Assembly (NCBI GenBank): GCA_963831855.1
Contig: CAWHSA010000006.1
Location: 225,843 to 289,842 of the forward strand
DNA from: an uncultured Bacteroidales bacterium
GTDB taxonomy: Bacteria > Bacteroidota > Bacteroidia > Bacteroidales > VadinHA17
DNA: 64,000 nucleotides
Reading direction: 5' to 3'
The notes under the pieces are model-generated. The model saw only the letters and a program-made list of their open reading frames with translations. It was not told the DNA's origin and did no database searches. This document shows positions 1 through 64,000 of the stretch, one piece after another. Position 1 is the first letter of the stretch. Each line of letters begins with the position of its first letter. The position numbers and the translations under genes were made by a program.

Positions 1-362
1 TTATCTGAAAAGTATCCGATAAAACTACATTTTTGAGGTAAAATACAACAAACTGAGTGAAGAAAATCCGGGATATGCTTTATCTTGTTAAGGCACTTGA
101 GATTAACCACGGTTCTGATATTTTTCAAATCATCAGCATCGTAGAAATAATGATGTTTGGAAGAGAGGACAATCATATCAGGGTCGCTTTTAAGACCTGA
201 CCATTTAATAAAATCTACCAGGTCATCACAATGTTCTCCGGTCAAATCATAATTAAGAGTTTTTACCTCATTTCTCTGTTCTGTTCTTTCCTCAAGATCA
301 ATAATCGCATTAGTAATTTGATTATTAAAGACAGTATGATCTTGTATAACAAGGTTTTCCAT
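1..362 (-). CDS. 5' part of a CDS that runs off the left edge (MENLVIQDHTVFNNQ...). It may be the N-terminal region of a Bacteroidota-type sugar transferase.
   Basis: Manual minus-strand translation from the ATG (complement of 360-362) stays open to position 1. It is absent from the ORF track because it has no stop in the window. The family guess rests only on remembered similarity of the stretch LSSKHHYFYDADDLKNIRTVVNLKCLNKIKH. Confidence 0.4.
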   Translation of the reverse strand, partial: MENLVIQDHTVFNNQITNAIIDLEERTEQRNEVKTLNYDLTGEHCDDLVDFIKWSGLKSDPDMIVLSSKHHYFYDADDLKNIRTVVNLKCLNKIKHIPDFLHSVCCILPQKCSFIGYFSD

Positions 363-747
363 CTGGCAGATGATTAATTTCAGAGATTTCCTGATCCGGA
401 ATTATTCCCGATGAACCAGCATCAAATTTATTTATAAGTTGATTAAGGCACATTAAGAGTAAATTAAGATTTGCTTAAGAATGGATTGATTTTGAGAAAG
501 GCCATGCTTCCGTATGTTATGACCTGATTAAAATGGCCACAATTATTTATTCAATAAGGGTCATAATACCGGAGGATGAAGGGAATATATATTAATTCAT
601 GTGCCTGTATTATCATTCTGAGCACATTCACGATCCCGACCTTTGTAACACCGGGTTTTCTTTTGAAGCACCTGCGGGAATTAAAAAAACAGGCAGTACA
701 GGGAAAGCTCGGTAAAACAGATCTTTCTGTTTTGTGTAAATTAATTT

Positions 748-3525
748 TTAGAAATCTGTGGAGGCATCGCCCCGGATCCGGAAATTGTATGATACCATGA
801 ATATCGGCTGTCCAAAGATCGACATCTGATAACCGTTAACAACCCCATTTTCAACTTTAAAAAATATAGAATATGGATTTTTCCTTCCCAGTGCATTATA
901 AACGGTAAATGTAAAAGATGAATGATTCAATTTTTTTGCTTTCAGGTTTCCGTTCACAGTTGCTGCAAAATCAAGTCTCAGATAATCAGGAATACGAAAC
1001 TCATTCCTGTCGGAATAAAAAATCCGGTTAACATTATAAAAGTTAAAATATGCCACCGGATAAGTAATAGGGCGTCCGGTATTATATATAAGATTGGTAG
1101 TAAAGTTAAGTCTTCTCATAAGTTTTACATTTGCAACAACTTTCAGATCATGAGGCTTATCAAAATTTGCCGGAAAGTATTTCCCGCCATTGATTTTTTC
1201 TTCTTCAAATGCACCGTTAACCTTAAGTAACGATCTTGAATAAGTATAACTGAACCATCCGGTAAGTTTCCCATATTGCTTTTTGATCATAAGCTCAATT
1301 CCATAAGCTTTCCCTTTTCCATAAAGAATATCAGTTTCAAGGTGCTCGTTCATGATAAGATCAGCTCCCCCTTTATAATCCAGGATATTATTAAGAAACT
1401 TATAATAAGTTTCAACAGATGCTTCAATGGCTTTTGAGCCGAAATTCCTGTATATTCCAAAAGAAATTTGATCACCCCGCTGGGGTCTTATATAATAATC
1501 ACTCAGCTTCCAGATATCAGTTGGCGACATTGAGGTAGTATTGGATATCATATTAAGATACTGAAAATTACGCTGGATACCTGCTTTTATAGACAAGTCT
1601 GGTGTAATTATAAACCGGGAAGAAATCCTGAATTCAATGCAAGGATAATACTGCAGCACACGTCCTTTGCCGTAGAAAATAGTATCATATATATTTTCGA
1701 CCGACTTTGTAACACCCTCATTATACAGGAAACGGGTTTTCGGGCCAAATGATGTGAAAAAGGTGAACCTCAAACCTGCCGAAAACAAGACCCTGGGAGA
1801 AAATTCAATTTCATCACTGAAATACAGTGAAGGTTCAATAGCCTGTTCTTTTTCAAGGGCTTTTGATTTAATCTCAGACAGGATTCCAACCGGATATCGG
1901 GTACCTGGCTGTAAGGAATATCTTGTCGCATCCAGACCAAAATCCAGTTTGTGTTTACTATTTGAAAGGTATGTAAAATCAGCTTTCAGTATAGCCTGGG
2001 AAAGGTTGTATCTTAATATGTTGAATGTGGAAGAATCCTGTTGAGATCTGATCTCATAGCTGTAACTGGTCAGTATACCGGCAAACTCAGAAAAGAATCT
2101 TTTATTATAAACATGGTGCCACTTAACTGTCGATGCAAGATTTGAGTAGTTAAATTCAAACTCCCTGTAATAATTGAAATTATCATGACTGGAATACCCC
2201 GAAACTGAAATCGAGTTTTTTTGGTCCGGGTTAAATGTCAGCATCCCCTGCAGGTCATAAAAGCCAGCACTGCTTTTTTGCAGCCTGCCATTTTTCATCA
2301 GCCCGAGCAACCAGTCAGAATATGTTGTCCTGGAGCTAAAGATAAATGAACCGGATTTTTTTAACAGAGGACCCTCAGCCATCAATCTGCCTGTTAAAGG
2401 ACTTATGCCGCCACCGACATTTATTTTTTCATGGCTTCCTTCCCTGAATGTAATATCCATTACTGATGAGATCCTGCCTCCGTATTTTGCAGGGATGCCG
2501 CTTTTATATAGAGTAACATCCTCAATAATATCAGAGTTTAACGCAGAAAAAAAGCCGAAAAAATGACTGGGGTTAATTACCGGAGCTCTGTCAAAAAGGA
2601 TCAGGTTCTGATCAATATTTCCACCCCTTATATTAAATCCGTTGGAGGCTTCTCCTACCGACTGAACTCCGGGAAGCAAAGTAGAACTTTTAATCAGATC
2701 CGGTTCACCCATCCCCAGCGGCATCTGTTTCAACATTTTAACATTGATTTTTTCAGTACCCATTTTTATATTACGAATATTGTTTTCCCTGTCGGCCGAT
2801 ACCGTAACTTCATTTAGCTGGCTTGTGTTCTCCATCATTCCGACATTGAGGGACCCGCTGGAATAGATTAAAATGTTCCTTCTTGTTGTTTTCATTCCTA
2901 TCATCCTGTATTCGACCTGGTACTGACCGGCTGGCAGTTCAAGTGAATAATACCCGACTTCATTGGTGACTGCACCGGCTTTAAGCTTTTCAATATATAC
3001 AATTGCTCCTGCTACAGGCTCTTCTGTATCACTGTCTTTAATGACACCTGTTAAAAATGCAATCCCTGATTTTTTTTGTGAAGAAGGATTCCCTATCCTG
3101 AATAGTTTATATTCTTCATTTATTGCAGGCAGTTCATTTATTGCCTGAACCTGGATATAATGAACAGGATCAGACCCGGAAATCCTGTCCTTAATATATT
3201 CACGAAATTCTTTACTGAAATTAGTCTTGATAAAGCCTTTTGACAGAATAAGCCGGTTTTCTTTTGTGATAAAAAATGAGAATCCCGTATTCTTCAGCGA
3301 TTTTTCAAATAATGTCGTTAATGTGTTATCTGCCAGACGTACATCGAGCCTGAAAGTATCAACCCATTTATCCGAATAATATATTTTTACCGGAAGAATC
3401 TTTTCGATTGTATCAGCAAGATCACTGAACAATATCTGATTAAACTGAAGTGATAATTTATTATCCTGGGTAAATAATTTACCGGTTAAAAAGAGAAACA
3501 GAATAATAAACGGGATCTTTTTCAT
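748..3525 (-). CDS. TonB-dependent outer-membrane receptor with an N-terminal STN-like region, a carboxypeptidase-regulatory-like domain, a plug and a beta-barrel
   Basis: 925-aa ORF with signal peptide MKKIPFIILFLFLTG. It has a CarboxypepD_reg-like stretch (GVIKDSDTEEPVAGAIVYIEKLKAGAVTNEVGYYSLELPAGQY) and a plug-like stretch (LLPGVQSV...GFNIRGG). The C-terminal half is long, beta-rich and aromatic-rich, and the protein ends in F. Confidence 0.85.
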   Translation of the reverse strand: MKKIPFIILFLFLTGKLFTQDNKLSLQFNQILFSDLADTIEKILPVKIYYSDKWVDTFRLDVRLADNTLTTLFEKSLKNTGFSFFITKENRLILSKGFIKTNFSKEFREYIKDRISGSDPVHYIQVQAINELPAINEEYKLFRIGNPSSQKKSGIAFLTGVIKDSDTEEPVAGAIVYIEKLKAGAVTNEVGYYSLELPAGQYQVEYRMIGMKTTRRNILIYSSGSLNVGMMENTSQLNEVTVSADRENNIRNIKMGTEKINVKMLKQMPLGMGEPDLIKSSTLLPGVQSVGEASNGFNIRGGNIDQNLILFDRAPVINPSHFFGFFSALNSDIIEDVTLYKSGIPAKYGGRISSVMDITFREGSHEKINVGGGISPLTGRLMAEGPLLKKSGSFIFSSRTTYSDWLLGLMKNGRLQKSSAGFYDLQGMLTFNPDQKNSISVSGYSSHDNFNYYREFEFNYSNLASTVKWHHVYNKRFFSEFAGILTSYSYEIRSQQDSSTFNILRYNLSQAILKADFTYLSNSKHKLDFGLDATRYSLQPGTRYPVGILSEIKSKALEKEQAIEPSLYFSDEIEFSPRVLFSAGLRFTFFTSFGPKTRFLYNEGVTKSVENIYDTIFYGKGRVLQYYPCIEFRISSRFIITPDLSIKAGIQRNFQYLNMISNTTSMSPTDIWKLSDYYIRPQRGDQISFGIYRNFGSKAIEASVETYYKFLNNILDYKGGADLIMNEHLETDILYGKGKAYGIELMIKKQYGKLTGWFSYTYSRSLLKVNGAFEEEKINGGKYFPANFDKPHDLKVVANVKLMRRLNFTTNLIYNTGRPITYPVAYFNFYNVNRIFYSDRNEFRIPDYLRLDFAATVNGNLKAKKLNHSSFTFTVYNALGRKNPYSIFFKVENGVVNGYQMSIFGQPIFMVSYNFRIRGDASTDF

Positions 3526-3538
3526 TGCGGGCCACTTT

Positions 3539-4378
3539 CTACCGGACAGGAGAATCGTAATACTTCAGGATTTCACAAATATCTTTCTTATCAGCCTTTC
3601 TGATTTTAATTTTCTTGCGCTGAATAAATTCTTTAATTTCTTCTGCCCGCTGTCCAAACATCAATATGAAATCCTTCGTATTCTTAAATTTCCCATATGT
3701 TCCCCCAATTAAAATATAACTCACTGGTGAATACGAGTATTCATTAATGGCATCCCTGATATACAGCGTTGACCTGTGTTTAATTATGTACCTTGAAGGC
3801 CCATCATATGCTAATTCATAGAAACCATCTTCAGGGTGATTTTTTGAATCATCCGGGAATCTCATATATGTGAAATTCAGAATCTCGCCATTATAATTAA
3901 TATTGAATTTATCTATAAGCTCCTTATTAAGGCACATTCTCGGGAAACCATAATCCATAAACCTGGAAGTATCCGTGTAAATAACCTCATCAATGAACGT
4001 ATCATACTGTAATTTTACATTAGAGTATTTACGGTTATTAAAAATCAGATCTGAACGAAAAACAGATCCGGAAAACAGGAGAGGAGTGGACTTTCCGGGG
4101 TAGGAATAGAAAATGTATTCTTTCCCGTTTATAATCTCATAAGGAGAGGCAACAGTCTTGAAATAAAGGTTTTTGATTGAATCTGAATTAAACCCTGCAG
4201 TTTGAACATCCCGGTCCCGGCCAGGTTGCGTGCCGGGATTAACCTTTAATTGATTTAAGATCTGTCCGGTTAAATTATTCTGAAGTAAAAATATCAGTGC
4301 AACAGTACCAAATAACTTCATTAAAAGATTATGGTGTTTATTTCTTATTTGCCGAAATAACAAATTTTTTATTACCAT
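3539..4378 (-). CDS. Hypothetical secreted protein
   Basis: 279-aa ORF immediately upstream of, and co-directional with, the TonB-dependent receptor. A hydrophobic N-terminus (MKLFGTVALIFLL) suggests the real start may be at 4321. I recognise no motif. Confidence 0.55.
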   Translation of the reverse strand: MVIKNLLFRQIRNKHHNLLMKLFGTVALIFLLQNNLTGQILNQLKVNPGTQPGRDRDVQTAGFNSDSIKNLYFKTVASPYEIINGKEYIFYSYPGKSTPLLFSGSVFRSDLIFNNRKYSNVKLQYDTFIDEVIYTDTSRFMDYGFPRMCLNKELIDKFNINYNGEILNFTYMRFPDDSKNHPEDGFYELAYDGPSRYIIKHRSTLYIRDAINEYSYSPVSYILIGGTYGKFKNTKDFILMFGQRAEEIKEFIQRKKIKIRKADKKDICEILKYYDSPVR

Positions 4379-4510
4379 ACCCCGTTTTATTCATTTTATT
4401 TTTTTGATATCTTATTCCGGTTTAAGGTGGCTGCTAATTATTATAAGTGTTATTTTTGTTTTCCATTTTTAATAGTTTTATTATGCATTGAATGCATTAT
4501 ATAATCGGAT

Positions 4511-5743
4511 ATGCTTAAATCTGGTCTGAAAATTCCATTTTTTATATTTTGCTTTCTGGCACTCAGCACGTGCATTGATTCATACAATACCCACCTGAGT
4601 AATTACCAGTCGCTTCTTGTCATAGAGGGATTGGTTTCTGATGAAAAAACACCTTATGAGGTCAGATTATCCAGGACATTTCAGTCATTGAATTCAACTC
4701 CGGAGAATATAAATGATGCAATGGTTTTTATTACTGATGAATCGGGTAATATGGCCACCTTTACTTGTTCGGGTGGCGGAATTTATAAAACTGACAGTGC
4801 ACTCTTCTCCGGTAAACCCGGTAAGACTTATACCCTCCATGTTGAAACCAGAGAGGGCAATAAGTATTTATCAGAACCTTGTTTCATGAGGCCTGCCCCG
4901 GATATTGATTCTGTATATTACACGAGAGATGAAAAAATCACTGATACTCAGGGTAATTTACAAACAGGGATAATGATTTATCTGGATTCAGATGAAGCCA
5001 CCGGCGCTGACAAATTCTTTCGCTGGGAATATGAGGAAACCTGGAAATTCAGGTTGCCAAATCCTAAAAAATATAATTATATCAGTGAAAATTTGATTGT
5101 TGATTTGAAGAACATAAGGGAATATTGCTGGAAGACAAATAAATCAAATGAAATACTTACAAGTTCAATTCTGCCTGGTGAGAAAGATTTTATTAGAAAA
5201 AAGCCTGTTTTATTTATTGCATCTGGTGAATCAGACAGGCTGACTATCCAGTACAGTATTCTTATAAAGCAATTTTCTATTTCCAGGAAAGAATTTTATT
5301 TCTGGAATAACCTCAGACAGGTTAATGAAATTGGCGGGGATATTTTTGATACACAACCTTATCCTGTGATCAGCAATATATATAATGTTGATAATCCGAA
5401 AGATAAGGTTCTCGGATATTTCAAAGTTTCTGCTGTTAAGAAGAAAAGAATATTTATAACCAGCCAGGAGCTGAAAGGATTGAGTCTGCCTCCGTTTGAT
5501 TATAATTGTGTAAAATTTGTTGTTTCCCCGGAAGATTATCCTCCTCCGCCTTATTCCCCGCCAATGACCTTCGATGAAGTATATAATATGTTTATAGCTG
5601 CCGGAGGCTATACATTTGTTGAGCCATTGTATAAGGATCGCACCACCGAACTTTTTAAGCTTGTTTTTGTACCCAATGAGTGCTCCGACTGTGCACTTGC
5701 AGGGAGCATAGTAAAACCTGATTTCTGGATTGACCTGCCATAG
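4511..5743 (+). CDS. DUF4249-like lipoprotein (the usual partner of CarboxypepD_reg-type TonB receptors)
   Basis: 410-aa ORF with a lipoprotein-type signal (FLALSTC). Its size, its context next to a CarboxypepD_reg TonB receptor and its overall sequence character resemble DUF4249 proteins as I remember them. This was not verified by search. Confidence 0.55.
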   Translation: MLKSGLKIPFFIFCFLALSTCIDSYNTHLSNYQSLLVIEGLVSDEKTPYEVRLSRTFQSLNSTPENINDAMVFITDESGNMATFTCSGGGIYKTDSALFSGKPGKTYTLHVETREGNKYLSEPCFMRPAPDIDSVYYTRDEKITDTQGNLQTGIMIYLDSDEATGADKFFRWEYEETWKFRLPNPKKYNYISENLIVDLKNIREYCWKTNKSNEILTSSILPGEKDFIRKKPVLFIASGESDRLTIQYSILIKQFSISRKEFYFWNNLRQVNEIGGDIFDTQPYPVISNIYNVDNPKDKVLGYFKVSAVKKKRIFITSQELKGLSLPPFDYNCVKFVVSPEDYPPPPYSPPMTFDEVYNMFIAAGGYTFVEPLYKDRTTELFKLVFVPNECSDCALAGSIVKPDFWIDLP

Positions 5744-5757
5744 ACCGGATTAATTAT

Positions 5758-7554
5758 ATGAAGATTATCATAATAAGTTTAAAGAGATTTTCCTTTTCAT
5801 TATTGGCTGCTTCAGTAAATCTGGCGATACTTGCACAAACCGTAAATGTCAAACCTCAGGATAATTTTGAATTCATCGAAGGGCTTTTAATTACAACTGA
5901 CCGTGAGATCTATATAACAGGGGAACAAGTGTGGCTGAAAATGTACGAAAGGAACAGGCTTACCGGGACACCTTCCGGTTTAAGTAAAATCATTTATGTC
6001 GAATTGCTGGATGGATCAAATGACCCTGTCACACAGCTTAAAGTCCGGGTTGAAGGATCATCTGGTTTTGGTGGATTCGTTCTGCCTGACACCCTGACTT
6101 CCGGTAAATATCTTATCCGTGCTTATACAAGATGGATGCTTAATTATCCCGAATCCCTCTTTTCATATAAAACCATATCGGTAATTAACCCTTATAAGAA
6201 TTTCAGGGGACTGATCAGGCCTGAAGGAACCAGGTCTGATATTCAGTATTCGTCAGATATAGAAGTAGATACAATTTCGGCCTGGTCTGATAAAAGTCAT
6301 TTGGACCTAAGTAAATTCTATATAAATGTTAAAAGTGATAAAACTGAATACGGGTGCAGGAGCAGGGTTAGGCTCGATATTTCTGTATCAGGTGCCGGAA
6401 TTGATAACCTCAATGCTGATATGTCCCTGTCAGTAGTAAAATCCTGCCTGTCTGATTCCTTAAAAGTGACATACGGGAATGCTTCTGTGAAGGATCTGTT
6501 AAAAACTTCCATCAGGAAAGATTCTTTAAAACTGCCCGAGCCGGAAGGTCAGATAATTAGCGGCACAATCAGGGATAAGGTTACAAATGAACCACTTGTT
6601 AATACAGACATCTCCTTTTCTGTTATCGGGAAATCTTCCATATGTCAGTTTGGAAAGACAAATTCCAAAGGAAAATTTATGTTTCTTCTTAAAAAAGTCT
6701 ATGGCATGAGTGATATTGTCATTAAGCCATTATACAATAATGATTCCGGTTGCTATGTCGAATTAGATCAACCGTTCTGCAATACTTATTCTGACTTAGC
6801 ATCTGAACCCCTTTATATCGACAGTGTTAAAGCAGGGGAGATAAATAATGCAATAATCAGCATGCAGGTTAATAATTTGTATGCATCCTCAGGGCAGGAA
6901 CAGGAGAAAAAGCAGACAACTGACATATTACCCGACTTCTATGATAACCCTGACCGCGCGGTATATCTTAAGGATTATATAGAACTTACAAATATCCGGG
7001 AGGTTGTAAAGGAAATTCTTCCGGAAGTAATGGTTAAAAGTAAAAACAATAATACCGGGCTTAAGGTATCTTATAACAATCCTTTTCAGAAATTTGAAAA
7101 TACTGCGCTAGTCCTGATAGATGGGGTTCCTGTATCCAATATCGGGAATCTCCTTGAATTACCTTCAAAGAATATGGAAAGAATAGATATTATTAATGTG
7201 AGATACTTTTATTTGGATTATATTTTTGAAGGGATTGTAAGCTTCGTAACAAAGAAGGGAAACCTCAGCGATCTTGAAAGTGATAACCTGGTTTTCAGAC
7301 AGGTTCTGGAGGGATGCCAGCAGCCTGAGGATTTTTGTTCACCTTCATACGATGCTGATTCTTTGAAAAACAATCATATTCCTGATTTTCGCAACACATT
7401 GTACTGGGATCCGGATATAAGAACAAACAGTTCCGGGGAAAAGAGTGTTGAATTTTATACTTCGGATGAACCCGGGGAATATATTATCATCGTCGAGGGA
7501 ATAACCTCAGACGGCAAGCTTTTATATACCAGGGGTCAATTCACAATAAAATAA
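5758..7554 (+). CDS. Hypothetical secreted protein with a CarboxypepD_reg-like segment and a plug-like segment but no barrel
   Basis: 598-aa ORF with a signal peptide. Internal segments are GTIRDKVTNEPLVNTDISFSVIGK...NSKGKFMF (regulatory-domain-like) and ALVLIDGVPVSNIGNLLELPSKNMERIDII (plug-like). Confidence 0.55.
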   Translation: MKIIIISLKRFSFSLLAASVNLAILAQTVNVKPQDNFEFIEGLLITTDREIYITGEQVWLKMYERNRLTGTPSGLSKIIYVELLDGSNDPVTQLKVRVEGSSGFGGFVLPDTLTSGKYLIRAYTRWMLNYPESLFSYKTISVINPYKNFRGLIRPEGTRSDIQYSSDIEVDTISAWSDKSHLDLSKFYINVKSDKTEYGCRSRVRLDISVSGAGIDNLNADMSLSVVKSCLSDSLKVTYGNASVKDLLKTSIRKDSLKLPEPEGQIISGTIRDKVTNEPLVNTDISFSVIGKSSICQFGKTNSKGKFMFLLKKVYGMSDIVIKPLYNNDSGCYVELDQPFCNTYSDLASEPLYIDSVKAGEINNAIISMQVNNLYASSGQEQEKKQTTDILPDFYDNPDRAVYLKDYIELTNIREVVKEILPEVMVKSKNNNTGLKVSYNNPFQKFENTALVLIDGVPVSNIGNLLELPSKNMERIDIINVRYFYLDYIFEGIVSFVTKKGNLSDLESDNLVFRQVLEGCQQPEDFCSPSYDADSLKNNHIPDFRNTLYWDPDIRTNSSGEKSVEFYTSDEPGEYIIIVEGITSDGKLLYTRGQFTIK

Positions 7555-7611
7555 TCACAGACCGGCTTTCTGTTTGACGGCTATCATACCGGAAGCTGCC
7601 TGGTACCTGTT

Positions 7612-8334
7612 CTAATCTGTGCCTTTCAGCCGGATAAGAATTACACCGTTTGCCCCCTGCAATCCATATACTGAAGCTGACGGACCTTTAAGCACTTCGA
7701 TTGATTTAACCATCGACGGATCAATTCCGCTTATGGAATTCACAGGTGTTCCATTAACTACATATAACGGAGCTGAAGATCCCGTTGTGCCGGTTCCTCT
7801 TATTGTTACACTGTTCCCTGATACCATTACGCCCGGAACAGTTCTGATCATCTCGTAAATAGAAGAAAAAGAAGCATATTCTTTACCGGTGACATCAGTT
7901 TTAGTTACAGGTTTTGTAATATTTTTTTTCCGGGAAACACTATAACCTTCGTTAACAACCTCATTATCAGAAATATCTGTACCGGCATTTTGTTGCCGGG
8001 GGACAAATTTGTCCAGGATAAAATTTATAGTTGTTCTTCCATTAATTGGTTCTTCTCCGGCTTCAGTAAAAGTTGTAAAAATGCCGATCTTCAGGGCCGA
8101 TGATTTAACATTAATTTTAAAAAATCCCTTATTGTCAGTTTTCCGGTCGGTACTTTTTCCATCAATCATTATAATAACCCCCGAAACCGGATTATTATAT
8201 AAGTCGGTAACTTTACCTGTTATGGCAATTTTCTTATTTGCTTTCTGAGCAGCCATATCAAAAAACAATGAAAAAAATATAAGTGTCAGTAAGAATAACC
8301 TGATTTTCATTTTAATAAGTTTATTTAATAACAT
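7612..8334 (-). CDS. Stand-alone CarboxypepD_reg plus TonB-plug domain protein (no beta-barrel)
   Basis: 240-aa ORF. Motifs are ITGKVTDLYNNPVSGVIIMIDGKSTDRKTDNKGFFKINV, then VPGVMVSGNSVTIRGTGTTGSSAPLYVVNGTPV...SIEVLKGPSASVYGLQGANGVILI. The likely true start is MKIRLFLL at 8310. Confidence 0.7.
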   Translation of the reverse strand: MLLNKLIKMKIRLFLLTLIFFSLFFDMAAQKANKKIAITGKVTDLYNNPVSGVIIMIDGKSTDRKTDNKGFFKINVKSSALKIGIFTTFTEAGEEPINGRTTINFILDKFVPRQQNAGTDISDNEVVNEGYSVSRKKNITKPVTKTDVTGKEYASFSSIYEMIRTVPGVMVSGNSVTIRGTGTTGSSAPLYVVNGTPVNSISGIDPSMVKSIEVLKGPSASVYGLQGANGVILIRLKGTD

Positions 8335-8465
8335 GCAATTTAAGAAGAATATACTCCGGATAAAAATCTTTTTATTTCAGACGCTCTTGCCAGTTTGGGT
8401 TGCAAGGTGCATCATTTTACCCGGATCAGCAGGGCTAATTATAAAAACAATAAAGCTCCCGGAGC

Positions 8466-9860
8466 TTATTTCCTACGGTCTAATATCAATACCCAATCAT
8501 TACCATCTGCTTTTTCACCCGGCGGATCAAAGGTTTTTATACCGTTGGCTTTGTAGTTACCAATAATAGTAAACAAACCATTACGAGGATTGTACCATGA
8601 GGCTTTAATTCTGTGTAAATGCATTTTCCCCAGGTTAATATTCATAGTATTACCGTTGCAGGTGTAAATGAAAGCGTAATCTCTGCCTTTTATGGCAGCC
8701 AGATAATCATACCTTTCCCCCTGGATGCCAGATATCAGATCCTGTGCCGGGGTTCTGTCAAAATAGGATCTTGACAGCATCAGCTGCTTAAGGTATTTCA
8801 TCTGAGATGCTCCAGGAGCATTTAAAGCCACATCCCAGTTGTCTTTCACACCATAGGAGGATTCTATATCATCTTCTTTATGAAATTGCATTACAGCATT
8901 GTTGCCGTAGGTAAATCCACAACCGCCTGCAAAAACCGACCAGTAAGCATATCGACGGACATCTGAATCAGTCCAGTATGGTTGTGATGGATCGTGAAGG
9001 CCCTGAGGAATACCCTCATAGGAAGGTTCGCCGTCCAGGGTTGGTTTTACAGGAATTTTAGCATAGTCATTGGCTGCATATTTCCAGTTATCCTCACCAT
9101 AACCAGGACCGATTGTGTCCTGATCGTACCTTCGATGACCTGACTGGAACATGTTAAAATCAAGCCAGGTTTCGTTATGAAACCATTCTGATGATTGAGT
9201 TCTGCCAAAAGGGTGAAAGGTAATAAGTTGCTCCGGGCAGATTTCCCGTATAGCCGATCCTATTGTATTCCATATTGCGGTTGAGTCACTGCCCTTTACA
9301 TCACCACCATTTAACCAAATAACATTTGACTTGTCTTTGTACCTTCCTGCTAACCATGCTGCATATTTTTTTGCCTTTTCCCTGGTTATGCTGCCATTCC
9401 TTACATTGGAGCCCCATAATGGTACAAGTGCCATATACAAACCTTTTTTCTGAGCCAGGGCGATGAGGTAGTCAACATGGTCCCAATAATCATATTGCAC
9501 TGGATTGTCTGCCGAATTTCCAGGCGTGGTATAAGGCCGTTCAACATCCTGGTCAAGCAGGGCAGAATCTCCATATACATTTACTGCTTTTTTAATATTT
9601 TGTATCACCATTACCTGAATCACATTAAATCCTTTTTGACGCCGGTCTTCAAAGTACTTTTCTGCATCTTCACGGCTTAGTTTCGTAAACAGCAGCCATC
9701 CTGTATCGCCAAGCCAGAAAAATGGTCCACCACTCTCTGTGACAAGAAACCTCTTGTTTTCCGATATCCGGAGATCAGGGCATAACTCTGTATTGGAAAC
9801 AGTATTACATGATAAAATCAGTAATAAATACAAAGAGGAGCAAGTCAACGTAGTACGCAT
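8466..9860 (-). CDS. Glycoside hydrolase family 140-like (DUF4038 / apiosidase-like)
   Basis: 464-aa ORF. Recognised stretches are GGPFFWLGDTGWLLF, RRQKGFNVIQVMV, KKGLYMALVPLWG and YKDKSNVIWLNGGD, which are characteristic of DUF4038/GH140 proteins. It has an N-terminal signal. Confidence 0.75.
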   Translation of the reverse strand: MRTTLTCSSLYLLLILSCNTVSNTELCPDLRISENKRFLVTESGGPFFWLGDTGWLLFTKLSREDAEKYFEDRRQKGFNVIQVMVIQNIKKAVNVYGDSALLDQDVERPYTTPGNSADNPVQYDYWDHVDYLIALAQKKGLYMALVPLWGSNVRNGSITREKAKKYAAWLAGRYKDKSNVIWLNGGDVKGSDSTAIWNTIGSAIREICPEQLITFHPFGRTQSSEWFHNETWLDFNMFQSGHRRYDQDTIGPGYGEDNWKYAANDYAKIPVKPTLDGEPSYEGIPQGLHDPSQPYWTDSDVRRYAYWSVFAGGCGFTYGNNAVMQFHKEDDIESSYGVKDNWDVALNAPGASQMKYLKQLMLSRSYFDRTPAQDLISGIQGERYDYLAAIKGRDYAFIYTCNGNTMNINLGKMHLHRIKASWYNPRNGLFTIIGNYKANGIKTFDPPGEKADGNDWVLILDRRK

Positions 9861-9916
9861 TGGAATTTAAAATTTAATGGTCATTTCCTCACCCGGCAAG
9901 CCGACCTTCTGTTTGT

Positions 9917-11707
9917 TCAGTTACCTTGCTTTGACAGACCCTGCAATTCGTTAATGATTTCCTCATGGACATTATAGTTCCTTGCAAGGTCTATAGTATA
10001 ATCTGCGTAAAAAGTTGTCCTGGTTTTATCACCAAGATCGTTATATGCATGTGCCAGGCTTCTTCCGGCAAATATCTTTGTTTCCGGCGAACAGGTTCTG
10101 TGAATTAATAACCTTTCAAGGAATTCCGTTCCCTCAGGGTAATCTCTCAAGGTGCTGTCAGGACACATAATAAGCAGAGATCCAAGTTTTTCAATGATAG
10201 ATGGTTCGTTCGGAAAAAATTCCAGTGCATGTCTGAAATGATCAATTGACATTTTCCATTTTTTTTGTCTCATCAGGATATCACCCAAAGATTGTGCAGC
10301 CAGTAATTCTTTCTCAGCATTATTAAAAGATTTTTCAAACAATTCCCGGGCTTTATTTATATCACCTTTTTGTTGTGCAATATAACCGGATAATAAAAGT
10401 GTTTTTGTATCTGTGGGCAATAATTTTCTCAGTTTTTCAAGGTAGTATTCAGCATCATCCTCTTTTTTCAGAAAAAGCATTATGTAAACTGCATTTGTAA
10501 GAACACCCGGGCTATTTCCATAATTAGTGAGGTATCCGTCTAATAAGGATAAGGCTTGTTGTTCATTGCCTTCATTCAGCAGGCCGAATATCAGGTTCGC
10601 CTGTACTGCGGTGTTTTCAGGCTGTAACTCCAGAGCACGGCTGTAATAAGTTCCGGATTGGGCATAAAATTTATTTTCGTACAACATATCAGCCACTTGC
10701 TTAAGCTCTGCAAAATCGTCTTTAAAACTATCCAGGTGCTTGTCCAGAAAGGAAAGGGCAGTGACGCCTGAATCTGTTTTGAGTAAAAGCTTAATTGTTT
10801 TGGATATCAGGTATTTGTTGTCAGGCAGATAGTTAAGGGCATGGTCAGCGAGTGTCAGCGCCCAGTCGTAATAATAGTTATAATCAGCCTCATCAATTTG
10901 CTTCAGGATAAACAGTTCAGACCTTGATCTGAGAGCAATCATATCAGATATCGTATCTACAGGAGCCGTGGAATATATATTATCACCTGCCTGATGGATA
11001 TATTTTAAAGCCATAACTGAGTCACCCCCTGTCTGATAAATATTACCAAGCAGGCGATAGGCTGGTCCAAAGCTGGGTGAGTTTTTTATTAATTCTCTAA
11101 GCGTTTCTTCCGCGGCATTATAGTGACTGGTTGATACCTGCAATTTTGCATACAGGTATGAAGCATAGGTGCCCAGGGGAAAATGATCAATCCTGAATAT
11201 CTTATTTGCCGGAATCCTGGTTTCTTTCATGGAACGGATCCTGTCAAGAGCATCTTCAGCTTTGTCGTTTTGTCCCAGATCCTGATATATTTCACCAAGA
11301 TAATACCATGCATGGTATGTTTCCGGATTTGTTTTCACAACGGCGTTGAAATTTGCAATAGCTTTTTCCGATTCTCCCATTTCTTTATTCAGTAGTCCAA
11401 GGTAGTAGCTCCAAATCCATTTTGAATTATTCTTTTTGGAAGCGAGACTATAACAATCAGCTGCTTTATCATAATAAGCGCTTGAATGGTAAATCATTCC
11501 AAGTATTCCAAGATTGTGAGCTGAGGGATAAAAAAGGGCCTTGCGTGAAGCAGATCTTATCTGATCCTTTAGCATATCTGTGATATTCTCAGAATCAGGC
11601 TGATCAGGAATTCTGTTCCTGTAAGGAATTCCAATAACAAGATACAACAGAATCAGAAAAAATATCACTGCTACGGAACCATACAGTATTTTATTACTTT
11701 TCTTCAA
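9917..11707 (-). CDS. Membrane-anchored tetratricopeptide-repeat (TPR) protein
   Basis: 596-aa ORF with an N-terminal TM helix (ILYGSVAVIFFLILLYLVIGI). TPR-like units recur (e.g. AWYYLGEIYQDLGQNDKAEDALDR, YSRALELQPENTAVQANL). Confidence 0.8.
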   Translation of the reverse strand: MKKSNKILYGSVAVIFFLILLYLVIGIPYRNRIPDQPDSENITDMLKDQIRSASRKALFYPSAHNLGILGMIYHSSAYYDKAADCYSLASKKNNSKWIWSYYLGLLNKEMGESEKAIANFNAVVKTNPETYHAWYYLGEIYQDLGQNDKAEDALDRIRSMKETRIPANKIFRIDHFPLGTYASYLYAKLQVSTSHYNAAEETLRELIKNSPSFGPAYRLLGNIYQTGGDSVMALKYIHQAGDNIYSTAPVDTISDMIALRSRSELFILKQIDEADYNYYYDWALTLADHALNYLPDNKYLISKTIKLLLKTDSGVTALSFLDKHLDSFKDDFAELKQVADMLYENKFYAQSGTYYSRALELQPENTAVQANLIFGLLNEGNEQQALSLLDGYLTNYGNSPGVLTNAVYIMLFLKKEDDAEYYLEKLRKLLPTDTKTLLLSGYIAQQKGDINKARELFEKSFNNAEKELLAAQSLGDILMRQKKWKMSIDHFRHALEFFPNEPSIIEKLGSLLIMCPDSTLRDYPEGTEFLERLLIHRTCSPETKIFAGRSLAHAYNDLGDKTRTTFYADYTIDLARNYNVHEEIINELQGLSKQGN

Positions 11708-11749
11708 AGATCAGGGAATATGGGGAATTAAAATATTAAAGTAATGTTA

Positions 11750-13690
11750 TCAGTTGGTGAAAAAAAAGATCATTAATACGGAGGTTAAAGTTATGAAAAT
11801 TGCGATGGGTATTGTAACAGTGAACAGCTGCTTTGGAGTAAGTTTCTCATGTTGCCATGTATTATTCAGATTTCTCAGACTCAGGATGAGCCCGGAAAGC
11901 ACCAGTAATGCCTGGAGCCAGGGCACCAGTCTGGGGACAAATTGGTGCCATGGGATATTTGCGGTTCCCAGGAAATCCCATCCCCATCCGAAAGGATCTG
12001 AGATAGACTGCCTGATAAAGGTCACATTAACAAACAGCATCGGGATAACAAATGCTATCCACAGCATAAGACCTATCGGGAGAAGACTTCCTGAAGAGGC
12101 AAGGAAAACTTCCTTAACACTATGCCTTATTCCTGATAATCTGACTGCTGAGAGCGAAAGCAAATAAATAATACCGGGAATAATGACCAGGGATAACGTC
12201 CAGATAACCAATGTATAGATACCGAACAGATCCCAGTTTTTTTTATCAAGGATATTTACAAAATCACGAATCACGGGCCAGTGACCCTCATACAATATAC
12301 AATAGATTATTGCTAGCGTAAAAACGACTATCGTCCCCCAGGCTTCACCATAATTACGGTTCCCAAGCTCTGAAGCAAAAGGTCTTCTGTACAGAGTGAC
12401 ATTATTATAAGTACAACTTTTTAAACACTCTAAACACATCCCGCAATCTGTACTCTCCTTTATTTCACCTGCATTAAGGCTGTAGGGGCATGCCCAACCT
12501 TTAATATTACCCTGCTTACAATAGACGGCTTTACAATTATCGCAAACTTGTTGTGATCTGTTGCGGAGCGCCAGCATGCTCATTCTTGAAAATGGTCCCA
12601 GGAATACACTTATAGGGCAAACGTACCGGCAAAATGCTCTTAATTCCCAGAAAATCGCCATTACAGTTGGTACAAGAATTAACAACATGACCGCAAAACC
12701 TGAAACCCTTGGATTAGCAACCATGGTTGTGGAAAAAGTGGCAAGTATCAGGAAGAAAACCATTTTGATCCAGTTGTTTTGTAATCCTGAAGGCCATTTC
12801 AGGGAAAATCCATAAAAGTGATTATTGTACCCATTGGTTTTACCAGATGACGGATTGAAGAATGATCTCCGCTGGATCAGATCACCAAAAAATGGGAGAG
12901 GGCAGATAGTACACCATATTCTGCCAAAAAAAGGAGTAAGGATAGCAACAAGCAGGAAAAGCCAGATCGCCCACATTAAAAGGACTCCCAGGTTACGCCC
13001 CGACATTAACGTTCCAAACAGTGATGTCAGGATAACAATGTATATCATTATCATGGCAACCAATGTGAGAATCATCTGTAGCCACCTGGATGTAAAATAT
13101 TTTTTGATCATACCTTCTTTGCCAAGGATATCATGATACCCGGATCTGTCATTTTCTTTTCTGATGACCTTGTTATTGAAAATGCCCTTGATCCATAGAA
13201 AGAATATACCAATAATGGAACCCAGACTGAATATTAAAAGTGTGTTTGGCATTATTACAAGCTTTCCTGATTCGAAAGCATGCATAGGACCGCACCATAC
13301 ATGACACCTGTAATTGCTTCTGGAGACCAGGTAATTCAATATTCCGGGATGTTTTGCAACAAAAACGACTTCCCGTGTCTGATAAGGGTCCCGGGTCGGA
13401 TCGCTTATCTTAAAGACATCGACCATATCACGGGTCGGACTTATCTTTGCGTCGATATCAAATTCCTCAAGGTAAAATGAATGCCCGGTATCTTCAGTGG
13501 AAAAGGTCAGATGAAGTGTATCACCCCGGTTACATCTGATGACTGACGGGTCTTTACCATAACGAAAGTTCCGGATATGGATATACCTGGCGCCAGGTTC
13601 TTTAGTAAAAAACTGGCACACCACGGCAGGAATCAGGCCGAAAATAAATATTACCAGGCAATTAATTCCTGATATATGGAATTTCTTCAC
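11750..13690 (-). CDS. Fusion protein: N-terminal COX2/CuA-like cupredoxin domain plus a NapH-type polytopic 4Fe-4S (polyferredoxin) membrane domain
   Basis: 646-aa ORF. The cupredoxin part has STEDTGHSFYLEEFDIDAK (compare the COX2 DVIHSF motif) and CHVWCGPMHAFE (C-x3-C-x3-H, with the terminal Met replaced by Glu). The membrane part has WCTICPLPFFG and FCRYVCPISVF. Two ferredoxin clusters follow: CDNCKAVYC...ACP and CGMCLECLKSC. There are many hydrophobic helices. Confidence 0.7.
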   Translation of the reverse strand: MKKFHISGINCLVIFIFGLIPAVVCQFFTKEPGARYIHIRNFRYGKDPSVIRCNRGDTLHLTFSTEDTGHSFYLEEFDIDAKISPTRDMVDVFKISDPTRDPYQTREVVFVAKHPGILNYLVSRSNYRCHVWCGPMHAFESGKLVIMPNTLLIFSLGSIIGIFFLWIKGIFNNKVIRKENDRSGYHDILGKEGMIKKYFTSRWLQMILTLVAMIMIYIVILTSLFGTLMSGRNLGVLLMWAIWLFLLVAILTPFFGRIWCTICPLPFFGDLIQRRSFFNPSSGKTNGYNNHFYGFSLKWPSGLQNNWIKMVFFLILATFSTTMVANPRVSGFAVMLLILVPTVMAIFWELRAFCRYVCPISVFLGPFSRMSMLALRNRSQQVCDNCKAVYCKQGNIKGWACPYSLNAGEIKESTDCGMCLECLKSCTYNNVTLYRRPFASELGNRNYGEAWGTIVVFTLAIIYCILYEGHWPVIRDFVNILDKKNWDLFGIYTLVIWTLSLVIIPGIIYLLSLSAVRLSGIRHSVKEVFLASSGSLLPIGLMLWIAFVIPMLFVNVTFIRQSISDPFGWGWDFLGTANIPWHQFVPRLVPWLQALLVLSGLILSLRNLNNTWQHEKLTPKQLFTVTIPIAIFITLTSVLMIFFFTN

Positions 13691-13852
13691 AGAAATGGAC
13701 TAAATCAGAATTAAATATATGAAAAAGATACGGCAAAAATATATTTTGTTAATTTTCGCTGTATTATAATAAATATAGTTACTGTTTCCCCTGAATAAGC
13801 TATATTTATTCTAAGGAATAAAATTAAAAAATTGGTTGAACCGAAAAATAAA

Positions 13853-15277
13853 ATGGCAGAAAAAAGCTCAGGATCTTCAAAACGGGGGAAAAAAGCCAGG
13901 AACTACATTCTTCTTGCAACCATACTTGTTATAATTATTGGTATCCCATTATTAATTCTGAACTATCAGGTAAAGCGAAGCGGATTAAGCCAGAAAGAAG
14001 TAATAAGCCGTTTAACCAACAGGCTGGGGCAAAAACAAGATGATTCAGGTGTTTCTAAAGAGGGTTCGACCGGCGAGAAGATCGATTTCCTTGTCCCTGC
14101 CCAAATTGGCCTGAATTTTACAGAACCACCTCTTATTTCGAATATTCAGGCTGTGGATCTTGATGATGATGGCCTTCTGGATGTTTTAGTCTGTGACGCC
14201 AAAAATAATTTTGTTTCCTGGATCAGGCAATATCCAGCCGGAACCTATACCGAAAAAGTTGTAGCCGGTAATCTAACTGCCCCTGCTCATGTTCAGGCCA
14301 TCGATTTTGACAATGACGGTGATAAGGACCTTCTTGTTGCAGTATTGGGCATGCTTTTCCCGAATAACGATAAAATAGGGTCCGTAGTGATCCTGGAGAA
14401 TAATGGAAATTTTGAATTCATTAAACATGTTATTGTTGAAAAGATTGCACGTGTCTCTGACGTAAGGGCAGGAGATCTGGATGGAGATGGTGACATGGAT
14501 CTTGCAGTTGCACAATTTGGCTATGATGATGGTGAAACACGATGGATTGAAAACCTGGGTAACTGGAAATTTAAAAGTCACATTTTACAAAACCTCTCAG
14601 GTCCCATCAATGTTGAAATAATTGATATTGATAAAGATGGCGATCTGGATATTATTTCACTTGTAAGCCAGGAATGGGAAGAAATTTACTGTTATTTAAA
14701 TGATGGGAAAGGGAACTTTCAATCCAGGCTGCTATGGGGATCAAGCAACCAGGATTTTGGTTCGAGCATGCTTTCAATCTGTGATTTTGACAAAGACGGC
14801 GACCAGGATATACTCTATACCAACGGCGATGCTTTTGATTATATTCCCCCACAGGGTCGTCCCTGGCACGGGGTAAATGTTCTTGAAAATAAGGGTAACC
14901 TGATCTTTGAATTCCGCCGACTCTGTTATTTTACAGGTGCAACTTATATGAGGCCTGCCGACATTGATAAGGATAATGATGTTGATTTTTTCGCGGTCAG
15001 TACCTGGAATTTATGGGATAAACCAGAGTCATACAGTATGATATGGCTGGAGAATATCGACAACAAACAGTTCATCAAACATGAGATCGCTAATAATCCC
15101 ACCCATCTGCTTTGCTGTGCCCCCGGTGATTTTAATAATGATGGGCTGATAGATGTTGTAACTTGTGGTATGCATACATTCCAGCCTTATGACCGGATGG
15201 GCAGAATTACTTTATGGATCAACAATGGAGCACTGTCCGTATCAGAACCTGGTCCGGTGAAGCTCATTATTAAATGA
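13853..15277 (+). CDS. FG-GAP/VCBS repeat protein, membrane-anchored
   Basis: The first ATG is at 13853; the track ORF starts at 13832 on a non-ATG codon. It has a TM helix (ILLATILVIIIGIPLLIL). Ca-binding FG-GAP-type motifs recur: DLDDDGLLDVLV, DFDNDGDKDLLV, DLDGDGDMDLAV, DIDKDGDLDII, DFDKDGDQDIL, DFNNDGLIDVV. Confidence 0.8.
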   Translation: MAEKSSGSSKRGKKARNYILLATILVIIIGIPLLILNYQVKRSGLSQKEVISRLTNRLGQKQDDSGVSKEGSTGEKIDFLVPAQIGLNFTEPPLISNIQAVDLDDDGLLDVLVCDAKNNFVSWIRQYPAGTYTEKVVAGNLTAPAHVQAIDFDNDGDKDLLVAVLGMLFPNNDKIGSVVILENNGNFEFIKHVIVEKIARVSDVRAGDLDGDGDMDLAVAQFGYDDGETRWIENLGNWKFKSHILQNLSGPINVEIIDIDKDGDLDIISLVSQEWEEIYCYLNDGKGNFQSRLLWGSSNQDFGSSMLSICDFDKDGDQDILYTNGDAFDYIPPQGRPWHGVNVLENKGNLIFEFRRLCYFTGATYMRPADIDKDNDVDFFAVSTWNLWDKPESYSMIWLENIDNKQFIKHEIANNPTHLLCCAPGDFNNDGLIDVVTCGMHTFQPYDRMGRITLWINNGALSVSEPGPVKLIIK

Positions 15278-15289
15278 GAACGCGCTAAT

Positions 15290-15472
15290 TTCACTTCTTC
15301 CTATTCCCGGGGTGACAACGAACCAAAGGAACTTACCAGGGTGATGGCCCGCTACCTGAGCTCGGAGACGGCTGGAGGATTCACCGGAGTATATGCCGGA
15401 CTTTATTCCACCGGTAACGGAACAGCCTGCACAGCAAATGCCGATTCGGAAAAAATAATTTGGGATCCGTAG
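15290..15472 (+). pseudogene. Orphan 3' remnant of a GH43/beta-xylosidase-type C-terminal (concanavalin-like) domain
   Basis: Manual translation gives FTSSYSRGDNEPKELTRVMARYLSSETAGGFTGVYAGLYSTGNGTACTANADSEKIIWDP*. The block AGGFTGVYAGLYSTGNG...A-D is the typical end of beta-xylosidase C-terminal domains. There is no start codon or upstream body, and it lies in a 200-bp gap. Confidence 0.5.
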
Positions 15473-15477
15473 ACATA

Positions 15478-16542
15478 TTAAAGTCTCACAACAGAAATCG
15501 AAAAGTCTTCGCCAACTATCAGCAGGTAATCCTCGTTGCAGATAATTGCAGTGAGATTGGTGGTTGATACCTTTGCATAAGCATTACATTTTGTGCATCC
15601 GGGGAGACTGAAGATTTCTCCATTATCACATGCAAGAATAAACTGATCCCGGTAAGGATCATAAGTTATACCATTGAGCTTACTTGTCAGATATCGGATC
15701 ATCCCCTGATCATCATAATAAAAAAGTGATCGTTCTGTCCAGACATTTCCCAGTGATGAAAACAGGGCGGAGGGTGAACCATCGTCATATGTTCCGATAA
15801 TAACTATCCGGTTTTTTGTAGTAAGGACTTTTTTGAAGAAACAGGACTTATTATATCCCGAATACTCCTTATTGTAGTTCGTAATTACCCATTCAAGACC
15901 GTCATTTGATCTTATTATTTCACCTTTGTCAGTAATTCCAATACAAAATGAGTCATTGGCTGACAATGATATAATATTACCCATGACTTCAAGATGTATA
16001 CTGTTCCAGGATCTGCCATTTTTTGAGATAAGCAGTATCCCATTGTCGGCACATGCAATAAACAATCCGTTTTTTACAGTAAGCCCATTGATATTGTTAT
16101 CAGTTCCGGATTCTTCCAGGGAAAAAGTCTGCCCGTCAGGAGAGAACAGGATTGTTCCATCATCACCGGCAACCACCAGCATCTGATCATTACTTACAAT
16201 GTGGTTAAGGTTCTTCCGGCTTGTAGTAACTACCGGGGTCCTTTCACCTGATCTGTTAATATAATCAATTCTGCCGCCTGTTCCGACTGCAATGCACTTA
16301 CCTCCATAAGATATAATATCACGATAACCCCTTATCTCTGATCCTTCGGAGATCTGCCGGTAATTATTTTCCTGAAGCGGTTCTTCTGCAGGTTTAAGAG
16401 ATAATCTTTCCCCCGGGATAAAACAGATAAACCCTCCTGTAATGAGTTGAACTATTTTAACAAGTAAGAATGACATTTTTACGATGCTTATTTTGCATTG
16501 GATTGATAAATATCTGAAAAATGAGGGGCTGTCAAAACTCAT
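15478..16542 (-). CDS. Secreted beta-propeller protein (BNR/Ycf48-like repeats)
   Basis: 354-aa ORF. Blades recur of the type AVGTGGRIDYINRSGERT, VAGDDGTILFSPDGQTFS, ACADNGILLISKNGRSWNSI, GITDKGEIIRSNDGLEWV. The likely true start is MSFLLVKIV at 16476. Confidence 0.6.
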   Translation of the reverse strand: MSFDSPSFFRYLSIQCKISIVKMSFLLVKIVQLITGGFICFIPGERLSLKPAEEPLQENNYRQISEGSEIRGYRDIISYGGKCIAVGTGGRIDYINRSGERTPVVTTSRKNLNHIVSNDQMLVVAGDDGTILFSPDGQTFSLEESGTDNNINGLTVKNGLFIACADNGILLISKNGRSWNSIHLEVMGNIISLSANDSFCIGITDKGEIIRSNDGLEWVITNYNKEYSGYNKSCFFKKVLTTKNRIVIIGTYDDGSPSALFSSLGNVWTERSLFYYDDQGMIRYLTSKLNGITYDPYRDQFILACDNGEIFSLPGCTKCNAYAKVSTTNLTAIICNEDYLLIVGEDFSISVVRL

Positions 16543-16588
16543 TTACAGGATCTTGATTTAACAGCCCCTGATAATTCATCGGAAATTG

Positions 16589-19500
16589 TTAATTGCCCGT
16601 ATTTACTATGTGGAAATAATCGAAGTTAACTTTAAATGGTTTTTCCGCATCAATTGCATCAGGACCCATCATGAGAGCAGCCATACCACTTGTGGGCGCT
16701 TTTTCTCCGTCACAGGCAAACAGACCAGCTTTTATATCTTTCAAAACCACATCTGTTGAACCAAGAAGTTCGAAATCTTTTCCTCCTGTTGCATACCAGG
16801 CTGTGTAGGTACTGCCTTTCTTATCAAGTCTGAGTACCATAGACAGGTCATCAGGAACCAATCCGCGTGTAGCTATATTGGCAGCCGAATACTGAGCGCC
16901 CTGATTTTCGACAAGGAGTTCAATATATTCACCTCCCCCCATAAATCCTTTGCTTGAGTTGATATAAACAAGCTTGACATAATTATCATCATCCTGATAC
17001 GCAATAATTCCTCCCTGCTGATCAGCTTTTAAAGGCCTTTTTGAAAATTCTATCCTTGATTCTGCGGACCAGTCAGTATTGGCACTCTGAAGAAGAATAT
17101 TTTCTGCATTATTGGCCGACCCTTTAATGTCTCCTTCCTGAGCTGTAATTGTAAGATATCGTGGCGATTCACTGAGGCTCCAGTGATCCCTGTTCTCCCT
17201 TATCCAGCTCCATTGTTTTCGAAGTGTATCTGCCATGAAATTATCGCTGTAAGAGGGCATTCCGAAATTGACTGCGTAGATACTTTTCTGACCTGAAATA
17301 TCATTGGTCAGGGTTATCAATGCAGTACCCGGTATTGAAGTTGCCTGAGCAATTTTAACAGCTGTTCCCGTAACTGCTGGCAGAGCACTGATTTTCGGTG
17401 GTCTGGCAGAGCCATTTTCAGTAAGAAAACTATAAGCATGAACATCAGGTTTAAATTTCTCTATTTTTATTCCGTTCAATTGTATTGATGAGAGGGTGAG
17501 GTCAGCCATGACCTTTAAAGGATAACCATCCGATTTTGTTAAACCTTCAATTGTCACTTCGGCTGTAATTGTTGTGACACCCGGACCAATTGCAGTTACC
17601 AGTCCTGTTTCGTTGACACCCGCTACTTCCGGATTGCTGCTCCGGTAGGTCACTTTCGAGTTTCTGATGTTATAGAAACTATCGTCTGACATAGCTGCCG
17701 TTACACGTGTCTGCACTGTATTACCTGACTTTAAGACAACTTTTCCACATTCTGCAACAACGGTTTTAACAACCGGAACAAATGTTCCGCTCATTGTCGC
17801 TTCAACAGTTCCTTTGATATCTTTTGATGACGCTCCTATTTCAAATACATATTTTCCCTGATCGAAAGTTATCCTGTTCTTTTCCCCGTCCCAAAACCAC
17901 AGATCAGAACAATCGATACCGATCGACACTTTCCTGGTTTCTCCGGCTGGTATAGTTACCCTCTGAAAACCTTTCAACCTCTTAACAGGTCTCTCGAGTG
18001 TCCCAGGACTGTCGGGTGTCCTCACATAAACCTGAACTATCTCGTCCCCATCCACACTACCGGAGTTTTTTACATCAGCACTTATCGTAATTTTATCGTT
18101 AGGAGTAATTGTGCCCTTGTTAATGCTGAAATTACTGTAATTAAAAGTGGCATAAGAGAGTCCGTAGCCAAATTCATAGGAGACATCTTTGTTGAAGTAC
18201 CAGTAAGTTCTTCCGTTCATACCTTTTCCTCCCCTTAAATTATAGTCAGTGACAGGAGGAAGATCATCTACCGATCTGTACCAGGTGGCGTTGAGTTTTC
18301 CCCCCGGATTTACATCACCAAACAGGATTTTGGCCATGGCGGTACCCTGAGCCTGTCCATTGAATCCTGTCCATATAATGCCGGCCACATTGGGATTATT
18401 CTTAAATTGTTCAACCTCCACCATTCCAAGCGACTGCATCACTACAACCGTATTGGGATTCACTGCTGCAACAGCATTGATAAGTTCATACTGGTTGCCG
18501 GGTAAAATAAGGGTCAGTCTGTCCGCTTCTTCATTGGCTGTCCGGTCATCTGTCCCGACAAACAAAATAACAACATCCGATGATCCGGCGAGATCCAGAG
18601 TTTCTTTATCTATTGGCGGCTTTTCGGGAGCACGGTAAACAAGATATAAGGTCTGGTTTCCTGAAATGCCCGCCTGGTTTACTTTGGCATTAACAGTACC
18701 GGGCATAAATGCACTGTACATTCCCTGATTTCCCCTGGCATCGAAGGAAGCCAGCAAGATTCCTGTTGGCGAACCTGTCCGAACCTCGACTGAACCTCCG
18801 TCTCCGGGAATTGAAAGATTAAGGTTAATACTTTCTATGCCACTGACATTTATATTTTTATACGAAGTCCAGCTTCCGTCACCGATACTTTTAACCGATT
18901 TCTGAGGTAATAACCCGGAGCCACAGACAATCCCTTTAGATGATGCCGTAAATTGAGTGGCATCCATTCGGGCAGAAGATCCGTCTTTCTTTACCATTTC
19001 GAACCAGAAGATGTTAAACAGATTACTGTTGCTTACCGTGTTTGCACCTGCCTTATAAACAACTTCGGCCGTTGATCCAACGGAAGAAAGAAGACTTTTT
19101 ATCCCTGATAAAGGAGATATTTTATTTTTATCAAGAGGCATGCCGGAGTATGGTCCAAGTTCAACTTTATCAGCCTGTGGTCCTATTAATGCAATTTTCT
19201 TAATCGCGGATGTATTCAGGGGAAGTATTCTCTTATCAGAATTCTTAATCATATTATTCTTCAACAATACCGGGGTTTTGGTAGCCACTTCGACAGCAAA
19301 TGCAACGTGTTCAGGAGAATTCACAACATTTGTGTCAATCGCAGAATAGGGCGTCTTTGAAGGAGGATCGAATTCTCCTATTCTCATACGGACGGTGAAT
19401 AAATTCACGAGAGCACGGTCAATATCATCTTCAGTTATCAATCCCTGATTCAATGCATCAATGGCGCTTGTCTGGTAAACACTGCCGCAATCGGTATCGA

Positions 19501-20392
19501 CACCTGATTTCAATCCCAGGGCTGTTGCCTCAGCATTTGTTTTGGCAAAGAAATGACCGGTTACGATATCCTGAATTGCACCGCAGTCGCCTGTTATATA
19601 CCCTTTTAATCCATAGGTCCTCCGTGCAATTGTATCTACAAGATATCTGCTGGCTGACACGGGAACACCATTTACAGCATTATAACAGGTCATGATGCTG
19701 GGCAGATTATCAACCTCAATGAGTTTTCTGTACTGGGAGAGATAATACTCTCTCATATCCCTGGCATCCATATCGGAACTACTGACATGCCGGTTAAACT
19801 CGGTATTGTTTGCGAAGTAATGCTTACCGCAGGGAACAGCTTTGAGATAAACAGAATCATTGCCCATCATACCACGGACAAAACCACCGCCTATCCGGGA
19901 GATAAGGAACGGATCTTCACCGAATGATTCCCCTGTCCTTCCCCATCTCGGGTCCCTGACAGGTTCTATCACGGGTGACCAGAAAGTCAGATTGGCTATT
20001 ACGGGATTATTAAATCCACGGGCTTCATCGGAAATGATTGAAGCCTCACGCTCCATGAGTTCCGGATCCCAGGAAGATCCGAGAGAGGCACTGCCTGGGA
20101 AAGAAGTCGCCGGGCCGGCATATGGATTGAACATTGGTACAACACCGTGAAGAGCTTCACCCCAAACGAAGTAAGTATTAACTCCGAGCCGGGGAACTGC
20201 CGCCATTGTATTACCAAGAAGGCTCTGCTTCTCTTCGATTGTGAATCTTGATACAAGGTCGGCTGCTCTTTCTTCAAAAGAGAAGCTGGTATTAAGATAA
20301 ACAGGTTTTTTAGTATCAGACTTACATCCGGTAATAAATGCAATTACCGTCAAAAATAAAAGAAAAACGGACGTTAAGATTCCTTTTTTCAT
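16589..20392 (-). CDS. Multidomain glycoside hydrolase family 3 lipoprotein. Domains: GH3 N/C, an inserted CBM6-like module, Fn3-like, Big_2, and a C-terminal concanavalin-like domain.
   Basis: The start is taken at MKKGILTSVFLLFLTVIAFITGC (lipobox) inside track ORF 16589..20425. GH3 motifs are WGEALHGV, GRTGESFGEDP and KGYITGDCGAI. The Fn3-like stretch is VQVYVRTPDSPGTLERPVKRLKGFQRV. The Big_2-like stretch is SNPEVAGVNETGLVTAIGPGVTTITA. Confidence 0.9.
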   Translation of the reverse strand: MKKGILTSVFLLFLTVIAFITGCKSDTKKPVYLNTSFSFEERAADLVSRFTIEEKQSLLGNTMAAVPRLGVNTYFVWGEALHGVVPMFNPYAGPATSFPGSASLGSSWDPELMEREASIISDEARGFNNPVIANLTFWSPVIEPVRDPRWGRTGESFGEDPFLISRIGGGFVRGMMGNDSVYLKAVPCGKHYFANNTEFNRHVSSSDMDARDMREYYLSQYRKLIEVDNLPSIMTCYNAVNGVPVSASRYLVDTIARRTYGLKGYITGDCGAIQDIVTGHFFAKTNAEATALGLKSGVDTDCGSVYQTSAIDALNQGLITEDDIDRALVNLFTVRMRIGEFDPPSKTPYSAIDTNVVNSPEHVAFAVEVATKTPVLLKNNMIKNSDKRILPLNTSAIKKIALIGPQADKVELGPYSGMPLDKNKISPLSGIKSLLSSVGSTAEVVYKAGANTVSNSNLFNIFWFEMVKKDGSSARMDATQFTASSKGIVCGSGLLPQKSVKSIGDGSWTSYKNINVSGIESINLNLSIPGDGGSVEVRTGSPTGILLASFDARGNQGMYSAFMPGTVNAKVNQAGISGNQTLYLVYRAPEKPPIDKETLDLAGSSDVVILFVGTDDRTANEEADRLTLILPGNQYELINAVAAVNPNTVVVMQSLGMVEVEQFKNNPNVAGIIWTGFNGQAQGTAMAKILFGDVNPGGKLNATWYRSVDDLPPVTDYNLRGGKGMNGRTYWYFNKDVSYEFGYGLSYATFNYSNFSINKGTITPNDKITISADVKNSGSVDGDEIVQVYVRTPDSPGTLERPVKRLKGFQRVTIPAGETRKVSIGIDCSDLWFWDGEKNRITFDQGKYVFEIGASSKDIKGTVEATMSGTFVPVVKTVVAECGKVVLKSGNTVQTRVTAAMSDDSFYNIRNSKVTYRSSNPEVAGVNETGLVTAIGPGVTTITAEVTIEGLTKSDGYPLKVMADLTLSSIQLNGIKIEKFKPDVHAYSFLTENGSARPPKISALPAVTGTAVKIAQATSIPGTALITLTNDISGQKSIYAVNFGMPSYSDNFMADTLRKQWSWIRENRDHWSLSESPRYLTITAQEGDIKGSANNAENILLQSANTDWSAESRIEFSKRPLKADQQGGIIAYQDDDNYVKLVYINSSKGFMGGGEYIELLVENQGAQYSAANIATRGLVPDDLSMVLRLDKKGSTYTAWYATGGKDFELLGSTDVVLKDIKAGLFACDGEKAPTSGMAALMMGPDAIDAEKPFKVNFDYFHIVNTGN

Positions 20393-20658
20393 AGCATTGA
20401 TTTTAGGTTGAAATTTATAAATCAAGATCTATATGAGATGTGAATAACTTCATCTTCACAATTTAACATTTGACAGCATTACTGTCAAAGTCCTTTAAGG
20501 AGAATCAAATATAGTCAAGATTTCATCGGCTTAAAAGCCTGCTTTGCCAAAACTTTATAAAAAATCCTCCGGCAAACTTATCTGTGCCAGAGGATTAATG
20601 TCAGAAATTAAACTGATGTCAGTCTATTTTATGCCGGTCAAATTCAAAAGGTAATACA

Positions 20659-23600
20659 TTACTTCAAACCTTTACTGACAATGTGGAAGTAGTCATACTC
20701 AACCTCAAAAGGTGTTTCGGGCTGGCTGGTTTGCTGCTGCATCCCGGGGAAATTACCCATTCTGGCTGTTGCAACACCGTCGCAGGCTATCATTCCGGCT
20801 TTTATATCCTTTAACATAATGTCGCAGGTACCAATAGTTTTGAAATTTTTACCATCTGACGAACAGGATGCGGTATAAAGGTTGCCTTTTTTCTCAAGCT
20901 TCAGTATCAACGTATTGTTTTCCTTTATTATGTCTGCCATACTGAGGATCGCAGCAGATGACTGGTAACCTTCCTTTTCAATAACAAGTTCCACTGAGCC
21001 GGGTTGAGTTCCGGCTCCGCCGGCTCCGCCCGGACCACCAAAACCACCCATTCCTCTTCTTCCTCCACCGGCCCTGTAAACCAGCTTTACAAAATTATCA
21101 TCATCCTGGTATGCCAGAATTCCGCCATTCTGAGAGGATCCTGATGGTCTTCTTGAGTATACTATCTTTGATTCAATCGTCCAGTCAGTATTTGCACTCT
21201 GCAAAAGAATGTTCCGGGCATTATTGTTTGCTGCAACGATATCGCCTTTCTCACTCGTGATAACCAGTGATCCGGCTTTTTTGGAGAGACTCCAGTTTGA
21301 AGGATTTTCCCTTACCCAGCTCCACTGCTTGCCCGGAGTACCGATGTTGAATTCATCGCTGACTGATTTTGTCCCGAAATTCACATAATAAAAATTCTTT
21401 TCTATTGTTACATTATCGGTCAGTGTCACAACTGCAGTTCCGGGTATATTCTTAGCTTGTGCAATATCCACTGAAATATCTGTCCCTGCCGGAGTAGCAT
21501 TAACATTTGGGACACCCGAAGCGTCCTTCAGAAGATAACTGTAAGCCTTTACATCAGCACTGAATCCTGTAACATTCTTTCCGTTGACCGTTATTGCTGC
21601 CGGTTTCAGATCAGGCATTACCTTCAAAGGATAACTGTCCGACAATGTATTACCATTAACAGTTACATATGCATATATCGATGCGGTTCCTACTCCCTTT
21701 GCCGTCACAACTCCCTTATCGTCCACACTCGCCACTGATGGATTATTGCTCTTGTACGTCACCTTAGCATTCTTCAGGTTGAAGAAACTGTCGTCCGACA
21801 TGGCTGCCGTAACGCTTGTAAGCACCGTGTTCCCTGGCCTCAGCACCACCTTACCGCACTCAGCTACAACAGTCTTCAATACCGGGTTATAGGTTCCACG
21901 CATCGTTGCCTCTACTGTCCCCCTGATATCTTTCGACGACGCTCCTATCTCAAATATATATCTGCCCTGATCAAATGTTATCCTCTCATTTTTCCCATCC
22001 CAGAACCACAGGTCAGAACAATCTATTTCTATCGGAACTGTCTTGGTCTGCCCTGCTGCTATTGTTACCCTCTGGAAACCCTTAAGCCTCTTTATCGGCC
22101 TCTCCGAAGATGCCGGACTATCAGGGGTCCTTAAGTATATCTGTATTATTTCATCTCCGTCAACGCTACCCGTATTCTTCACATCTACATTCACCGTGAT
22201 CTTGTCATTTGGAGTGATAGCATTCTTGCTTATGCTGAAATTACTGTATTCAAACGTGGTATAGGAGAGTCCGTATCCGAATTCATATGATACAGGCTTG
22301 TTGAAATACCAGTAGGTCCTGCCGTTTTTCCCCTGTCCGCCACGTAAGTTATAGTCGGTTATCGCAGGAAGGTCATTGAGTGACTTGTACCATGTGGCAT
22401 TTAGCTTACCTCCGGGATTCACATCGCCGAATAGTATTTTGGCCATAGCTGTACCCTGAGCCTGTCCGTTAAAACCTGTCCAGATTATCCCCGCCACATC
22501 AGGATTATCCCTGAACTGATCAACTTCCACCATTCCAAGCGACTGAATCACCACAATGGTATTTGGATTAACAGCTGCAACAGATTTTATCAGCTCATAC
22601 TGGTTACCTGGCAACTGGATATTGAATCTGTCAGATTCCTCTCCGGCAGTCCGGTCATCGGTTCCGACAAAAACAAAAGCGACATCCGAGGAAGAGGCCA
22701 GAGCCAAAGTTTCTTTATCGATGGCAGGTGCTTCCTGTGCCCGAAAAACAAATACTACAGTCTGAGGTCCTGTGACACCAAGCGTATTTAATTTAGCCGG
22801 AACAGTTCTTGTTCTCCCGAAACCGCCAAATCCTCCTCCGCCCTGCTGGGCGCCTGAAGCTTTTGCAGTGGCAATCAGATTCCCGGTTGCCGATCCCAGT
22901 CTTACCTCAATAATTCCTCCATCCGGGCTGGAAACATTCAGGCTGAATCTGATTGAATCAACATTGGTAATATCGATATTATTATAGGAAGACCAGCTAC
23001 CGTCATTAATTCCTCTCATTGTGACATTCTGTCCCTGTCGGGCGCCAACAACTATACCCTGTGCGGCGGCATCAAATTTGGATCCATCATAGTCTTTGAC
23101 GGTACCATCACTCTTTACCGTTGAAAATCTTACCAGGGTGAGGAATTCGCTCGTTTTTGAAGTATTTCCACCCGTAATAAATGCAACTTCCGCTTTAATT
23201 TTATTCTGTTCAATATAATTCTTTATACCTGCCAGAGGAGAGACTCTGTTAGATGCTTCGGGCATTCCTGAATATGGCCCGAGCTCCACTCTGTCGGCCT
23301 GCGGACCGATTAATGCAATTTTCTTTAATCCATCTGCCTTTAATGGAAGAGCTTTCCTGCCGGTTTTTGCTACCACGTTATTCTTTAAAAGAACAGGTGT
23401 CTTTGTTGCAATCTCAACAGCCAGGTCGTTATGCGCCGGATCATTTATAATACCCGGCTTAATACCTGCATATGGAACTTTACTTTTGGGATCAAACTCA
23501 CCTATTCTCATCCTTATTGTGAAAACATTAACAAGGGCCCGATCCATATCAGCCTCAGTGATCAGACCCTGTTTTATTGCCTCAAGAGCGCTTGTCTGGT

Positions 23601-24519
23601 ATATGCTGCCGCAATCAGTGTCAACTCCTGATTTTAGCCCCATTGCTGCTGCGTCAGCGCTGCTTTTTGCATAGAGGTGACCCGATAAAATGTCAGAGAT
23701 TGCACCACAATCTCCTGTTATATAACCATCTAACCCGTAAGTCTTCCTTGCAATAGTATCAACAAGATATTTATTTGCCGACATCGGGATACCATTCACA
23801 GAATTGTAACAGGTCATAATTGATGGAAGCTTATCCTTCTCAATAAGTGTCCTGTATGGAAGAAGATAAAACTCTCTCATATCCCTGGTGTCCATATCAG
23901 AGCTTCCGGTATGACGGTTAAATTCGGAGTTGTTCGCGAAATAATGCTTGCCGCAGGGAACTGATTTAAGATAAAGAGGATCATCACCCATCATGCCCTG
24001 GATGAAGCCGCTGCCAATCCGTGATACCAGGAAAGGATCTTCACCGAATGATTCACCAGTTCTTCCCCATCTTGGATCCCTGACGGGCTCAACTACCGGT
24101 GACCAGTAGGTGAGTGTATAAATGACATCATAATTAAAGCCCCTGGCTTCATCAGAAATGACGGAAGTCTCCCGCTTCATCAAAGCAGGATCCCAGGAAG
24201 CTCCAAGTGCAACACTGTTTGGGAATGATGTTGCTGTCTTACCGCTGATAAATGTCCTGCCCATCACTCCGTGAAGGGCTTCGCCCCAGACGTCATAGGG
24301 GTTAATCCCCAGACGAGGAACAGCAGGCATAGTGTTGCCAAGAAGACTTTGCTTCTCCTCGGGTGTCATCCTCGATACAAGGTCAGCTGCCCTTTCCTGA
24401 AAAGAATAGGCGGTGTTCAGGTAAATTGGCTTTTTTGAATTCTCGCTGCCCGGCATGAAAGCCATTATGGCAAAACAGGAAAGAATCAAAAAACAGATTC
24501 TGTAAATTTTTATTTTCAT
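20659..24519 (-). CDS. Multidomain GH3 paralog of the downstream gene, with two glycine-rich low-complexity insertions
   Basis: 1286-aa ORF, collinear with 16589..20392 and highly similar by eye over the whole length (for example KKPIYLNTAYSFQERAADLVSRMTPEEKQSLLGNTMPAVPRLG versus KKPVYLNTSFSFEERAADLVSRFTIEEKQSLLGNTMAAVPRLG). Extra segments are QQGGGGFGGFGRTRT and GGGRRGMGGFGGPGGAGGAGTQPG. Confidence 0.9.
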   Translation of the reverse strand: MKIKIYRICFLILSCFAIMAFMPGSENSKKPIYLNTAYSFQERAADLVSRMTPEEKQSLLGNTMPAVPRLGINPYDVWGEALHGVMGRTFISGKTATSFPNSVALGASWDPALMKRETSVISDEARGFNYDVIYTLTYWSPVVEPVRDPRWGRTGESFGEDPFLVSRIGSGFIQGMMGDDPLYLKSVPCGKHYFANNSEFNRHTGSSDMDTRDMREFYLLPYRTLIEKDKLPSIMTCYNSVNGIPMSANKYLVDTIARKTYGLDGYITGDCGAISDILSGHLYAKSSADAAAMGLKSGVDTDCGSIYQTSALEAIKQGLITEADMDRALVNVFTIRMRIGEFDPKSKVPYAGIKPGIINDPAHNDLAVEIATKTPVLLKNNVVAKTGRKALPLKADGLKKIALIGPQADRVELGPYSGMPEASNRVSPLAGIKNYIEQNKIKAEVAFITGGNTSKTSEFLTLVRFSTVKSDGTVKDYDGSKFDAAAQGIVVGARQGQNVTMRGINDGSWSSYNNIDITNVDSIRFSLNVSSPDGGIIEVRLGSATGNLIATAKASGAQQGGGGFGGFGRTRTVPAKLNTLGVTGPQTVVFVFRAQEAPAIDKETLALASSSDVAFVFVGTDDRTAGEESDRFNIQLPGNQYELIKSVAAVNPNTIVVIQSLGMVEVDQFRDNPDVAGIIWTGFNGQAQGTAMAKILFGDVNPGGKLNATWYKSLNDLPAITDYNLRGGQGKNGRTYWYFNKPVSYEFGYGLSYTTFEYSNFSISKNAITPNDKITVNVDVKNTGSVDGDEIIQIYLRTPDSPASSERPIKRLKGFQRVTIAAGQTKTVPIEIDCSDLWFWDGKNERITFDQGRYIFEIGASSKDIRGTVEATMRGTYNPVLKTVVAECGKVVLRPGNTVLTSVTAAMSDDSFFNLKNAKVTYKSNNPSVASVDDKGVVTAKGVGTASIYAYVTVNGNTLSDSYPLKVMPDLKPAAITVNGKNVTGFSADVKAYSYLLKDASGVPNVNATPAGTDISVDIAQAKNIPGTAVVTLTDNVTIEKNFYYVNFGTKSVSDEFNIGTPGKQWSWVRENPSNWSLSKKAGSLVITSEKGDIVAANNNARNILLQSANTDWTIESKIVYSRRPSGSSQNGGILAYQDDDNFVKLVYRAGGGRRGMGGFGGPGGAGGAGTQPGSVELVIEKEGYQSSAAILSMADIIKENNTLILKLEKKGNLYTASCSSDGKNFKTIGTCDIMLKDIKAGMIACDGVATARMGNFPGMQQQTSQPETPFEVEYDYFHIVSKGLK

Positions 24520-24663
24520 TTTGGGAAAAATTAAGGATTTAACAATAATTTAATAAAGTTAATGCTATTTTACATTCTGATAATAACCCTAAAAGGAAAT
24601 CATTTCACGTGGTGGACAAATATCAGATCAGGTTCTTTAATTATCTGTTAACTTGAAACCGCA

Positions 24664-26184
24664 TTAAAAATCCTGAAACACTGCATCTGTTGCCGGAGCT
24701 TTAATAATCCGTGCCAGTTTGCGGGGATTAAGGTCTACTTTGGAAGTAACCAGCTCAGGCAGATTATATGATTTCATTATCTTAAGATAGTGCCTGGTAC
24801 TTTTCTGAGGCAGCACAAAGGGTTTATGCATCCGGCCTGATGTATCAAAATAAGTAAAATATGGCCGTGTATATAATAAACCATCATCCCTCCTGCTGCT
24901 AAATACTATCCATCTGCCGGTGGATGACCAGGTATGAAAACTTTCAGACTTGTTGCTGTTGATATCCGGTCTGGTCACTATGCCCGTATTTAAGTCAAGC
25001 AGATACAGGTCACTTTCGGGATGCCATATTGTTAAATTGCCGTGTCCGGATTTACAGAAAAGAATATACCTGCCATCGGGAGAAATCCTTGGAAGGGAGA
25101 TACTGCTTAACGAATCTGAAACAATCAGAACAGTGTCAACTGCTCCAAATTTTCGGCTTTCCTGATCAAAAGCGATGCGGAACAGATCATACCGGATCTT
25201 GCTGTGGACATCCATAAAAGTTTCATAATCAGGTTTTTTCAGGACATTTTTAATTGCACAGCAATAGTACAGATAACGGCCATCAGGTGACCATGCAGGA
25301 AAGGTTTCGAGACGGTCAGGATCCGATAATGCACGGCAGCTGGTTATGACATTATTATTTACATCGTAAAGAACAATATTTGAAAGGGTGTCATAAACCT
25401 CCACCGTTCTCCCGGGTATCGAATGATAACTCTGTACAATATTATTTACCGAGAAGGCAATATATTTTCCTGAAGGATGCCAGGCAGGATACATCCCGTT
25501 GGCAATCGTTTTACTGGTTTTGGTATTTATTTTGGAGAGCTTACCATCTTTATAAATTACTGTTCCCGCGTGTTCGCTTCTCATATGAAACATCATAGTT
25601 TTACTGCTGTTCCGGGAAAATGTATGGCAGTTCACGCAGTTTCCGTCACTAACCCTGTTAAGCATAACAGGTGACACTTTGAAGTTTTCGAGATTCCTCT
25701 GGTATATGCCCATAACGTTCCATGTCTCGAATTCCGGATCTATTAATCTGTATACCAGATATTTGTCTATGGAATCCTGCGCCACATAGTTGGTTATTGT
25801 ATTATATTTCACCCATTTTTGAGATTTTTTCACCACTATATCCATATAGAACTCACCTGAAACTGAAGTTGACAACAGTCTGTGCCATTTCTTCTCTGGA
25901 ATTTTTATACTGCCATTTCCTGAACTGACCATAAAGTCAATCCCATTTGAATTATAAAATCTTGCCACATATTTATCAGCAGGTTCATTTATCATGAAAT
26001 TCAGGGGAGCAATGTTCGGCGGAATTGTAACTGATGTATAATCAGGACTTAAAACTGCATTCTCATTTAATTCATCAAATGCAGGCATTTTTTTATTGCA
26101 ACTTATTGCCGATAAAAGAATAATGAAACAAAATGTATGATATTTTGCAATCCCCGCTGTTGTAAGTCTCTTCTTTTCCATCAT
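24664..26184 (-). CDS. Lipoprotein with one c-type haem-binding motif (CXXCH) followed by TolB/PD40-like beta-propeller repeats
   Basis: 506-aa ORF with a lipobox (LLSAISC). It has the motif SDGNCVNCHTF. PD40-like repeats are YPAWHPSGKYIAFS, FPAWSPDGRYLYY, PRISPDGRYILF, HTWSSTGRWIVFSS. Confidence 0.7.
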   Translation of the reverse strand: MMEKKRLTTAGIAKYHTFCFIILLSAISCNKKMPAFDELNENAVLSPDYTSVTIPPNIAPLNFMINEPADKYVARFYNSNGIDFMVSSGNGSIKIPEKKWHRLLSTSVSGEFYMDIVVKKSQKWVKYNTITNYVAQDSIDKYLVYRLIDPEFETWNVMGIYQRNLENFKVSPVMLNRVSDGNCVNCHTFSRNSSKTMMFHMRSEHAGTVIYKDGKLSKINTKTSKTIANGMYPAWHPSGKYIAFSVNNIVQSYHSIPGRTVEVYDTLSNIVLYDVNNNVITSCRALSDPDRLETFPAWSPDGRYLYYCCAIKNVLKKPDYETFMDVHSKIRYDLFRIAFDQESRKFGAVDTVLIVSDSLSSISLPRISPDGRYILFCKSGHGNLTIWHPESDLYLLDLNTGIVTRPDINSNKSESFHTWSSTGRWIVFSSRRDDGLLYTRPYFTYFDTSGRMHKPFVLPQKSTRHYLKIMKSYNLPELVTSKVDLNPRKLARIIKAPATDAVFQDF

Positions 26185-26186
26185 AG

Positions 26187-27961
26187 TCAGTTATTGGGAA
26201 ATTGCAGATAATACCAGTAAGTTTTTCCATATTTTTTCCCAAGCTCATAAGCAGCGGCCTTACGGTCGCTTCTGAACCTGGTGTAAAGCCTGGCATAATC
26301 ATTAAACCTGTCAATGGTCTCCTGTCTGAATGAATATCCTTCAGGAACTATTCTTTGATTTTCATAGAAATTATAGAAGATCAAAGCTTCCTCAATATGC
26401 AAAGGCATTCTGTTAAAGCCATAATATTTCAGATTGAGAGCTTCTTTGGCAAAACCATCAAGGTCCCTGTCAAGAAGTAATGAAGCGAGCAGGTATTCAT
26501 AAGCCATTTTATTTTCAGGATGGTTTTTCAGCAGATCCCGCAGATTCATCCCGTTTACCTCTGAAAAGAAATTAGAGCTGATCATTAAATCACGGTACCT
26601 GGGAAATTTCAGGATCTCTTTCCGAAATGCCGGAATCAGACAGATAACTGATACGCTGCTGAGCCCAGATCCTGTAAAAAAGTGTCTTTCTCAGCAGACT
26701 GAGATACTTTTGTGCAATGTCATTATTTCCGTTTACAATACACCCGACGGCTAATTTTTTCAGGGAACGCGGATTCTGTCCATTGGCTACCAGAGCTTCA
26801 AAAGCCCAGTGTATTGATTCATTATTATATGCCAGCTGAGAGAAAACTTCTCCTCCGAAAAAGAGATTTAAATTACGTTGCCATTTCAGCCTTAATCCCT
26901 GCGAACCGATCTGAGGATAACTGAACATCTTATCCGTCAGGTTTCCGGACTTGTATAAAGCCAGATCGGTATAATAAATCACAAGAGTATTATATCCTGG
27001 GTACCGGTCTGAAAGTTTAAGCAGCTTATCCCATTCAGCCCGCTGAGCATAATGATCAACTCCCAGCATCATATCTGCCATTTTATTATAAGCATGTTTA
27101 TAAACCACAAAAGCCATCAGAACAATTATTACCATTCCAGCAAGAACATTCGTAATGCTCCATGGTAATAACCTGTTTTTAAGGGATTTAAACTTATCTA
27201 ATTAAGAAGCCTGCCAGTAATATTAATGGAGTCCATACAAATAACAAAATAAGTGCATACAGGAATATTGAATGTAATTCAAAAAAGACAGGCCAGGTAA
27301 AGATCTTATCAGGCTGGATATAAAATATAAGGTGAGCAGATAAATAAGGTACCAGAACTCCTGTTACGACATATAAAACGGTAATGATATAACGCTTTCC
27401 CTCTTTCCTGAAAAGTATTTCGTGGAGGACACATAATAAGATAAGAGGAATGGAATAGCCCCCGGTGAGCAGGTAAAAAAATGGCCATCCTGCAAAGAAA
27501 AAGGTATATCGTGATCCTGATTTGCTGATCGATATATATAAAGCAAAGTAAGACAGGAGAAGTAAAAATCCTACCGCCTGTCCGAATGCGAAAAACTCGT
27601 TGCTTTGTAATATTGTCAGGAGCCAAACCGGAACTAATGATAAAACTATATTTTCAACATTATGTTTTTTAAAAATGTAGAATGAAAGTACGAAAACTGC
27701 AAACGCATTCAGTGTATAAATAAATGCCCCAAGCCACGAGGAAATAAAAAACTGGGTGAAAAAGCTGCCTGAATAAAGTGGTAAACCACCCGGTAAGGAA
27801 AACTGTTCTTTAAGAAAATCCAGACTCCATATAAATAACTGGTTTTGTTCAAGATAATTGATATGATACCGGTTAAATAGAGCGAAATACAGGAAGTAAA
27901 TAACAAACAGTATACCTATGAGAACATATCTGATAATTCTGCTTTTTATCTGTCGCATCAT
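26187..27961 (-). pseudogene. Large polytopic membrane protein (DUF6057-like) split into three ORFs by two frameshifts
   Basis: ORFs 27194..27961, 26590..27135 and 26187..26585 are contiguous, co-directional and in three different frames. I checked that the reading frame of the second ORF stays open upstream to 27201, overlapping the end of the first. The frame of the third stays open upstream to 26690, overlapping the end of the second. The N-terminal piece is multi-TM. The DUF6057 label is from memory only. Confidence 0.55.
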
Positions 27962-28094
27962 CAGTAAATAATTCCTCTAAATTAATTAAATAGTAGAATT
28001 TGCCGGTATCCGGTTAATAAATGTTGTCAAATCAGCTTAATCAAATAGTACGAATCCCAGACAAGCTCTGGATTCATAAAACGGTGCAAGCACA

Positions 28095-28175
28095 GAGGAA
28101 CCGAGTTTACGAGCTCGGCGCAGCCAATTAAACCTGGCCTTTGCGTCCGCCGAAGCTTTACGCGAAGGCGGATTA
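28095..28175. repeat. REP-like GC-rich hairpins
   Basis: Two hairpins: ccgag-N8-ctcgg (28101-28118) and tccgcc-gaagctttacgcgaa-ggcgga (28146-28172). They have the same architecture (CCRCC ... GGYGG with a cgaagg-type arm) as a module at 40623-40646. Confidence 0.45.
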
Positions 28176-28392
28176 AAAAGTCCAAAAGAATAAGCGGCTG
28201 TCACAATAGATCAAACAATATGAGTAACTAGTCATTTTCCCCCTTTCTTAATCCTTCCCCTAAGCAATAACTACCCTTTATACACAACTTAAAAAATTTA
28301 CTGAAAAGTATATTCTAAATGTGATAGGAAGATTCCTCATTCATCCTCCTTCGTCGGATTCATTCGGAATGACAGGATCTTTTTTTAAGAGA

Positions 28393-28467
28393 GGGGAAGA
28401 AGTGGCGATTCGCCATTGGTTGTATGTTCTGGATCAGAAATCTTCTGCGAATCGCCACTTCTTCCCC
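28393..28467. repeat. Perfect 21-bp inverted repeat (stem) with a 33-nt loop, nested inside a second imperfect inverted repeat
   Basis: GGGGAAGAAGTGGCGATTCGC (28393-28413) is the exact reverse complement of GCGAATCGCCACTTCTTCCCC (28447-28467). The flanks ggaatgacagg (left) and ccttgtcatccc...gagcgcaagcgagggatc (right) form an outer imperfect palindrome of a type common in Bacteroidota intergenic repeats. Confidence 0.8.
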
Positions 28468-28657
28468 CTTGTGCCCCTCACATGCCTTGTCATCCCGAGC
28501 GCAAGCGAGGGATCTCCTCCTCCAATACCAGGGTTATCAGGAACAAATCTTTAATTTGGATCTCTTTCGCACAAAACAAAAAAAAGTCCAAAAAAATAAG
28601 GCCATAAAAGAAGATCCTTTATGGCCCTATATAAATCAGATGAACATTTTCAGATCA

Positions 28658-30484
28658 TCAATATCCCCAGTTCTGGATAAGCTTCTTATTCCTGTCTATC
28701 ACAGACTGCGGAACCGGATTGAAATACATTTTCTGTGTAAACACGTGAGAATGGTCAAGTGAAACATATGAATATACCCATACTCCGCTGTTATCGGCAG
28801 GAACACTATTCCTGATATCCATTCCGTGGAGCTCTTTGTTCTGCTCGATCATTGCATCCTTCCAGCGCCACAGATCATACAACCTTTTAGCTTCATAGAC
28901 AAGCTCGATTCTCCTTTCACGTTTAATGGCTGTACGCATTTCAGCCTGTGTCATCCCCGGAGCAAGTGCAGGAAGATCTGTTCCCGGCCGTTGCCTGATG
29001 GCATTCATTGCTTCATAAACAGATGCATCCGGACCGACTGCTTCATTCTGTGCTTCAGCATAGTTAAGTATGACTTCAGCATAGCGGTAATAAACATAAT
29101 TCCTGCCATCGAGGTTACCGCCTCTCGGATGAGTATTATCAAGTCTCTTCTTGAAATAGTATGCGGTGTTACCGACATCATCGCTTCCGGGGTCCCTCTG
29201 ATTCTTCGAAGGATTAACTTTATCGACACGTGTATAAATTACATCGGCCGTAGTCATCCAGTCCTGTTTATAGGTAGCACCATCGTAAACTATGAAATCG
29301 TAGAATCTCTTTTCGCGGTTTACATAAGGATTCTGCGGATTATAGCCGGATGCTGCATTTACCGTACCGTCAGGATTGAAAGGAGACAAACCATTTGCCA
29401 TCTGGTAATCATCAACAAGCTCCTGGGTAGGACAGTAGTTACCCCACGTATAGTATGTTCCCTGAATCCATACGGGGCCTCCATACGTATCGAAGGACTG
29501 GGCCATGGTTGTTGCAACATGCTGCCTGTCCCAGATAACTTCTGAGTTGTATTCATTTGCTTCATACCAGAACTGAGACATCGGAGAGAACAGTTTGTAC
29601 TTTCCGGTACCTTTATGTCCGTATGTATCAATGAACAGCTTGTTGGTTGCAGCAGCATCGGCCCAACGCGACAACTTATAGTCTGCAAAAGCCTGCAGGT
29701 TATCGGCGGAACGCGGAACAGCCGGATCGGTTGAATTATATGCCGGGCTCGCTGCAAGAAGCTGCAGCCAGCCTTTCAGGGCGAGCGCTGCTCCAAGCGT
29801 GGCCCTTCCTGCATCAGCATTACCGTTACTGTATTTTATCTCCAGGTAGCCATTTGTAACTATCGAGCTCAGTTCACTGACGATGTAATTGAACGTTTCC
29901 TCGTATGTGCTTCTTGGAAGATACAGTTCGGCTTCTGTCATTGTATTCCTGTCCTGCGGTGTCTGAACAATTACCAGACCTCCGATCCTCGGGAAAAATT
30001 CACTGTAAAAATAGGCCCTGAGGAATCTTGCCTCATCCATACGTTTATTGTACCACGTATCCGAGTACTTTGCCTTGTTTTCAGTTATTTTGGCCATGAA
30101 GGTATTGAGCCTCCTGACCGTCTGATAGAGGGTTGACCAGCCTACATTGCCGGCAGGTCCGCATGTCCCTCCCCATACCTGACCACCGGCGCTGCCGGAA
30201 GCCTCAACTATTCCTTTCTTCCAGTTATAGGAATTATAGTAGAAACCAGCATCATTATCAGATGTAAAGTTATCTATGTTATCCGGCTGATTTCCCTTAG
30301 ATTCGAGCTGACCATAGCAGTTATTCAGGTATATGTCAGCGTTACCTTCGGAAGCCCACATCGTAGCATCAGTTAAGGTCGATTTGCTCGTTGTCTCCAG
30401 GAAGTTATCCTGGTTACAGGAGATGGTAAAAAAGAGCAACAGTCCTAATAATGCAATGTTCCTGATTATTTTATAATTTATCAT
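28658..30484 (-). CDS. susD-like: SusD/RagB-family nutrient-binding outer-membrane lipoprotein
   Basis: 608-aa ORF with a lipobox (FFTISC). It sits immediately downstream of a SusC-type gene. It has the typical SusD character (N-terminal TLTD..., many W/Y/N, C-terminal NPVPQSVIDRNKKLIQNWGY). Confidence 0.9.
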   Translation of the reverse strand: MINYKIIRNIALLGLLLFFTISCNQDNFLETTSKSTLTDATMWASEGNADIYLNNCYGQLESKGNQPDNIDNFTSDNDAGFYYNSYNWKKGIVEASGSAGGQVWGGTCGPAGNVGWSTLYQTVRRLNTFMAKITENKAKYSDTWYNKRMDEARFLRAYFYSEFFPRIGGLVIVQTPQDRNTMTEAELYLPRSTYEETFNYIVSELSSIVTNGYLEIKYSNGNADAGRATLGAALALKGWLQLLAASPAYNSTDPAVPRSADNLQAFADYKLSRWADAAATNKLFIDTYGHKGTGKYKLFSPMSQFWYEANEYNSEVIWDRQHVATTMAQSFDTYGGPVWIQGTYYTWGNYCPTQELVDDYQMANGLSPFNPDGTVNAASGYNPQNPYVNREKRFYDFIVYDGATYKQDWMTTADVIYTRVDKVNPSKNQRDPGSDDVGNTAYYFKKRLDNTHPRGGNLDGRNYVYYRYAEVILNYAEAQNEAVGPDASVYEAMNAIRQRPGTDLPALAPGMTQAEMRTAIKRERRIELVYEAKRLYDLWRWKDAMIEQNKELHGMDIRNSVPADNSGVWVYSYVSLDHSHVFTQKMYFNPVPQSVIDRNKKLIQNWGY

Positions 30485-30509
30485 AGCAGTTAATTTTTAA
30501 ATGTGACAA

Positions 30510-33500
30510 CTAGAAGGTTACATTTGCACCAATAGTGTACGACTTCATCGAAGGATAGAACGTCCCATCAGTATTATATACAGAACTTTCCGGGTCCATA
30601 AATTTAAGGCCGCTGAATGTAAGTATATTCTGGCCTGCAACATAAACCCTGATGCTTTTGATCTTTATTTTCTGCATTACCGATTGCGGAAGAGTGTAGC
30701 CAAACTGGGCATTCTTAAGTCTCAGGTATGAAGCGTTCCTCTGCCAGAAATCACTTTGCTGTGTCATATTGGCAACCGGGCCGGCCAGCAGATCGGATAT
30801 TTGGAATTCTGATTATCCGGTGTCCAGCGGTTGTTATAATATTCATAATCGGCATTACTGTTGTTGTTAAAGAACGGGATATGTCATAAAGTTCTGAGTA
30901 TTATATGAGGTCATCGCTGATCCCTGGAAGAACAAACTGAGATCAAATCCTTTCCAGCTGACAGTTCCGGTCAATCCGAAAACCATCAACGGATAATTTT
31001 GAGGATAGCCGATAGAAGTCTGGTCATTACTGTCGATTTTGCCGTCAGGCACCCCGGCGGGCCGCTGAGATCAGCATATTTAATGTCGCCCGGGTGCAGC
31101 ACGCCCCACTGAGTAATATTGTAACCATCATTGGCAGCGTCGATTATACCATCACCGTTTTTGTCTTCAGCTGTTGTGAAGAAACCGAGAGATTTATAAC
31201 CAAAGACAGTCTGCCAGGCTCTTCCTGTTTGTCTCCGGTTAGGATTATCGTAGGTGGCTGCGGTTTCGAACATTTCAACCATCTTATTCCTGGCCAGGCT
31301 GATATTCCCGTTTACATTCAGCCTGAGACCGTTCCTGAATTCTTTCCTTGATCCCAGGGTTAGTTCAAAACCGTAGTTATCCATCTTACCTGCATTCTGT
31401 TGTGACAGTCCTAATCCATACTCATAAGGGACAGTAATGGACGGGCTTAACAGCATACCTGTTCTCTTCTCATAGAAGAAGTCTGCTTCAATGGTTAACT
31501 GGTCCTTCCACAAAGATGCATCAAAACCCACATCTGATTTCTGAGATATTTCCCAGGTGATGTTCGGGTTATTTTCTGTGGGGACATTATTCTGAACAGT
31601 TACAGAAGCTTGCTGAACCATGTTCCCGGTTCCGAAAGCATAACCGTTTCCTGAAAGCGTATAACCTTGTAAATACTGATATGCCGATCCTGCAAGATTA
31701 CCTGATTTACCCCACGATGCCCTTAACTTCAGGCTGGTGAGCCAGGTAAGACTATTCATAAAGCTCTCTTCCGAAATTCTCCATCCAGCCGAGAAGGCCG
31801 GGAAGAATCCCCATCTTTTCCCGGGTGCAAAGTAGTAGTGCCCGTCATAACGTCCTGATGCCTCAAGCATATACTTGCCGCCGTAGTCCCATGCGATCCT
31901 GTAGACGTACCCTATCTGGGCGTTTACAGATGATGACCCTCCGTTGTCGTAATCATTTTTGTTGGAACTCCCGAGGTTCAGTTCATCTATGGTTACGGCA
32001 AAATTATTTCTGCGTGCAAAAAGCCGGTCATAATTACCGTTCCTTGCATCAGCAACCACCAGGCCTGAAATATTGTGCTTGCCGAAAGTGTTTCTGTAAT
32101 TTATATAAGCCTGGTATGTATAAGTCCTCCATCTTTCATCTGTCTGAGTCAGGTATGTATATGCCGGAACGTTGCCTTCCTGCGTGGAAACCGACTGGGT
32201 AAAGGTACGTGGCTTGGCAGTAAGGTTGATAATATAGTAATAGAACGGTGTATGCCATCCTTTTCCATATTGCAGTCTTGAGTCATAACTGAAAACTCCT
32301 TTCACACTTAAACCTTTAATGAAAGGAAGCTGCTGTTCAATAGACATTGAAGTCAGGACAGTATTATTGTCGTTCAAATTGTATCCTTCACCATTGAGCA
32401 CTGCAACAGGCGAGTTACCTGCAAACTGGCCCCACAGGCCGTTTGAATAGTAGATTGGTTGTGTCGGTATGAACTTGTAACCGTTCCTGAAAAGCTGCTG
32501 AGCCGATGAAGCGACATCAAGGTCGTGCGTTTTTTCATACGCTCCTATAAAAGAGGCAGTTACCGTGGTAGTTTCGGTGACCTTTGTTTCAAGATTTAAA
32601 TTAAAGTTATACCTCTTATAATAAACCTTCTCGAACAAACCATCCTGCCCGAAGAATCCGACACCTGCAAAATATTTCAGCCTCTCCGTACCTCCGGTAA
32701 TCTGCAGATCGTACTTCTGGATCGGCTGGTTGAAATTGACCAGCTCTTTGGTATTGCTGTCCGGAAATTTGTCAGGATCCTTGGCAGTCGAGTCTGCATA
32801 ATGGGCAATTAAATTCGGATCAAAAGTTGGTGGAGAAGCTGGATTCTGGTTATGAACCGCTTCATTGCGAAGCTTCATGTAATCAACCGCATTCAGCAAA
32901 TTCGGATAATATGTAGGCGTCTGCACTCCGTAATATGTATTGAATGACAGGGTTGGCAGGCCTTCAGCTCCCGATTTTGTGGTTATAAGTATAACACCAT
33001 TTGCACCTCCCATTCCGTATGGAGCGACTGCAGAGGCATCTTTCAGTACGGAAACCGATTCAATTGTTGACGGGTCAATCTGGTTGAGGTTGTCCCTGAT
33101 CACACCGTTAACAACTATTAATGGCCCGTTTGAACCTGTTGTTGCGACGCCCCTGATATGGATGTCGGAGTTATCCGAACCGGGCTCTCCGCCCTGCTGT
33201 CTTGTAAGCACGCCGGCAATCTGACCGGCCATTGCGTTAGTGACATTGGGCACCGGGATTTTTGCGACGACATCTCCTTTTACAACGCTTACAGCTCCGG
33301 TAAGGGTTGTCCTTTTCTGAGTACCATAACCGACCACGACAACTTCATCGAGACTTTCGACCGTAGGAACCAGGGTGAAGTCGATGGTTGTCTTTCCGGC
33401 TAATGATACCTGCTGGGGATCATATCCGATGAATGATACAGTAATTAGGGCATTGGGATCAGGCACCTCAAGCGTAAATTTTCCGCTGATATCGGTAATG

Positions 33501-33805
33501 GTCCCGAGTGAAGTCCCTTCAACTTTTACCGTAGCCCCGGTAAGCGGTTCACCCCGCTCATTCAATACAGTTCCGGTTATCCTCCTTTGCTGCAGCTCTG
33601 CATTTGCATCATTTGTCGTGCTTACGTTGGTTACAGCGGCAATCAGACCGGAATTGTCCACAGAAATATCCTGTGCGTTTACCTTACTCTGGAAGGAACT
33701 AATTGCTCCAACCAGGACTAAGAGAATCAGAAATCTGTAAATTCCAATAAATTTTCCCGGACCAGACCTGAAGTCTGTCCGTAATAAGAGTTTAGTTTTT
33801 TTCAT
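30510..33805 (-). pseudogene. susC-like: SusC/RagA-family TonB-linked outer-membrane protein whose C-terminal ~100 codons are broken by three frameshifts
   Basis: The main ORF 30986..33805 carries ITGTVLNERGEPLTGATVKVEGT and LDEVVVVGYGTQKRTTLTGAVSVV (SusC signature). The rest of the barrel continues in other frames in ORFs 30867..31052 and 30510..30767, ending in the canonical SYLRLKNAQFGYTLP...TIGANVTF. The total span of 3296 nt is not a multiple of 3. Confidence 0.85.
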
Positions 33806-34219
33806 AATTTGGGTTTATGTTGGTAATTAAACCTGCAAAAAAAATCCTTTGTTTAAGTTGTTTTAAACATTAAAAAAAATGAAAGGAAATAGTTGAATAA
33901 GATAGGGTCAGTAATGTTTCATAGGCACAGGTCTTAAGGTTAGTATTTTATAACATCTATAATTTTATTAATTGATAATCATAGTATTAGAATTATTATT
34001 AATTAATTATAGAATTCGGAACCCAGGTTAATCGTAGTCCAAATTAACCAATTTTAACTTTACATGCAAATGTTTTTAAAAATTTACGTAATTATTGAAA
34101 AATTACGAAAGTCGTTAACCGAATTTTATAAGTTCGTGACGGATATTTGCTATCTCAAAACTGATGTACTTTAATGTGAACAGGGAAAGGATAAATCAGC
34201 CGTACCGGAGGCAGAAATT

Positions 34220-35284
34220 TTATTGTTTCCTGTGTTTAAATATACCTGCACCCATTTCATAACCGGGTGAACCGGGAATAACGTGCAGGTAATCGACCGG
34301 CAATGGTTCATCAACACCCAGGAGGAGTGGCTTATCGTCAGTATCAAATAATCTCAATGCAACTTCACCTTTTTTTGTAACGTTTTTCTCGCTAATCTCA
34401 AATTCACCGGGCTGCAAACGTACCGTGTCAGCTATCCCCTTATAATACTGATTATTTACAACAATACAGTTATTAACAGAATATGCTTCTGATGTATTGA
34501 AATAACTTTTAGACCACACGTATCTGCAATTTGAAACAATATTATTCTCAAATTTAAAGTCCTTATCAGGGGATGATGTCCAGACTGCCTGATTTGAACC
34601 AAAGATTATAGAATTCGTTATGCCATTGCCGGTTTTTATTCCATTTCCGGAATCCTGAAAGAAAACGACGGTATTTCTTACTTTATAAAAGACACAGTGA
34701 TCAATTTTAACTTCATCACCATGAGCAATGACCCCTGCCTGAATCTGAGAGGAATTTGTTTCTCCGACAAACATGCATTGATCGACCAGTAAATCTGTTT
34801 TTGTTTTGTTAAGTCTTGCTACCGGGAAATATCTGGCATTGGGATAAAAATATCCGTGAAATTTAATCCCTCTGATAATAACATGACTCTCATCAACCAG
34901 CAGACTGACCACCCAGTGAATACTTGCCGGGAATTCGCCTTTCATTGCCCTGCTCGTTATTATTGGCATTTTTTCAGGTGTCCAGGATGGATCATCCGGC
35001 AAAATACTTGCTTCAATTGCAATATGTTTTTCTGTCATCTCTTTTTCAGTCGTAATGAGAATGTGATGATCCAGGATATAAATTCCGGGATTTAATTTCA
35101 TGGTATAGATATTATTATCCCGGTTTCTAAGGATTTCAGCAGCTTTCTGGATTGAGAAAATCGGAGCTTCTTTTGTTCCCGGATTTTTATCATCTCCAAT
35201 ATTGCAGTCAACATATACTACCTGTGTACGAACAGTCATTTCGAAGAAAAAGGTTAAAAAAGTTAATAAAAAAATGGTTTTCAT
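34220..35284 (-). CDS. Secreted right-handed parallel beta-helix repeat protein
   Basis: 354-aa ORF with a signal peptide. The N-terminus (YVDCNIGDDKNPGTKEAPIFSIQKAAEIL) is typical of pectate-lyase-fold beta-helix proteins. Short N/G/V-rich turns recur. Confidence 0.55.
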   Translation of the reverse strand: MKTIFLLTFLTFFFEMTVRTQVVYVDCNIGDDKNPGTKEAPIFSIQKAAEILRNRDNNIYTMKLNPGIYILDHHILITTEKEMTEKHIAIEASILPDDPSWTPEKMPIITSRAMKGEFPASIHWVVSLLVDESHVIIRGIKFHGYFYPNARYFPVARLNKTKTDLLVDQCMFVGETNSSQIQAGVIAHGDEVKIDHCVFYKVRNTVVFFQDSGNGIKTGNGITNSIIFGSNQAVWTSSPDKDFKFENNIVSNCRYVWSKSYFNTSEAYSVNNCIVVNNQYYKGIADTVRLQPGEFEISEKNVTKKGEVALRLFDTDDKPLLLGVDEPLPVDYLHVIPGSPGYEMGAGIFKHRKQ

Positions 35285-35376
35285 AAAGTTATATAATTAG
35301 TTTTAATTGGATTAATTTGGGAACCAATCTGTCGAAAATTGAAGTTATCCTCCAAACTTTTTGTCGGGCATAATAT

Positions 35377-36219
35377 TTATTCCCGCTGGTCGGTAAAAAA
35401 AACTTTTTTCTCCATCTTTTTAATAAAGATAAATGGATTTGAAAATAGATCCGGCTTCTTTTTTAATGAGTCCAGCCAGCCAACCGCGACAGAATCAGGA
35501 AAATGCATGGCTATATTGATTTTTGCATTGATAAATTCTCTTGTAAAGTGTGCATTTTCAATTTTCCCAAAATCTTCATTGATCAATCCTATGTCAGGGT
35601 TCAGTTCACTGATTTTTATACCTGTATACTTATCAATCTGCAAAGGATCAGCATCACCTGAATGAAAAACCGATTTGCCGTTTATGGAAATAAGGAAGGC
35701 AATATTTTGCGTGTCTTTGTATTTCTCACCTGGATGTGCAAGTCTGCAAGCATGTATCTCGACATTTCCAATATGAATTAATTGTGAAGTATAAGCATCA
35801 GGAGTGCAACTGGTTATGCGAGCCTTAATTTTATTATAGATAGTCTCATTCTCCCGAAGGCTGTCAATTACCTGTTGCGGACAAATTAATTTAGCCGATG
35901 GATTATTCAACATACAAGTCAAAACCATTTCATCATCAAAATGGTCTTCATGCGTATGAGAAATTAAGATAAGGTTTATGTTATCAAACGGATATTGATT
36001 TGATACAAGAAGTCTTTGTGTACTTGTATCCGGCGTGGGATAACGGTTGTGTCCGAGCCTGAATAATCCGTCAATGATAATTTTCTGGTCATCTGTTTCC
36101 AGCAAAAATCCACAGTTTGCTATATAGGTAACCGATATGGTATCATTCCCATAAAGTATCCCGTTATTTATAAAAACAAATAAGAAAATTATTCGGATCA
36201 CTCTTTTTCCCAAAATCAT
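35377..36219 (-). CDS. MBL-fold metallo-hydrolase, secreted
   Basis: 280-aa ORF with the HxHxDH motif (SHTHEDHFD) and a later HSGDAD. It has an N-terminal signal. Confidence 0.8.
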   Translation of the reverse strand: MILGKRVIRIIFLFVFINNGILYGNDTISVTYIANCGFLLETDDQKIIIDGLFRLGHNRYPTPDTSTQRLLVSNQYPFDNINLILISHTHEDHFDDEMVLTCMLNNPSAKLICPQQVIDSLRENETIYNKIKARITSCTPDAYTSQLIHIGNVEIHACRLAHPGEKYKDTQNIAFLISINGKSVFHSGDADPLQIDKYTGIKISELNPDIGLINEDFGKIENAHFTREFINAKINIAMHFPDSVAVGWLDSLKKKPDLFSNPFIFIKKMEKKVFFTDQRE

Positions 36220-36387
36220 CAGAATTAGTTTTTGAGATCAATTTGAATAAATCTTACAATCTGGCCACATTTGGCCGGATTAATGAACCAGGTAAGAACT
36301 GTTTTTTAAAAAGAACTTTCTTGCGTTAACCGGCAGTTAAACAAAGATATCTTTTTTTCATTATTCCCATATAGTAATGTGGAAATA

Positions 36388-37563
36388 CTATGAATGAAGT
36401 TCGGTTTCAATTTCAACCAGAAGATCGCTGCGGCACATATCTGTTTGGACATAAATTGCAGGAATATTGCCAAAATGACTGGTGCAGATGGATTTTACCA
36501 CCGGTATGTCGCCGGCATTTTTAACATAAACTCTGATAAGCTCGTGTTTATCCGGGTTTTTAAAATTTGTTACCAGGCAATATCTCAGCAGATTTTCAGA
36601 ATTTGTCAATGTCTCAATGTTTTCAATTGTAACCGTGGTTTGTTTCCGGATATCTCCTATTCCAGCGGTTTCCTGTCCAACAATTGAGGCAGTTCCGGAA
36701 ACAAAAAGACGGGAATTGTCCTGACAAATCAAAAGTTTTGCGCGTTCGAATAACGGAAGTCGTTTTTGGTTTTGTCCCCGAAGATTAGAAGTTGTGAGTA
36801 CTTTCAGATCATAGTTATAAGGATTTATCTGTATGGGATTCTTGACAGATATAATCTCTTTTTCATTGTATGGAGCCACTGCACAAAAATCAATCATTAC
36901 TCCTTTAAATTTCATTCCGATTCCGGTTGCTGCAGGAAAACCCGTAACCGTGCGGTAACGATGGTAATAATTTTGGCGCACTTTATTAAATACATGGTAA
37001 TTCTGGTTGAACAAAAAATTATGTGGTCCGGGAAATAGTATCCTTCCAATATAATTCCATTGTCTTACAATGTTGTCAAATGTCATGGTTTCGGAAAGAA
37101 GGATATGACGCATGGTTTCAAAAGCTTTAACGGAAGCAGTATGAGTGCCTGTGTAAGGGCTAAGGCATTCTATACCACTGGCCCATAATTCTTTATATCC
37201 ATTTTGTCTAATCAGCGTATATCGCCAGTCCTTGTATTTCCGATATTCAATATTAAGACCTGAGGAGTTTAAAATGCCAATTTCAACTGCGACGTTTAAA
37301 GGTTTTTCAGGTGAAATGGATAGTATTCCAAATGTCGGACATTCTTCTCCAAAAGCATTTAGCAAAGTGTCAGTAATAAATCGTTTTCTGGTCTGAAAGT
37401 CCTCAGAATCAGCAGAATTCAGAAATATGGTTAACTTAAAAATCCGATTTCTGCTTTCCTTTGCCCGGATTACCAGCCGATCCAGACAGTTCTGCCAATC
37501 AGTTTTAAAATCTCCTTTAGAATCAGGTTGTAAAACAAAATACGAAGTGTCAGTTACCGGCAT
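36388..37563 (-). CDS. FkbO/Hyg5-family chorismatase-like protein (RidA-like fold)
   Basis: 391-aa ORF. The stretches VRQWNYIGRI...NQNYHVFNKVRQNYY and LFVSGTASIVGQETAGIGDIRKQTTVTIENI match my memory of conserved blocks of FkbO/Hyg5/XanB2 chorismatases. Confidence 0.55.
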   Translation of the reverse strand: MPVTDTSYFVLQPDSKGDFKTDWQNCLDRLVIRAKESRNRIFKLTIFLNSADSEDFQTRKRFITDTLLNAFGEECPTFGILSISPEKPLNVAVEIGILNSSGLNIEYRKYKDWRYTLIRQNGYKELWASGIECLSPYTGTHTASVKAFETMRHILLSETMTFDNIVRQWNYIGRILFPGPHNFLFNQNYHVFNKVRQNYYHRYRTVTGFPAATGIGMKFKGVMIDFCAVAPYNEKEIISVKNPIQINPYNYDLKVLTTSNLRGQNQKRLPLFERAKLLICQDNSRLFVSGTASIVGQETAGIGDIRKQTTVTIENIETLTNSENLLRYCLVTNFKNPDKHELIRVYVKNAGDIPVVKSICTSHFGNIPAIYVQTDMCRSDLLVEIETELHS

Positions 37564-37983
37564 AATAGTACCACATCAGAATTGGTGTTGTAAAAAAAAA
37601 CATTCTTACGGTTAAAAGTAGTTAAACAAATATATCTTTTTTAATTCAGTATTTCCATATTTTTCTGTCTGTCTCTTTTCTTTCTAAGCGATTCCCCCTT
37701 TAATTCAAACCGGTTAGTGTCATTAGCCATGCTGTCAGTGATTTTCGCATTTAATACTGCTTTTAATACGTTTTACAATGCGTTGTTAAACCCTGACAGT
37801 GCAACAGTGTATATCATCAACCTTCAGGAGCTTGACAAATTCCCTGTTATATCTTAACTTTGTTCCGATACGCGTAATGCTAAGAAAAACAGTACCGGTT
37901 CCGATAGCTATCGGCAGATAAAAACAGCGCACTTTATTGCGGGGCGGCTAATTTAAATTAACTTCAAAAGTAAAGATAAAATT

Positions 37984-38583
37984 ATGGATAGAAATAAATT
38001 CTGTAAAACTACATGTGGACTTGGGATTGGTTCATGTGTTGGATTTGGTTTATTATCAGATGGCATTTTATCTGCCACTGAGCACCAAATACAGGAAGCA
38101 ACTAAGAGTACGCCCGTTGTTCCTATAGATCAAAGACAAATTCAGAACGTATTGCGCTTTGTAGATTCTTCAATGGACGAATCAGTGAAAAGGCAGATAT
38201 TTGAGAGACTCGGGTCAGAACATACAACTAAAGATAGTTACATAAATTGGATAAATGGGTATAAGAAAGATATTAAGAGTTTTTTTGAGATGGTAAATAC
38301 CAATAAGGATACATATTGGGAAAAACTTGAATACAATCCTGATTTATCGGCAATAAAAGTTACCGGAAGGATTGTAGACAAATGTGCATGTCCGTATGCT
38401 CAATGTGAGAATCCGCCAAAATCACTTTGCAACTATTGTTGTAAAAATTATCAAAAAGAAATGTTTGAGATGTTACTTGAGAAGAAAGTCAATGTTCAGA
38501 TTGATGATTCATTTTTATTAGGGGGGAAAAGATGCAGTACTACAATATTTATAGATGGTAAATTACCTATAGAAAAGGTATAA
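37984..38583 (+). CDS. Hypothetical Cys-rich protein with a degenerate Tat-like N-terminus
   Basis: 199-aa ORF. The N-terminus MDRNKFCKTTCGLGIGSCVG resembles a twin-arginine signal that has lost one Arg. The C-terminal pattern KCACPYAQC...LCNYCCKNY...GGKRCSTTIFI is reminiscent of ATC-hydrolase-like (PF14196-type) Cys patterns. This is a weak assignment. Confidence 0.5.
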   Translation: MDRNKFCKTTCGLGIGSCVGFGLLSDGILSATEHQIQEATKSTPVVPIDQRQIQNVLRFVDSSMDESVKRQIFERLGSEHTTKDSYINWINGYKKDIKSFFEMVNTNKDTYWEKLEYNPDLSAIKVTGRIVDKCACPYAQCENPPKSLCNYCCKNYQKEMFEMLLEKKVNVQIDDSFLLGGKRCSTTIFIDGKLPIEKV

Positions 38584-38616
38584 TTAAAAGGATTGATCAG
38601 GATAATAAAAGCGAAA

Positions 38617-38847
38617 ATGAAAAAGTTAAAAGTGAAGGTAAACAGTGGACTAAAAAAATCTTCTGACGTCGGGAAGGCAGTAAAAAACATTAATGTCGGT
38701 GCTGGTAAATCCAAACCAAGTGAAGAGGAAATTCGCATTAAAGCGAGTGAAATCTATTACGAGCGTATGGCCCGTGGTGAACATGGGACTCCAGAAGGGG
38801 ACTGGCTTGAAGCAGAAGCAATTTTACTGGAATCAACCCGGGAATAA
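38617..38847 (+). CDS. DUF2934-like small protein
   Basis: The first ATG (MKKLKVKV) lies inside track ORF 38593..38847. The C-terminal stretch EEEIRIKASEIYYERMARGEHGTPEGDWLEAEAIL matches the DUF2934 pattern (I..rAy.i...rG...G...dW..AE). Confidence 0.6.
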   Translation: MKKLKVKVNSGLKKSSDVGKAVKNINVGAGKSKPSEEEIRIKASEIYYERMARGEHGTPEGDWLEAEAILLESTRE

Positions 38848-39145
38848 CTGTTTCTCCAGTTAAATAATAAAAATATCACCAGCAAGGTATTCTATTTTGA
38901 CTGGTGGCGGAAAACCTGTGCTCCTGACAACTTTCAGCCGGAATAAATTGACCAACCGAAGCCAAAGCTAAATCATTGAGATACAGATAGATATATTTTT
39001 TCAAACTAACCGGCAAAATATGGTTAATAAGCCCGGCTTTTGTATCTTATCAATTTACAATGAATTTCCTTTTTTTGATCAAAGACATTTTTCTCCCACT
39101 TTTTCTGAAAATATATTCAATATTATTTGGAAATAATTTAAAGAA

Positions 39146-39167
39146 TATATAAATTTGTATTTATATA
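39146..39167 (+). promoter_or_regulatory. Perfect 9-4-9 inverted repeat overlapping a TAnnTTTG -7 box. This is a candidate ArsR operator/promoter.
   Basis: tatataaat-ttgt-atttatata (39146-39154 / 39159-39167). TAAATTTG at 39150-39157 lies 24 nt upstream of the arsR-like ATG. The region is AT-rich, so a chance palindrome is possible. Confidence 0.4.
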
Positions 39168-39180
39168 AACATGTTTTTAT

Positions 39181-39528
39181 ATGGATGACCTTAAAAAGCT
39201 TCAGCTGATCTTTCAGACATTGTCTGACTATAACAGATTGGGAATGATAAGATTCATATGTGAAAAAGAAAGATCAGTCGGTGAAATTGTAAAAGAGACA
39301 AAACTATCGCAACCGCTTGTTTCACATCACCTGAGAGTCCTTAAAGAGAATGGTATTCTTGAAACCAAACGAAACGGGCCTTTCATATTTTATTTTATAA
39401 GAGATAAAAAAATCCTTGATGCCATTAATCTGGTTTTAGAAATCTTCAGGGATTCTGATATAAAAGACAACACCGGCTCCAAATTCTGTTCTGGCTGGAT
39501 AAGTGGTAATTACAATACTAAAAGATAG
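39181..39528 (+). CDS. ArsR/SmtB-family winged-helix transcriptional regulator
   Basis: 115-aa ORF. The stretch FQTLSDYNRLGMIRFICEKERSVGEIVKETKLSQPLVSHHLRVLKENGILETKRNG is the classic ArsR HTH (QPLVSHHL.VL). It lacks the canonical CVC metal site, having a single Cys in FICEKE. Confidence 0.85.
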   Translation: MDDLKKLQLIFQTLSDYNRLGMIRFICEKERSVGEIVKETKLSQPLVSHHLRVLKENGILETKRNGPFIFYFIRDKKILDAINLVLEIFRDSDIKDNTGSKFCSGWISGNYNTKR

Positions 39529-39540
39529 GAGGAAAAAACA

Positions 39541-40050
39541 ATGAGTATCAAAGAAAAGTTCATGAACGACATGATGGGAAATCAGTTTAAAAACATGACT
39601 TCCGAAGAAAAGAAACAAATGATGGAAACCATGATGGATAAGTTCTTTTCATCAATGTCCGAAGATGAAAAGAAAAACTTGATGTCAGGTATGATGGGCA
39701 AAATGATGGGTAATAACCCAATGATGGGCATGATGTCAATGATGATGGGTAAGAAAGGTAAAGATTCTGAAAAAGGAAGTGAAGGTGGGAAAATGCCCTG
39801 GGACATGTGTTGCGAAATGATGACCGGGATGAAGGAAACTGCAAATACAGCAAAATTTGCTACATCTGAGTTAAGAGGATTGTTTGATGAATGGTGCCAG
39901 CAGATTGAGAAAGAGTTACTGGATTTTATAAAAGAAAAGGGATCAATAAAAATACCTGAAATGGTCGAGAAATTTAGTCTTTCAGAGGAAAGCATCAAGT
40001 ATCTTTTAAGCAGGCTGGCTAATAAGAATTTGATAGATTACAAAATATAA
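39541..40050 (+). CDS. Methionine-rich protein with a C-terminal winged-helix-like (FeoC-like) domain
   Basis: 169-aa ORF starting 12 nt after the arsR-like stop. By my count it has 28 Met, 27 of them in the first ~96 residues (MMGKMMGNNPMMGMMSMMMGK), plus a CC pair (DMCCEMM). The C-terminus ELLDFIKEKGSIKIPEMVEKFSLSEESIKYLLSRLANKNLI looks like a small wHTH. Confidence 0.7.
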   Translation: MSIKEKFMNDMMGNQFKNMTSEEKKQMMETMMDKFFSSMSEDEKKNLMSGMMGKMMGNNPMMGMMSMMMGKKGKDSEKGSEGGKMPWDMCCEMMTGMKETANTAKFATSELRGLFDEWCQQIEKELLDFIKEKGSIKIPEMVEKFSLSEESIKYLLSRLANKNLIDYKI

Positions 40051-40079
40051 CGGGAGTTTAATTACTGATCCTGACGGTT

Positions 40080-40406
40080 ATGAGTAAAGTAAAAATTAAA
40101 CCTTTTAATGTTATCGATCATACTGATCTGCCTGAAATGACAGTTGATCGGCTTCCTGTTGAGGGAGATCCCCTTGAGATTGACAGGGAAATGTACTATA
40201 TCTGTGAAACTAAAAGCAAGGAAAAAGATGGTCCTCAGGAGATTGGGGTGATACCTCTGGTCGTTAAAAATCCGACTAAGGTTAAAAATATTAAGAATTA
40301 TGTCGACTGTTTATCAATTGCTCACAGAAGGATACAATTCAGGAAGAATAATAATATCTGTGATTTCAATGATTGTGACGAAATGATAATAAAAAAACCC
40401 CTTTAA
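40080..40406 (+). CDS. Hypothetical small protein
   Basis: 108-aa ORF co-directional with the arsR-like operon and followed directly by a terminator hairpin. I recognise no motif. Confidence 0.5.
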   Translation: MSKVKIKPFNVIDHTDLPEMTVDRLPVEGDPLEIDREMYYICETKSKEKDGPQEIGVIPLVVKNPTKVKNIKNYVDCLSIAHRRIQFRKNNNICDFNDCDEMIIKKPL

Positions 40407-40423
40407 AAATAAGGGGCTTTTTA
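40398..40423. terminator. Bidirectional intrinsic terminator
   Basis: The stem is cccctt / aagggg (40398-40403 / 40411-40416) with loop taaaaat. It is followed by cttttta on the plus strand and by a T7 run on the minus strand (complement of 40391-40397). It sits between the end of the 40080..40406 ORF and the 3' end of tRNA-Cys. Confidence 0.6.
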
Positions 40424-40431
40424 TGGGGTTG

Positions 40432-40502
40432 AGGTCGGTGGCGGATTCGAACCGCCGTAAACGGTTTTGCAGACCGCTACCTAGCCACTCGGTTAACCGA
40501 CC
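40432..40502 (-). tRNA. tRNA-Cys (anticodon GCA)
   Basis: The manual fold of the minus strand is GGTCGGT-TA-ACCGAGTGGCTAGGTA-GCGGT CTGCAAA ACCGT-TTAC-GGCGG TTCGAAT CCGCC-ACCGACC-T. It has a 7-bp acceptor stem, a T loop TTCGAAT and an anticodon loop CT-GCA-AA. It is 71 nt long and CCA is not encoded. Confidence 0.9.
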
Positions 40503-40550
40503 ATAATTTTTTATTAAAAGAACTCAAAAAATCTCCTTCACATTTTTTCG

Positions 40551-40714
40551 TTGGCGGATTGTCAGGCTATTGCCTGGCGAACTCCTTCACCTCGTTCAGT
40601 CGGTTCGAACCGCCGTTTTCAACCACCGTAGCCCTGGCGAAGGTGGTAAACGGATTTGTCCCGCCTTGCGGGACTACCTAACCTCCCGATAATTATCGGG
40701 ACGGTTAACCGACC
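40551..40714 (-). pseudogene. tRNA-Cys-derived element carrying four hairpin insertions or replacements (a degenerate tandem copy, or a tRNA-like leader RNA)
   Basis: Collinear blocks shared with the intact tRNA (plus-strand spelling) are ggcggatt, ttcgaaccgccgt (13/13), taaacgg, tacctaacc (8/9) and cggttaaccgaccat (15/15). Hairpin modules interrupt them at 40561-40603, 40623-40646, 40658-40674 and 40684-40701. The anticodon is lost and the 3' acceptor strand is degenerate. Confidence 0.7.
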
Positions 40715-40728
40715 ATACTTTTGGCATG

Positions 40729-40736
40729 CAAAAATA
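40729..40736 (-). promoter_or_regulatory. Bacteroidota -7 promoter box (TATTTTTG on the minus strand) in front of the tRNA-like element and tRNA-Cys
   Basis: The plus strand reads caaaaata, the complement of TAnnTTTG. It lies about 15 nt upstream of the first tRNA-like nucleotide (40712). I found no comparable box in the 48-nt spacer before the intact tRNA. Confidence 0.45.
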
Positions 40737-40909
40737 ATAAAATTTTGGAAATTGTAAGGATGATGGCTATGTGCTATACAGTCAGACCATTAACCCTTTC
40801 CCATTTCCATCTTTTAGTCCTGAGGCGGGATTTCAGCAAGGATTTGGTATAAACGATTTAACTTACAGGGCAAAGGAAAATCGGCATTGAGCCAGGCGAT
40901 GTCGATTTT

Positions 40910-41953
40910 TTATTCTGGTTTAACCTGTTTAAGGTTTATTTTTACCGGGTTATCCCTGTTACACGAAATCACTCCATCGCTATATTCAAGCTCGGCGACT
41001 TGTATTGAACTCCTGCGTTGTTCATAAGGTCCTTTGCCCCTGTTTTCTGGCGATCTGCCCGGATGGGTAAAATAAAAAATATAAGCCCGGTTCTTACTTA
41101 CCACAACATCCGGATGCCCTCCAATCACCTGGTCATCAGTTCCCTTGCCCGGTTTCTGAAGGATATTACCAGGCTGCCTGACCCAGTTTACCAGATCATC
41201 AGACTGATAAAGACCTAATCCCTGCCAGACATCGACTACCATCCGGTATTTCCCTTTCCAGTAAAATACATTAGGGCCCTCTCCAGGCTGATCCCCGATT
41301 ACTTTTTTCCCGCTGTCCGTCCAGGTATAAAGATCCGGGCTGTCGGCATAATAGATTGATTTATTATCAACTTCGTTATTGTAGTACATTCGCCATCCGC
41401 CCTCTGGCAATTTAAAAACACAGGCATCAATACACCGGGGTGACGATAAATTCAGCTTCGACTCAAATTTCCAATGAAGCAAATCTTTGCTCGTAAAATG
41501 AATTATGTCGCGGGGATGATTCCAGTCTGAAAAAATTCCCGGAACATAGGTAAGAAACATATGGTATAAGCCTTTTTCTTCTATTATTTCCGGAGCCCAG
41601 TGAGTGTAACCGGCTGTACGGTATTGTATATCACAGGTGTCCCTGTATTTCCAGGTTGCCCCGCCATCAGTTGATTCAGCAATTCCGATACGTGTTCCAT
41701 GTACCCATTTCACTCCATCAAGATTTATAACATTTGCCCTCCTGTTGGTATAGAACATGAACCATCTCTTTTCCTTCTTATTATATATGACAGCAGGGTC
41801 AGCCGCTCCATCATATACGGGGTCGCGAAAAAGAGGTTTTGAAGCAACCTGCCCTTTTAATGAAACAGATGAAAAAAACACAACTGTAATGATTCCTTGT
41901 TTTAGAAGAGATATAAACGCTCTACGGAAGGTCGGGACTTTATTATTGTTCAT
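40910..41953 (-). CDS. Five-bladed beta-propeller glycoside hydrolase (GH43-like clan)
   Basis: 347-aa ORF with a signal peptide. Stretches are FRDPVYDGAADPAVIYNKKEKRWFMFYTNRRA, GIAESTDGGATWKY and HWAPEIIEEKGLYHMFLTY. The subfamily is not resolved by eye. Confidence 0.55.
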   Translation of the reverse strand: MNNNKVPTFRRAFISLLKQGIITVVFFSSVSLKGQVASKPLFRDPVYDGAADPAVIYNKKEKRWFMFYTNRRANVINLDGVKWVHGTRIGIAESTDGGATWKYRDTCDIQYRTAGYTHWAPEIIEEKGLYHMFLTYVPGIFSDWNHPRDIIHFTSKDLLHWKFESKLNLSSPRCIDACVFKLPEGGWRMYYNNEVDNKSIYYADSPDLYTWTDSGKKVIGDQPGEGPNVFYWKGKYRMVVDVWQGLGLYQSDDLVNWVRQPGNILQKPGKGTDDQVIGGHPDVVVSKNRAYIFYFTHPGRSPENRGKGPYEQRRSSIQVAELEYSDGVISCNRDNPVKINLKQVKPE

Positions 41954-41995
41954 CTTTTTAATTATTAATCTTATAAACCGGTCACTTACAATACG

Positions 41996-43021
41996 TTATT
42001 TGTCAGGATATGTTACTTCCCCGGTCCTGATATTTAACTTCCAGGGTTTTGGTTCAGGCAGCCATAATTTTCCCTCACCTATCTCCAGAGGCATCCATAA
42101 GTACCGTGAATCCCACTGTGTGGAGGGCTTCCAAATATCACCCATAAAAATGACAGTAGTCTTTTTGGAACCGACGACTTTTATCAGCATTGTGGATTGT
42201 GAGCCATAGGTATTGGTTTCAGGAGGAGCAACATCTTTAAACTCTGTCCATGGACCCTCGAGTGTAGGTGCAGTAGCGTATTTATTAGGATTTGGCTTCC
42301 ACCCCGTAAGATTTGAGCCAATCGAATAGTACAAGCCATTATAATGGACAATTGCTCCGCCTTCCATGTGAGCTTTAACAAGAGTCATATCCTTTTCAAC
42401 AGTCATGTAATCATCTGATAATTTTGCAATGTGAAATCCATTCGGACGGTCCTCAAAAACCAGGTATGCGGTTCCGTCGTCATCAATGAACTGGCCTATA
42501 TCCCGGCTCTCTTGTCCCAGCGGTCGGAATCTTTTGACATACCTGAACTCACCATCTGGCTTGTCTGAAACAGCGACTCCTACCTCTGCAACCCTGTAAC
42601 CTCTATCATCGAGGTGAAAATACATGACATATTTTTTTGTTCTGGAATTATAAAAGACTTTGGGGCGTTCAAGTACCCAGCCCTGGCTGATCGAGTCGGG
42701 CGGAAGCATCTTTACGACATTGCCCATGAACTTCCAATTCAACAAATCTCCGGATGAATAACAGCTTACATACCGGTATTTGCGGTCAAGGTCCCTTCCT
42801 CTTTGTTCACCATACCAGTAATATGTTTTCTTCACCTTGATAATTCCTCCGCCATGTGCCTGAATGTGGTTGCTGTCAGCATCCGGCCATACCTCTCCCG
42901 GTCTGAATGTGTCCAGTTTTACAGGTTTCCCTTTAGTCTGGGCTGTTACAGAAGGAATGAAGGCTATACAGGACAGGATCAGACTGCCGGATAATAATAT
43001 GTTAATCTGTTTCATAATCAA
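41996..43021 (-). CDS. Glycoside hydrolase family 43 protein
   Basis: 341-aa ORF with a signal peptide. Stretches are IQAHGGGIIKVKKTYYWYGE, SSGDLLNWKFMG, LERPKVFYNSRTKKYVMYFH, DIGQFIDDDGTAYLVF and EGGAIVHYNGLYY. Confidence 0.75.
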   Translation of the reverse strand: MIMKQINILLSGSLILSCIAFIPSVTAQTKGKPVKLDTFRPGEVWPDADSNHIQAHGGGIIKVKKTYYWYGEQRGRDLDRKYRYVSCYSSGDLLNWKFMGNVVKMLPPDSISQGWVLERPKVFYNSRTKKYVMYFHLDDRGYRVAEVGVAVSDKPDGEFRYVKRFRPLGQESRDIGQFIDDDGTAYLVFEDRPNGFHIAKLSDDYMTVEKDMTLVKAHMEGGAIVHYNGLYYSIGSNLTGWKPNPNKYATAPTLEGPWTEFKDVAPPETNTYGSQSTMLIKVVGSKKTTVIFMGDIWKPSTQWDSRYLWMPLEIGEGKLWLPEPKPWKLNIRTGEVTYPDK

Positions 43022-43280
43022 TTTTTATTTCCATGCTCGCTCAAAATTCTATAAATATAATGCCTTAAAAGATATATTTTCCCTTTAAGCGGAATTTGTA
43101 CACTTTTAAAATTCTAAATCTATAAAAGTCACAGGATTAAAAAGTTAATATTAATTAATAGTATTTCATGATTCTTTATGATATTTTAGTATTTGCTTTC
43201 TGGTTGAAAATAAAATAGTTCTGATTAGAATTAAGAATTCAATAAAATGAAATCCGGATCATTTATTTGGTTATCTCTGG

Positions 43281-45389
43281 TTGCTTGCAATAGCAAATAC
43301 TTTAAATGGCCAAAAACCTCTTGCACCGGCCGATTATGTAAATCCGCTTATTGGTGCGGCAGGACAGGGATCATGTATGGCAGGCCCCTGCCTGCCGCAT
43401 TCTTCAGTTTATCCGAGCCCTAACACTCTCAATCCAAACAATGGAGGATATAAGGGAGGAGAGAAAATTGTCGGATTTGCTCAGCTTCATACACAGGGTA
43501 CAGGTGGATTAAGTTCATACGGAAATTTTCTCATCGCTCCGCAGGTTGGCCTGGAAACACAGGAAGAAAAATATGCTTCCGACAAATCTGAAGAAGTTGC
43601 AACATGCTGCTATTACAAAGTCAGGCTCACCAGAAATGATATACTTTGTGAAGTCGTGCCTGCAGCCGATGCAGCCCTCTACCGGTTTACCTTTCCTGCC
43701 TCCGGCGACGCATCTGTGACAATAGACGTAGCAAGGAAGCTAAAAGGGGCAATAGGCATAGATGAAGGTTATGTGAATATTATCAGGGAAAAGAATGCCA
43801 TATCGGGAGGCGGAACATACAAAAGCAACTGGCCATCGGACAATACCCGCTGGAAGATGTATTTCTATGCCATTTTCAGCAAGGTACCCGATAATTTCGG
43901 CACGTGGCTGAATGATGAACTGATTCCGGGTAATAATTCTGAAAAATCAGTCAGATCAGGGATGGGGGCATTTTACAAATTCAGTACAAAGCCAAATGAG
44001 CCTGTTTATGTCAAAATAGCCGTATCGTTCAGGAGTGAAGCTCATGCGGAATCACTTCTCAGCCGGGAGATCCCGGGGTGGGATTTTGACAAGCTTAAAA
44101 TGGAAGCAAGAAATTCATGGAACAGTAAGCTTGGAAAAGTCAAGATAGAAGCTTCGGAAAAGGAGAAGACAATTTTTTATACTAATCTGTTTCACAGCTT
44201 TGTACAGCCGAGGAACAGAACAGGCAATAATGCATGGAATACTGATGAGATCTTCTGGGATGATCATTATACGATGTGGGATTCCTGGAAAACAGTTTTC
44301 CCCCTGATGTGCATCCTGGATCCGGATATGGTTTCAGGAAATATAAATTCTTTCATAGCAAGATATAAACATGACAAATATGTTGCTGAAGCATTCATCA
44401 ACGGTGTTGAAAGCCCTGTCGGACAGGGCGGTAACACAGTTGACAAGATAATAGCAGATGCCTATGTTAAAGGGATTAAAGATGTCGACTGGAATGAAGC
44501 TTATAAGATCCTGAAATACAATGCCGACAGCATGAGGACACCGAATTATATTCTTAATGGGTATCATTACACCGGAGAAAAGAACGGCTATTCAAACAGG
44601 ATGTATTCCGGTTCCGGCACACTTGCATTTTCATACGATGATTTCTGCGCTGCCACAGTAGCCAAAGGTCTGGGAAAAACAGATGATTACAATAAGTATT
44701 TAAAGAGATCAGGCAACTGGAAGAATATCTGGAATCCTGATGCAGAAAGCGACGGATTCAAAGGTTTCATTATGGGCAAAAAAAGCGATGGTACCTTCGA
44801 TAAAATTGATCCGAAAACAGGGTACAATAAACATTTTTATGAAGGAACATGCTGGATATATTCTTATGTTATCCCGCAGGATATTCCGGGAATGATCCTA
44901 TATATGGGCGGACCGGAGGTGTTTACCAGGCGCCTGGTCCATGCACTCGATAACAATTATATTGATTTTGGCAATGAGCCTTCATTTATGACATTATGGT
45001 GGTTCTGTCACCCTTTGATAAACAGGCCGGATCTGTGTGCCAAATACTTAAGGACCCGGCTCGTTCCGAAATATACAGATACTTCACTCCCCGGTGATGA
45101 CGACCAGGGCGCCATGGGTTCTCTCTACTTCTTTGCACGTTGCGGATTCTTCCCGGTGGCAGGACAGGATTATTACTTCCTTCACGGTCCTTCCTACAGA
45201 TCGGTTACCATTCAGCTTCCTGGTAAAAAAACTCTCAGGATCCTTGCCCCTGAAGCATCCGAGAAAAATTTATACCTGAAAAGTGTAAAATTCAATGGTA
45301 AGGTCCTGAAAGAATTCAGAATTTTACATTCCGATCTTATGAAAGGAGGGAGGCTTGAATTCGAAATGACTGACAGTCTTTTAAAATAA
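43281..45389 (+). CDS. GH92-like glycoside hydrolase (alpha-mannosidase family). The 5' end is probably frameshifted.
   Basis: 702-aa ORF beginning on TTG. Stretches are YVNPLIGAAG, AQLHTQGTGG, GQGGNTVDKIIADAYVKGI, YEGTCWIYSYVIPQDIPG, GNEPSFM and PGDDDQGAMGSLYFF, matching remembered GH92 blocks. An ATG at 43247 (MKSGSF...) is in another frame. Confidence 0.7.
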   Translation: MLAIANTLNGQKPLAPADYVNPLIGAAGQGSCMAGPCLPHSSVYPSPNTLNPNNGGYKGGEKIVGFAQLHTQGTGGLSSYGNFLIAPQVGLETQEEKYASDKSEEVATCCYYKVRLTRNDILCEVVPAADAALYRFTFPASGDASVTIDVARKLKGAIGIDEGYVNIIREKNAISGGGTYKSNWPSDNTRWKMYFYAIFSKVPDNFGTWLNDELIPGNNSEKSVRSGMGAFYKFSTKPNEPVYVKIAVSFRSEAHAESLLSREIPGWDFDKLKMEARNSWNSKLGKVKIEASEKEKTIFYTNLFHSFVQPRNRTGNNAWNTDEIFWDDHYTMWDSWKTVFPLMCILDPDMVSGNINSFIARYKHDKYVAEAFINGVESPVGQGGNTVDKIIADAYVKGIKDVDWNEAYKILKYNADSMRTPNYILNGYHYTGEKNGYSNRMYSGSGTLAFSYDDFCAATVAKGLGKTDDYNKYLKRSGNWKNIWNPDAESDGFKGFIMGKKSDGTFDKIDPKTGYNKHFYEGTCWIYSYVIPQDIPGMILYMGGPEVFTRRLVHALDNNYIDFGNEPSFMTLWWFCHPLINRPDLCAKYLRTRLVPKYTDTSLPGDDDQGAMGSLYFFARCGFFPVAGQDYYFLHGPSYRSVTIQLPGKKTLRILAPEASEKNLYLKSVKFNGKVLKEFRILHSDLMKGGRLEFEMTDSLLK

Positions 45390-45445
45390 AGAAAGAGGGG
45401 CGTTTTCAGTTAATATCTTCTTTAAATTCAATCCCTTCCGCATAT

Positions 45446-47290
45446 TCACCCGCGAAGTGTCAGTGGTTTAATAATTATCGTCTGCCCGCCTTTTGCTTTT
45501 AAAGATATTGTAAAAGTATCACCTTTTTTGACTTTAATGGTTCTCTTTTGAATACTTCCGGTGTTATCATCTTCATAAATCACAGCGTTATACATTTTCC
45601 CTCTGGTTAAAAAGTTTAAGCTGATAGTTTTCTGCCAGTCTTCGAATCCTGCAGCATTCCCGATGAACCATGTATCCCCGTTACGCCGGGCAACACTTAT
45701 ATTTTTTCCGATGTCTCCGGCCAGGTAATAAGATTCGTTCCAAACTGTCGGGACAAGTTTAAAGAATTCAATCTCGTCCTCATTCGTATAATCATTGGGA
45801 TCACCATACCACAGCATTGCCTGAAGAGGACTGAAATAAATTACGGTGAGTGCCAGCTGCTGGGCTTTACTCACCTTAATGTTTTTCGAGTAACTGTTTT
45901 CAGGATTCGGAAAACAGAAGGTAAAATCCGCAGGACCTGCAAGGAAGCGCGTAAAAGGCAACACTGTTGTATGGAATGCATCGGGGCTGTTCTCATCGCC
46001 CCTGATGCCTTCCTGCGTGAGCAGGGCAGGAAAGGTCCGGCTCAGACCTGTTGGTCTGTAGTTGTCGTGAATATCAAGGATAAAGCCTGCATCATTAACC
46101 TTCTTTATTGCAGAGGTAACCCATTTCCGTCCGTTCTGTGTTGAAGCATCAACAAATCCGAACTTAATACCGCTTACTCCCCATTTTCTGAATAAAGGAA
46201 GCAGCGTGTCGAGCTTTGCTCTCAATCCTGCCTGATTAACATATAAAATAACGCCGATGCCCCTGGTTTTTCCATAGTCTATAACCTTTTGCATGTCAAT
46301 CTGAGGAATAACCTGAGCAGGATCGGAAGAAGTTCTGAATTCTGCCCCGTACCATCCGGCATCATACATGATATACTGGAAATTATGCTTTTCCGCAAAG
46401 TTTATACAATCAATTCCTGCCTGGGTTGTAAGCTGAGCCCGTATCAGCTTGCCGGGTATTATCCATGAAGGAACTCCGGCCGCAGGCGGATCTGCAAGCT
46501 TTAAATAGAGCTGGCTGAATTTGTGAAGGCCGATGGCTGTCTTTGAAATACTGATTGTCCGCCACGGCATCTTGAAAGCGCTGCTATATACGACTGATGT
46601 ATCCTTGCTGAAAAAGGAAATACCAAGACTATTGTCATCTTCTCCCTTCTCAAGTTCTGCCTTCGAATAGAATTTATTATCAGCATCACCCAGACTTATA
46701 TAATAATTATGACTGGTAAGTGTAGCAGGGAAATCACAGGTATTTGCAAAGTTTTTGATTTCAACAGGTGTAAAGACAGATTCATGCAGATACTGATAAA
46801 TGGTAAAGGGGAAAGAAAAGTTGTAAGTCGTATTCTCACGGCTTATGACATATTCTGAAAAGCCAGCCTGTTCCGGTACCCCGATCCTGAATGCCACACT
46901 TCCGTCATATGCCCTGACTATCAGATTATAAGTCACGGCTGGGGACTGACATTCCAGTGTTATCTCATTGTAATAATTATTGATTATCTCATCTTCACCA
47001 AGACGCCATTCAAATTTTTCCCTGACTTTATTAATATTCCTGTTCTTAATAAGGGTATTGTCACCGATGATATTGCCGTTTAATACAAATCCAAGGCTTG
47101 ACCATGTAATTATTTCATTTTTTTCATAAAATACACGATACATCAACTGACCTCCATCAAGCCTGACCTCAAAGGATGTGGTTTTATCGGGGGACGAGAT
47201 TGAAATTTTATCAGGTATCCGGGCAAGATTATCAATTTCACTAATGAAAACCAACACAATAATCAGATATAAAATCTTATTCTTTAACAT
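45446..47290 (-). CDS. Glycoside hydrolase family 97 protein
   Basis: 614-aa ORF. The N-terminus is SSPDKTTSFEVRLDGGQLMYRVFYEKNEII. The catalytic region has YIMYDAGWYG, WGVSGIKFGFVD and ILDIHDNYRPTGLSRTFPALLTQEGIRGDE (GH97-type). Confidence 0.8.
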   Translation of the reverse strand: MLKNKILYLIIVLVFISEIDNLARIPDKISISSPDKTTSFEVRLDGGQLMYRVFYEKNEIITWSSLGFVLNGNIIGDNTLIKNRNINKVREKFEWRLGEDEIINNYYNEITLECQSPAVTYNLIVRAYDGSVAFRIGVPEQAGFSEYVISRENTTYNFSFPFTIYQYLHESVFTPVEIKNFANTCDFPATLTSHNYYISLGDADNKFYSKAELEKGEDDNSLGISFFSKDTSVVYSSAFKMPWRTISISKTAIGLHKFSQLYLKLADPPAAGVPSWIIPGKLIRAQLTTQAGIDCINFAEKHNFQYIMYDAGWYGAEFRTSSDPAQVIPQIDMQKVIDYGKTRGIGVILYVNQAGLRAKLDTLLPLFRKWGVSGIKFGFVDASTQNGRKWVTSAIKKVNDAGFILDIHDNYRPTGLSRTFPALLTQEGIRGDENSPDAFHTTVLPFTRFLAGPADFTFCFPNPENSYSKNIKVSKAQQLALTVIYFSPLQAMLWYGDPNDYTNEDEIEFFKLVPTVWNESYYLAGDIGKNISVARRNGDTWFIGNAAGFEDWQKTISLNFLTRGKMYNAVIYEDDNTGSIQKRTIKVKKGDTFTISLKAKGGQTIIIKPLTLRG

Positions 47291-47380
47291 TCCGGTAAGC
47301 TTAAGTAGTACTTATTCCTGATAAAAGGGTCTGAAAACTGAGCTAATTTAACCACAATAATTTATTTTTCAAGGCCGCTG

Positions 47381-47412
47381 GACTGCAAAACTGCAAAACT
47401 GCAGGACCGCAA
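47381..47412. repeat. Short tandem octamer repeat (ACTGCAAA ACTGCAAA ACTGCAGG ACCGCAAG)
   Basis: Read directly from the sequence. It lies in the 133-nt gap between the tonB stop and the GH97 start. Confidence 0.6.
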
Positions 47413-47423
47413 GACCCTTATCA

Positions 47424-48191
47424 CTATCTGTTAATTCTGAACAATACCGGTACCGAATACCATACCGAAACAGGTTCACCATTCTGTTTTCCGGGTTTGA
47501 ATCTCGGAAGGGTCCCTACAACACGAACTGCTTCCCTGTCAAGAAGCGGATCAACACTTTTTGTGACTTCAATACCACCGACAGATCCGTCAGGACCGAC
47601 AATAAATTTAAGGATAACGCGGCCCTCAATATTGTTTTCCACAGCCTCAGCCGGATAGTTGGTATTTTTCCCTATGAATGCCAGGAGTGCAGCATCTCCA
47701 CCCGGAAATTCAGGCATTTCCCTGACACTGAAAAAGACTTTTGGTTCAACGGGAACAATATCGTTTGAAACCTCAGTATAAGTCACGGCGGTGTCATTCA
47801 CATCCCCGTTGATTGTGTTTTGGATTACATCATCTGTAATAGGTAAAAATGTTGTAACAATAGTGGTGTCATCTACAACCATGGGTGGTACATATAGAAG
47901 TGGTTTAACCGGCCTGGAAGGCAGTTTTGGAGCCGGCTTGTCAGGGATAACCGGGATAAGATTATCAAAACGGGTAATGAAAATATTGACCGGGCCTGCA
48001 GAGGCAGTTCCGGATTCAGTATTAAAAAAGAGAGCAAGAACCAGTGTAACTGCAATGACGACTGCTCCAAGAATAGAAAAGCTGGTTACTGATTTGTAAT
48101 GTTTCCGGAGGTAAAAAGCCCCGTACTCCTTATTGCGGTTCTCGAAAATGATCTCATCAAATCCGGGAACCTTTTTTTCATTCCTCTTCAT
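47424..48191 (-). CDS. tonB: Energy transducer TonB
   Basis: The start is taken at MKRNEKKVPGF inside track ORF 47424..48302. It has a TM helix, a Pro-rich linker (PDKPAPKLPSRPVKP) and a TonB_C domain (MPEFPGGDAALLAFIGKNTNYPAEAVENNIEGRVILKFIVGPDGSV). Confidence 0.85.
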   Translation of the reverse strand: MKRNEKKVPGFDEIIFENRNKEYGAFYLRKHYKSVTSFSILGAVVIAVTLVLALFFNTESGTASAGPVNIFITRFDNLIPVIPDKPAPKLPSRPVKPLLYVPPMVVDDTTIVTTFLPITDDVIQNTINGDVNDTAVTYTEVSNDIVPVEPKVFFSVREMPEFPGGDAALLAFIGKNTNYPAEAVENNIEGRVILKFIVGPDGSVGGIEVTKSVDPLLDREAVRVVGTLPRFKPGKQNGEPVSVWYSVPVLFRINR

Positions 48192-48381
48192 TTCAATAGT
48201 TTTTAGTTGTTTAACAATCACAGGACAACCGCATTCAACTATGCTAAAGAAGAGGTTCATCTTCACTGATTGTTCAGCAAAAAGAGTGCCGGAATTAAGC
48301 AAAAAAGGGAAGGAATAGACGGGAGCTTGGGGGTGAAGAAGGACCCGGAAGTCCTGACATCCTTTTAGCCTGATGCCCGGA

Positions 48382-49278
48382 TTAGTAAGTTCTTGTCATT
48401 TCAGTTGGTACAACTAACACAAAATCAGCCTTTCCCCTGTCATTATCACCCGGGGAGGCTATCTCATCCTGCATCATTGTGGCAATGGTTATAATCTTCA
48501 GACCAGGGTGATATTTATTTAAATACCAGATAATTCCCATATACCTTTCGGAATGATAGCTCCCATTATAATGAATCATGAGTTTCCCAGGCTGCCAGTA
48601 TTTCACGATTGAATATGCCATTGTCGCATCCTTTATTGCCTGGGCTTTCGGAAGATTTTCCGTTGCATGCCCCATGGGGCCGGCCCCTTCCATCGACAGC
48701 ATATCCTTGTAACAGGGAAGTTCAGGATCATATTCGATAGGCAGCGGAGCTATAAATTTAAGACCGTCGGGCGTTACTTTATCCAGAGCTTCAAAACCTG
48801 CTGCAGAAACCATAGAAGCGTAATGCCTTGGTATGTTTGAGGCAATAAATTTAAGTGTGTCCTGTCTTGCCATATCGAGCAGTGGCTTGTAATCTGTCTT
48901 GTAATTCTTCCATAACCTTACTTCACTTTCAAATGAAGATTCCTTAAAGAATCCTGCAAAATATTCATCAATAATTAGCTGATTATCAGTTTCAAACATC
49001 TCTGCCGCCAGCATAAGGTCTTTCCCTTTTTTTTCATACAGGCTTTTAGCCAGCTCCAGCTCCAGCCAGTGTGCTATCGGGTTGTCATGAAGCTCTCCGA
49101 AGAAAACCACATCGGCTTTCGATGCTTCTTTGACTAAATCATTATAGTCGGATTTTTTGCCTTCGCCGTTATAGATGCGATAGGCAGGCTTGTCCTGGGC
49201 ATTGGAAAAAATGGGATGTAAAGAAAGCAGGATGAGAGTCAATAATCTAATATTCTTCATATCAGGATATTTTTTCAT
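48382..49278 (-). CDS. ChaN-family (haem-binding uptake, Tiki-like) lipoprotein
   Basis: 298-aa ORF with the motif ADVVFFGELHDNPIAHWLELEL, characteristic of ChaN/DUF399. Confidence 0.7.
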   Translation of the reverse strand: MKKYPDMKNIRLLTLILLSLHPIFSNAQDKPAYRIYNGEGKKSDYNDLVKEASKADVVFFGELHDNPIAHWLELELAKSLYEKKGKDLMLAAEMFETDNQLIIDEYFAGFFKESSFESEVRLWKNYKTDYKPLLDMARQDTLKFIASNIPRHYASMVSAAGFEALDKVTPDGLKFIAPLPIEYDPELPCYKDMLSMEGAGPMGHATENLPKAQAIKDATMAYSIVKYWQPGKLMIHYNGSYHSERYMGIIWYLNKYHPGLKIITIATMMQDEIASPGDNDRGKADFVLVVPTEMTRTY

Positions 49279-49401
49279 CCCAAAGGAAGATAAAATTCTT
49301 CTAAATCAAATACCCCCTTTGAGGGAAGGCCGGGAAAGAGGTTAAAGAAATAAAAAGGCCGTCACAAGGCGGCCTTTTAACCTCATTATGAATACTTAAA
49401 C

Positions 49402-52048
49402 CTACCTTAAACCGAACCGGTAACTGAACTTGATGAGGAAAACATTATGAGGTATATTATTATCGCGGTTGAAAAGGTCACCAATGTCATTAAAGTAATC
49501 AAGCCTGCCTGAATCATTGAAGAAATTTCTGGACTGGCTCCAGACGAGAAAAACTGTTGATCCAGGATTATATTCCCATCTCACAACAAGGTTTGAAAGG
49601 AAGAACTGGTAATTGAAATCATTGTTATCAAAGCTGTAGTCAACCGTACCGTCATTATTCTCATCAATATTGTAGTGGTCGTCTTCCAATGTTATCTGAC
49701 TGGAAGCATATGTATGGAATCTCTGATTGTAATCGTCAGACAGTGGATTATTGGTGATGAATTTGTGGTCATAATATTTCCCGGATGCAACATACGGCTG
49801 GCCCCAGTATTGCAGAGTAAGGTCAGGACTCAAGATTAACATTTATCCTGAGTGATGCGGCAATTGTCTTCCTGTCGATAGAAGCAAATATGTATCTTTC
49901 ATCACCATTAAAAGTAGTATGAGTTACGTACTGGAGCTCATTAAATGATTTATTGAAGTTTGGTGAAATATTGAACGACAGATAATTTGTCGGCTTGTAT
50001 GACAATCCTGCTTCAGTGTACATACTGTTGGAATTGTTATCAAACCCCAGGTTTCCCTGGATATAATACTCAAAAACAAACTTTTTACGGGAGTCGGTAT
50101 TAAAACCCACCCTGAAATCTGTACCGCCCGGGAATCTCATTTTAGGTCCCCCGCGAAGAGCACTTGTTGATATTGAACTGAGTCTTAAGCTTCCCCCTGT
50201 CCATGCGCTCCAGTAATTTTTAAAATTCATGCTGGCATTCCATTCGAAGCCTTTTCCCGTAATATCACCTCCGAAATCATTCGCAAGGTAAATATCACCA
50301 TTTATATTATAGTTCCTGTAGATCCCTTTAGGATCCCATACATTATATCCGGCCCATATTACTGAGAGCATTTCATCGGCCGATTGCATATAACCCAGGT
50401 CGTTGATCTCAAATCCCGGGGTTTTCCATTTGAGGCAGGCAAGAAGATTGAGATGTCCGTTCAGTTTATTCACCTGGAATCTTCCTCCTGAGCCGAAAAG
50501 AGACGTACGGTCAGGATCAAAACGGGCATAACTATTATCAGGTCTCTGATAATACCTGGCTGAAGATTCCTGTGTCCGGGTTATAGCATCCCTTGTCCCG
50601 TTCACCTGGCTGAAAGCAGTGTTGAGCTGCACCGACCAGTTTTTATCCTTAAAAAACTGGGTTATGTCAAATCCTCCGGTATAGGCTGATTTGTGCATAA
50701 AGCCTGCAAGGATGGGATCCAAATCCCTGTTGGTGGTGGTTATTAGCCCTCCAACCAGAGTATTCCCCTTATTGTAATCACGCTGGATTCTTCCCACAAA
50801 AAAGTTTGTCAGTGGTTCAACCGGTTCTGTGAACCTTCCTCCGGTAGTATCAATTATTGCCTTTTCTCCGGCAGTGACCGCATCCACGAATCCTACTGAT
50901 AGTCCATTCTTTGTTTTTCCTGTTAATTTGGCTGCCCCGATTATGTGAGTAAATGCTGGAATATCAGCTGTCCAACTGTCTTCCAGTTCGGGATCTCCTG
51001 CAGGACGGCGGCCTATTCGCCTGGAATAGAAAAGGTTATCATTCCCGTTTTCACCGTCGCCTAGCCCGATATTAAAACTCGTAATATTATTTCCTTCTAT
51101 GAAGAAAGGTCTTCTCTCAGAGAAATATGTCTCGAATGCAGAAAGATTCACCTCCGAAGGATCTGCTTCAACCTGTCCGAAATCGGGGTTAATTGTAAGG
51201 TCCATGGTCATGTTATTGGTGATACCGATCTTTGCATCTAGTCCGGCATTCAGATTCGACCTCCTTCCTTTTTCGAGGAAGGTGAACGGATTCCCCGGTT
51301 CCTTTTTAAAAGTCTCCACTTTGCCGACACCATAAGGAGTGACGTCAAATATTTTTCTTGGTTTAATCCCCTCAAGGCCGGATAGTTCACCGAACATATG
51401 CACAAGGCCGGGTGCGTCCGCAGGCACATGCTGCCAGAAATCGGTCTCATTTCTCCTGTAGATTACCCTGGCCATTTCCAGACCCCAGACGTCACCTGAA
51501 TTTTTGTCGAATCTCACCTGGCTTAACGGTATTTTCATCTCTGCTACCCAGCCTTCACTGTTAACAGAGGTTTTTACCCACCAGTTCGGATCCCACGAAG
51601 GGTCTTCATTCTGCCCGTCATTTGTAAAAATCTGGTCGAGCTTTACACCACTAGAGCTTACTCCGAAGAGAAATGCGGTACGCAGATCATGAAAACTGTC
51701 GAGAATAATTCCCGAAAGATCTCCGTCAGTTTCATCCCTGCGTGTCAGGCGGTATACTATGCTGTCCGGACTTGAATCAAAATTCTTTATAGCCACATAA
51801 AGGTTATCATCATCGAATAAAATCTTGAACCCGGTCCTTTGCGTAGCGGGTCTTCCGTTATACGGCTGATTCTGAGTAAAATCATCCATCCATTCGCCGG
51901 TGTTCCATATCTCTTCATCGAGGATCCCATCAATTTCCGGAGCAGCTGAAATCCTTGTAGCCTGATATCTTTTCTTTTCAGGCGCCTGTCCGGAAACTGA
52001 CGGAATTAGTAACAGAAAAACAGTAAGGCAGATCAAAATTTTTTTCAT
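49402..52048 (-). pseudogene. CBM9-like / DUF5916-type outer-membrane protein interrupted by one frameshift
   Basis: ORFs 49823..52048 and 49402..49842 overlap by 20 nt in different frames. The sequence reads through as ...RINVNL | SPDLTLQYWGQPYV.... The N-terminus ATRISAAPEIDGILDEEIWNTGEWMDDF...FKILFDDDNLYVA is CBM9-like. The span of 2647 nt is not a multiple of 3. Confidence 0.65.
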
Positions 52049-52250
52049 ACAGGTTCCGGTTGCAGTTTATTTTCAGATTAAGGACGAATAATAATTAAAT
52101 TTGATGCAAAAATAAATTATTTAGAATCAGTTTAAATAATTGTATAATCTGACTGATTGTAACTTATTAAAGACCATTTATATTCCTGTTAACCCTTAAA
52201 TTAAATGCAGAATAATTAAATTTATTATCTTGTACTAAAATAATCCATTT

Positions 52251-53051
52251 ATGATCTCACGAAGAAATTTCATCTCAAAGAGTGCTGTAGCCGCAGCTGC
52301 CGCAGCTATCTCTCCCTCGGTCATCGGCCAGGGTCTCTCCCGGGAATTAAAATCACCGCTGGAAGGTAAAAAGGTTTTATATGTTTGGGGCGGATGGATG
52401 GGACATGAACCCGATAAATGCCGTGATATATTTGTCCCGTGGCTGACCTCGGAAGGAGCTTTGGTCACTGTCTCAGATACCCTTGATGCATATATAACCC
52501 ATGATCTGCAGAAGGATTTTGATCTTATTATCCAGGCATGGACAATGGGGACAATTACAGGTAACCAGGAAAGAGCATTGCTTGCAGCTGTTAAAAGCGG
52601 AGTGGGCCTGGCAGGCTGGCACGGTGGACTTGGTGACTCGTTCCGCAACAATACTGAGTACCAGTTTATGGTTGGCGGACAGTGGGTGGCCCATCCCGGC
52701 GGAGTTATCGATTACAGGGTCAATATCCGGGACCATAAAGATCCGGTAACAAAAGGTCTGTCGGATTTCGACATGCATTCGGAGCAGTATTATGTACAGG
52801 TCGACCCTAATAACAAAGTTCTGGCTACAACAACTTTTACTGATAAAGTTGCCTCATGGATAGGAGGGAATGTTGTTCCTGTTGCCTGGAAAAAAGCTTA
52901 TGGGAGCGGCAGGGTTTTTTATTCCTCACTTGGCCATGTGGCAGCCGATTTTAAAGTTCCGGAAGCAATGGAGATACAGAAGAGAGGAATACGGTGGGCT
53001 TGTGTGAGCAAATACGAGCCGATGGAACCCTGGAGGCAGCCGGTATATTAA
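52251..53051 (+). CDS. ThuA-domain protein with a twin-arginine signal
   Basis: 266-aa ORF. The N-terminus is [20 protein letters not shown] (Tat-type). The stretches [14 protein letters not shown] and [10 protein letters not shown] are typical of ThuA-like proteins. Confidence 0.75.
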
Positions 53052-53542
53052 TCGTAAAGATTCAGGAATTCATAGGTGTTCCCGAGATAATCGAGGAATT
53101 TTATAAAATCTGATTTTGAGATTATCAGTGTAGCCGTATTCACATTCGGATGAAAGGCGAGCCGGTCGGATTCGCTGAGCTTTTCATCAATGAACAGATG
53201 AACATGCTTATCCTTATCATTAATAAGTCCGAAGGGTGAAACGGATCCCGGTTCGAGTCCGAGATACTTTTTAAGGCGCTCATCAGAGGCAAATGTCAGC
53301 TTGCCCTGCCTGAGGCGTTTTTCGAGATCATGAATATCGAGTTGCCTGAGATGCTCGAGGATTACCAGGTAATGCCTGTTGCCTTTATGATTCCTGAAAA
53401 ATATATTCTTGCACAATCCCGATCTGTAATCCTTCCAGTATACCGTGGCATCTTCAATTGTGAATAGTGGCGGATGCTCGTGATACTCATAACTGACAGA
53501 AAGCTTTCCGAGCAGTTCGAAGAGTTCTTTCTGACCTCTCAT
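53048..53542 (-). CDS. YbaK/ProX-like prolyl-tRNA synthetase-associated (aminoacyl-tRNA editing) domain protein
   Basis: 164-aa ORF with the stretches [33 protein letters not shown] and [11 protein letters not shown]. Confidence 0.75.
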
Positions 53543-53976
53543 CAGTTGTTTACTGGTTTTTCCGTGTACGTGAAATCCATTCCTGCCAGGAGGGCTATGT
53601 CTGATCCTGCTTCCTTCATATCAGGATCGTCTTCATCATAAATCCAGAATATTTTAACAGGAACACCGGCAGGGGGGAGTCTTTTCAGCTCGGTAAGAAT
53701 GTCAAAGATGAACTTTGCAGATGAAGAATTGAAATATGAAAGGTCAATCTCAAAGCGGAGAGGATTTTCTTCAGTAAATATTTTATTGGCGCCATCATGC
53801 ATGTCATCGGCGAAAACCTTCAGCCATTCAATTACCGGGTAGTAGAGCGCACGGACATCCTCCGGAGCTGAATTACCACGGATGAAAAACTGGTTTTCAT
53901 CAGGTAGGAATTTTACTTCTGGAGTGATAACTGTCTGATTGATATGTAGTTTTTCCATATCGGAAGCTTTTTGCAA
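53542..53976 (-). CDS. DUF1987 (SiaC-like) protein
   Basis: 144-aa ORF. The stretches TPEVKFLPDENQFFIRGNSAPEDVRALYYPVIEWL and FEIDLSYFNSSSAKFIFDIL match the DUF1987 pattern. The likely start is MEKLHI at 53958. Confidence 0.65.
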   Translation of the reverse strand: MQKASDMEKLHINQTVITPEVKFLPDENQFFIRGNSAPEDVRALYYPVIEWLKVFADDMHDGANKIFTEENPLRFEIDLSYFNSSSAKFIFDILTELKRLPPAGVPVKIFWIYDEDDPDMKEAGSDIALLAGMDFTYTEKPVNN

Positions 53977-54007
53977 AAGTGCACCATAATTTTGTTATTA
54001 ACAAATA

Positions 54008-54508
54008 TTATTCAGATGAATCAGAATTATCAAACATTAAATAGTTATCTGATACAGAGCTATATCCTGTATCTTCAATAAGGTTGCTCCTTCTTGAAGC
54101 CTCCACAGCCAGCCTGTCGCACAGCTCATTCTCAGGATTGCTGGAATGTCCTTTTATCCACACAAATCTGACATTATGTTTTCTGAACGCTTTCAGGAAT
54201 CTGGTCCAGAGATCAGGATTTTTTTTCTTTTTAAATCCCTTTGATTCCCATTGAAACAACCAACCTTTTTCAACAGCATCGGCAACATATCTGGAATCGG
54301 TAAATATGACCACATTGCTGCCTCTCTTTTTCAATGCTTCCAGCCCGGATATGACTGCCAGGAGCTCCATCCGGTTATTGGTTGTAAGCCTGTAGCCTTC
54401 CGATTTTTCAAGCCGGTGCTTTCCGTAAATCATGACCAGCCCGTAACCACCCGGTCCCGGATTTCCGCTGGCCGCTCCATCAGTGTAAATTGTTATTTCA
54501 CCTGGCAT
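54008..54508 (-). CDS. rnhA: Ribonuclease HI
   Basis: 166-aa ORF with the stretches IYTDGAASGNPGPGGYG, TNNRMELLAVISGLEAL, FTDSRYV and WIKGHSSNPENELCDRLA. Confidence 0.9.
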   Translation of the reverse strand: MPGEITIYTDGAASGNPGPGGYGLVMIYGKHRLEKSEGYRLTTNNRMELLAVISGLEALKKRGSNVVIFTDSRYVADAVEKGWLFQWESKGFKKKKNPDLWTRFLKAFRKHNVRFVWIKGHSSNPENELCDRLAVEASRRSNLIEDTGYSSVSDNYLMFDNSDSSE

Positions 54509-55082
54509 GAGGTAAAACTATACCTGTATTCGTCAGAAACAGTTTTATTGCAATTGAGAGCAGAATAACACCGAACACTTTTTTGAGGATCTGAAGCCCT
54601 CCCTGTCCGAGTATCTTTTCGAAAACTGTCGTCAGCCTGAGGACAAGATAGATAATTATCATATTAAGGACGAGGGCGATGAATATATTGATTGTCTGGT
54701 ACTCAGCCTTAAGTGACAGGATTGTGGTTATTGACCCGGCACCCGCAATTAATGGGAATGCTATGGGGAAAATTGCTCCGCTGCCATGAGAATCCTGCTT
54801 GAACAATTCGATTCCGAGGATCATTTCCATGGCAATCAGGAATATTATAAAAGAACCTGCAATAGCAAAGGATGACACATCAATTCCAAAAACTCCAAGC
54901 AGGGGCGATCCTATAATAAGAAATGCGAGTAATATCAGGAACGAAACAATTGTGACCTTCACCGGCTTGACATCAGATGATTTGCTTTTGATATCTATTA
55001 TTATAGGAATGGATCCCGGAATATCAATTATGGCAAATAATACCATAAAGGCTGCCAGGACTTCTATAACGTTGATATGCAT
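54498..55082 (-). CDS. MarC-family (UPF0056) integral membrane protein
   Basis: 194-aa ORF with six hydrophobic segments. The N-terminus FMVLFAIIDIPGSIPIII is typical of MarC. It overlaps the rnhA start by 11 nt. Confidence 0.8.
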   Translation of the reverse strand: MHINVIEVLAAFMVLFAIIDIPGSIPIIIDIKSKSSDVKPVKVTIVSFLILLAFLIIGSPLLGVFGIDVSSFAIAGSFIIFLIAMEMILGIELFKQDSHGSGAIFPIAFPLIAGAGSITTILSLKAEYQTINIFIALVLNMIIIYLVLRLTTVFEKILGQGGLQILKKVFGVILLSIAIKLFLTNTGIVLPHAR

Positions 55083-55155
55083 TGCTCAGATTTTGGGCAA
55101 AGATAGTCAAATTAGTGTTTTAACCTCACTGGGGATCCTCTCCCGGTTTTTCTTT

Positions 55156-55326
55156 ACCTCACCCCAACCCCTCACTGGTTCGTATCGACCTCACCCCAAA
55201 CCCCTCTCCACTGGTTCGTATCGACCTCACCCCAAACCCCTCACTGGTTCGTATCGACCTCACCCCAAACCCCTCACTGGTTCGTATCGACCTCACCCCA
55301 AACCCCTCTCCCGGGGGGAGAGGGGC
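55156..55326. repeat. Tandem array of 4.5 copies of a 32-36-nt C-rich unit (ACCTCACCCCAAACCCCTCACTGGTTCGTATCG), ending in a GC palindrome
   Basis: The units are at 55156-55187, 55188-55223, 55224-55256 and 55257-55289, with a partial fifth from 55290. The fifth runs into the palindrome CCCCTCTCCC-GG-GGGAGAGGGG. There are no spacers between units. Confidence 0.9.
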
Positions 55327-55351
55327 TTTATTATTGGTACACAATGCTTTA

Positions 55352-55446
55352 CATCCCCCTCTCACACCGGGAGAGGGGGATCAGAGGGGGTGAGGTAGAT
55401 TCCCGGGAGAGGGGGTGAGGCAGAATCCCGGTAGCGGGGATGAGGT
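55352..55446. repeat. Inverted (G-rich) copies of the same core, plus a second GC hairpin
   Basis: The hairpin is ccccctctc-acaccg-ggagaggggg. Three copies of GGGG(G/A)TGAGG(T/C) follow (55386-55396, 55411-55420, 55437-55446), which is the reverse complement of the ACCTCACCCC core of the left array. Confidence 0.75.
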
Positions 55447-55451
55447 ATAAC

Positions 55452-57605
55452 CTATTGCACAATCGTCATCTCATCAACAAGATTCTTTGCACCTGAATAG
55501 ATATCCATGATCCAGAGGACATACCTGATATCCACGGCTATGGTTCTCTGAAGTTCAGGCTCATAATAAACATCACCGCTCATTGCTTCCCAGTTGCCGT
55601 CGAATGCCAGGCCGATAAGTTCCCCGTTGGCATTCATAACCGGACTGCCTGAGTTGCCGCCTGTGATATCATTGGTTGTCAGAAAACAGACCGGCATATA
55701 GCCTTCAGAGGAGGCATATCTTCCAAATTCTTTCCTGTTGTTAAGATCAATAAGTCTCTGGGGGAGGTCGAACTCATAATCGCCGGGCTTATACTTATCC
55801 ACAACACCCTGCAGGGTTGTATAATATTTATAGGTTACGGCATCCCTGGGATCATAATCCTGAATGGTTCCGTACGAAAGCCTCATAGTGGAGTTTGCAT
55901 CAGGATAAAGTGTTTTTTCAGGAGTCATCTCCCTGAGAGCTGCTACCCATATCCGGCTTCCTTTTATAAGATTCTCACTGAACTTGCTCAGCTCACCGGA
56001 AACCTCTGAGGCTACCTTATTGATAGAAGCTGCAGTAAGGGTAACGGGGTCATTTTCAAGTATTTTCAGAACAGGCTTTTCCAGGAAAGCGTTAAGTTTT
56101 GCTTCACTTGTAAAGAGTGACCTTTTAAACATATCGTCAACAAACTTGTCAATGTTTCCCTTGAATTTCTTATCAACGATATTTACATAGAAATCCGGAT
56201 GAAATTTTACAGGAACATCAGCCCTGTAGAGCTTAAGCATTGCCTTAATGGTTTTCTGGTCAGTAGGAGCGCTGTAATCCTTATAAATATCACCGATGTT
56301 GTCTTTGATCCGCATTAAGGCGTCACTTATTTTCTGGGCGTCGCCACCTTTCAGAGCTGCCAAAAGCATTGATCCTATCTGGTTCATGCCCAGAAGTTCA
56401 CATGCCTGCATATAGCACTCACTTAAATATTGCTGTGCATTGAAAAATTCAGCCCTGCCTTCTATCGATGATTTAATGAGGGCCAGCGGATCACCGTATT
56501 TGGCTTTCCGTTCCGGGTCAGCGTTAACCCACGTGTTGAACTGCTTCTCAATTTCCTGTTTTTTGGCGATCACATTCAGGTTCCTGAGCTGGTTGTTCTG
56601 TCCGATTGAATATTTCCAGTAATTTGAAGAGTTGGAATATTTTGAAGCATACTGAATATTGATCCTGGGATCTGCAACCATATCAGCCATCCAGATTTCC
56701 TGTTTTATCCCGCGGATCTTTATCCTGTTCGGATTGGTGATTTTCATTATCTCATTAACCTCATAGGAGGTGTAATATCTCTGGGTCCTTCCGGGGTATC
56801 CCATAATCATGGCGAAATCACCAATATTAAGATCTTTGATAGAAACGGTCAGCCATTTTTTTGGCTTCAGCGGGATATTATCTTTAGAATAAGCAGCAGG
56901 TTTGCCATCAGGCGAGGAATATACCCTGAATACGCTGAAATCACCTGTATGACGCGGCCATTCCCAGTTGTCGGTATCAAAACCGAATTTACCGATTGAA
57001 GATGGAGGCGCACCAACCAGCCTTACATCATTATACCTCTCCGACACAATAAGGTAAAAATTATTTCCACCATAAAAAGAGGATACCTGTATCCTGTAGT
57101 TATTTCCTTCGGAAGCTTTCTTTTCGATTACAAGCCTTGCCTGATTTACGGCAGCCGTTCTGTCTGTTTCTGACATCCCGGGTTTTACGTTTGCCAAAAC
57201 CTGGTCAGTTACATCCTGGATGCTTAAAAGAAATGTAACGGACAGACCGGGATTTGGAAGCTCCTCTTCTCTGGTCTTTGCCCAGAAGCCATCCTGCAAA
57301 TAATCATGTTCAGTGGAGCTGTGCGACTGGATAGAAGAATAACCGCAATGGTGATTGGTAAGTATAAGACCCTGGGATGAAACTATTTCCCCTGTACATC
57401 CGCCGCCAAAACTTATAACTGCATCCTTCAGGGAGGCTTTATTTAGACTGTAAATATCTTCAGCAGAGAGCTTTAGCCCCAGCTGGGTCATCTTGCCGAT
57501 ATTAAGCTTTTCAATAAGTGGCAAGAGCCACATTCCTTCATCAGCCCTGGCTTTGTACCCGAAACACACCAGAACGATGAACAAAACAGAAAGAGTTTTT
57601 TTCAT
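55452..57605 (-). CDS. S46-family dipeptidyl-peptidase (DPP7/DPP11-like)
   Basis: 717-aa ORF. A signal peptide is followed by ADEGMWLLPL. The His region is LTNHHCGY and the catalytic Ser region is TNDITGGNSGSPVMNANGELIGLAFDGN. Confidence 0.9.
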   Translation of the reverse strand: MKKTLSVLFIVLVCFGYKARADEGMWLLPLIEKLNIGKMTQLGLKLSAEDIYSLNKASLKDAVISFGGGCTGEIVSSQGLILTNHHCGYSSIQSHSSTEHDYLQDGFWAKTREEELPNPGLSVTFLLSIQDVTDQVLANVKPGMSETDRTAAVNQARLVIEKKASEGNNYRIQVSSFYGGNNFYLIVSERYNDVRLVGAPPSSIGKFGFDTDNWEWPRHTGDFSVFRVYSSPDGKPAAYSKDNIPLKPKKWLTVSIKDLNIGDFAMIMGYPGRTQRYYTSYEVNEIMKITNPNRIKIRGIKQEIWMADMVADPRINIQYASKYSNSSNYWKYSIGQNNQLRNLNVIAKKQEIEKQFNTWVNADPERKAKYGDPLALIKSSIEGRAEFFNAQQYLSECYMQACELLGMNQIGSMLLAALKGGDAQKISDALMRIKDNIGDIYKDYSAPTDQKTIKAMLKLYRADVPVKFHPDFYVNIVDKKFKGNIDKFVDDMFKRSLFTSEAKLNAFLEKPVLKILENDPVTLTAASINKVASEVSGELSKFSENLIKGSRIWVAALREMTPEKTLYPDANSTMRLSYGTIQDYDPRDAVTYKYYTTLQGVVDKYKPGDYEFDLPQRLIDLNNRKEFGRYASSEGYMPVCFLTTNDITGGNSGSPVMNANGELIGLAFDGNWEAMSGDVYYEPELQRTIAVDIRYVLWIMDIYSGAKNLVDEMTIVQ

Positions 57606-57677
57606 GATATCTAAATTTATTTGGATTTAGTTTAAACAATTTGGCAAATATAAAAGTTTAATTGATAACAGAATATG

Positions 57678-58277
57678 TCAGAAATCAATTGAGATCTGGG
57701 TTTCGAGTAGTGAAAAAGACCGCCTATGGTAGCTGGTAATTCCATATTTTTTAATGGCATCCCTGTGAAAAAGGGTCGCATAGCCCATGTTTTTGTTCCA
57801 GCCATAGGATGGAAATTCATTGTGTATGTTTTGCATATACTCATCGCGGAAAGTTTTTGCAAGCACGGAAGCTGCTGCTATGGAGAAGTACAATCCGTCG
57901 CCTTTTATAATTGTTTTATGGTTGATGTCTTTATAAGGAAAGAAACTATTGCCGTCAATTATGAGAAATTCCGGCTTTTTTGAGAGACCTTCAATTGCCA
58001 TATGCATTGCTTTTATGGATGCACGCAGGATATTCAGCTTATCTATTTCCCTGTTATCCACGAATGCAACATTCCAGGCAATTGCCGACTCAATTATCTC
58101 TGCCCTGAGGAGATCTCTTTGCCGGGCAGTTAATTTTTTGGAGTCATTCAGGACAGGATGTCTGAAATTTTTTGGAAGTATCACGGCTGCTGCAACAACA
58201 GGTCCTGCGAGACAACCTCTGCCGGCTTCATCGCAGCCTGCTTCAGTAATGTTATGGTACAGGCAGGACTTTAACAT
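57678..58277 (-). CDS. rnhB: Ribonuclease HII
   Basis: The start is taken at MLKSCLYHN inside track ORF 57678..58298. The stretches are AGCDEAGRGCLAGPVVAAAVIL, IDGNSFF and SIAAASVLAK. Confidence 0.9.
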   Translation of the reverse strand: MLKSCLYHNITEAGCDEAGRGCLAGPVVAAAVILPKNFRHPVLNDSKKLTARQRDLLRAEIIESAIAWNVAFVDNREIDKLNILRASIKAMHMAIEGLSKKPEFLIIDGNSFFPYKDINHKTIIKGDGLYFSIAAASVLAKTFRDEYMQNIHNEFPSYGWNKNMGYATLFHRDAIKKYGITSYHRRSFSLLETQISIDF

Positions 58278-58457
58278 GTTTGCAAAAACGAAGGTCAATA
58301 AAAATAGGGAATTATTCCTGATGAAAAATATTACCTATAAGAAAAAATATTTTTATATACATTAAATTTTAACATAAGTTATTAACATATTTATCAACAA
58401 AAAATGTTAATTTGTCAAAATATTATTTATTTTTGACCACACCGACAGCAATCAGGA

Positions 58458-58958
58458 ATGTTTAAAGGATTCAGAATAATAATAGTATGTATAATATTCT
58501 TGTCGACTGATGTTATGTCACAGCAATTGTCGCACCAGGTTCTTGTGCCGCTTGCAGGAGTTACGACAGACAATCATGTCAGCTATTCACAGACTGTCGG
58601 TGAAACAGCTGTTGAATTAGTCGGGTGTACAGAATACTTCTTTACCCAGGGATTTCAGCAGCCTCCCTTTAAATTCGCGAATGAGATACCTCCGACTGGT
58701 AACGGAGTAAAGGTATATCCCAATCCTGTTTCAGATTTTGTAGTTGTTGAATTGTTTGGTGAAACGCCAAGAAGATTCCGTATTGATATAATTAATATTA
58801 CAGGCACGGTGGTGCTTTCGTTGAAAAGAGATTTCTATTATCAGTACTGGTACAGGGAACCTGAGGATATCAGCCACCTTATCAAAGGCTTTTACATAAT
58901 AAGGATTAAAAGCGGGGATGGTATGATTGACCGTTCATTTAAGATCGAAAAGATATAA
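58458..58958 (+). CDS. Small secreted protein with a T9SS (Por) C-terminal sorting domain
   Basis: 166-aa ORF with a signal peptide. The C-terminus is VKVYPNPVSDFVVVEL...GFYIIRIKSGDGMIDRSFKIEKI. Confidence 0.7.
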   Translation: MFKGFRIIIVCIIFLSTDVMSQQLSHQVLVPLAGVTTDNHVSYSQTVGETAVELVGCTEYFFTQGFQQPPFKFANEIPPTGNGVKVYPNPVSDFVVVELFGETPRRFRIDIINITGTVVLSLKRDFYYQYWYREPEDISHLIKGFYIIRIKSGDGMIDRSFKIEKI

Positions 58959-58968
58959 TTCCATAGTT

Positions 58969-59718
58969 ATGGCTTCAAAACTTGTAAAAAGATACCTGAT
59001 AATCAATGTACTGATCATGATTGGTACAGGCATCCTTGCCCAGGATAATGTTCCCCTCGGGATTCATTACCAGGCAGTTGCAAGAGATAATTACGGAAAG
59101 GAGCTGGTTAACAGAAAGATAAGCGTCAGGTTCTCCATCATCTCTGATGATCCTTTGTCATCTCCTGTGTTCCAGGAACTTCACCCGAATATCCTGACCT
59201 CCAGGTTCGGTGTCTTTTCCCTGATTATCGGTCATGGTATTACAACCGGCAAAGCAAGGTTTACAAAGCTGTCGGAATTAGCCTGGGAGAAGGCCAATCA
59301 CTACCTGAAGGTTGAAGTGCAGTTCGAAAACGAAAATGACTTCATGGATATGGGGACGATGCAGTTCCTGACAGTACCCTACGCCCTGTATGCACAGCGG
59401 TCGCTCGAACCCGGGCCGGCTGGTCCCCAGGGTGATCCCGGACCAAAAGGCGATCCGGGTGACCCGGCTTCGGATAAACAGATGCTTTCAGTTGTTAATG
59501 TGGAAGGTTCTGATTATCTGGCAATTTCTGGCGGGAACCAGGTAAAGATCTCAACAATTGAAGAGGATGGCGATCCAACAAATGAGATCCAGGATCTTAT
59601 AATCAGCTCGGATAAGCTTAAGATAACCAAAAACACAAGCGCTACGGAATGGGATCTGACAAGATATCTGGATAATACAGATAGCAAGCTCTTACATGAA
59701 ATCAGGAACGCTCGCTAG
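58969..59718 (+). CDS. Collagen-triple-helix-repeat protein (the intact N-terminal part of a decayed longer gene)
   Basis: ATG at 58969 (MASKLVKRYLIINVLIMIGTGILAQ) inside track ORF 58927..59718. It has Gly-X-Y repeats (GPAGPQGDPGPKGDPGDP) followed by LSV..G..YLAISGGNQVKIS type repeats. Confidence 0.7.
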   Translation: MASKLVKRYLIINVLIMIGTGILAQDNVPLGIHYQAVARDNYGKELVNRKISVRFSIISDDPLSSPVFQELHPNILTSRFGVFSLIIGHGITTGKARFTKLSELAWEKANHYLKVEVQFENENDFMDMGTMQFLTVPYALYAQRSLEPGPAGPQGDPGPKGDPGDPASDKQMLSVVNVEGSDYLAISGGNQVKISTIEEDGDPTNEIQDLIISSDKLKITKNTSATEWDLTRYLDNTDSKLLHEIRNAR

Positions 59719-60340
59719 GCATTTCGGGCAAACAGGCAACCTGTTGATATATCGAAATACTTACAATCATTATCCTTCAATGCAGGCTGCAAATCAACTT
59801 TCGATTTCAAAGTTTCGGCACCTGTTGATTTATCTTCACTTACAAATGATGCTAACCTGATCCTGCAAAGAATTGCAGATACACTGTTATATAATACAGC
59901 ACCACAGGTGCTTTATCAATACAGTCAGGAAATACAGTCAATCTGATAATACTGTAGGATTTAGAGCCAGAAAGAGCAATCACTGCAGACAGGATTGACA
60001 ATCGGATCAACCTATGTTTATTATATCCGGAAGCGGAATTCATGAAGGTGGCTGTTATGATATTTCATCAGGCAGTTTCACTGCGCCGTCATCAGGTATA
60101 TATTCATTCTTTATAACATATAAAGCAGACGGTTCTGGAAGCTGCACGAATTCTAGACCTTACTGAAAAATGAATCTGTTTATGAGGTTCTGGGTACCGG
60201 ATATTACGGCTGGAAGCGAATTATTTAAATGGGTGACACATGAAGCTTGGATCAGGGGAACGTTATTAAACTTGACAATAAATACCGGCATGTCAACATA
60301 TTCCGGGACAGGTTCATTTCTGGGTTACAAGGTTAATTGA
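59719..60340 (+). pseudogene. Frameshifted remainder of the collagen-like gene, ending in a C1q/TNF-like globular domain
   Basis: Manual three-frame reading gives pieces that fit together only across frames. These are QSLSFNAG / NQLSISK / SAPVDLSSLTNDANL, then VGFRARKS..., EGGCYDISSGSFTAPSSGIYSFFITYKADGSGS, NESVYEVLGT and SELFKWVT...TINTGMSTYSGTGSFLGYKVN* (stop at 60338-60340). The G.FTAP..GIY.F pattern is C1q-like. Confidence 0.55.
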
Positions 60341-60460
60341 ATTTATTTTACAAAGTTTTTCCTGAACATTAACACCCCCTTGCCCTTCGGGCCCTCCCCC
60401 TGCCAGGGCTATTCTTTATACACATCTATCTAATATAGATTTATATAGATTGTTTAGGAG

Positions 60461-60546
60461 TTAAAGCCGGAGGCTTTAAAGTCTAATATCCATGGTTACA
60501 TCCGGGGTATAGGTCATTTCATAAGTCTCAACCCCGGAGCGGGTTG
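60461..60546 (+). repeat. Two hairpins upstream of the truncated IS200-like gene
   Basis: The hairpins are ttaaagcc-gga-ggctttaa (60461-60479, 8-bp stem) and caaccc-cggagc-gggttg (60529-60546, 6-bp stem). IS200/IS605 and RAYT genes are normally flanked by such subterminal hairpins. Confidence 0.4.
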
Positions 60547-60603
60547 AAGTTGATAATCTGAAAATTCTGTTATAAATTTATATCGTGCTAAAAAGTGGAG
60601 AAT

Positions 60604-60909
60604 ATGTCAACATACACTCAATTTTTATATCAGCTTGTTTTTGGAAGCAAGAATCATGATCCATTCTTATCGTCCAAAAATCAGGAAATCCTTTTTGGAT
60701 ATATTGCAGGAGTACTTAAAAAGAAATCGTGTCACTCTTATATAGTCGGAGGGGCAATCAATCATATCCATATCATTACACATATTCATCCTGCAGTATG
60801 TCCTTCTTATCTCATTAAGGATATAAAAGAAGCCACTCATGCACTGATATGCAGGGAGAGATCTTTATTTCTTGGTTTTTCCGGTTGGCAGGTCGGGTGT
60901 GGAATTTAA
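60604..60909 (+). mobile_element. Truncated IS200/IS605-family TnpA (Y1/HUH) or REP-associated tyrosine transposase (RAYT)-like gene
   Basis: The sequence is MSTYTQFLYQLVFGSKNHDPFL...YIVGGAINHIHIITHIHP (HUH motif HIH)...GFSGWQVGCGI*. The N-terminus matches the very common Bacteroidota transposase-like family (MSTYTQILYHIVFSTK...). It stops at about 100 aa, before the helix that carries the catalytic Tyr. Confidence 0.65.
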
Positions 60910-61195
60910 AGATTGGAATTTGATGCCGCCGGCATCTTTACTTTAACAACCCGATTGTCGCCGTTTCAATCATTAAATATTTTACATTTTAATGAAATTT
61001 TATCCTATTCCTTAAGTCGAAACAATGTACTTTTCGATTCTTGTCTGTTATACAAACCTGGAGATGTGTATAAAAAGTAGCTGTCAGCGGTAGCAAATAT
61101 TTCATATCTGTCTGAATTACAATAAGATACCAGAGTTTTTTCCTCCTTGAAGGAGGAGCCAAAAGGTGGTAGACCTTTATCCGGAATTATTTAAC

Positions 61196-61203
61196 TAAAT
61201 TTG
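61196..61203 (+). promoter_or_regulatory. Candidate -7 box (TAAATTTG) for prfB
   Basis: It matches TAnnTTTG and ends 15 nt upstream of the prfB ATG at 61218. Confidence 0.4.
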
Positions 61204-61217
61204 CCAAAATATATTCT

Positions 61218-62307
61218 ATGATCACCAACGACCAGGTAAAAGATTTGGCGGAACGCCGTGATGCGTTAAGGAGGTATCTTTGACATTGATGGAAAGCTTA
61301 AGCTCATAGCTGAAAAGCAGGAAACATCACAACAGCCGGGCTTCTGGAACGATCCGAAGGAAGCCGAAGAACTCCTGAAAAGCATATCATTTCTTAAAAG
61401 CTGGACAAATGAATTTGAAAAAGTAAGCTCCGCAGTCGATGACCTTGGGGTGATATATGATTTTTTCAGGGAGGGAGAAGCATCTGAACAGGACCTTGAA
61501 AATCAATATAAAAACTCCCTTTCAGCCACAGAGACGCTTGAAGTGCGAAATATGCTGAGGAAGGAGGAAGACCAGCTTGGCGCCATTCTGAAAATCAACT
61601 CCGGGGCAGGAGGAACTGAAAGCAACGACTGGGCAGCAATCCTCATGAGAATGTACCTGCGGTGGGCAGAAAGATATAATTACAAAACAAAAGAGCTAGA
61701 TTTTCAACCTGGTGATGAGGTTGGGGTAAAATCGGTTACAATTGAGATCGATGGCGAACAGGCCTATGGATATCTAAAAAGTGAAAACGGGGTCCACCGC
61801 CTGGTAAGGATCTCACCTTTCAATGCTCAGGGGAAACGCCAGACTACCTTCGCTTCGGTATTTATCTCACCGCTTGTTGATAATAATATTGAAATAGAGG
61901 TGAATCCTTCTGATATTACATGGGAGACATACCGGTCGAGCGGTGCAGGCGGACAGAATGTTAACAAAGTAGAGACAGCGGTACGGCTCAGACACCACCC
62001 GTCAGGTATTGTAATAGAAAACCAGGAGACCAGGTCTCAGCTTAATAATAAGGAGAATGCCATGCGGATCCTTAAATCCCAGCTTTATGAGATTGAACTG
62101 AGGAAGCAGCATGAAGAGCAGGCAAAAATTGAGGGTGAAAAGAAAAGAATAGAATGGGGCTCCCAGATCAGATCCTATGTTCTTCATCCGTATAAGATGG
62201 TCAAGGATCTCCGGACAGGGTATGAGACAGGAAATGTACAGGCTGTTCTTGATGGCGATCTGAACGATTTTATAAAGTCTTACCTTATGGAATTTGCGGG
62301 AAAATGA
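61218..62307 (+). CDS. prfB: Peptide chain release factor 2, with a programmed +1 ribosomal frameshift at 61278-61284
   Basis: Frame 0 reads MITNDQVKDLAERRDALRRYL then TGA (61281-61283). The site AGGAGG-TAT-CTT-TGA-C equals the classic RF2 shift site (internal SD, 3-nt spacer, CUU UGA C). The +1 frame continues DIDGKLKLIAEKQ... into track ORF 61450..62307, with the motifs SGAGGQNVNKVETAVRL (GGQ) and SPF. Confidence 0.95.
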
Positions 62308-64000
62308 ACACCCGGGAGAAGCTATTCGAAGATTTCCCTCCTGTGTCTGCCACCGAATGGATGGAAAAGATCAAAGCCGATCTTAAGGGCGCCGATTTTA
62401 ATGACAGACTTGTCTGGAAGACTGATGCAGGTTTTAATGTCATGCCTTTTTACAGAAAGGAAGATATTGAAAATCTGAAATTTATAGATACGTTTCCGGG
62501 TGAATTCCCTTTTGTAAGAGGGAAAAAGACCAACACCAATGACTGGAAAATAAGGCAGAATATCACTGTTGCTGATTACCGTCAGGCAAATAACAAGGCG
62601 CTTGATATTTTATCGAAAGGGGTAGATTCCCTGGGTTTTTTTATTGCTGACCCTGAATCAGCCGATGCAGCAAATATTGGCATGTTATTAAAAGATATTG
62701 TTCCGGAAGCTGTTGAACTTAACTTTCTTTCTTATGGGAGAGCGGCAGAGATAGCGGATCTGGTCATAAATCATCTTAATAAAACAGGTATAGATCCCGG
62801 CAATATATACGGGGCAATTGAAGCTGACCCATTGAGCCGGCTCATGATTAACGCCACGCTTTGTATACCAGTCGAAAAAGGATTTGACTACCTGGCTGAT
62901 GTAGCCCGTAAAACCTTCCCGCTTCCAGGATTTCGTGCTGTCCATATAAATAGTTCCAATTTCAGTAATGCAGGAGCGGATATCGTAAAAGAACTGGCCT
63001 TCGCCCTTTCGATGGGAACAGAATATTTATTCCGGCTTACAGACCGGGGAATTGAATCTGGGACTGCAGCTTCAAAGATCAGGTTTTCCTTTGGCACCGG
63101 ATCTGAATTCTTTCCTGAGATTGCCAAGCTGAGAGCAGCACGCCTTTTATGGTCGGCAATCCTTTTCAAATTTGGGATCGGCCCGGACAGGATGACGGGA
63201 ATGGAAATTCATTGTGTAACGGGCCAATGGAACAAATCTTTGACCGATCCGCACATGAATATGCTCAGAACACAAACTGAGGCTATGGCAGCTGTGCTGG
63301 GCGGAGCTGATTCACTGACAGTTGAGCCTTCGGACATTGTCATGAGAGAACCGGATGAATTTTCGGAAAGGATAGCCCGAAACCAGCAGCTTATTCTCCG
63401 TGAGGAAGCCTACTTTGGTAAAGTGGCTGATCCGGGAGGGGGATCCTATTATATAGAGAACCTGACACACCTGATTGCAGAGAAGAGCTGGGAGCTGTTC
63501 CTCGAAATTGAAAAAAGGGGAGGTTTTCTTGAATCACTGAGAAAAGGATTTATTTATGGGAAGCTGAGGGAATCAGCTGAAAGAAGGAAGAAAAACTTTG
63601 CCGGGAAAATGATTGTATTTCCTGAATTAAGGAAGGAACCGGAATTAACTGATCGCTTACCCGCCGGGACGACAAGACCTGAATTTAGTCAAAGTGATTT
63701 AAACTCACTGAAGCCCCGGAAGAAGGATTTCAGAAAAAGAGAGAATACCGGTCATATTGGAAAAGAGTGGCTGACTGCTGAACAGATAAGTGTAAAAAGC
63801 GCATATCGACAGGCAGATCTTGCAGGGATGGAGCATCTTGACTTTGCGGCCGGCATACCGCCATTCCTTAGAGGACCATATTCCGGCATGTATACGATGC
63901 AGCCCTGGACCATAAGGCAATATGCAGGTTTTTCGACGGCAGAGGATTCCAATGCCTTTTACAGGCGCAATCTTGCCGCCGGCCAGAAAGGTCTCTCTAT
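62304..64000 (+). CDS. mutA/mutB: Methylmalonyl-CoA mutase: a small-subunit-like region (MutA) continuing without a stop into the N-terminus of the large subunit (MutB). It is partial at the right edge.
   Basis: The ATG at 62304 overlaps the prfB stop (ATGA). The MutA-like start is MNTREKLFEDFPPVSATEWMEKIKADLKGADF. I translated 63531-63770 by hand in the same frame with no stop. From about 63765 the sequence is MutB-like: EWLTAEQISVKSAYRQADL...PPFLRGPYSGMYTMQPWTIRQYAGFSTAEDSNAFYRRNLAAGQKGLS. No plus-strand ORF is listed here in the track, as expected for an ORF with no stop in the window. Confidence 0.85.
   Translation, partial: MNTREKLFEDFPPVSATEWMEKIKADLKGADFNDRLVWKTDAGFNVMPFYRKEDIENLKFIDTFPGEFPFVRGKKTNTNDWKIRQNITVADYRQANNKALDILSKGVDSLGFFIADPESADAANIGMLLKDIVPEAVELNFLSYGRAAEIADLVINHLNKTGIDPGNIYGAIEADPLSRLMINATLCIPVEKGFDYLADVARKTFPLPGFRAVHINSSNFSNAGADIVKELAFALSMGTEYLFRLTDRGIESGTAASKIRFSFGTGSEFFPEIAKLRAARLLWSAILFKFGIGPDRMTGMEIHCVTGQWNKSLTDPHMNMLRTQTEAMAAVLGGADSLTVEPSDIVMREPDEFSERIARNQQLILREEAYFGKVADPGGGSYYIENLTHLIAEKSWELFLEIEKRGGFLESLRKGFIYGKLRESAERRKKNFAGKMIVFPELRKEPELTDRLPAGTTRPEFSQSDLNSLKPRKKDFRKRENTGHIGKEWLTAEQISVKSAYRQADLAGMEHLDFAAGIPPFLRGPYSGMYTMQPWTIRQYAGFSTAEDSNAFYRRNLAAGQKGLS

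Follow-up and report, generated by a model that had tools for sequence, protein, structure and literature searches.

A hairpin-decorated tRNA-Cys-like element upstream of tRNA-Cys represents a small family of tRNA-derived elements in uncultured Bacteroidota

What becomes of a tRNA gene whose loops have been filled with hairpins? The 64,000-nt stretch of DNA from an uncultured Bacteroidales bacterium analysed here (the window) contains an intact tRNA-Cys(GCA) gene, preceded on the same strand by a segment that resembles a second tRNA-Cys interrupted by four hairpin modules. A first-pass annotation had proposed two readings, a duplicated tRNA gene repeatedly hit by REP-like hairpins that prefer tRNA loops, or a functional, expanded tRNA-like RNA. 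Each turned out to be right in part: the descent from tRNA-Cys and the REP-like nature of one module hold, the dead copy and the preference for tRNA loops found no support, and a functional expanded tRNA-like RNA is plausible. The account we arrive at, which we consider about an even bet, is that a tandem tRNA-Cys copy lacking its anticodon arm is transcribed together with tRNA-Cys and retained as a structured RNA.

Read on the minus strand and aligned to tRNA-Cys, the element consists of tRNA-derived segments in their native order, with modules M1 to M4 between them (Table 1); the order and coordinates in the first-pass annotation hold up almost throughout. Collinear matching to this extent is far more than chance would produce. 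Counting two leader bases, S1 matches tRNA-Cys at 15/15 positions, as had been claimed, and the single mismatch reported for the 3' side of the D arm is the C-to-T change in GGTTAGGTAG, the family consensus being GGCTAGGTAG. The T-arm segment ACGGCGGTTCGAA (40616-40604, minus strand) likewise shows the 13/13 match described earlier, and AATCCGCCA follows collinearly at 40560-40552 (minus strand). The 5' part of the tRNA is directly repeated, over 21 nt at 95% identity and at a distance of 212 nt. The copy keeps U8, G18-G19 and T-loop positions 54-58, together with the D and T stems, the variable loop, the 5' strand of the acceptor stem and the 3' strand of the anticodon stem. The M2 hairpin stands in place of the anticodon stem's 5' strand and of CUG, leaving no anticodon arm with an anticodon. 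Decay of the 3' acceptor strand was correctly recognized at the outset: AACGAAA (40552-40546) forms 4/7 pairs with GGUCGGU. Elsewhere in the family this strand reads ACCGAU, ACCGGAC or ACCGGGC, and the acceptor stem has 5-6/7 pairs, or 7 with a bulge.

Table 1. Features of the tRNA-Cys locus and a related hairpin, in window coordinates, listed 5' to 3' on the minus strand.
Feature	Positions	Strand	Basis or remark
-7 promoter box, Bacteroidota-type, TATTTTTG	40729-40736	-	sequence; 14 nt 5' of the element's first base
tRNA-Cys-like element, whole, about 169 nt	40546-40714	-	collinear alignment to tRNA-Cys; homologous copies L085-L091
S1: 5' acceptor strand, U8-A9, 5' D-stem strand, GGTCGGTTAACCG	40702-40714	-	identical to tRNA-Cys
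M1: 18-nt perfect palindrome TCCCGATAATTATCGGGA, D loop, AATT centre	40684-40701	-	inverted-repeat search
S2: D-loop GG, 3' D-stem strand and position 26, GGTTAGGTAG	40674-40683	-	one C-to-T change
M2: GTCCCGCAAGGCGGGAC, 7-bp stem	40658-40674	-	replaces 5' anticodon-stem strand, most of anticodon loop and first anticodon base
S3: anticodon-loop remnant, 3' anticodon-stem strand, variable loop, CAAATCCGTTTAC	40646-40658	-	12/13 vs tRNA-Cys
M3: 'hp' hairpin CC-TTCGC-N4-GCTACGG-GG (CCACC...GGTGG), variable region	40623-40646	-	sequence
Variable linker, then 5' T-stem strand GGCGG and T-loop TTCGAA	40604-40622	-	alignment
M4: 43 nt, at T-loop 59/60 between TTCGAA and (AA)TCCGCC	40561-40603	-	family-specific
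AA, 3' T-stem strand (T)CCGCC and decayed 3' acceptor strand AACGAAA	40546-40560	-	alignment
Spacer between element and tRNA-Cys	40503-40545	-	family motifs AAATGT and GTTCTTT; without terminator
tRNA-Cys(GCA), intact	40431-40502	-	ARAGORN; Rfam tRNA 61.3 bits
Intrinsic-terminator-like hairpin and U tract, end of unit	40392-40422	-	bidirectional with 108-aa gene
Separate hp-type hairpin TCCGCCTTCGCGTAAAGCTTCGGCGGA	28146-28172	-	hairpin-rich intergenic region of the window

All four modules lie where they had first been placed. Within M4, a 28-nt core (40576-40603) is conserved and the tip hairpin varies. The flanking TT, which had been suggested to be a target-site duplication, could not be established as such; all M4 modules end in GCAA, including two tandem copies in contig L085. 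A small conserved ORF behind an AAGGAG in M4 was rejected, since the ATG is present in L087 only. The sequence said to be common to two modules, TTCGCCAGG, indeed occurs twice in the window, both times within the element, and the distant hairpin listed in Table 1, whose likeness to the modules had been remarked upon, is of the same type as M3. Across the window we found no further copies of the modules besides 10-nt chance matches.

The element occupies a promoter-proximal position. Its -7 box, which the first-pass annotation had also identified, can be compared with TAnnTTTG, the published -7 consensus of Bacteroides (PMC4747536). Both box and spacing are matched in front of the ordinary tRNA-Cys in contigs L081 and L248, where the distance from promoter to tRNA equals the 14-15 nt from promoter to element. 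Between the box and tRNA-Cys there is no terminator-like site, the only one on the minus strand lying 3' of the tRNA; the view of the element as a promoter-proximal, tRNA-Cys-derived copy is borne out. The spacer, given previously as 48 nt, is 43 nt long when measured to the end of the acceptor remnant. We also considered an internal promoter in the spacer and rejected it: a perfect TAnnTTTG is found there in L088 only and is absent from the window, so that co-transcription stays the default.

A degenerate pattern scan of metagenomes, in which S1 and S2 were required by the pattern, yielded seven further uncultured Bacteroidota contigs (L085-L091) with a decorated tRNA-Cys-like element, bringing the known copies to only 9-10. 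The order M1 to M4 is unchanged across contigs with different flanking genes. Element, spacer and ordinary tRNA-Cys follow one another in four of the seven, and wherever a contig extends far enough, the element is adjacent to the promoter with an ordinary tRNA-Cys next. The window copy has, 5' of tRNA-Cys and in the same orientation, the S1-M1-S2-M2-S3 core that characterizes the family, and it matches the family profile with an nhmmer E-value of 2e-58, the window being part of the alignment; the independent copies in L085, L089, L090 and L091 reach E-values of 1e-9 to 1e-33. Two other patterns, promoter plus tRNA 5' end in a first metagenome scan and a T-loop insert in IMG/VR, gave 0 matches each. 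Individual copies vary in their make-up: copy a of L085 lacks the D arm and M1 and carries the two tandem M4 modules, L091 is devoid of M3 and M4, as apparently is L089 before its contig ends, and L090 has a different D-loop insert. M1 has an AGCT centre in six family loci and an AATT centre in the window. L085 and L086 share their context, being 87.6% identical over 1.7 kb, and the 5' 103 nt of their elements are 94% identical. Of all family members, the window copy has eroded furthest, and it may be disappearing.

Conservation within the family is distinctly uneven. Among full-length copies, core identity amounts to 91-100%, versus 18-45% for hairpin tips and linkers. Expressed as mean pairwise identity of the four full copies, S3 (0.91), the 5' T strand with its loop (0.95), the M4 core (0.93) and the M2 stems (0.9-1.0) are the conserved parts, and the M2 tip (0.18), M3 loop (0.42), linker (0.45), M4 tip (0.33) and leader (0.44) the variable ones; the invariance of S1 and the conservation of S1 and S2 are imposed by the search pattern. 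L087 and L088, for example, are exactly alike in the first 30 nt of M4 and widely different in their tips, M2 and M3. Several stem substitutions preserve pairing. M2 retains its stem GTCCCG/CGGGAC, in which inner C-G pairs have become A-U, and its tip differs from locus to locus; M3 and other hp hairpins alternate between CCACC/GGTGG and CCTCC/GGAGG; the base stem of M4 has changed from C-G to U-A in the window; and transitions that preserve wobble pairing occur in the tRNA-derived stems, namely the T stem of L086 and the acceptor stems of L087, L088 and L091. Over 10 hp copies, 5 of the 10 pairs show double changes, and the covariation score is attained by 0 of 500 shuffles. The fold of the element is also more stable than that of shuffled sequences (z = -4.07 and -3.45). 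The L088 element has stayed with the family sequence even though the adjoining tRNA-Cys differs, indicating that conservation is not only due to conversion from the neighbour. Given the near-identical rebuilt copies in seven other contigs and the compensatory stem changes, we conclude that the composite belongs to a small, hitherto undescribed family of tRNA-derived elements and is not a one-off dead gene. The recurrence of M1 to M4 and their uneven conservation leave the suspicion of just a dead tRNA copy unsupported.

How could such an element have come about? Its anatomy suggests that a promoter-proximal tRNA-Cys gene was duplicated in tandem, that the 5' half of the copy's anticodon arm disappeared together with the first anticodon base, and that four of its loop sites came to carry hairpin modules, with M1 in the D loop, M2 at the anticodon, M3 in the variable region and M4 at T-loop 59/60. 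Judging from the sequence, these are sites that the tRNA fold tolerates, with G18-G19 and T-loop 54-58 kept, as argued from established knowledge of tRNA structure. Because no terminator intervenes, the tRNA-Cys promoter would drive a bipartite precursor beginning with the element, and RNase P, cutting where the real tRNA starts, would part the element from tRNA-Cys. The conservation pattern suggests that selection keeps the family as a structured, non-decoding RNA, which might be either tRNA-shaped or a structured leader that affects the expression or processing of tRNA-Cys or binds a protein. Recombination between the direct repeats ATGGTCGGTTAACCG would easily remove the unit, which could account for its patchy distribution.

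The most serious competing explanation, to which we accord a considerable but less than even probability, is that the element is a neutral or selfish pseudo-tRNA, transcribed but discarded in processing, in which palindromic repeats insert and turn over and which persists or spreads by recombination at the tRNA-Cys locus without benefiting the cell. M1 fits this explanation well, as it is a REP-like dispersed extragenic palindrome with copies in unrelated Bacteroidota loci as well as in IMG/VR contigs. The exact 18-mer is found in 46 IMG/VR stretches, compared to 15 for the 16-nt M2 palindrome as a rough yardstick, and its AATT variant in 2; three copies of the AGCT form are contained in about 0.7 Mb of unrelated GTDB loci. 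Just 19% of M1 copies fall inside open frames of at least 100 aa, versus 82% of random positions, so the REP-like character attributed to the modules is borne out for at least this one. The copies occupy many unrelated intergenic places, often nested in other hairpins or in terminator-like contexts, and are sometimes clustered, with the AATT variant adjoining an AGCT copy in L123. We found no common tag in the flanks of 49 distinct M1 contexts, neither GTAG nor CGTC, and no M1 sequence in the literature searched. The GTAG beside M2 is native tRNA sequence. The supposed preference of the modules for tRNA loops found no support, as M1 copies elsewhere are not near tRNAs and M4 was not found outside the family, its core having 0 matches in IMG/VR and no other copy among the examined loci. 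The perfectly palindromic M2 variant of L086 and L089 accounts for the 15 IMG/VR matches, about the chance level, and the 82 IMG/VR matches to the hp pattern, mostly from one phage gene family or without the extended stem, are consistent with chance too. Hairpins of the hp type do, in support of a neutral origin, also occur in the leaders of ordinary tRNA-Cys genes (L093, L097) and nested in the L086 spacer.

The distribution of the element also fits neutral turnover, the closest relatives being without it. L081, the nearest relative of the window (89% nucleotide identity in the GH43 gene), has the promoter followed by an ordinary tRNA-Cys, as have the closest relatives of L086, and only an ordinary tRNA-Cys is found at the promoter in L093-L096 and L248-L256, an outcome that the first-pass annotation had listed, together with others, as pointing to a dead copy. 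The element is missing from most of the contigs examined through AraC-like neighbours (24 contigs read in each of two protein clusters, every distinct place shown being without it). Starting from the upstream GH43 gene, neither tRNA-Cys nor the element was near any of 80 GTDB loci (60-79% amino acid identity); the downstream 108-aa gene led to an ArsR cassette in other contexts, with no tRNA; and exact look-up of the window's own proteins returned no record. The cassette seen in these differing contexts sits directly downstream of tRNA-Cys. Modules have moreover been duplicated, lost or replaced between loci, and the 3' acceptor strand decays differently from copy to copy. Nor is covariation decisive: REP families include sub-families with alternative complementary stem residues (PMC3733652), so that stem covariation alone is no proof of the composite's function. 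The module stems show no G-U excess, and the hairpins could therefore be selected at the DNA level. Neutral turnover, however, sits poorly with the M4 core and S3, which look unpaired and are nevertheless kept at 0.93 and 0.91 while tips, linkers and leaders have dropped to 0.18-0.45, and neither IMG/VR nor the examined loci hold a second M4 core that could serve as a conversion donor. The constant order of the four modules across genomic contexts and the independence of the L088 element from its adjoining tRNA also speak for retention as a structured RNA.

A more far-reaching version of that retention would be a 'tRNA-scaffolded' modular RNA, a tRNA-Cys paralogue which has abandoned decoding, displays hairpins on its loops, the family-specific 28-nt core among them, is made from the tRNA-Cys promoter and trimmed by the tRNA machinery, and acts in trans, perhaps as a protein sponge or as a mimic that tunes tRNA-Cys processing or charging; we advance this tentatively and think it rather unlikely. 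The elbow parts (D-loop GG and T-loop 54-58) are retained, and the T and D stem sequences are kept. Imposing a tRNA-like fold costs 6-16 kcal/mol relative to the minimum-free-energy structure, and RNAalifold favours pairing of the 5' strand with the T-loop and the start of M4. ARAGORN and Rfam, the check that had been recommended, both passed over the element: in its region ARAGORN called only the 40431-40502 gene and no tmRNA, and Rfam, searched with 40546-40714 at the gathering score and at E up to 10, returned no tRNA match and chance-level matches only. For the elements of L085-L091, neither program called a tRNA, Rfam at E up to 1 again giving chance-level matches only. There was no Rfam match to YrlA or bacterial Y RNA in the window region or the seven loci, and no Ro/Rsr or Rtc genes were seen near the element.

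Regulation at the DNA level, with the palindromes a little 3' of the transcription start, above all the sequence-conserved M1, serving as operators for dimeric DNA-binding proteins that control tRNA-Cys transcription, appears improbable to us. M1 is a perfect palindrome at approximately +20 to +40 relative to the predicted start of transcription, its only variant has both central bases changed such that symmetry is kept (AGCT to AATT), and the hairpin stems show no G-U excess. Yet its occurrence in many unrelated, often nested or terminator-like intergenic places fits a repeat better than a single-gene operator, the hp hairpin has conserved asymmetric mismatches and a single orientation relative to transcription, and relatives without the element have the same promoter without a palindrome. 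We rate as highly improbable that the partial tRNA repeats are an integration scar, i.e. att-site remnants of integrative elements targeting tRNA-Cys, even though the 5' part of the tRNA is directly repeated, the start of M4, CCGACTGAAC, resembles the 3' acceptor strand and trailer of the tRNA, CCGACCTCAAC, and a context-shifting cassette lies just downstream. All tRNA parts are in order within 170 nt, unlike in an att duplication, no integrase is seen among the neighbouring ORFs, the unit measures 212 nt, and the same composite is present in other genomes. A working tRNA-Cys gene with intron-like inserts removed after transcription, finally, has next to no likelihood and was rejected: the D, anticodon and T loops and the variable region, where the inserts lie, are indeed places of the sort that harbour introns in archaeal tRNAs, but excision of the inserts fails to rebuild a tRNA, because the anticodon has been partly lost along with the 5' strand of its stem. 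Moreover, the acceptor stem is degenerate, the locus already has a complete tRNA-Cys next to the element, no bulge-helix-bulge motifs are evident, and bacteria, to our knowledge, have no splicing endonuclease.

If functional, the element would constitute a new RNA family absent from Rfam and a compact system for studying what tRNA-processing enzymes require and how hairpin repeats are co-opted into RNAs; were it indeed tRNA-scaffolded, it would define a new class of bacterial tRNA-derived regulatory RNA, with REP-like hairpins recruited into functional RNAs. If not, it would be a natural example of palindromic repeats settling at permissive tRNA loops, showing how quickly such units can come and go at a tRNA locus and bearing on the annotation of tRNA genes, as such pseudo-tRNAs escape tRNA finders. 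The 18-nt palindrome TCCCGATAGCTATCGGGA has been found spread through Bacteroidota and virus-like contigs. We found no Rfam family or paper matching the element, and nothing relevant in the literature on tRNA-like or tRNA-Cys motifs in Bacteroidetes. Few tRNA-derived non-coding RNAs are known to us from bacteria (tmRNA, YrlA), and we know of none derived from a tandem copy of a housekeeping tRNA that stays within its transcription unit.

Several known systems share individual traits with the element. M1 resembles the RAYT-mobilised REP/BIME sequences in being short, GC-rich, multi-copy, dispersed and mainly extragenic; REPs carry a GTAG or CGTC tag at one end and occasionally lie within genes and are transcribed (PMC3733652). 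M1, however, has no such tag, M4 was not found beyond the family, the M2 palindrome occurs at chance frequency, and the conserved unit here is several modules on a tRNA backbone. Tandem, partly degenerate copies beside a working gene, with direct repeats that allow gain and loss, are typical of tRNA pseudogenes and partial tRNA repeats, such as the 178-bp repeats with tRNA-Tyr 3' ends at E. coli tyrT. The element differs from these in being conserved as a composite in several genomes, with uneven conservation, compensatory changes, an invariably promoter-proximal position and an insert at every loop. Like YrlA and the tRNA-like domain of tmRNA, it combines retained acceptor, D and T elements with the lack of a decoding anticodon arm, which makes recognition by tRNA-processing enzymes possible; unlike them, it has no Rfam match, is derived from the adjacent tRNA-Cys and lies inside the same transcription unit as that tRNA. 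In the multi-intron and split tRNA genes of archaea, inserts are found at the same D, anticodon, variable and T loops, but here excision rebuilds no tRNA, the host is bacterial, and an intact tRNA-Cys is alongside. Rickettsia palindromic elements, 100-150 bp in length and found in functional genes, are comparable as small palindromic DNA at permissive sites, here of a structured RNA gene, whereas the modules of the element are 15-50 nt long and their host copy is without tRNA function. A parallel in design, by analogy only, is offered by engineered tRNA scaffolds, a laboratory construction with an RNA hairpin inserted only at the anticodon stem, in which hairpins grafted onto a tRNA body likewise gain folding, processing and stability.

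The window is Bacteroidota-like (41% G+C; SusC/SusD, GH43, GH92 and GH97 genes aboard), and the sole tRNA that ARAGORN and Rfam find in it is an ordinary tRNA-Cys(GCA). Reading the minus strand upstream of this gene and aligning it to the tRNA, we could trace a tRNA-Cys-like element in which tRNA-derived segments are interrupted by four modules, M1 to M4; the first-pass annotation had described these segments and modules from sequence, and its description is borne out almost base for base. The element itself receives no ARAGORN call and matches no Rfam model with the E cutoff relaxed to 10, and its 3' acceptor strand, AACGAAA, offers four of seven pairs. A TATTTTTG box that fits the Bacteroides -7 consensus TAnnTTTG (PMC4747536) lies 14 nt upstream of the element, and no terminator-like sites were found between this box and the tRNA-Cys, in agreement with the -7 box and co-transcription layout proposed earlier. 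The element is a tRNA-Cys-derived composite, promoter-proximal and without an intervening terminator.

Features of the element and its surroundings in the window
Feature	Position	Strand	Sequence or character
tRNA-Cys(GCA)	40431-40502	-	
Spacer	40503-40545		
Element	40546-40714	-	
tRNA-derived segment 1	40714-40702	-	GGTCGGTTAACCG
M1 (D loop)	40701-40684	-	perfect palindrome, 18 nt
tRNA-derived segment 2	40683-40674	-	GGTTAGGTAG
M2 (anticodon position)	40674-40658	-	hairpin, 7 bp
tRNA-derived segment 3	40658-40646	-	CAAATCCGTTTAC
M3 (variable region)	40646-40623	-	hairpin, 24 nt
tRNA-derived segment 4	40616-40604	-	ACGGCGGTTCGAA
M4 (T loop)	40603-40561	-	module, 43 nt
tRNA-derived segment 5	40560-40552	-	AATCCGCCA
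T-loop/M4 junction	40601-40612		CGGTTCGAACCG, perfect palindrome, 12 nt
Sequence common to M3 and M4	40633-40641, 40573-40581		TTCGCCAGG
ArsR cassette	39075-40391		1.3 kb
108-aa ORF	40080-40406	+	
Intergenic region	27962-28657	-	700 nt, dense in hairpins

An exact metagenome scan for the promoter plus tRNA 5' end gave zero matches, and no tRNA-Cys lies near the GH43 homologues in any of 80 GTDB loci chosen for this neighbouring gene (≤79% aa identity). When metagenomes were scanned with a degenerate pattern, a tRNA-Cys D arm interrupted by 12-42 nt (GGTCGGTTAACCG N12-42 GGYTAGGTAG), seven contigs matched (L085-L091). Each carries the same kind of element, which shows that the window copy belongs to a family. 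L086, L087 and L088 carry the full M1-M2-M3-M4 series, with an ordinary tRNA-Cys after a spacer; L091 has a short form with only M1 and M2 before its tRNA-Cys; and in L089 and L090 the element is truncated by the contig end, the D loop of L090 holding a different, nested hairpin. L085 contains two tandem elements (reverse strand 1791-2121), the first of which is missing both M1 and the D arm and contains M4 twice in a row, so that M4 behaves as a ~50-nt unit (CCGA...GCAA). The flanking genes differ from locus to locus. None of these seven contigs' elements matches Rfam, a profile search of all loci gathered in this analysis gave no additional copies, and a literature search found no published description of the element. 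The spacers of the window, L085-L088 and L091 have AAATGT and GTTCTTT motifs in common, ~20-25 nt before the next unit; among them, only that of L088 holds a perfect TAnnTTTG box.

Conservation within the family is uneven. Mean pairwise identities, taken from alignments of the four full-length copies, are 1.00 and 0.95 in the tRNA-derived segments S1 and S2, where the scan pattern imposes them, 0.91 in S3, 0.95 in the T 5' strand plus loop, 0.94 in M1, 0.9-1.0 in the M2 stems and 0.93 in the 28-nt M4 core; they are 0.18 in the M2 tip, 0.42 in the M3 loop, 0.45 in the M3-T linker, 0.33 in the M4 tip, 0.44 in the leader, 0.54 at the start of the spacer and 0.64 in the 3' acceptor strand. The inserted stems covary, with compensatory changes in M3 (CCACC/GGTGG vs CCTCC/GGAGG), in the M2 inner pair (C-G vs A-U) and in the M4 base stem, where U-A replaces C-G in the window. 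Ten copies of the M3 kind of hairpin (hp type, CC-TTCGC-N4-GCTACGG-GG), drawn from M3, leaders and spacers, have 86% of cells paired and double changes at five of ten pairs; their covariation score was reached by none of 500 shuffles. The L088 element retains the family sequence even though the tRNA-Cys beside it differs in D arm and variable loop, indicating that conservation is not merely copied from that gene. The context common to L085 and L086 is 87.6% identical, and the 5'-most 103 nt of the two elements show 94% identity. The window copy is the furthest from the family consensus, differing in S2, S3, three positions of the M4 core, the M4 base stem and the acceptor strand. We lean, with about even confidence, towards a structured RNA that has a function, be it as a leader or as a tRNA-like RNA. 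Such an element would have originated by tandem duplication, would be co-transcribed with tRNA-Cys and then separated by RNase P, and would be kept by selection as a structured RNA.

A neutral or selfish pseudo-tRNA accumulating hairpin repeats is a real, if lesser, possibility. M1, which reads TCCCGATAGCTATCGGGA at six loci, is a dispersed repeat that is mostly extragenic: it occurs in 46 IMG/VR stretches (L092, L115-L159) with diverse flanks, several contigs carrying 2-5 copies, at times nested in other GC-rich or terminator-like hairpins, and 19% of copies lie within long open frames vs 82% of random positions. As a rough yardstick for this count, a 16-nt M2 palindrome gave 15 matches in the same kind of scan; an AATT-centre variant of M1 gave two, one of them 108 nt from an AGCT copy. 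Three of 80 unrelated GTDB loci also contain M1 (L051:6633, L060:6524, L078:8354), two of them from Flavobacterium; the palindrome is spread over virus-like contigs and the genomes of Flavobacterium and Bacteroidales. M1 copies are not associated with tRNAs, and a literature search did not find the sequence in published papers. Outside the family, no copy of the M4 core was found. The hp type gave a match count near chance in IMG/VR; it also precedes the element of L088 and that of L091, lies nested within the spacer of L086 and recurs in the window at 28146-28172, a hairpin rightly likened to the modules in the first-pass annotation. As a leader hairpin it abuts ordinary tRNA-Cys in L093 and L097, and it (e.g. 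GGTACACCTTTGCCAATACTACGGTGTACAC) extends precisely to the first base of the tRNA-Cys or element in L093:1549-1580, L097:1021-1051, L088 and L091, suggesting that this tRNA has a recurring leader structure in these bacteria. Two modules were also said to share sequence: TTCGCCAGG is indeed common to M3 and M4, but only in the window, M4 of the other copies having GCTCGCGAG instead, which suggests that a piece of M3 was copied locally into M4. The intergenic region around 28146-28172, downstream of susD, further holds a long inverted repeat (~28400-28466) and CCGAGCTCGTAAACTCGG.

The distribution of the element is patchy. In L081, the closest relative of the window (GH43 gene 89% nt identical), the same promoter (49 nt, 96% identical) is directly followed by an ordinary tRNA-Cys (...ACCGAGTGGCTAGGTAGCGGT), and the contig stops there. 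L085, L086 and L090 have a divergent AraC-like gene as common context; in related contigs the promoter is followed by an hp hairpin and ordinary tRNA-Cys (L093-L096) or directly by ordinary tRNA-Cys (L248-L256). These contigs belong to two protein clusters (24 contigs read for each), and none of the distinct places listed contains the element. The element has therefore been gained or lost between close relatives. In the window, element plus spacer form a 212-nt unit bounded by a 21-nt direct repeat, and recombination between these repeats would yield exactly the L081 state. L081 also has a sulfatase gene, missing in the window, between GH43 gene and promoter (L081:1250-2611); only the first 38 nt of the tRNA are present before the L081 contig breaks off, for which a repeat or strain variation may be the cause. 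DNA-level operator, integration-scar and intron-like readings are together unlikely, the intron-like one being contradicted by the sequence.

Downstream of the tRNA-Cys lies a cassette of an ArsR-family regulator, a Met-rich 169-aa and a 108-aa protein. Three other contigs (L082-L084) carry it at 88-94% nt identity, among entirely different genes and with no tRNA. Two of the three come from one sample, so the cassette looks mobile or recently exchanged. The 108-aa ORF adjoins the tRNA terminator; it is a genuine conserved gene, with 187 homologues (63-100% identical among the 120 listed) and no Pfam domain.

The local hairpins of the element are well supported, and its global fold is not. The window copy folds more stably than shuffled sequence (z = -4.07). 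All insertion sites are tolerated in tRNAs (D loop before G18-G19, anticodon stem position, variable region, T-loop 59/60), and elbow-forming bases are retained. A fold constrained to form the acceptor, D and T stems lies 6-16 kcal/mol above the minimum free energy; in the fold that RNAalifold prefers, the 5' strand pairs with CGGUUCGAACCGACU (T stem and loop plus the start of M4) and GUGAAGGAGCUCG pairs with CGAGCAAUCCGCCAC. The available substitutions do not tell one fold from the other. The basis of this alternative fold is that the junction palindrome CGGTTCGAACCG is almost the same as the palindrome CGGTTAACCG in the 5' part of the element and can pair with it. Module stems have no G-U excess; the tRNA-derived stems show several wobble-preserving transitions.

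Compared with known kinds, the element fails the model tests for both tRNA and YrlA, and the testable features of REP-type repeats are seen in M1 only, which differs from them in having no GTAG or CGTC tag. Those that come nearest to it are REP-type repeats in the case of M1, tRNA pseudogenes and repeats next to tRNA genes, and YrlA and similar tRNA-like RNAs.
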